From: Raja brachyura
Taxonomy: Eukaryota
NCBI GenBank assembly: GCA_963514005.1
Contig: OY740788.1
Span: 40,486,001-40,550,000 of the forward strand
Length of the DNA: 64,000 bases
Direction of reading: 5' to 3'
The translations under genes and the position numbers were made by a program. Positions 1 to 64,000 of this stretch are shown one piece after another. The notes under the pieces are model-generated. The model was not told the origin of the DNA, did not search any database, and saw nothing but the letters and a program-made list of their open reading frames with translations. Each line of letters opens with the position of its first letter. The stretch's first letter is position 1.

Positions 1-25095: not shown

Positions 25096-27059
25096 GATAT
25101 TGATATTCATTTACTTTTTATTCATTGTGGAGTTGTAACGTTACACTCGGATAAAAGTGACCTCGATGACATGAGCACTCTCACCGTGCCTTGTTAATTC
25201 AACTGTTTGTTTCATTCTTGGGCCATGATTGTGATGTGGTCTGGAGTCAGCAAGCCCTGACAAACCAAAAATGAATATTAGTGAGCATGTTATTGGTGAG
25301 GAAATGCAGCTTATAGTACTACGGACAATACCTTCCATTACTTTCTGGCAATTGAGAAGATACCAGCTAGGTAGAAATGAACTGGATTGAATTTGTCTGT
25401 GTTATGATGATAGGATAAATCTGGACATTTTTCCATATTGCCATGTTTATTAAAATCTTGTAACCAACAGGATGAAACCGTTTAATTACAGTTGTGGCTA
25501 GTTCTGGAGCACAGCTTTTCCATCTGCATGCCATGGTGATTTTCAATATCATGTGAATTAATTCAAATTGGTTGGAAACTGAAGGAAAAAGGAAGTGTAG
25601 ATGGAGAACATGGATAAGTGTTGTTTTGGGTCAAGACCTATCTTCAGACTAACATGGATAGGCAACGTTTTGGGACGTATTCTAATAATTTTTATTTTGA
25701 ACTACATTTATTTTGTGATTTTTCTTGACCTAAAACATTGCCTCTCCATGTTCTCTTCTTTAGCGATGCTGCTTGCCCTGCTGAATTACTACAGCACCTT
25801 TATTTACAAACTGATCCCTTCAGTGATGGTGACTTTGTGTGGAAATATGACTAAATAGATTATCCATTCAATGCTGCTAGCTGAAAGTATTTGCAAATAC
25901 TTCAGCATTGTCTTTGGCGTAAGCTTACCGAGCTCTACCTTTCTAGGTGATGGGAATCTTCCTGTAAACTGTTCATTTGTCCCTTATAATGCAGACTGCA
26001 GCAGTCCTGCAGTACTATTCAGGATGGAGGAGTATAATTCAACAGCTCAAGGAAGATGGTAAATGATAATTAGGAGGGTGCATCCTTTCATTCTGGAGTC
26101 ACTCTGACTGCTTTCGATCGGAAGTACTCAGCTAGATGAACCTACTTTGCATCTGACCCAAACCAGAAAGACTCAGCCTTCAACTTGTACATTTCTTTTG
26201 TCAGAAATGCATAGCAGCAATTGAAAGTTTTTTTTCTCTTTTAAACTATACTTATTTAGTGCTTTTTAAGAATTAGTTATCAAAAGAGATAGAGGAGTAA
26301 AAGAAAGTAAAACCAATATTCAATATTCTTCTGCGTGAAATGTTTGTGTTGCTATAGAACTAAATAAAGAAACACCAAGTACATAATTACTGCCTTGAAA
26401 CACATAAACAATATGTGCAGCTGTATTTAAATAGATGCTCTTCTCTTTTTAGAGGCTATGAACTTAATGTCAGTAGTTTCATTTTGTGGCAATATTTTGA
26501 ATATTGGGGCCAGAGGTATTTTTATTCAAATGTAGAGCCCAACATTATGAAAATTACATTCGTTCATCACATGAGCCTCGCTGTAGAAATGTCTTGTGTT
26601 ATATTTACTTTAAAACAATAGGCAAATTGGAGCATAAATGAGCAGGAATCTTGAGGCAGGTCAGCGTAGGTTAATGTGAACAGACGGTAGAAGTATGGCT
26701 ACATCTTCTGTGAATTAATCCATGATTTGCTATTGCGTGCCATTTTTGAACTCTTTAGTGTCAACCTGAATGGACAATTTAATCCTGTTTTGTCATCCAC
26801 AAAATTCAAATAAGGCAGGACAGGGAAGGGAAGGTATTTTAGAAAAAGATGGATTAGCACCTTTCAATAAATGATTATGAATATTATACAGGTCTGCTTG
26901 GTTTGGCCTGAGACCTTGTGTGATTCCCTGCAAAAGAATGAATGACCCGGTAAATTGACAAGTAGACAATCATTGCCTTCCACTGTAAAGTCCAGACTCA
27001 CAATTAGACTTTAATGAGAAATGGCAATATTATGCATCCAGTGTATTTAATTCAGTTTC

Positions 27060-27350
27060 GTTTTGGTTTTGAGATACAGTGAGGAAGCAGGTTCTTTGAC
27101 CTACTGAGTCTACCCTGACCAAAAATCACCCCGTACACTGGTTCTATCCTACACTCTAGGGACAATTTACAGACACCGATGAACCTACACGTCTTTGGAA
27201 TGTGGGAGGAAACTGGAGCACCCGGAGAAAACCCACACGCTCATAGGAAGAACATGTAAACTCCGTTCAGATAGCACCTGTAGTCAGGATCGAACCCGGG
27301 TCTCTAACGCTGTAAGGCAGCTTCTCTACCACTGTGCAACTGTGCCGCCC
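27060..27350 (-). mobile_element. HE1-like tRNA-derived SINE
   Basis: Reverse-complement head with A/B boxes (GGATCGAACCCGGG), core GGAATGTGGGAGGAAACTGGAGCACCCGGAGAAAACCCAC and CR1-like tail. Confidence 0.85.
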
Positions 27351-27449
27351 ACTATTCTTGTCACAAAGCTTCTAAAGAAGCTTAAAAACCCACAGATACT
27401 TATTTTTGTTAATCCACATAACAAATATTCAACCAACATGTCAATTCTT

Positions 27450-28292
27450 TTTTAATTATTTTTAAATTTTCTTTATTAGAAGTAATGTACATTACAATGA
27501 TATGCCAAAAATAACATAATGCATTTCCTGTACCACTTCTTATTTTATACTTGAAGAAGAAGAAGAAGAAGAATAGAGAGAGTTAGATAGGATAGTAAGT
27601 GCATGAGAGAGTGATCCGGAAGAGCCCGTAGAAGCGTAAGACACAAGAAAGACTAAAAAAGAAAAACAAAGGAAAAGAAAGAAAAAAAATAGAAGACAGA
27701 AAATATGAGAAAGTAAAATAAGCTAAGATAAAAGGGATTTACCTCCTTCATATCTTTACACACCCCTCACCAGATCCTGATACCATTTATTTTCAGAGTT
27801 GTGTTGCACCCTGCTTGTAATAAGTCGATAAATGGAGACCAAATCTTTTGGAAATGGTCTGATTTGCCTGCTAGGAGGAATCTCATATCTTCCAGGTGTA
27901 ACGTTTTGGACATATTTGAAATCCCCATTTTTATCGTTGGTGTAGGAGCGTTTTTCCAGAATTTAAGTATACATTTTTTTTGCCATTATTAATCCATAAT
28001 TAAGGAAACTCTTCTGGAACGAAGTCAGCTCAAAGCTAGCTTCCATTGTTCCAAAAATAATCAATTCTGCATTCGGTTTCAATTTTATTTTGAATAATTT
28101 TGTAACAATTTCAAAGATTTAATTCCAGAATTTTTTGATTTTTATGCAAAAAACAAAGGAATGTGCTATGGTTGCTTCTTGGGATAGACATTTATCACAA
28201 ATTGGGGAAACATTTGGAAAACAATTACTTATTTTAGTTTTTGAATAATATAGTCTATGTAAAGTTTTAAATTGGATTAAAACATGTCTTAC
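27450..28292 (-). mobile_element. 5'-truncated L1-clade LINE (ORF2 C-terminal zinc knuckle and 3' UTR)
   Basis: QFKTLHRLYYS..SPICDKC..ATIAHSFVFC..FW is a CCHC-type motif. 17-bp TSD CCAACATGTCAATTCTT at 27433-27449 and 28293-28309. T-rich tail on the left. Confidence 0.85.
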
Positions 28293-29799
28293 CCAACATG
28301 TCAATTCTTCACCTTGCAGAATCTGTTTCATGTTAGTTGACATGTGAAAACATTGATGTGTAAACGATCCTGTTTCTATGTTCAATGTTTGCGTTAAATG
28401 GAAGCTAGGCAACTCTGTTCTACAAAACATGATATTCTGCTAACTTGTTTGCATTTTTTGTTCTTCTGAATGCTGCACCATTATTTGAATATACTCCTGA
28501 TAAGATGCACAAAACCACTGTTCCAAGCACATGTTAAGCTGTTTTTAACTCTGCCTATGCAATGCTCTCACTGACCTGAAATATACAGCTTTTGCTTTCT
28601 AGCCTTGGCTAAATTCAAAGAAGGTAATTAATTAATTAACTTTGCTCATAAATTGCCCAGAAGAAGCTTCTTGGAATTCCATTTGCCTTCAGAATCTGGC
28701 AGAATAGAAAAATTATGTTAAATGAACCTCATTGGAGAGTATGAAGTAAATTGAATTAATTCTCTAAGCTGGTTTCCATTCTTTAATTGAGACCTGGTGT
28801 TACATGGGTGATATCACAATTTTATCTATTCAGATTTGCAGCTAACTGTCTGAAAGTTCATAGTTATCACGTGTCAACATACGTATTCGTTATTGTTACA
28901 TGATTGCATTTGAATATGTATTTGTTAGGAATACGTTATTCATACGTATCAACAAAGGAACTATGAATGAGCAAATGATAGGCAAAGGAAAAACTATCAT
29001 GTTTAAAATTCTAAATTATTGATCAGAGTTGGCAGTGCATATGAACTGCCAAATTTTTAAAAATTTGCAAAATCTTTTGAGTAAGATTTTTATTTCTGTA
29101 TTTAAACTGACCATTTACAGCTGGGAATATGATTTGTAACAAAGTGTTGCACATTTACAAGAAATAAAATCAGGAAAGTTGAGGAGTACTTGGCATCAGG
29201 CAGCAACTGAGGAGAAAGAAATTGTGTTAGCCTGTCAGATCAATGAGCTAAGAAGCTAATTGTATCATGAAACATGATCAATTTCTGGTACCTGTATATT
29301 ATCATGTACTGCATTTGCTGCTTGTGCAAATATAGATATTTTTGATTGTTAGCTGAAGATATTCAAAGTGTCAAGCTGTAGTTCATGGTCTGCAGGTTGT
29401 TAAAATGCTCTGATGATTGGTAACAAGTTGTTCATTAATCAAAATCCGTTAAGTGCAAAACACAAATGTAAAATTGTGACGAACAAAAACCTCTCTGGCG
29501 AAACGAAATATTTTTGTGTATAAAATATCAGAAGCTGCTAAAATGTTAGCCATTGTACCTGAGGGAACTCTGAGACAAATCAGCTGTACTGTAATTTTTT
29601 TCTGCAGCATTTCAGATATTTTGGTAATTCTTTTAAGAAAGTAATCACACTTTGAGTTCCAAGTATGAATAGAAGCAAGGAGTATCATTATTCGGGTTTG
29701 CAGGTATAATCTGGTTGCTATAGATATTGTATGCCTCTTTTCACAACATATTATGATACCAATACCAGCTAACCTAACCAGTCCGGAAATTGAACCATT

Positions 29800-31411
29800 T
29801 TGATGTCAGAATTAAGTCCGACACAAAGGTTCTGAACTTAAACAAAGGTAACTTTGAAGGTATGAGAAGTGAATTGGCCAAGATAGACTAGCAAGTGATT
29901 CTTAAAGGGTTGACAGTGGATGTGCAATGGAAGGTATTTAAAGACTGCATGGATGAACTACAACAATTGTTCGCCCCAGTTTGACAAAATAATAAATCAG
30001 GGCAGGTAGTGCATCTATGGATAACAAGGGTTATCGGGGATAGTATAAAAATAAAAAGATGAAGCATACAAATTAGCCAGAAAAAGAAGCCTACCAGAGG
30101 ACTGGGAGAAATTCAGAGTTCAGCAGAGTAGGACAAAGGGCTTAATTAGGAAATGGAAAATAGATTATGAAAGAAAACTGGCAGGGAACATGAAAACTGA
30201 CTGCAAACGTTTTTATAGATATGTGAAGAGAAAGTGATTAGTTAAAACAAATGTAGGTCCCTTGCAGTCAGAAACAGGTGAATTGATCATGGGGAACAAG
30301 GACATGGCAGACTAATTGAATAACTACTTTGGTTCTGTCTTCACTAAGGAAGACATAAATCATCTGCCGGAAATAGCAGGGGACCAGCGGTCAAATAAGG
30401 TGGAAGAACTGAGTGAAATCCAGGTTAGCTGAGAAGTGGTGTTGGGTAAATTGAATGGATTAAAGGCTGATAAATCCCCAGGGCCAGAGAGTCTGCATCC
30501 CAGAGTACTCAAGGAAGTAGCCACAGAAATAGTGGATGCATTAGTGATAATTTTTCAAAACTCCTTAGATTCTGGAGTAGTTCCTGAGGATTGGAGGGTA
30601 GCTAATGTAACCCCACTTTTTTTAAAAAGGAGTGAGAGAGAAAACTGTGAATTACAGACCATTTAGTCTAACATCGGTAGTGGGGAAACTGCTAGAGTCA
30701 GTTATTAAAGATGGGATAGCAGTACATTTGGAAAGTGGTGGAATCATTAGACAAAGTCAGCATGGATTTACGAAAGGTAAATCATGCCTGACGAATCTTA
30801 TAGAATTTTTTGAGGACGTAACTAGCAGAGTTGATAAGGGAAAACCAATGGATGTGTTGTATCTAGACTTTCAGAAGGCTTTCGACAAGGTCCCACATAA
30901 GAGATTAGTATACAAACTTAAAGCACACGATGTTGGGGGTTCAGTATTGATGGGGATAGAGAACTGGCTGGCAGACAGGAAGCAAAGGTTAGGATTAAAC
31001 GTGTCCTTTTCAGAATGGCAGGCAGTGACTAGTGCGGTACCGCAAGGCTCAGTGCTGGGACCCCAGCTATTTACAATATATATTAATGATTTGGGCGAGG
31101 GAATTGAATGCAACATCTCCAAGTTTGCGGATGACACTAAGCTGGGGGTAGTGTTAGGACCGAAATGAGGAAAACATTTTTCACACAGAGAGTGGTGAGT
31201 CTCTGGAATTATCTGCCACATATGGTAGTTGAGGCCAGTTCATTGGCTATATTTAAGTGGGAGTTAGATGTGGCTAAAGGGATCAGGGGTATGGAGAAAA
31301 GGCAGGTACAGGATACTGAGTTGGATGATCAGCCATGATCATATTGAATGGCGGTGCAGGCTCGAAGGGCCAAATGGCCTACTCCTGCACCTATTTTCTA
31401 TGTTTCTATGA
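29800..31411 (+). mobile_element. CR1 (HER1-like) LINE, truncated and internally deleted RT pseudogene
   Basis: [69 protein letters not shown], with stops and frameshifts. Ends in the (TTCTATG) tail. Confidence 0.93.
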
Positions 31412-32299
31412 TCTCATTCCTGCATTCAATAAATTTTTCACATGTTTTTCTCACTGTCTCTTGCTGTCTCTACATCCACCATTTAATCATCAACCTTTCG
31501 CCCATGAATACATTAAAATTTATTCTTTCTGTTTATTGAGCCTGGGAAAATGTTTTAAAACACATTTCTATCTGTTGCCTGTACTGATATGAAGAAATCC
31601 AGTCCATTGCTTATCTCTTGGTTCTCTACAGTGCAAGATGCAATGTAATAGTCTAAGGACCACTGCAGGACCATCTTGTTGGTGATCATGGGGAAATGCT
31701 GCATTCATGGCTAAAGTCTGGTGTGTTGCTCAGTATCATGGGCAAGGAATGAGAAGGGAGTGAGAATGGTTGTAGATTAGATGATTTGCATTTTGGTGAT
31801 AATAGGCTTTGCATGGATTGGACCATGAACAGTGTGTGATTAGAATAACTCGGGTGGGGTGGGTTCAGGTGAGGGGGCGTTTGGAAAGTCGGAAAGGAAA
31901 AGATTTTGTAGGATGGCTAAATAGCCAGACTATATTAGGAAGCAGCAGAGAAAAATACTTCTAATCAAAGGCAAGGCATTGAAAAATGATTCAAAAGACA
32001 TAAATGAATTGGGAAATGTAGGGTGTAGGATAAATCAGGAATTTAGAGCTATGTGCAACAGGATGATCAAGGACATTTTAACCTGAGTCTAAAATGAATA
32101 GTTCAAATTAGTTCAAATGCTGTCAAGGACAAATTTGTTTATGTGTAAGAGATGGTATTCTAGATCTGTATGTTGTGGAACCAGCAAGGGTTAGAGCTAT
32201 GTGAAATGGTTAGGTGATAGTATGGTGGATAAGAGGCGATTCAAGAACAAATATGAAAGCATTTTATATAAAGGTTTAAAGCAATTTAGATGTGCATGA

Positions 32300-32420
32300 T
32301 ACTTCAGATGCTGGTATCTTGAGCAAAAAAAGAAACTGCTGGAATTCAGCAGGTCATGCAGCATCTGTCAAGGGAAATGGACAAACTACATTTTGGGTCA
32401 GGGCACTTCTTCATACTGAT
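32300..32420 (-). mobile_element. Penelope-like terminal repeat, degenerate
   Basis: CAGATGCTGGTATCTTGAGC..GCAGCATCTG..TTTTGGGTCAGGGCACTTCTTCA. Confidence 0.55.
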
Positions 32421-33504
32421 GACTCCGAAACTGACTGAACATCTTGTCTGTCTTTGTGGAAGAAGACACAGAAAGCCTCCCAGAAAAGAGATCTGCAGAA
32501 TTAGTGAATGAGGGTCTCCTGAAAATCAGCATTGGTGAAATTAATGAATGTGAAAGCTGCTAAAATGATGAGCTGGGTCTTTAGGTTCTTTTTGGGAGGT
32601 AGCTATGGAGAATCATGATGAACAAGATGTCATGTTTGGAAATTGGATATGTTTTCAAAGATTGGAAGATGAAAAATTAAGACAACAGGAGAGAGAAACG
32701 AGGAACTACAGATCATTTAGTCTGATGTTAGCCAGGTAAATGCTGGAGTCTAATTTTAAAAAAAGTTCTTAGGAAAAAAAGGATGCCTTGGTGAAAGAGT
32801 CAATGTGAGTTTGGGAAAGAGCATAAATCTGCTGAAACTTTTTGAGATTGTAACCAATAGTGTCAACAGGGATGCTGCAGCTGATGTGAATATGGACGTT
32901 TGGGGTAAGTGGTAGACAGAAAACATATTTGATAAAGGGACAACACATTCTGCTATGTACAGAACTCTCTGGTCGAAACATTAATGAGAAACTGTAAAAA
33001 TGTAGAGAGAAAAAAACAAACTAAAGGATATTTTAAACATGAGAAATAAGATTTGAATCAACTACCTTTGGTGTTTTGGGCATGGTGCAATAAATGTTGG
33101 GATTGGAAGCAATCCCAATTGGAAGGATGTTTGTTTTAAATCCTTTTCTTCATTTGTTACCTTTACAATCATTCATTTCTTCTGTTATATTGTGCTTGTG
33201 TTCTATTTACTCCATCACTTCTTATTGCTTATTACATGGTATTGCCAATAATTATCTCAATTTCTTCCATCTGCGGTACTCTCAACAGATATCTCAGGTT
33301 TGATGTTTCCAGCATTTTCTGTTTTAAAAACTTTTATTACAGATTTCCAACATCCACATTTTGTGCAGGATATTTCTAGATTGGAGCCTAATGTTACATT
33401 TTATAAGATCACAAGATTGCCTGGAAAATTACAGTAATTCAAAGAATGATATTTAACTGGAATTAGAGTTTGATCATTAGGTTTTATAGACATTTTTAGT
33501 AATG

Positions 33505-33720
33505 ACATCATACAGAATGGAAACGGGCACATTGATCCAACTTGTCCATGCCATCCAACATGCCCCATCTAAGTTAGTCCCATTTACCAGTGTTTGTCCC
33601 ATCTCTCTTGAAACCATTCCAATCCATCTACCTGCCCAATTGTCTTTTAAAAGCTGTTATGGTATCACCTAAGCTACCTCCTCTGGCAGCTTGTTCCATA
33701 TACCCACCGCACTCTGAGGG
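33505..33720 (-). mobile_element. CR1 LINE 3' fragment
   Basis: The minus strand reads VGIWNKLPEEV, followed by the tail. Confidence 0.7.
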
Positions 33721-34989
33721 ATATTAAACAAATTGTATGGGAAGTTAATTTTGCTGTACCATTTCCAGGGCTGGACTTCTCGCTGCACTACAGCCCCCAG
33801 GCAACCGTAAACTAGGCCCAAACTAATTATATGCATTTCATGTACCCAACTACAATGCAGTCCAAACTCCTTGATATTTTTTGCTCCATGAACTTTCTTC
33901 CAATTAAGTGTTACACAAAGCTGATGACGCTTCCAACTCTTAATTATGATAGTGCTCCAATTATATTCTTGCAAGGGGAAGGCAAACTTGCACAAATGAT
34001 CCAGCTTTAATCGTGCAGGATTTTTCTGTTTTTTAATTACATTTTCTTTTGAGCATTTTGATATGTTTATCATCTTAAAATTAGCAGAACTATTCTATGG
34101 TTTATTTATTTTACTGTATTTTTCTGGCTTGGGTATATCACATCAAGATATATAAAAGGCTTCTCTGTTAGATATTTGTGAAAAGTCTGATATGAATAAA
34201 TGTTTGTTGCTTTAGTTGAAATCTAGATATTGAGATTACTCCTTGGGGCTTCATTGCTATAGGTTTCCACTGATATACAATATATTATATACGTGCATTT
34301 TAAATTCAGACTTCTTAAAAGATTAGGGGGATACAAACACAACATCGGGACATTTTTGGCTCTAACCTCCGATCTGCACCTTCGTAAGAAACTCCAGCCA
34401 AAGGGACTACATCACAGTAATTAATCCTTTAGATTAATTAACAGTGAGTGCATTGACAGTTGGTACTGGCATGAACAAGCATGGCCAACAGAAAATATAA
34501 TAAAGCTCCATTTAAAATTAAAACTGTATATATTTTAAAAAGTGATTACTGGCCGGTAATCTAATCTAGCAATTCAGATGTCTGTTATAAACCACTCAAA
34601 CATTTTTCTCGCACTTTATGTTACCATGTCAAGGCTTCAATCAAATAACTGCCTTGTAATCATTTCCAGGTATCCATTATTCTCCAAAAACCTTGCAAAA
34701 TTGTCTGGTTTTGTGTAATGCATTTATAGAATATTATTAAGTTTATAGAATAAGTGGTTGGAGGAAAAAGACGATCAGTTATATGTCAATATTTTCATCA
34801 GGGTTTAGATGTAGTCCGATGGAAGAACACTAGTTTCATTTAAAATTGTGTTTGGCATAATCACCACAGTCGGTAACACGTGAACCTTATATGGAATAAA
34901 CAATTTAAGGACAACAGGATCACAAAATCCTTAAAATACATCAAGGGATCTAATTACATTAGCAGTTTTTTTATTTTCAAACAAGGGTG

Positions 34990-35105
34990 ATGAAAAACAT
35001 TGTCCTCCATTTCCCTCCACAACTGCCATTGGCCTGCTGAGTTCCTCCAGCAGTTTGCTTTTTTTTGCTCAAGATACCACCATCTGCAGTTTCTTGCCTT
35101 CACTA
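34990..35105 (+). mobile_element. Penelope-like terminal repeat fragment
   Basis: CCTGCTGAGTTCCTCCAGCAG..GCTCAAGATACCACCATCTGCAGTTTCTTG. Confidence 0.55.
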
Positions 35106-35145
35106 CAGGTAGAATCGGTGATGTTGGATTTTAAAATGATACGTT

Positions 35146-35522
35146 GAGTCATACAGTGTGGAAACAGGCCATTTGGCCCAACTTGCACACATCGGCCAAC
35201 ATGTCCCACCTGGTCCCACCTGCCCGCATTTGGTTCATATCCTTCCAAATCTGTCCTATCCATGTACCTGACGGTTTCTTAAATGTTGGAAAAGTCCCAG
35301 CCTCAACTACCTCCTCTGGCAGCTTGTTCCATACATCCACCATCCTTTGTGTGAAAAAGTTGCCGCTCATATTCCCATTAAATCTTTTCCCCGTCACCTT
35401 AAACCTATGTCCTCGAGTCCTCGATTCACCTACTCGGGGCAAGCCACTCTGTGCATCTACCTAATCTATTCCCCTCATGATTGTATACACCTCCATTAGA
35501 TCACCCCTCATCCTCCTGCTTT
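35146..35522 (-). mobile_element. CR1 LINE 3' fragment
   Basis: PRVGESRTRGHRFKV..FFTQRMVDVWNKLPEEVVEAGT. Confidence 0.85.
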
Positions 35523-36021
35523 CCATACGTAGTGCAAACCAACTTGAGTGAGAGCTTAAGAACAAGCTTGTTGAAAATGGTAGCAATGCATTAATCTTAC
35601 CCATTATATAAATCAAGTTACATTTGTAGTTCTCTTCTCCCTAGTAGTTTTTAATTTATTTACCGTAGAAAATGAAATAGTACTTGCAGTTGGTTATTTA
35701 GCTCGCTGCCATGGATGTGAAAACCTCTTTATACAGGTGACAAACTCTGATGTGACTGCAGAGTCACTGGAATAGTAGCTGCTGTGTATTTAGAATTGGT
35801 GTTGTTAGATTTTAAATTCGTTTATTCAATTATCATGACAGTTGCAAAAACACATGTTAAACAAAGCAGGCTCATGATCTATGAAATTACAATATTAACA
35901 GACTGGTCCAAACTGCTGGCTGAATTGTATCTGTGCTGCTCCCATTTTCTGATAGCTCTGTTTCCTGTACCCAGGTGAAAGTTTGGAGAGAACCCACCAT
36001 TCATGGAAGACACAGTCTTAT

Positions 36022-36158
36022 GCCAAAATATATGGGTGTCAGGGGTTATGGGGAGAAGGCAGGAGAATGGGGTTAAGAGGGAGACATATCAACAATGATT
36101 GAATGACAGAGCAGACTATGGGCTGAATGGCCTAATTCTGCTCCTTGACTTATGACCT
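36022..36158 (+). mobile_element. CR1 3' tail fragment
   Basis: GGGGTTATGGGGAGAAGGCAGGAGAATGG..GGGCTGAATGGCCTAATTCTGCTCC. Confidence 0.7.
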
Positions 36159-36819
36159 AATATATGTGCACTTTTTAAGTTTTGTTTCTTGATGCTATCG
36201 CACATCGATCTGTTTCCTGTCTTTTAATTATGGAGCTACAGAATATTTGACATTCAATGCTGTGAAAATCATCCATGCATGGATATCGCATTATCAGTTC
36301 TCCCTGTTTATAACCTCTGCTTTCTTTGCATTCCAGCTCACTTTGCAGAACTTCTTACAACTCTTAGTGCTAATAGAATGCCGTGACAATATCTTAACAA
36401 CTCTTTGTGATGCCTTTTACTGCCTCAGTTTCATGATCCCTTCACATTTGTGGTAACCTTTCCCATTTATGGCCAGTTTAATTCTCTTATATTGGGTGTC
36501 TGGTAGATTTGTCATGTTGTGCATGCATGATTACTTTGTAGTGGTGGAATGAATGTACTGGGGATTAAGCATCTTTTGATTTTGCTAATGGCATAATTCC
36601 TGGGCTAATGTATCATTCTAAACATCTTCTTTCTCCTTAAAAACCTTTCAAAGCCTGAAGCCTCTGTATCTTAAAAACAAACTTAACCGGTTTTAAACCT
36701 ATCTAAAAACATATGCAATAACAGCAGGAGAAGTCACCCAGCCCATTTTGCGTAGAAATTTACCAAGATCGCAGTTGATCCTCTGCCCCTCACCATTTTC
36801 ATGTGCTTTCTATCTCCTT

Positions 36820-37310
36820 CCTGTACTCAGCCTCGTTGTTGTTTGAGATCCTGCCCAAGATTGAGGTATCATCGGAAATTTGTAAATGGAGTTAGAGCAG
36901 AATTTGTCCGCCCAGCGATGAATGTTTAGAGAGTAATGTAAGTGACTGAGAACACAATGGCACCAGTGTTAGAGAATAATTGTGGAGGATGCTTTGTCAT
37001 CTATCTTTGCTGATTGTAGCCTATGGATCAGGAAGTTAAGGATCCAGTGGTGGGGCTGCTGAGTCCTAGGCCCATGAGTCTGGTCAGAATTATGGTGTTT
37101 GAGGCAGAACTATGGTTAATAAATAGGAGTCTGAAACTCCGTGTTGCTTGTTATCCACATGCTTCAGGAATGAGTATAATGGCAGGGAAATGGCATCTGT
37201 CGTTGGCCTGTGGCAGTAGTTGGTGAATTAAAGTGGAGGCTGGAGTTGATGTACACCATGATCAACCTCTCGAGGCACTTCATAATGGTGGATGTCGGAG
37301 CCACAGAATG
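36820..37310 (-). mobile_element. Degenerate Rex1/Babar-like LINE RT fragment
   Basis: The minus strand gives a remnant YKF/DDT..GRISNNNEAEYR, the RT motif that follows KFADD. Confidence 0.55.
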
Positions 37311-39138
37311 GTAGAGTGGGTTGGCGGATGTGGGTGAAAGATCAAATATCTCAGTGAATGCTTATGAAACATGAGAAGTCTATTATTGCCAAGACAATGA
37401 TTGACTTCCACAACTACAATGCTAGTCAGTCACTGCTGTGCAAGGGCCCAGGCACGTACAGTCGCACTCTCTTGCTCTCACGTTCTCTTGTCCTTGCATT
37501 CCCTCTTGCTCTTTCTCCCCAACAGCCCCCCCCCCCCTAGGAAATAGCAGTTTCATTTGCAGATCTAAGTATTTTGTGCTTTTCTTCAATTGATTGACTG
37601 TCAAGCAAGAATAAACCAATAATCTGACAATGGTGACTATGCACACTTCCTCCAAGCAGTTAATTGTTGCTGTAGCTGGGAAAATCCAAAATGTAGCTGT
37701 ATTATTATTTCCGCAATATTACAAAGATGTTATTCACATTCCACGTTTTGTTTTCAATGTATTTAATTTAAAACAGTTGCAAAGAACAACATCTTACAGA
37801 GGATGGCGAATCTGTTGCGTTTTTCTGCTCCAGAGGATTGTAGATGCTAGAATAGTTGAGGGGAGATAGAAAAGTGTTGAAAGATCAATGAGTTGAGTGC
37901 TATGGGGATTGGCAGAGAAGATGAGGCTAGGTGCATATAAACCACAAGGGACCCTAGCCCTGCTCCCTATTTTCTTATATTCTTATCTAATTGAGCTTAA
38001 ACACTTAGAAAAATTAAATCAAATGAATGTCCCTTATTTATACAGCTCTGCTGTATAATTTAGATTTACTTAATAAATTGAAGAATGGTTAGGACTATAT
38101 ACAAGAACTAACCATCTAACTGTTTCTCTTTGTTCTTCGATTAGGTGCCTTTAAGGTGCTTTTTGCAGGGTGCTTCTGATGTCTTCTGTGAGCAGGTAAA
38201 ATTTTCACACAGTAGACCCTGTGTGTTTTTGGGAATTATTTCCTAACCTGCTTCTAGGACCTGATTATGCCAGTACTCCAGGTTATTGAATAGGCTCGGG
38301 CAGCTGGGAATATCCTTTCTTTCTCTTTTCTACCATCAATTAATGGTGATTGTCTAGTCAAATGAGAGGCATTTGAGTCCAACAGCAAAAGAAACGGTTA
38401 CAGCTATGAATGGTGACAGTCTTTTCTTATTGTGCAAACTTCACTTGCACTAGCTTATGTATGATCAATATATGCTCTAATAATGGGCACAATCTTCAAT
38501 AGAAGAAGTAGGGCTGCAGCACGGCTTATTCTAGGTCGTATTTCCACGTCTCTGCCCCGTTTCTGCTATTTATCAACCTATACGTATACACACACAAATT
38601 AGTTTGTGCACCGTGGTGTGGCTCGATGAGCAGCTTCTGTTTGAAGAAGCAGATGACCTGGTGGAAATACATTCAAACCATGGGTGCTTGCACTCAATGA
38701 AGTGTGGAGTCGATACATATGTTTCACTTCCAGCATCAATGATTCCTCTTCCATTTTGGACTTGCAGGCCCTACATTCATGAGGGAAGACTTGATTAGAG
38801 TGGGAGGGAAGTAGGCTGGGAACAGAAGGCATGCATCATACTGCATACCAACTAGGATCCTGCAAAACTATTGTCAGGTTTATTTTTCGGGAATGAGCAG
38901 GATGAGGATTATATTGTGAGCATGCATGCAAGGGATGTGTACCTCGTGAAAACCAAGCACCCATTCATCGTGTACAAAGAGTCAGAAGTGAGAAGAGTAA
39001 AAACTCTATATATGAAGCCTTTCTCTGAGTTCACTAGTTTTGTCACTTCTCACAGCTACATCTCTTCCCTCCTTTGCTGCAGTTATGGAAAAGCACAAAT
39101 GCATGCAAAGCAAGCACCTGAATCATTTAATGAGGTAT

Positions 39139-39310
39139 AGGAAGGAACTGCAGATGCTGCTTTACACTGAAGATAGACACAACATGCTGGAGTAACTCAG
39201 TGGGTCAGGCACCATCTTTGAAGAAAAGGAATAGATGTTTTTGGTCAAGACCCTTTTTCAATCTGCTGCCTAACCCACTGAAATGCTCCTGCATTTTGTG
39301 TCTATCTTCA
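39139..39310. mobile_element. Inverted pair of Penelope-like terminal repeats
   Basis: GAAGATAGACACAACATGCTGGAG.. pairs with ..CTCCTGCATTTTGTGTCTATCTTC. Confidence 0.75.
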
Positions 39311-39896
39311 TTTAATGAGGTGCCAGACTGAATTTAGCAAGCTGCCTGGGACTACAGGACTATGTGGATGCATTGTTAACCCTACCTCCTATTTGTCTGC
39401 TCCAAGACAAATAAATTCCTGCACAACAATATCAGTCCTTTTGCATTTAATAAATGTATGTGTCAACTCTTTGTGCTTGCAGTTGTTGCATAACTGTTCA
39501 AAACTGAGCAGATATGTTTCATGACTCCAAAAGGGTTAAAGTGAAGATTGATTCCAGCCAGATTATAATCCTAATTGCAGTTTATTCATTGGAAATTTTG
39601 TGAATCTCATTCACTTTCAGGAGCTCTGCCAGCTGAAGACAGTTGAGCATTGAACATAATCGAGCTGCAGGGCATTCAGTTTTGTTTTAAAGTGACACAA
39701 AGAACAAAGCTTCAGTCAGTTTTATTATCATCCAGCAATGAGGTTGATGGCTACTGTAACTATGACCATATCACACAGACATTATGCAAGGTATTCAAAT
39801 GTCGTGGTTACTTCAGGATATTTCTGTAAGACTGTTCTAACAGTGACCACCATTACTGCCCTTTGTTGCTGTTAAATAATATTTCACCAGAGTACC

Positions 39897-40000
39897 TTAG
39901 TTTAGTGATACAGAGCGGAAACAGGCCCTTTGGCCCACTGAGTCCGCACCGACTAGTGTAATCGCTACCACATAATGTTTTTGCAAGGACAACCACATAT

Positions 40001-40067
<67 letters not shown>

Positions 40068-40262
40068 ATAATTTTACCAAACCAATTAGCCTCCAAACCT
40101 ACACATCTTTGGAGAGTGGGAGGAAACTGGAGCTCCCGGAGAAAACCCACGCAGATCACAGGGAAAAGTACGAACTCCGATAAGACAGCACCCGCTGTCA
40201 AGATCGAACCCGGGCCTCTGGCGCTGTAAGGCAGCAACTCTACTGCTGCACCACCGTGCCGT
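39897..40262 (-). mobile_element. HE1-like SINE containing a (CA)n expansion
   Basis: Same head, core and tail as the copies at 27060 and 52237. Confidence 0.88.
40002..40064. repeat. (CA)n microsatellite, about 31 units
   Basis: Seen directly. Confidence 0.97.
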
Positions 40263-41970
40263 GTCTGTAAGACTTTTCTAACAGTGATCATCATTGCTGC
40301 CCTTCGTTGCTGTTTAGCAGAGTATTTCCCACATGATACACTGCCACTCTTCAAAGGAACAAAAACCGCACTTATTCATTAGCCTTCTTGTGCTTAGTTC
40401 AGTTTTGAGATAACTTTGCGGTGTGTTTTATATACTCTCTCTTCATATTTATTGGTATACATCCACAATTAAAGGAGAAGTGAATGCGCAGTGGAGAAAC
40501 TTGCTGAGGGACACTGTGGTTTTGGTTTGGACAGTTTTACACATTATATTGAGTTGTTTTCGTCGATGGAAACAACCCTTTATTCACAGCATTGTAAATG
40601 ATATGTACTTTTGTCACTGCAATTCAGTAAGGAGAAATTATTTTGTTATTTTATAAAGGCATGAAGGATCACAACAATTAAAAAACAGTTTTCAATTGAT
40701 TCGCATCATTGCGCAACCCAGTTTTTCCTCACCACTGTATTTGGCAAACCCTTGAGGCACTTCAGAATCTTGCTGGATTGAAATTGATAATCTCTTGAGT
40801 TAGTAAACATGACTTTGGGCAGCATCCTGTCATGGAAGCTTTAATGGGAAAGTGGTTGGGGGGGAGGATCTCAATGAGATGTCCGTACACAGAGTTGTTT
40901 GTGACAGGTGAATATCGTGTCCCATTTATTGCATTCCCAACATTTCACTCAAATCAATTCTCCACTTTTTAGTACCCCAAGTCATATAATTATTCAGTAC
41001 AGAATAGTACATGATCCTTCATGCCCCTGCTGATTAATAAGCCTTGTCTTTACACATCACATTTACCAAGCCAACTATGTCTAGGTAATTCATGTGCTCT
41101 CCCACAGGCTTAAGCATTGTGTGCATACCTGCCTCCATCATCTTCTCCTGCAATGCATTCCAGATTGCAATCAACTGCGGAGTGACAAAAAATATTCCTT
41201 TGTTCTCCTGTAAACCTTTGACTCCTCGCCTTCAACCTATGTCTTCTGGTCTTCGATATCCATGCCATTTTATCATCAACCCAATCTACACATCTCATAA
41301 CTCCATCAGAGGGTGAGAGGCACTTGCAGGATTTTTTTTGCTGGAACTGACTGGATCTGAGGGGCCAAAAAACATTCTGGTTTATAGGCAGGCAAGATAC
41401 AATGCAACTTGGAGAGGACTTGCAACTGTTGGTGGTGGTGGCCTCATGCTCTTTCTTCAACATTATTCTGGATCATAAAGATTGCATGATTGTGAGGTCA
41501 CTTTAAGATTAGCCTGGTGAATACCTGCAGTGCATTCTGTAGAGGGTACCCACTGAAGGTACTGTGCATCGCAGATGGTGGCATGTTCACCGTGTTGTTT
41601 AAGACCCTAGTCAAGTGCAGTGCTTTGGTGTGAATAGTGCTGAGTTTCTTGTGCGTTGTTGGAGCAGGTAGAGGATATTCCATCATACTCCTAAATTATG
41701 TCATACAGGTGGTAGAAAGGTGTGGTACTGTTAGGAAGTGACTCATTCACCACAGGATACATAGGCAATGACCTGTTATGATATTCATTGTAATTATTTG
41801 GCCCATCCAGAGTATTGAAGCTTGCTGCATTGATGACAGTCATATGATGGTAGGTTTTTTGGAGAATCATCTGAATGTCAGCAGATAATATGTTAAGGAC
41901 AGTAAGACACTCGTGGTATTCATGTGGAGTTGGAATGGATGCATTGAAATATGTATAACTATTAAGCATA

Positions 41971-43536
41971 ATAGTTCTGCAGTATATTTCACGCTTTTTA
42001 TCAATCTGTATCCTGCCCTAATTACAGAACTGCAGACCATTAGACTATCATAAACCTTTTACATTAATGCATGGCTTAAGACCAAAATGTTATTCATTCT
42101 TGCTTTTAATACCTGCTTCCTTCCCATTCCAACTCGTATTGAATGGATCCGAGGGCCGAATGGCCTGTTTCCATGATGTATCTTTAAAGACTGGTGATCG
42201 TTTGTACATGGCACAAGTATGGCAGACATCATCAGCTTTCCTGGCACATTTCCCTGTGGTGTGTTGAATAGCTCCTCGTGAGTCCAGCAGAGTCATGAAT
42301 AGTAGTGTAGACCAAATGAGTCCTGCAATCGGCCAACTCCAGCCCAAAGTTTACAGAAAGCCTTGCTTCTACTACTAGCTCTCTGAGGGGGCAACGTATC
42401 TAGAGGTCAATGTGTTTAGTTTAGCATCATGTTCGTCACAGACCACGTGGGCAGAAGGGCCTGCTCCTTTGCTATATGGTTCTGTGCTATACTTGTTTTT
42501 ATTGTAGATGGCACCCACTCTGTGCAAGGATCCTGATCTGTCTTTCACTAAACAATATCCACTCAGATCCACTTGCATATGCTTGCCAGATAACTCTCTC
42601 TCCCAAGTTCCTAACCAATTCTCATTCAAACATTACATTTAAATTTATATTTACCATTACACAACCCCTGTTCTGGTAGGAAAATATTCCCTTTTTTAAT
42701 CAATCAACTTAAATCTGTGTCCTTGACCCTTCTGTCCAAAGCAACAGATTCCCTTTATTCACTTTGGCTTGGCCCTTGATTGAATTCTTTTACTGATTTA
42801 CCTGTTGGCCTTCTTGGTGAAAAGGAGAACAGATCATGTCTATTGACGGTACTGAGTCATTCATTCCTGGATCATTCTTCCAAATCTATTTTTCCGCTAA
42901 CTCTTGAGTCTTCTCATCTTCCATTCTGCACAGTGACCCGAATTGTGCACAATACTCTAGTGCACAAAACCAGTATTTTGTTTCAGCCTAACTACCATGC
43001 TTTTATATTCTCTGCCAATCACTGAGTGTTACTTGGTTCTAATCACTTTCTCAGTCTTTTCTGCCACTTCCACATATTTATACGCATTGTTAAATTTTAG
43101 AATAGTTGTGGTGCAAGCCCAACCTGGTGGGAGAAAGCTTCAGAACCAGTTTATTCATTTATCACGAGAATGATACATCAATGTTAAACAAAGCAGACAG
43201 ACAATCCAAACAAGTACAGCATTAACAGATCAGGTCAGACCAAACAACAGGCAGTGGTGCACCTCTTGACCACCCTGACTTCTTCTAACCTGCTGGTTGA
43301 TTCATTCTTCGCTTTCATTAAAAGCCCAGACAAATGCTGAAATATTTACACCTCTCAACATTATAGTTCTGCAGTATACTGCGCCCTTTTGATCAATCTG
43401 TATCCTGTCTTAATTATAGACCTGCAGACTATTAGACTACCATAAACCTTTAAAATTCATGCTTGGCTGAATAACAAGATGCTAATCATTCTTCTTGCTT
43501 TAAATACCTGCTACCCTCGCATTCCAATTTGTATTG
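41971..43536 (+). repeat. Diverged direct repeat pair of about 170 bp (41971-42141 and 43363-43536)
   Basis: Both copies read ATAGTTCTGCAGTATA..ATCAATCTGTATCCTG..ATTAGACTA.CATAAACCTTT..AATACCTGCT..CATTCCAA...GTATTG. Confidence 0.85.
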
Positions 43537-45207
43537 TAAAACTTATCAAAACTCTTCTTGTGAACAGAATGTCTTGAGAATGACACCCTCTATCTCTTAC
43601 TTTATGGTCCAATGATTTTCTTTTCATGTGAAATATTCCATGTTCACCCTGGCTTCCTCATTCTTTTATTCACTGTGATTTGCTTACTGGTATAGTTATT
43701 TGCACTTGCTGCCATATATGCATAATTACTTTGGGGCCAGGAAAGCAATTTATATCTCCTAGCTCATATTCTCCCTTGTGAACAACTGTTGTTTGTTTCT
43801 GGGACTGAGGTATATTATTAAAGTTTAGAAGCTTAGAAGCTGTTGCCTAGTTTTCGCTAGCTCCTAAGTTGGTTTCTATGTGGCCAGATCGGTCTATGAC
43901 ATGGATTCCAGCAAACTTTTGTAGCGCAAGTCGAGTGGTGAGCATGGCTTATAATTATTGGCAGGGACCTTAACGTACATCATAGGGACCTCATTAGTCC
44001 TAGTATTCACAGGGAGGATGATGCATTGTATTTTTAAATTGAGGGAAAAGTGTCTTGGCTACCCAATCAGGTGAAGCTAAATGTATAACAATCCCTCTAC
44101 TGATAGTATAATGAACTTCACTCTATGTCCTACCTTCAGTGTCTCTTTCCTCTAACCTGCTTTGCTTCAAACATTTTTGAACAGATTATCAGGTTCACAT
44201 CAATTGCTTCAATAACTAGATTCCTTAACATGTTTTTGTTACATGCACCACACCGAAGTGTTCCAAACCAAAATTCAAGAACTGCAAACATGATCAAAAT
44301 AACGTTGCAACATTCCCTCCCTGACCTCTCTCTGATCACTTCAGTATAGATCACTTCAGCTTGCTTCACTGTAATTTTAATTCCCTGAGCCTTTGAGACT
44401 ATCCCCATCTTGCTGCTGGTTTTTCTCTTGTATTTGTCCTCAGACAATGGACTGTACACATGTGGTCACACTCCAAATAAACACCAAACATTACTCTTTG
44501 ATCTCCTCCAAATATAATGGAGTGCCTGACAATCTATCTTCAATTCCCTGCTAGTTATGGACTATAATGACCGAAGCCACCAAATATCATCTACCATCAC
44601 GCTGTAAAGTTACACTATTTTAGGTTTGGCTCAGATTGGGGCTAAAATAATTCTTGGCTTCATTGGTCACGGTTTTTTGGCAAGTGGACTTCTTCTGGCT
44701 GGGGTGGTTGGGGAGAGTTCGTATTTACTTAATAATATATAGAACTTCTGTGTGTAAACCAAAGTTAATTGCATCCTCGACCATTAATCATTTGCAATGT
44801 ACTGTGTAGATGTAGTCATTTTACTAGGCTGTTTGGAACGTCTTTTTTTGGTTATTCTGACATTTAATTTCGGTGGCATCAGCAATTCCTTTAAGTGTGT
44901 GTGTGTATATAATAAAGTGCTTCTATGACTGACAAGTAATAACTATATGAACAGCATATGAAATATTAAGCCTAACAGATTCAGCAAATTATATGTTTGC
45001 CAAATTTTGAGTCATCAAATATTTCAGCACTTGTTCTATATTCTAGAAGTAAGTGTTTTCTTATCATTGTGCATGATTTTATTCCAAAAATTCAGCCTCG
45101 TTTTCTTACCCATCCACTGTACTTCTCATTCTCTCCCTACCGACCCCCTGTTTCTCTACTTACCATTCACCCCCAGCACTTGCCTCCATTAGTACCCCTA
45201 TCTGTCA

Positions 45208-45570
45208 GTGATCTTGTGGAGGTTTATGAAATCATGAGGTGAATTGATAGAGGGAATACACAGTCATTCATCCAGAGTAGGAGAATCAACAACCAGAGGG
45301 CATAGGTTCAAGGTGAGAGGGGAAAGATTTAATAGGAACCTGAGGGTCAACGTTTTCACTCATAGGTTGGTGGGTATATGAAACGAGCTGCCGGAGATGG
45401 TAGTTGATGCAGGCACTACAACGACATTTAAAAAACATTTGGGCAGGTTTGTGGGTAGGAAAGGTTTAGAGGGATATGGGCCAAACATGGGCAAGTGGGA
45501 TCAGCATAGATGGGGTATGATGGTCGGCATATACAAGTTGGGCCAAAGGGCCTGTTTACGTCCTGTGTCC
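45208..45570 (+). mobile_element. CR1 LINE 3' fragment
   Basis: DLVEVYEIMR..RGHRFKV.. and tail GGGCCAAAGGGCCTGTTT. Confidence 0.8.
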
Positions 45571-45645
45571 TTTCATTCTTTATCTCCACGATTACTTGCA
45601 CACACTCACTGATACTCAGATTGGGAGCTTTACTGTAGGAATGCA

Positions 45646-46166
45646 GAATATGCAGGTGCAGCAGACAGTGAAGAAAGCGAATGGTATGTTAGCATTCATA
45701 GCAAAAGGATTTGAGTATAAGAGCAGGGAGGTTCTACTGCTGTTGTACAGGGTCTTGATGAGGCCACACCTGGAGTATTGCGTACAGTTTTGGTCTCCTA
45801 ATCTGAGGAAAGACATTCTTGTCATAGAGGGAGTACAGAGAAGGTTCACCAAACTGTTTCCTGGGATGGCAGGACTTTCATATGAAGAAAGACTGGATAG
45901 ACTCGGCTTGTACGCGCTAGAATTTAGAAGATTGAGGGGGGATCTAATAGAGACTTACAAAATTCTTAAGGGGTTGGACAGGCTAGATGCAGGAAGATTG
46001 TTCCCAATGTTGGGGAAGTCCAGAAGGGATCAGGGGGTATGGAGAGAAGACAGGTACAGAATACTGAGTTGGATGATCAGCCATGATCATATTGAATGGC
46101 GGTGCAGGCTCGAAGGGCTGAATGGCCTACTCCTGCACCTATTTTCTATGTTTCTATGTATCTATG
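45646..46166 (+). mobile_element. CR1 LINE 3' fragment, same subfamily as 29800-31411
   Basis: KKANGMLAFI..RPHLEYCVQFWSP..IEGVQRRFTK..RRLRGDLIETYKILKG. The tail is nearly identical to 31277-31411. Confidence 0.92.
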
Positions 46167-46397
46167 TAATATAATTTATAGCAGGCTATTATATATTTGC
46201 ATCTGGACAGGATTCGCTGATTATTTTTCTCGCGCGTGCGTGTTATATATATTAATATAGGGCAGATATGAAGATGGCATTGCAATAGTTTAGTTTATTG
46301 TCACGTGTACCGAGGTACAGTGAAAAGCTTTTGTTGCATAATATATACCTAGGTCATTTGCAATGATGCAGAGCCATGGTGTTTGTTGCAATGAATC

Positions 46398-47065
46398 GGA
46401 ATCATAATCAGAATCACACTTTATTCGCCAAGTATGTTTTGCAACATACGAGGAATTTCATTGGCCAGGTCAGTCATACAATTAAAAGCATCAGATCACT
46501 CAAAAACACATTTTCCCTTAGTTCTTCCTTGGTCGTGTGCCTCGAGCATCCATTGATGGGATAATCTTGACTTCTGTAGCCGGCGGCGTTCGAGCCCTCT
46601 GCATCGAGGCAATCAGCCCCCGCATCAGGGGGGTGTCAGCTCCCCCGCACCGCGTGATCGAACCTCGCGTCGGAGCTGGTCGGACCTTCCACGACATTGG
46701 AGCTTCCTGACTAGCCTCTCCTGACTCCGAGCTTGATGGTAAAGTCCGCAGTGGCCGTGGTGGGAACGATCCCAGGCAAGATATCAGCTCCGATGTTAAG
46801 TCTGCACCCCGCGATAGGGCTCAAAGTCAGTCCGAGGAGGCTTCCAGCTCCATCGATGGAAGCTCGCAGAGCCCGGAGAATGTGTTCCGAAAATTAATCA
46901 CATCTCCGGCAAGGTAACTTCAAGGAACTTGAAAAAAATAGTTTCCACCAATCCCCTCCCCCACATAAAACAAACCGAAGAACATTAAAACAAACTTTTA
47001 ACACACTAAAAAAAACAAAAGAATGAAAAGACGAACAGACTGCCGGCAGGGCAGCTGGCGCCCCT
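46398..47065 (-). mobile_element. GC-rich non-autonomous retroelement with a LINE-derived tail
   Basis: Begins with the reverse-complement tail AATCATAATC..CTTTATT (AATAAA on the minus strand). CpG-rich body, no coding capacity. Confidence 0.5.
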
Positions 47066-47476
47066 GGTGGTCTATAGCTTTACTTTAACTACCAAACTGT
47101 CATTACTTTCAATGGCTGTACCTTGGAATATAACAGTTCAGCAGAGGTTTGTTGGGTTAGTGGGATGGCATCTTACCTCAGGCATTGAATACACATTTGG
47201 CCTGCTTTGCTGTGTGCTGCAAACGTTTCTTCTGCTTCTAATTTTGAAAGGTTTGATGGATTGCTGTGATCTTTGAATGATGCTTCTGTGCCATATTAAC
47301 ATAGAAACATTATTTGTAAATGTATGGTGTTTGTGTCTTTGGATACCATGTACCTAACCCTATAGATGACTCCATTTATTATTTGTGAAGTCGCCGAGGT
47401 TTTGTGATTGGACTTTTGCCTCCCTCAGTTGCTGTAATGAAAAGATTGTCCCTTCTAATGCTCTATTGCAGTATTC

Positions 47477-47719
47477 TAAGATGGCGCCCAAGCCAGGTGA
47501 CCCTCTGCCTGCTGGTCCCAGAAGTGGATCTGCCATAATTCATGACAATCGCTCCACTCTTTTAAAACTCTACTCCACCAGCAGGTTCCCTTTATCCCGT
47601 ATCTCTGTACACTGTGGACGGCAAGACTGTACTAATCACGTATAGTCTTTCTGTTGACTGTAAAGCATGCAACAAAAGCTTTTCACTGTCCTCGGTACAC
47701 GTGACAATAAACTAAACTA
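47477..47719 (+). mobile_element. Short non-autonomous retroelement with a Rex/Babar-like 3' tail
   Basis: Starts CTAAGATGGCGCC and ends GCTTTTCACTGT..CTCGGTACACGTGACAATAAACTAAAC. Confidence 0.6.
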
Positions 47720-48681
47720 TTGCAATACCATCTTCAACTCTGACCTACCCTTCTAACAAAAATAAACAAAAAAAAACTCTGACCTACCCCTTGGCTCTTA
47801 TAAAACGTGTTCTCAAGTCAGCAGATGATCAAGTGGCAGTCACAAATCAAAAAAAAACCCATCTCTTCCTTTCAAATGATTTATTGGTTAGTTTGGATGT
47901 TGCCTCTGTTACTGTTCCCCACAAGAAGCAGCCACTTAACAAAGATGAACACTGGCAGGAGAGCTCGGCCGGCAGTAGCTTCTCCCTTGCTTTGACCTAC
48001 CCCAAAGCCTTCATAATTAATCGTCCTTCAGAGATGGGAAGAAGTTCAAAGGCGGAATGTGGTGATGTCTATTGTCTGACATTCAGTTCCCCTCACCCAC
48101 AGCTTTGTCAGCTTAGTTCTTTTTTTCATTCCAGAGAGGGTTATCAATTTTAGCAAAGACTGGGCTCTTCAAACAACTGCTGGGGGTCACAGCCTATGGT
48201 GAAACATGTATTCCCACCAACAATAACGTTGAGATGCAGAAACCAATAGATCAAAAGCAAAGGTGTGAGGGATTTCAGTGAGCAAGCTGAGTAAAAAGGA
48301 AACCTATACTGACAAAGCGCAAATTATTCCGTGAATAACCTTTTGAGTTTTTATGCCTACATGTAATAGACCTTTCAAATTCTACATGACACAGATTAGT
48401 GCTTTCTAAATGTCACACAAATAATCAATCAAAGAGAACTTCTTAAGGTATTTTTCAATATTCTTTTATCCGTTTTGCGTTAAGGTTACCAATGTTATTT
48501 GGAGCTGCAGCTACTAACCTAAGACAGCAAATGGCCTGCTGCAGAGGGCAGCTCATAGGAGCATCGTTGCATTGTATTGTATTCATTCTGACCACAGACT
48601 GGATGCAGTAATAACAGTTGTTTACAATCAGCATATTCTGCTGTTTTTTGTCATTAGTTGACAATGTTCTGGTACTATTGG

Positions 48682-48859
48682 TATCTCTCACCTCGCTCTC
48701 CCTTGTCTCTCACCTCACTCACTCCCTCTCTTGCCTCTCACTTTCTCTCTCTCACCTCACTTTCTCATCTCACTTTCTCTCTCACCTCACTTTCTCTCTC
48801 TCACCTCACTTTCTCTCTCTCACCTCACTTTCTCTCTCTCACCTCACTTTCTCTCTCTC

Positions 48860-48901
<42 letters not shown>

Positions 48902-49010
48902 TCTCTCTCTCTCTCTCTCTCACCTCACTTTCTCTCCCCCTCCCCCCTTCACGCCCCTCTGTCTCTCTCTCTCTCTCTATGTCTTTCTCTCACTCTCTCT
49001 CTATCATGCC
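48682..49010. repeat. CT-rich micro/minisatellite, units of (CT)nCACCTCACTTT
   Basis: Seen directly. It is the source of the spurious SL/SH ORFs. Confidence 0.92.
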
Positions 49011-50058
49011 TCAGTCTCTTGCCTCAGTGTCTTGCTTTCTTTCTCCCCCATTCTCATCTTCACCACCAACATTTTCATCGGGAATTGGATAAATACCTAA
49101 AGGCAAAAATAAATTGCAGAGTTACAGGGAAAGGGCAGGGGAATTTGACTAATTGGATAGCCATTTCAAAGGGGTTGGCAGAGCTGTGATGGTCAAAGTG
49201 CTCCCTTTTAGTTTTCTATGAACTAACTGCTACAAAGTTATCACAATGAAAATAATTGGTAAAATAAAATAATTCATCTAGTACTGTGTGATATGTTTTG
49301 AATTGTGTTAGTGCTCAAAACTTCTCCATGTAGTATCCATCATTTTGTTTCCATAGGCTACAGATTTTTGGACCCTTCTCAGCTTTCAAAATCGTATTTT
49401 TCAAATTATTACTGAAATATATCTGTGTTCTTTTGGAACATTTTTCTATTATAAGTGTCAAGATAAAGCTCTTATTGTGGTTCTCCCTCCTCATTCTAAC
49501 AACGTTCCATGCAATGAAAACTTGTGGGCCAGTATAAGTTGCTTTGAACATGTGGCATTGGATTTGAGGTGAGATCAATTTTGGCGAGTGTATACTCTTC
49601 TTCTTATCGAGTCCACACACAAGATTAGAAGTTGTTCAGCCAGAGCTGAACACACTTCTCGGCATCTGCATACAATGGTGTCTGTCTTGTTGCTTCTTGT
49701 GCATGGGTGTGGAAAGATTGGTGGAAACAGGGTTGTGACGTGAACGCTCTTTCCTTGACCCCAGTGTATACTCTGAGCAAAGCAAAAGGGTTCCTTGAAG
49801 ATCTTCACAATGCTTGCTTTGGTGTGCCTTGGTATTACATTTACATGTAATAAATGTAATACCAAGGCGCACCAAAACATTTACATTTGCTCATAGTTGG
49901 ATTCCCATCTTTCACAACGTTGCAGATACAAAATCAAGATGTGTCAATGCTCAGGCCAGACTGAAGCCACCATTTTGGAGATGTCCAGTGCTATAATTTC
50001 TGCGCTAAAAACATTAATTTCTTATTATTTTAACATGCAGAGAGGACACAGGATAATA

Positions 50059-51067
50059 TAGCAATGTTACAAACTTTTGAGATTTAAAAAATCAAGTCTA
50101 CAATTTATCCCATCAGATAAAGCATAAAAATAAGTTTAATTTGACACCTAATTCACTTTCATATCTTCAGCATTAAGAAAGTTATGACCATTTTCTTACT
50201 CCGAAATTAGCATCTTGTTCCCCATTGCCTTTCAATTGACTTAACTCAAAAGCTGTGATCTAGAACAGTCAAAAGCCCATAACTTTCTTAAAAATTAAGA
50301 GAACTCAATGAAATTTTCAGTTATTACAGATTGAAGCATTCTGAAACAAATATGAAACAATCTTACTTGGATGACCTGAAATTAAAGCATATAATTAGTT
50401 AGTTATCTAATTGTAGCTAATTACAAAATTCAATGAGTAGATCTAAACATCTATCCATTTCTTAAGAAAATATAAAACTTTTTTAAAATTGCCTAAGTGT
50501 CCAAATAACATTCACACAATAATCCACAATATAACCTCATTTTTAAATCTCATTTTCATGAATTTATAGGCCAAATGGAAGGAATTTAGTGTTTAATGCC
50601 TGTAAATTAATGGCCATTTAAATCAACTAGCGAGTGGGTTTTAGTGGAATGCGGTGGATTGGAACGTTGCAGTTTACGGTGAAGTCGGGAGGAAAAATAC
50701 TGTTTGTTCATACATTTTTTTGGACCCCATTTCGCAACTTGAAAATATGATTAAAGCCTCCATAAAAACCAACTTTTAATATAAAAATAAACTGTATACC
50801 TTTTTTTTCTCCCCTACGCAAAATCCTTCCCGTTGTCGGCGCTCACAGCTTTTGAAGGTGATTTTTAAACTACTCTAGTTAATAAATAATCTAGCATAAT
50901 TTAAAAATGCCTTCATGAATGAAATGTCGGAACGATTTTTCTTCCGCAACATTGATCGATTTTCCCTGTCTGTAAAAAAATGGCACATTAAGCCTGCCCC
51001 CCTCTGAAAGGCGCCAAAGTCACGCACACGGGCAGCACTGCTCAAGGTAAGTTTTGTTACATTGCCA
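50059..51067. mobile_element. Non-autonomous DNA transposon, about 1.0 kb
   Basis: Imperfect TIRs TAGCAATGTTACAAA and TTTGTTACATTGCCA (13/15). Direct repeat GATAATA at 50052-58 and 51068-74. Confidence 0.75.
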
Positions 51068-51159
51068 GATAATAGTTGTCTATTAAAATAATGTGATGCT
51101 TAATCATGTTTGGGGATTATTTTTGGAAAATAATTCGATAATGTTAATTCTGACAACTC

Positions 51160-51420
51160 ATATAGGTTTAAGGTGAAGGGAAAAAGATTTAATAGGGAAC
51201 TGAAGGGTAACGTTTCAACACAAAAGGTGGTGGGTGTATGCAATAAGCTGCCAGATGAGGTAGTTGAGGCAGGGACTATCGCAACGTTTAAGAAACAATT
51301 AGACAGGTACATGGATAGGACGGGTTTCAAGGGATATGGGAAAAACGCAGTGCAACTGGGACATGATGGGTGGTGTGGGCAAGATGGGCCCAAGGGCCTG
51401 TTTCCACACTGTATGACTCT
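51160..51420 (+). mobile_element. CR1 LINE 3' fragment
   Basis: TQKVVGVCNKLPDEVVEAGTIATFKKQLDRYM followed by the tail. Confidence 0.82.
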
Positions 51421-51929
51421 GACTAAATGCAAAATCAAGGCCTGACATAGCCACCATGACCTCAAATCATATTAATTCCCTAAAGAGTATTGTGGCAATG
51501 AATTGTACATGAAACATTTCTTGAATCATTTGTATTGGTGCTATAAAATGCTTCACCCAACTATAAACACAACTAGAGCATTAAAAGAAAATGGTTACCA
51601 TGGTCTATTGTGGCTGTGAATGGTCTTGGAATCTGCCAGTTGCCAGCTTTTAGTTTTAGATTTTTCATTTTATGGTATCAGTCTATATATTATGGTTTTT
51701 TTCAATGATTGGTGAAAATGGTTATAGGTATGCTGAGTGCATTCATTCATAATATAAAGGTGTTGATATTCTCACGCTAGAATTACACCAATTCTTTCAA
51801 TGGAAATCAGCATGTAACAGGTCTATTTGAGGGAAACAATTGTAGATGCATGTTTCACTTGCATATCGTTTGCGCTTGGGATTGCTTTCCCCCCCCCCCC
51901 CCCCCCCAAGTTCCCATATTTTAGAATGA

Positions 51930-52790
51930 TAGGTTATTATCATGTGCGCAAGTGCGGTGAAGTATAGGTACAAATTAAAAACTTGGTCGCAACACTATCA
52001 CAGGCAAATAAACTCGATAAACACACAAAAACATGAATCATACATACATTGCACACACACTTTTCAAGACAGTAAAAAGGAAGAAGACTGCAAAAATAAA
52101 ACAAAACATTCGTATAAAGCACAATGAGAGGACAGTGGTAGTATAAGAGGTGGTTCCCAATGTTCTGTTGTCAAAGTGGATGAGGGTTATGCAGTTGGTT
52201 TCAAGAGTTTTCGGAAAATGGCTGTCCCTGAACCTTGTTTAGTTTATAGATACAGCGCAGAAACAGGCCCTTTGGCCCACATAGTCCGCGCCAACCAGCG
52301 ATTCCCGCATACTTGCACTATCCGACACACTAGGAACAATTTCAATTATATCAAGCCAATTAACCTACAGACCTGTATGTCTTTGGAGTGTGGGAGGAAA
52401 CCAGAGATCCCGGAGAAAACCCACGCAGGTCACTGGGAGAATGTACAAACCCCATACAGACAGCACCCATAGTCAGGATCGAACCCAGACCCCTGGCACT
52501 GTAAGGTAGCAACTCTACCACTGGGCCACTATGCCGCCCTGGTGATGTGTGGCTTCATGTGTCTGTACCTCTTGCCTGATGGTACCAAGCAAGAAGAGAG
52601 CATGGCCTGGATGGCGGGGTGATAGATTCCACCTACTTGAGGCAGTGCTTCATAGGAGCATTTGGTGGGGAAGACTGCAGCCATGCGGGAAAGGGTAGAA
52701 TCCACTACTCTCTGCAACCTCTTGCGTTTCTGCATGTTAGAATGGCCATATCAGGCCATTATGCAACCAATAAGGATATATTGTAGCATA
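51930..52790 (-). mobile_element. Rex/Babar-like LINE 3' end, interrupted by a SINE
   Basis: Remnants KRLQRVV and PSGKRYR on the minus strand. The tail lies near 51930. Confidence 0.6.
52237..52539 (-). mobile_element. HE1-like SINE nested in the LINE fragment
   Basis: GTTTAGTTT tail..GGAGTGTGGGAGGAAACC..GGATCGAACCC..GCCGCCC. Confidence 0.87.
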
Positions 52791-52794
52791 AGTA

Positions 52795-53280
52795 GAAGAT
52801 AGAAGCAAAAAGCTGGAGTAATTCAGCAGGGGCAGGCAGCATCCCTGGAGAGAAGGAATTTTGGGTCGAGATCCTTCTTCAGACTATAGATATAGACAAT
52901 GACATAGAGAGGTATAGAACAATGAATAAAAGATGCAAAAATGTAATGATGATAAAAGAAACAGGCCACTCTTTGCTGTTTGTTGGGTGAAAATGAGAAG
53001 CTGGTGCGACTTGCGTGGGGGTGGGATGGAGAGAGAGGGAATGCCGGGGTTACCTGGTGAGAAATCAATATTCATACCACTGGGTTGTAAGCTGCCCAAG
53101 TGAAATATGAGGTGCTGTTCCTCCAATTTGCGTTTAGCCTCATTCTGACAATGGAGGAAGCCTAGGACAGAAAGGTCTTGTGGGACTGAGAAGGAGAATT
53201 AAAGTGTTTAGCAACCGGGAGATCAGGGAGGTCAAGACGGGACTGAGCGAAGGTGTTCAGTAAACACCTTCGCTTAGTCT
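52795..53280 (-). mobile_element. Penelope-like element 3' end (GIY-YIG endonuclease C-terminus, UTR and terminal repeat)
   Basis: EEQHLIFHLGSLQPSGMNIDFS is typical of PLE ORF ends, followed by CTGAAGAAGGATCTCGACCC. Confidence 0.8.
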
Positions 53281-55294
53281 GCCTGGATCTGCCATATGTA
53301 GAAGTTTGTTTGATTATTTGTTGCCATGCCAAATCTTTTAAACTTCTAAGAAAGTAGAGGTGCCGCCTTGGTGATTACATCTGTGTGCTGGGCCCGGGCC
53401 AGCTTACCCAAGATATTAACACCTTAATTTGAAGATGCTAACTCTCCCCACCACCAATCCAGCAATGAAAACAGGCGCATAGTCTATCAAATTCCCCCTT
53501 CTGAAGACAACTCATTACACCCATGTAACCACAGGCATAATCAGTGATTGTATAAATGGCATTGGAGCTATGCTTAGCCACATGGGTGGGTGTAAAGAGA
53601 GTGAAGCAGGGGGATAAGCAAAAGGCCTTGAGGGGCACATGCATTGATGGTCAGTAAAGAGGAGATGATACATCATAGACATTTTAATCACTTCTATATA
53701 TTCTGTGAATCGGTAAGAAAATCATCTTTGAATTGCTATTAAAGTAAAGGATAATTCTGAGAATATTACATCTCTGATGGTCTTTGCCCCTCCCGATATC
53801 ACTGGGTTCTCTAGGGTGAAGTATGATATTTATATTTGCATTGTACAAAAGCAAACAATAATTCACATTTGGAAGAATGCCTGCATTAAAAACAAGATCC
53901 AAGTAAATGATATGTAGTTTTCCACCCATCATACTGCAGCTCGCGTTGTACAATTCTGCGGTTAATCCATGTGTTTACTGCAACTTTATTCTTCATTCTA
54001 ATGGAAGAAGCCACAGCTGGTAAATGCTATATTTCATTTGGGTCAATAAAAAAAAAAACACTTGTTGTGTTATGTTTCCTGAGGCACTCTGAATGGAATT
54101 GAGGCAAAGTTATCAATCAAACAATATACTTTTCACTTTGTCTTTCCTTCATATATTCACAGATCCACCATAAAATGTGTGTGTTCTGTCTGGCAGTGCA
54201 TGCATATACATGAAACTTTGTGAAAATAGAGGTAACTGCTGTCGATTTGATAATGCAAAAGGACTCATGAAAAATTGAAACTGTTCTTATGAATCTTTAA
54301 TTAGAAGCAATGAAAAGGGAACGACTGGAGCCAAATGCTTTGTAACAATCATTCCTCATTGGTTACTTGCTATTATTCTTCCACCTTCACAAGCGCACAA
54401 TCACTTAAAGCTGACAAAAGTCACTTGAGGCTCAGACAGCTGTAGTGACACAAACACCTCTGCCACACAGAAAGCCTGTTGGCAAGTAATTAGTGCCACT
54501 TGAAAAGAGTTCTCTTTTCAGTTTTTATGTGTGTCTAATCCACTGTTTAACTCCTGTACATGAACCTCAGTTTTAGTTTTCCTTGTTCATAAGTATCTTT
54601 GATTCAGCCTCTCCCTGCTGCTCAACTCTTTCCCACTAGAGATACTAATCTTGCAGTGTGTATTCAGAACCTCCGAAGGATTTGCTTTCATTTTTGTTTG
54701 TCTCCCATGTCACCTTGTATGCAGTCTGGTCTGTGACACTGATGGTGATTATGTCATTATTTTGCTCAAGGGGGCTTTGACACATCTGCAAAGCTGCTGC
54801 ACATCTTCTTCCAGCACTGGCATACGGCCCACATCCCCGATGCTTCATTAGTCATCGCTGCCTGGCCCTCGCCAGACAAAGCGGCCGGCTCCGAGCTGCC
54901 TCCCCTCTGCATTGTCCATGCTGTGCCCCTTGTCAGCGCCTGTGATTGGTTTATTCATGTACCTCCTTTCCTTGTTCTCGCTCCATGTTCCAGATGTCCT
55001 GATTTCTGCCTGCATAAGCACAACCTCACACAATAAAAACAAGGTGACTTCTTAACCCATTGATTTCACTGTGACCAAAAATGACCTTGCCCACTCGTGA
55101 ACCAGAATTAAAAAATGTTCACAGTTTAGGGACTGCTAGTATATTGCACTGTTTTGTTTTGCGTTGTGGAGATGTTGAATATGTGCACGTGGGGAAGGGT
55201 GAGGGTGGGGGGGTCACTTGCCTGCTTGCAGACAGAATTTGACCATGTGACACTTGTTTGTGCATTAGTGGTTTTGAAATCTGAGCAGAACTAA

Positions 55295-55942
55295 CTCACT
55301 CCTGATTCACTCCTCCCTAACTCCACATCCACTCACTACCACCCACTCATTCCTCCCCCATGCTCCCCTGACTCACTCCACTCCCACCCCTCTGCTCGCT
55401 CACTTCTCACTTGATTATTTCTCACCCATGCACCCTTCACCCATCACATTCATTTCCTCACTCCTCACCTGTCCTTCCCCCCACTCACTCGCTACTCATC
55501 CTTTCACCCCTGACCCACTCACCAACTTAATCACTCTGCACTTGCTCATTCCTCATTCCTCACCTGTTTACTCCTCATTCACTCAGGTGCTCACTTGTCA
55601 CTCAGTCCACATCCACCCCTTCACTCGCTCGCCCCTCATTTGCTCAACTCACGCACTCATCCCTCACCCAACCACTCACCTCACAATTACTCGCTCGGCA
55701 CTCACTCCCCCCTCAATCACTCACACCCGTTCACTCCTCACCCATTCACACCACGCCCACTTGCTCACCCATTCCTCCTCACTCGCTTCTCACTTGCTCA
55801 CTCCCCACTCACTCCCCCCTCACTCACCCATTCACTCCTCACACTCACCCCTCATTCACTCACACCCAAACCTTCCTTTCCCACTCACACCACACCCACA
55901 TGCTCGCTCACGCACTCACTTCACACCCCCTCACCCACTCAT
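55295..55942. repeat. Low-complexity (CACT/CACC)n-like tract
   Basis: About 650 bp almost without G on the + strand. Confidence 0.88.
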
Positions 55943-56079
55943 TTTCATAACAAATTTTTATTTCACATAACTTAATATTGCAAGTTGCAAATGCGTCAAA
56001 TTGTAGGCAGGGTTTCATTAGCGCCACAATCTTTTTATATGCACAAGTTTGGCTCAATACTGGACATCTGGTGCTTTCT

Positions 56080-56113
56080 GGTCTGAAGAAGGGTCTCAAC
56101 CCGAAACGTCGCC
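56080..56113 (+). ncRNA. Minimal type-I hammerhead ribozyme motif
   Basis: GGU-CUGAAGA-A-GGGU(CUCA)ACCC-GAAAC-GUC-GCC. Both catalytic boxes, stem II and the GUC cleavage triplet are present. Confidence 0.65.
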
Positions 56114-56210
56114 TATCTCCTTCGCTCCTTAGATGCTGCTGCACCCGCTGAGTTTCTCCAGCTTTTTGTGTAACCCTCGATTCTCCAGCATCTGCAGTTC
56201 CTTCTTTAAC
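56080..56210 (+). mobile_element. Solo Penelope-like terminal repeat, 131 bp
   Basis: Perfect 16-bp TSD ACATCTGGTGCTTTCT at 56064-79 and 56211-26. Confidence 0.85.
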
Positions 56211-57007
56211 ACATCTGGTGCTTTCTTGTTGGGTTGATTTCCAGCCTCTTGTTTGTATATTGCATTTCAGAAGATGCCCAAACACACAATGGCCATAACT
56301 GGCCTGACTTTAATTCCTTGTCGAGCATTGATTCTAATTGGTCACTTTTAAGAAATAATTTGACCTTTAAAAAGGTAAATCTGACAACTTTATAGTGCTT
56401 TAAAAGCTGATGGGAATTCAGGGTGAACATTTTTGAAATACTACATACATGAATATGTTCTATACTTCAATTTTCTTGAGTAAAGAATACATCATATTCT
56501 GATGGACAGCAAAATTAGAGTCAGGAATGATTAATGATGTCAAATATTAGAGAAAGGGGCTTCTGATGAATTAACTGGATTTTTTAAAAAAACTCTTCAT
56601 CCTAACAATATATCTGAGATTACTTTAGAGATGTAAATTAATATGGCTTCCCAGCAAAAACATTTTCTTTAATTTTCTTTAACTTCACATGGACAGTTTA
56701 TATGCATTGGAAGACCCCACATTATTACCGTACTTACCTTATGAAAAATTATTTGTTGGTTTGCCTTATTTGAAATATCCTTTCCAAATCGAAGTAATCA
56801 AAAATGGCTGATCTCCCATTTCAGTTTGAAAGGATTCTGTGACAAAGTCATTTCAATTCCTTAATATTAATCGTTTATCAGATAGCCATTTATATGAGTC
56901 GTAGGATGACTTGATAGAAGTATATTTAAAGTCCATTTAAATAAAATTCACACCTAAAGGATTTCCTAGTGGAATAATATGTAATGTTTTTTAAATGGTG
57001 CATCATA

Positions 57008-57130
57008 TGGAAAGGTTTAGAGGGATATGGGTCAAACGCAGGCAGGTGGGACTAGTGTAGATGAGGCATCTCGGTCAGCACGAGCAAGTTGGCCTAAAGG
57101 GTCTGTTTCCATGCTATATGACTATGACTA
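57008..57130 (+). mobile_element. CR1 3' tail fragment
   Basis: GGAAAGGTTTAGAGGGATATGGG..CTGTTTCCATGCTATATGACTATGAC. Confidence 0.72.
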
Positions 57131-58514
57131 TATTATAGGAATATTGTTAATACGAATCAAGTGAGAACTTGCTTGATTTGCATTTGTGTATTTTTTTTCT
57201 TTTTTCTTTTAAATTGTGCAAATAACTTCTAAAAATTGAATGAAATTTGGACAGAAGCACTTGACTCAGTAACTAAACAAATAAAAAGAGACTATGTAAT
57301 TGTATCTGTCTACTCAATTGCAGGATATTTGTGCAAATTAAAAAATTAGACAAAGTGGTATATTTCTCAAAATATCAACGATCTAATAGATATTGACTGG
57401 AATTCTCAGCTCACAAGTGGTACCATTTGGGAGTTGGGACTGTTCAAGGAATGATAGCTTGAGTTCATAATGAACTAGATTAATTCTTAAGTTTTAAATT
57501 GCCTCATTAGACAAAGTTAAAGCTGTGGGATGCAAATAATATGTATTTTTAACAGCAAAGGCACCTGACATTGATGATCTTGGAAAATTTAGAGGGGGCA
57601 AAGAGGAAATACAAAATTCAATTAAAAAAGAATCCCACCATCTCTGTATTATCAGGAATCAATTGAAAACCAGATGACTTTTCTGTCAATTGTTGCATAG
57701 CATAAAGCTGTTTTCATAATATAATTTTCATCAAATTCCTGTGGGATTTCCACTCCCGAAAAATAACTCCATAATTGCACATCAACAGCTCTAGAGACAT
57801 CAATGCTATTAAGTAGATTATGCCATTAAGAAGTCCCACATGGTGATTTTAGTAGAAACATTTCAAACAAGTTTTTTTTTTTTTTTTGCAGCTAATCTGG
57901 CTTTAATAATCTTTTGGCATTATTCTTTACTGTCTGCTATCCCATCTGTATCTGTGAGTATTCTAATCTGCAACGATCGCACCAAGAAACAGAATTGTAA
58001 TTAAAAGATATGTTCCAATGTAAAAATAAAAAATTACAGACAATAAATAATAAACTATATATTGAAGCTCAATGTACAGAAATTGCATGAAAGCCATATT
58101 TCTTTTTACAAATCATACTGATAGAGTAATAGCACATACCAAGTTTAAGGAAAATGTGTTTGCCTAAAAAGTATTAGCTGCTTTTTAATGTTATTTTACA
58201 ATGCAGAGGTACAACTGCATCTGGGTAACAGGAAGGAAATGGCTTCCCTAGGCACAGGAAGTTTAAAGGAGCTATTTCCTCTTTGGTTCCTAAGTGATTA
58301 CAGTAAGGCTGTTGGAACTCCCAACTTCACTAATTGGTGTCACACCATATTTAATGGAACGGTGTGGCACTTGTATTGTTTTGTAAAAATACAAAGAGAA
58401 ATTTGCAAAAACTGGCACATTAATACTGTGTATTAAGACCTATGTATAGGTGTGCCAAATGTACTCCAGCACTAATAAATGATTTATAGGGTTCAAATTT
58501 GAACTTGTATCATA

Positions 58515-58990
58515 AAACATAGAATGTAGAACAGTAAAGCACAAGAACAGGCCCTTCAGCCCCTTGTGTCCCTGCCAAACCTAAGGCTAAGACCATCTCT
58601 CATCTATCTGCACATAATCCATATCCTCCCATTCCCTGCATAGCCATGTGCTTATCCAAAGGCTTCTTGAATGCCACTATTGTATCTGCCTCCACCTACA
58701 GCTGGCAACACATTCAGGCACTCACCACCTTCTTTGTAAAAAGAAAGTTGCCCGCATATCTCCTTTAACTACCCACACTCACCTTAAAGCTATGCCCTCT
58801 AGTATTTGATTCTTTCCATCCTAGGAAAAGGTTCTGACTTCTACTCTATCTGTCTCTCATAATTTTATATACATCTATCAAGTCATCCTGCAATCTTTGC
58901 TGTTCAAGAGAAAACAAACCAAGTCTGTCCAACCTCTCCTTACACAAACAAGGCAACATTCTGGTAAACCTCCTCTGCACTCTTTCCAAC
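58515..58990 (-). mobile_element. CR1 LINE 3' fragment
   Basis: AACATAGAA..GAACAGGCCCTTCAGCCC..GGCAACATTCTGGTAAACCTCCTCTGCAC. Confidence 0.75.
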
Positions 58991-59354
58991 GCCTCCTCTT
59001 CGCAAAATGAATAGTGGAGTAAAATCTTGAGGTGCCTATATTATTAATCACTTCATTTATTTATTTTATTTTTCTTTCCCAACCCATAATACAAATGTAA
59101 TTTGTAGCTTTTCATTGATATACTAAGCAATACAGCAATTTGTTATCTTGTCTTATTCCTTTAGTTGCATCGGACCTTAAGGCAATATTGAGGGGGAAGC
59201 TATAGCCTAGAAATAGCAGGTATGAAATTGGGCTCTGCTATTGACATTGTTTAAGGATTATTTGACATTTTTTGTTATAGTGACATTTGACAGAGTGGCA
59301 CAAGACATCATAGTTATGAAGATAACAGCACATACATATGCGTTACCTACTGGT

Positions 59355-60290
59355 ATTAGTTTATTATTACCAAGTAAACCGAAAAACAGTGAAACCTTCT
59401 TTGTGTGCTTTCCAGACAAATCATATATATGAGGACAATCAAGCCATAAACAAGTACGACAAGTAGTGCAAAGAGAAATGCGTGCAGAATATAGTGTTAC
59501 AGCTTACCGTGTTACAGTTGTAGAGAAAGTGCAAGTAAAAAGTAAAAAGTACAATATCGCAAAGAGGTAGATTGGGAAACCGCACCTGAACTTATGGAAA
59601 GACCTGTCAGTAATCTGATAATGTTGCGAAAGAAGCTTCGTTGAATCTAGCTTTTGTATCGTCTGTCTGACAGGAGAGGCGGGTAAAGTGAATGACCAGG
59701 ATGAAAATAGCCTGAGATTGAGTTGCTTATTTTCCTGAGGGGTATGAAGTGTAGAACCACTCCTTTGAGGGGGTGGTGGTAGGGGACACTGGTTGGTTTG
59801 ATGGGTTAGGCTGCATCAGCAACTCTCTGTAATTTCTAGGAAGGAACTGCAGATGCTGGTTTAAACCGAAGATAGACACAAAAAGATGGAGTAACTCAGC
59901 GGGCCAGGCAGCATCTCTAGAGGGAAGGAATGGGTGACGTTTTGGGTCAAGACCCTTTTGAAGAAGGGTCTCGACCCAAAACGTCACCCATTCCTTCTCT
60001 CCAGAGATGCTGCCTGTCCACAGAATACTCCAGCTTTTTGTGTCTGTCCCTCTCATTTCTTGTGGTCTTGAGCAGGGCTGTTGCCAATCCTAGTTGGTAA
60101 AAGGCATTGGAGACATGCCAAAATTCCTTAGTCTTTTGGTGTGCTGTAGATTCAATGTGGTTGGTCCAGGACAAATTATGGTTGGCATTTATGCCTAGGA
60201 ACTTGAACCTCTTGACTTCTCCACATCGGCACCAATGACGCTAACTGGGGCAAGCACGCCACCTCATTTCCTGAAATCAATAACTAGAAA
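59355..60290 (-). mobile_element. Degenerate Rex/Babar-like LINE 3' part, interrupted by a PLE palindrome
   Basis: Tail AGTTTATT at the left. The minus strand reads KFLG..WTNHIEST near 60150-60205. Confidence 0.5.
59839..60047. mobile_element. Head-to-head palindrome of Penelope-like terminal repeats
   Basis: Arms at about 59874-59959 and 59961-60045 are reverse complements, centred on the hammerhead CUGANGA box. Confidence 0.85.
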
Positions 60291-60514
60291 CAAGAGAAAC
60301 CAAATTAGTTTTCAGATGCAGATAGGGTGGGGAATGCATAGCAGTGGAAGGAGTTTCCTTGTGTGCTCAATCTGCATAACATCATGCACATAGGTTTTGT
60401 AAATCCCAGTCTTCTGTGCAATTAGCTGCAGCATTTCTCCATTACTTCCAAAGTCTTGTGAGAAGCTCAAACTTTGAACATGATTTCTCACTATGATCAA
60501 AGCTCTTATATCTA

Positions 60515-60779
60515 CACGGTGGCGCAGCGGTAGATTTACTGCCTTACAGCGCTTGCAGCGCCAGAGACCTGGGTTTGATCCTGACGATTGGTACTGTTTG
60601 TACGTTCTCCCCGTGTCCTGCGTGGGTTTTCTCCGAGGGCATCGGTTTCCTCCCACACTCCAAACACGTACAGGTATGTAGGTTAATTGGCTTGGTAAAT
60701 GTAAAAACTGTCCCTAGTGTGTTTAAGATAATGTTAATATGCGGGGATTGTTGGTCGGCGCTGTATAACTAAACTAAAC
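60515..60779 (+). mobile_element. HE1-like SINE
   Basis: A box TGGCGCAGCGG, B box GGTTTGATCC, core and (AACTA)n tail. Small deletion near 60760. Confidence 0.87.
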
Positions 60780-60879
60780 AGCAGTTTGAAATGGATGTTG
60801 CAATGCATGGGCAGGATGGTAGTGTTAGACCAGCTGTCTCCCAGCTCCTATAACCTGAGTCCAGAGAGAAGATGATCAG

Positions 60880-62062
60880 GAAATCGTAGACCAGTGAGTC
60901 TCACGTCAGTGGTAGCTATTGGAGTGGATTCTTCAGGAGAGGATTTATTCACATTTGGAAGAGAATGAGGATATTTGGGGACAGTCAGCGTGGCCTTATC
61001 CGTGGCCTGTCATGTCTTACCAATTTGTCTTTTTTGAGGAGGTGTCAAAACTGATTGAGGGAAGGGTACTGGACGTAAGGCATTAGATAAAGTAATCTCA
61101 TTGTCAGCTGATCTAGAAGATTAAGTTGCAATGGAATTCCACAGTGATTTGGTAGTTTGGATTCAGGATTGACTTACCATTAGAGGACCATGGGTGGTGG
61201 TCGATTGTGACCAGTGGTATTCCGCAGAGCTCTGTTCTGAGACTTCATAAATGACTTGAATGTAAATGCAGATGGGTTGGTTAGTAAATTTGTAGATGAC
61301 ACCAACATTGGTGGAGTTGCAGCCAGTGAGGAAGGCTGCCAAAGCATACAGCAGAATATAGATCAGCTTCAGAAATGGATGGAGATATGGCAGGTGGAAT
61401 TTAATCTGAGCAAGCATGGGGTTTTGTACTTTGGGAGGTCAAATGTAAAGGGACAATATACAATTAATGGCATTACCCTTAACAGCAGTCATTAAGAAAA
61501 GGATTTTGGACTCCAAGTCTACGTCTGAAAGTGGCAGCATAAGTACATAGAGTGGAAAAGAAAGCATATGGTATGCTTGCCTCCATTGGTCATGAATATA
61601 AGGATCAGAAAGTCATGTTGCAGCTTTATAGGACTTTGGTTAAGCCACTATGGAGTATTGCATGCAATTCTGGCCATCCCATTACAGGAAGGTTGTGGAG
61701 GCTCTGGAGAGGGTGCAGAGGTTTACCTGGATTAGAGGGTGGACAGATTCAGTTTGTTGTCATAAGAGGATGAGGGGGAGACCTAATAGAAACATATAAA
61801 ATTGAGAGGGTAGATAGAGTATAAATTCAGAACTTTATCTGCAGGATGGAAATGTCAAATACAAGAAGGCATTGCTTTAAGGTCACAGTGGGCGAAAGTT
61901 TAAAGGCGATGTGCCGGGCATGTTTTTCACACCGAAAGTTGTGGGTGCCTGGAACATAGTGGATGGTCATGGTCACAGCAGATACTGGCAGTTGGGAGAT
62001 TTTCTAAAATCAGGGAATAGATTGAAATGGATCAGAGGAGATTTGTTTAATTTGGTATCATG
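60880..62062 (+). mobile_element. Old CR1 LINE RT fragment
   Basis: SKFVDDT.IGG, WQVEFN..K..VLYFGRSN, KKAYGMLA and QLYRTLV.P, with many disruptions. Confidence 0.85.
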
Positions 62063-62074
62063 TTCACCGCATAC

Positions 62075-62215
62075 ATCTGGTGCTGTCTGTTTGGAGTTTG
62101 TGCGGTCTCCCTGTGACCATGTGAGTTTCCTTTGGGCACTTCAGTTTCTTTCCACATCCCAAAGACATGGTGGTTGTTGGGTTCATCGGTTATTGTAAAT
62201 TATCCTAAATGTAGG
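62075..62215 (+). mobile_element. HE1-like SINE core fragment
   Basis: GGTGCTGTCTGTTTGGAGTTTG..CCACATCCCAAAGAC..GTAAATTATCC. Confidence 0.65.
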
Positions 62216-63219
62216 TGAAATGGGGCATATTTTGGAAGAATAGGTTACAGGGAAATAAGTGGGGGAAATATGATTGATTATATTCCTCAGTGTGGTGGCG
62301 TAGATGCAATGGGCTGAAAGGGGATGTGGAAAAACATGAAATGGGAACTTCTGCCTCAATTAGTGAAATGAAAATGAAAAAATAAGTAGCAGATTGGAGA
62401 TGGGTGTTGGCATCATATAACTCCATGTGATGGGACATACATCTGGACATACATCAATATGGCCTAGAGACATGACCGCAAAACTATTAACATGGTCAAG
62501 CTTGCTTTATAATCCATGCTGAGGCCTAAACCTATAGTTGCAGCCTACATGGTTTCTGCAGTGCATGCACAGGGTTACATTTTGTAATGTAATTCATGTT
62601 AAATACTTGTGTTGCAAATGGACATAAAAACATACAACCATAAAAAATAGTAATAATAGTAGGCTAGTTGGCTCCTCAAAAGTTCTTCACCAGTTAATAA
62701 AATCAGAGTTTACCCGATACTTTAGCTTCACATTTGTATCTTATCTGCAGTAACCTTTCACCACATGCTTGTTTGGCATCTTTCTGCATCTGTCTCAAAA
62801 ATATTGAAGGACACTCCTTCCACTAGTCTTTGAAGAACAGATTCGCAATATGTCCCACTATTCAGAAATATCTTCTTCATTGCCTCATCTCTGTCCTATA
62901 AGGTAACCCCTTATTTTTAAGCATTTTTAGGTTCTCCCACAAGAAGAAACATCCTCCCTATATCCACTAGGCCATGGACCCCTGAGGATCTGATGTTTCA
63001 ATCTTCTGAATAAATATAGACAATCCCCATAAAATTTGTTAGTGCATGTTATACGCTACACAATAGAATTTCTAGCTCAGCTTCTAACAATGCAGCATGC
63101 ATTCACTTGTTTATAAGATGGCCCCAATTGGGCTCTGGTGTGGGGCTCAACTTTACCCTTTGGCTTTGCAGTGAAGAGATTGATCCAAGATTGATGCTAA
63201 AATCAAGATTTAAAGCAGT

Positions 63220-64000
63220 ATAGAGTCATACAGCATGGAAACAGGCCCTTTGGCCCAACTTGCCCATCCCCACCAAGATGCCCCATCTACCTTCGTCACA
63301 TCTGCCCACGTTTGGCCCATATTCGAATAATGCCTTTCCCATCCATTTACTTATCTAAATGTATTTTAAATGCTGTTGTAGCTGCTGTCTCAACTACTTC
63401 CTCTGGCAGTTCGTTCCATATACCCAACACCCTCTCTGTGAAAATGTTGCCCCTCAGTTTCTTATTAAATCTTTCCCTTCTCACGTTAAGCCTATTTCAT
63501 CTGGTTCTTGATTCCCCTATTCTGAGTTTTAAAAAACTGCACATTCACCCTATCTATTCCCCTCATAATGTTATTCGCCTTTATAAGATTACCCCCTCAC
63601 CCTCCTGCGTTCCAAGGAATAAAGCCTGAGCCTGCCCAATCTCTCCCTATAGCTCAGGCCCTCAAGTCCTGGCAACATCCTTGTAAATCATCTCTGTGCT
63701 CATTTCAGCCTAACATCATCCTTCCTGTGGCAGGGTGATGGAAACTGAGTACAATACCCTAAATGCGGCCTCACCGACGTCTTGTTACAAAACATCCCAA
63801 CTTCTATACTGAATTTCTTTGAAGGCCAATGTACCGAAAGCCTTCCTGATCACCCTATCTATCTGTGATGCCACTTTCAGGAAATTATGTATAAACACTC
63901 CCAGATTCCTGTGCCCTACAACACTCCCCAGGCCCTGTGGTTCACTGTAAAGGATCTATTGTGGTTTGACTTCTCAAAATGCAACACCTCTCACTTATTT
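63220..64000 (-). mobile_element. CR1 LINE 3' portion, running out of the window
   Basis: Tail AGAGTCATACAGCATGGAAACAGGCCC. The minus strand reads LVRPHLGYC.QF near 63745-63775. Confidence 0.85.

Follow-up and report, generated by a model that had tools for sequence, protein, structure and literature searches.

Copies of an abundant Penelope-like element in Raja brachyura, among them a young insert in a PROX1 intron, often begin at the front edge of a minimal hammerhead motif

We identified a very short insertion in the last intron of PROX1 in Raja brachyura that, judging from its sequence, almost certainly belongs to an abundant Penelope-like element (PLE). About half of the copies of this element begin at one sharp point, the front edge of a minimal hammerhead ribozyme motif, which likely marks the start of the element RNA. 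We think it rather probable that the copies consisting of pLTR and tail were formed when RT began at the tail and came off its template at the 5' end, the template being an uncleaved mRNA starting at this edge. Throughout, the window is the whole stretch of DNA that was analysed (64,000 nucleotides; contig OY740788.1, forward strand, positions 40,486,001 to 40,550,000).

The element type, the ribozyme and the tail are already known. The open literature and supplement text that we searched contain no account of 5' ends piling up at the edge of the hammerhead, and a search of the shark and skate literature returned only hammerhead sharks. The single insert matters little. The family bears on where the mRNA starts relative to the ribozyme in Penelope-like elements, and on whether a minimal hammerhead ever cuts in vivo. 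Both points can be tested directly here, because the family is young, its 1204-aa ORFs are intact and its base-exact junctions number in the tens of thousands. The family would also explain how minimal hammerheads are scattered through vertebrate introns without harm to host genes.

A very young insertion

PROX1 exons lie near positions -570 to 330, 9,650 and 19,480 of the window, and the last exon (about 81,780, outside the window) matches human PROX1 (PDB 2LMD, E 1.8e-36). The insert is in sense orientation in the 62-kb last intron. Its features are listed here, with element numbering set to +1 at G56081.

56064-56079, plus strand: left TSD copy, 16 bp; X20 and X23, which have the empty site, contain the sequence once
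56080, plus strand: extra G, absent from the element (the family has A); it supplies the third pair of stem I
56081-56113, plus strand: minimal type-I hammerhead motif of the pLTR, with its boxes; features as in PMC4209133
56114-56175, plus strand: remaining pLTR to the short 3' end (TGTGTAACC, about +95), the stop point of tailless copies
56176-56210, plus strand: PLE tail of about 36 nt, which runs to the long 3' end (+130/+131) and is carried by 37 of the 99 copies sampled
56211-56226, plus strand: right TSD copy, the first A of which is also compatible with element position +131

The original prediction of a perfect 16-bp TSD around a 131-bp insert on the sense strand was borne out. The sequence ACATCTGGTGCTTTCT is present as two identical copies of exactly 16 bp (56064-56079 and 56211-56226) and nowhere else within the window, and the insert between them (56080-56210) is one unit, with no tandem of hammerhead units. 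Public contigs were aligned on window positions 55945-56900. Those of runs X20 and X23, which carry two other organism labels, pass directly from 56063 to 56211; 147 bases are skipped, with 16 letters common to both sides. They have 8 and 10 differences, respectively, from the window in about 810 flank letters (~1%). Contigs of run X19, which may be the source itself, contain both insert junctions with 0 differences. The insertion is real, and it is very young because the empty site persists in two other organisms at this flank divergence.

The hammerhead motif

All parts of the predicted intact minimal hammerhead are present. The CUGAAGA box (56083-56089) is followed by an extra A (56090) between positions 9 and 10.1, and by a 4-bp stem II (GGGU/ACCC, 56091-56094 with 56099-56102) that includes the G10.1-C11.1 pair (G56091-C56102). 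The GAAA box (56103-56106) overlaps the ACGU palindrome of stem III (56106-56109), the GUC triplet (NUH type) ends at 56110 (C17) with the cut predicted after this base, and GCC (56111-56113) forms the 3' strand of stem I. The motif lies inside the pLTR of an RT/GIY-YIG element. The insert had been said to begin exactly at the stem I sequence GGU. It does so by sequence, but the first G (56080) is foreign to the family, in which stem I has 2 bp (U.G, G-C). Thus, the PROX1-intron copy has a 3-bp stem I because of the added 5' G alone. The stem II loop is CUCA in this copy vs CUCG in the family, a change found in 1 of 100 core matches listed.

A profile search had been proposed as a check; the Rfam scan of the window gave 9 matches at E<=1, with hammerhead among none of them. 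Folding stability for three stretches of the PROX1-intron copy was no better than that of shuffles (z -0.39 to +0.86). Thus, the motif is recognised by its boxes and not by score. No two-sided change in stem II was found in 176 ungapped copies or 238 box-defined loci, samples drawn mostly from one young family and partly selected on an exact core. A sister subfamily keeps a stem II pair one-sidedly (U-A to U.G, GGGT/GCCC, 4 loci). At L097, L213, L239 and L240, this subfamily has stem II GGGU/GCCC, a UUCG loop and mostly a GUU triplet.

Minimal hammerheads in the pLTRs of metazoan PLEs (Cervera and de la Pena, 2014, PMC4209133) share the CUGANGA and GAAA boxes, the unpaired base after A9, the G10.1-C11.1 pair, the palindromic 15.2-16.2 and the lack of a loop 3. 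They too occur mostly as solo copies, attributed there to probably truncated PLEs, and in opposite-strand pairs. Unlike those motifs, the one described here has a stem II of 4 bp, a family stem I of 2 bp and at least 30,000 exact copies, and its solo-copy 5' ends are mapped, whereas those in the accessible text of PMC4209133 are not.

The parent element

Over +1 to +130, 129 of 130 bases of the insert are identical to the 3' pLTR and tail of L135, a full-length element in which two pLTRs enclose an open frame of 1204 aa (RT/GIY-YIG), and one 5' G is the sole addition. The proposed minimal type-I hammerhead of a Penelope-like element is upheld by this match. Exact pattern matching across the species' own 2.7-Gb genome gave 30,170 matches for the core 33-mer and 38,779 for a downstream 32-mer (reversed controls, 0 each). 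Ten of the 30 first-listed copies continue upstream into a common 3' UTR and an ORF that has RT and GIY-YIG domains at its end.

The 1204-aa ORF contains the motifs DKG, YLRYIDD and IY..YIGET, and a CX2-5CxxC linker between RT and EN (CNRKRCYTC). Its Pfam matches fall short of the curated cut-offs (RVT_1, 21.5 vs 29.6 bits; GIY-YIG, 19.1 vs 22.6). The linker marks Neptune/Nematis elements (PMC8557442), and sampled vertebrates contain Neptune and Poseidon only (bioRxiv 10.64898/2026.07.22.740005). The element appears to be of Neptune type, the clade being assigned by motif only.

The structural features of the group were also identified: pLTRs, tandems, an optional tail and an inverted 5' copy (L135, L137, L139), with inversions in 34 of the 99 sampled copies. 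Neptune/Nematis EN+ PLEs (Craig et al., 2021, PMC8557442; Arkhipova et al., 2013, PMC3846280) likewise have a single ORF with RT and C-terminal GIY-YIG, the CX2-5CxxC linker, partial tandems, inverted 5' copies, an optional tail and TSDs. Truncation is called frequent in the accessible text of these papers, but is not described as focused on one base. The L139 locus (G000:C18:46,360,000-46,376,300) contains at least four tandem full-length units with a period of 3,965 bp, the first third of the ORF being interrupted, and could be a setting that permits dimeric cleavage. On the minus strand of L135, 35 nt past the 5' tail, the sequence CAAG/GTATGC resembles a 5' splice site and overlaps the first ATG of the PLE ORF.

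A pile-up of 5' ends at the hammerhead edge

We determined the 5' ends of 99 distinct copies by extending each against a real long copy. These copies were recovered from the top 100 entries in the list of downstream 32-mer matches, chosen blind to the 5' end; all lie within the initial 4.1 Mb of one contig and are not a random draw. The 5' end falls in -3 to +3 in 43 copies, +4 to +11 in nine, +12 to +29 in two, +30 to +33 in none and +34 to +64 in seven. The other 38 reach further upstream (six into -10 to -4, six into -70 to -11 and 26 beyond).

Genome-wide, we counted breaks as three non-matching letters followed by 32 matching letters. The values are raw counts of different 32-mers that vary in CpG content, and -3, -2, +2 and +3 were left out. 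There are 23 breaks at -12, 2,615 at -1, 4,294 at +1, 487 at +4, 51 at +26, 54 at +29, 182 at +31, 102 at +33 (many of them one-base deletions), 191 at +35 and 38 at +41. The count at +1 compares with 23-54 at four control positions. Random 5' boundaries, as expected from ordinary truncation, had been named as an outcome that would count against the original prediction; the boundary is strongly non-random. Solo copies with the same 5' boundary and a TSD, which were also to be counted, are represented by 12 of the 99 copies (non-inverted hot-spot units with a TSD of at least 8 bp). Of the 43 hot-spot copies, 22 are inversion arms.

Junction letters at 60 loci are G, GG, GA or pieces of the element itself, and no common 5' leader or 5' exon was found among these 60 junctions. 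The junctions include G/GG/GA additions, re-priming on AGGGTCT and TCTGAA fold-back repeats, and head-to-head pairs are centred on CAG(T/A)CTG. A G precedes +1 in 63 of 100 breaks listed (hand tally; expected 32%, p 5e-10) and AGG in 24 of 100. Among the rows listed elsewhere, G precedes the break in 18 of 100 at +4, 18 of 51 at +26, 7 of 38 at +41 and 13 of 23 at the -12 control, where it is mostly at a palindrome. The excess before +1 is partly due to re-priming on the internal AGGGTCT. Because of this re-priming, the G-rich fillers at other ends (L074, L018, L098) and the G at the -12 control, cap copying is not established. We infer that G56080 is a cap copy, an untemplated addition or a product of re-priming.

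3' ends and the template

Copies stop 3' at one of two fixed ends, about +95 or about +131. In full elements the first ATG of the ORF is 35 nt downstream of the tail. Most of 30 copies spanning the tail-ORF junction (read by eye) leave the ORF at about +180 to +270 and join a second pLTR, which starts near -4 to -1 in 8 of the 30. These jump products include part of the ORF downstream of the tail, and therefore the template was the mRNA (pLTR-tail-ORF) and not a 131-nt RNA. The lower edge of the exit range in L238-L267, which are mostly such products, may mark a bound-protein footprint.

In PAc, a Poseidon PLE of Anolis carolinensis (Frangieh et al., 2024, PMC11167929), two 3' ends also flank a 30-40-nt tail 3' of the hammerhead. 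Internal initiation defines this tail as the stretch between two RT start sites; uncleaved RNA is the main substrate, as for the template here, and RNA past the start sites has to be present. Both target strands are extended in PAc, which fits the head-to-head pairs with one tailed arm that we observed. Unlike PAc, the skate element has a Neptune-type linker, and its tail lies before the ATG, not within the ORF. Neither a 5' pile-up nor a cut-site excess is reported in the main text on PAc.

Origin of the short copies

The fixed ends on both sides suggest a pathway of several steps. The mRNA would start at about A(-1)/G(+1), inside CCAGT/TCAGT, which we take to be an initiator-like word. The endonuclease would nick the target and RT would start internally, at one or the other edge of the tail (+95, +131), by analogy with PAc of the lizard (PMC11167929). 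A partial-tandem transcript would offer two RT start regions (pLTR-tail), the 5' one giving 95- or 131-nt run-off copies and the downstream one long, randomly truncated copies; two start regions per mRNA agree with run-off and long copies being about equally frequent. On reaching the end of its template, the cDNA may gain G's, re-prime on the element, fold back or anneal to a second cDNA, and such events would account for the fillers and the head-to-head pairs. The hammerhead would stay uncut in nearly all insertions. A solo copy would probably be without the downstream RNA needed for a second round. In related systems, the Penelope promoter lies inside the pLTR (PMC2377424), rotifer pLTRs contain initiator-like words (PMC3846280), and capped full-length L1 inserts are marked by an extra 5' G (PMC11702581).

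Counting against a transcription start, the YCAG/T word after a pyrimidine tract equally resembles a 3' splice site. The pile-up could thus be a processed RNA end or an RT road-block (e.g., a 5'-3' exonuclease halted by bound protein, or factors on the pyrimidine tract or 3' splice site) of the same element with the same internal initiation, a reading that we consider unlikely. The pyrimidine tract and CAG immediately before +2 favor it, as does the similarity of subfamilies from -2 on and their divergence upstream (loose ends at L134:5683). In Penelope, the intron ends at helix I (PMC4209133); in D. virilis transcription starts 46 nt before the intron, the 3' end of which abuts the hammerhead (PMC4209133, PMC2377424). 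However, a spliced template would leave a common 5' exon, and the 60 junctions have none. Furthermore, no splice-type joint specific to RNA-labelled runs is among the joints listed (assembled contigs), and the predicted fold is without a stable block at -1. Contigs of runs X1, X2, X4 and X19, aligned on a full ORF and pLTR, revealed neither a start nor an end, and no splice joint that was convincing; the labels of most such runs are guesses. Candidate splice joints near L134:5536 (GT..-type) were rejected, as they are also in a DNA-sized run and look like a CCAGTC micro-repeat.

Does the ribozyme cut in vivo?

Nearly all inserts carry the hammerhead uncut, in line with what PAc would lead one to expect. 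We rejected the idea that cleavage produces the main 5' end, given 0 of 99 ends at +30 to +33 and the 182 breaks at +31 vs 4,294 at +1. A cut at the upstream GUC (+1 to +3) was likewise rejected; it would give ends at +4, where the count is nine times below that at +1.

There is an excess at +31 to +35, where counts are 3-5 times those of neighbours (182 at +31 and 191 at +35 vs 38-54 at +26, +29 and +41). Among the 30 first-listed +31 loci, four are not truncations (L179, L181, L183, L202) and two inversions have both arms at G31. The G31 start is repeated at least five times in L184-L188 and at least four times in L190-L193. That this small excess records rare cleavage in vivo is possible from the sequence pattern, although we lean slightly against it: +35 is as high as +31, palindromes draw inversions at both positions, and +26 and +35 have short arrays as well. 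RNA-seq of the lizard PAc element failed to show hammerhead self-cleavage (PMC11167929). A broader and more doubtful reading is that both RNA ends are recorded. The capped mRNA would start at stem I and give strong-stop-like 95/131-nt inserts (about half of copies), and a class of about 1% starting at G31, some repeating it four to five times per insertion, would be a fossil of self-cleavage in vivo. The repeated loci L184-L188 (G000:C1:74,835,259-574) and L190-L193 (C1:117,724,508-731) consist of 63-65-bp tandem units from G31 to about +92, with junction letters that vary, and are possible products of repeated run-off from a cleaved template.

The unit is probably not independent

The original prediction suggested that the repeat moves as a tiny ribozyme-bearing SINE-like unit. 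Its fixed ends and the TSDs of the 12 non-inverted hot-spot copies would suit a SINE-like or retrozyme-like element that is transcribed and re-mobilised on its own, and PLE pLTRs gave rise to non-autonomous retrozymes (bioRxiv 10.64898/2026.07.22.740005). We regard this as very unlikely because 129 of its 130 bases are a piece of the autonomous element, with nothing foreign except one G. Filler also differs copy by copy, with no common leader in the 60 junctions, and the loop change of the PROX1-intron copy is in 1 of 100 matches listed. Moreover, jump products carry ORF sequence past the tail, and 38 of 99 copies extend further upstream. No tRNA, 5S, 7SL or other SINE head was found by Rfam in the window; the whole unit derives from the PLE.

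Non-LTR retrozymes (bioRxiv 10.64898/2026.07.22.740005) are similarly short and non-coding, carry a type-I hammerhead and are related to PLE pLTRs. They are defined by tandem hammerhead units, whereas here a monomer is identical to part of a living autonomous element. One contig of run X1 joins the tail end to the element start via 38 other letters (depth 759). This may be a short tandem, retrozyme-like unit of a related subfamily, which was not found in the loci examined.

The PROX1 locus

Further copies of the family are present in the window, including the degenerate sense copies that had been noted near 22230 and 59960; both exist, with their catalytic boxes broken.

10372-10739, minus strand: longer tailless copy that carries the 3' UTR upstream of the hammerhead, antisense to PROX1
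22227-22341, plus strand: degenerate copy with both catalytic boxes broken, sense to PROX1
59837-60044, no strand assigned: older head-to-head inverted pair with broken catalytic boxes

The insert is probably inert in the PROX1 intron. We identified 22 family copies in 104 kb around PROX1 (9 plus, 13 minus; no clear strand purge), and only one of the nine plus-strand copies, at 56081, has intact boxes and palindrome. A role in PROX1 control is unlikely because there is no intact sense partner, misfolding is predicted and close relatives lack the insertion. The suggestion that the insert cuts the nascent PROX1 transcript, by itself or together with other copies in the intron, to a degree that matters for the gene is therefore most improbable. 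In its favor, the catalytic residues are all intact on the sense strand, the extra G lengthens stem I and the isolated 37-mer folds as drawn (predicted pair probabilities 0.84-1.0). With 20-150 nt flanks, however, the predicted pairing of stem I drops to <=0.01 and residues of the core find other partners. The ACGU duplex contributes -1.7 kcal/mol, and among plus-strand copies the closest one that has both boxes (66,522) is 10 kb away with a broken palindrome. In published work, monomeric minimal hammerheads were uncut and dimers little cut (PMC4209133), the PAc ribozyme required its protein (PMC11167929), and one of nine Xenopus dimers cleaved (bioRxiv 10.64898/2026.07.22.740005).

Elsewhere in the window, positions 49711-49774 of the minus strand have a weak Rfam match to the CPEB3/HDV-like ribozyme (28.8 bits, below the gathering score of 35), adjoined by a 67-bp hairpin at 49814-49880. 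Positions 17631-18015 form a long, MITE-like inverted repeat that is imperfect and has a 20-bp tandem array at its centre.
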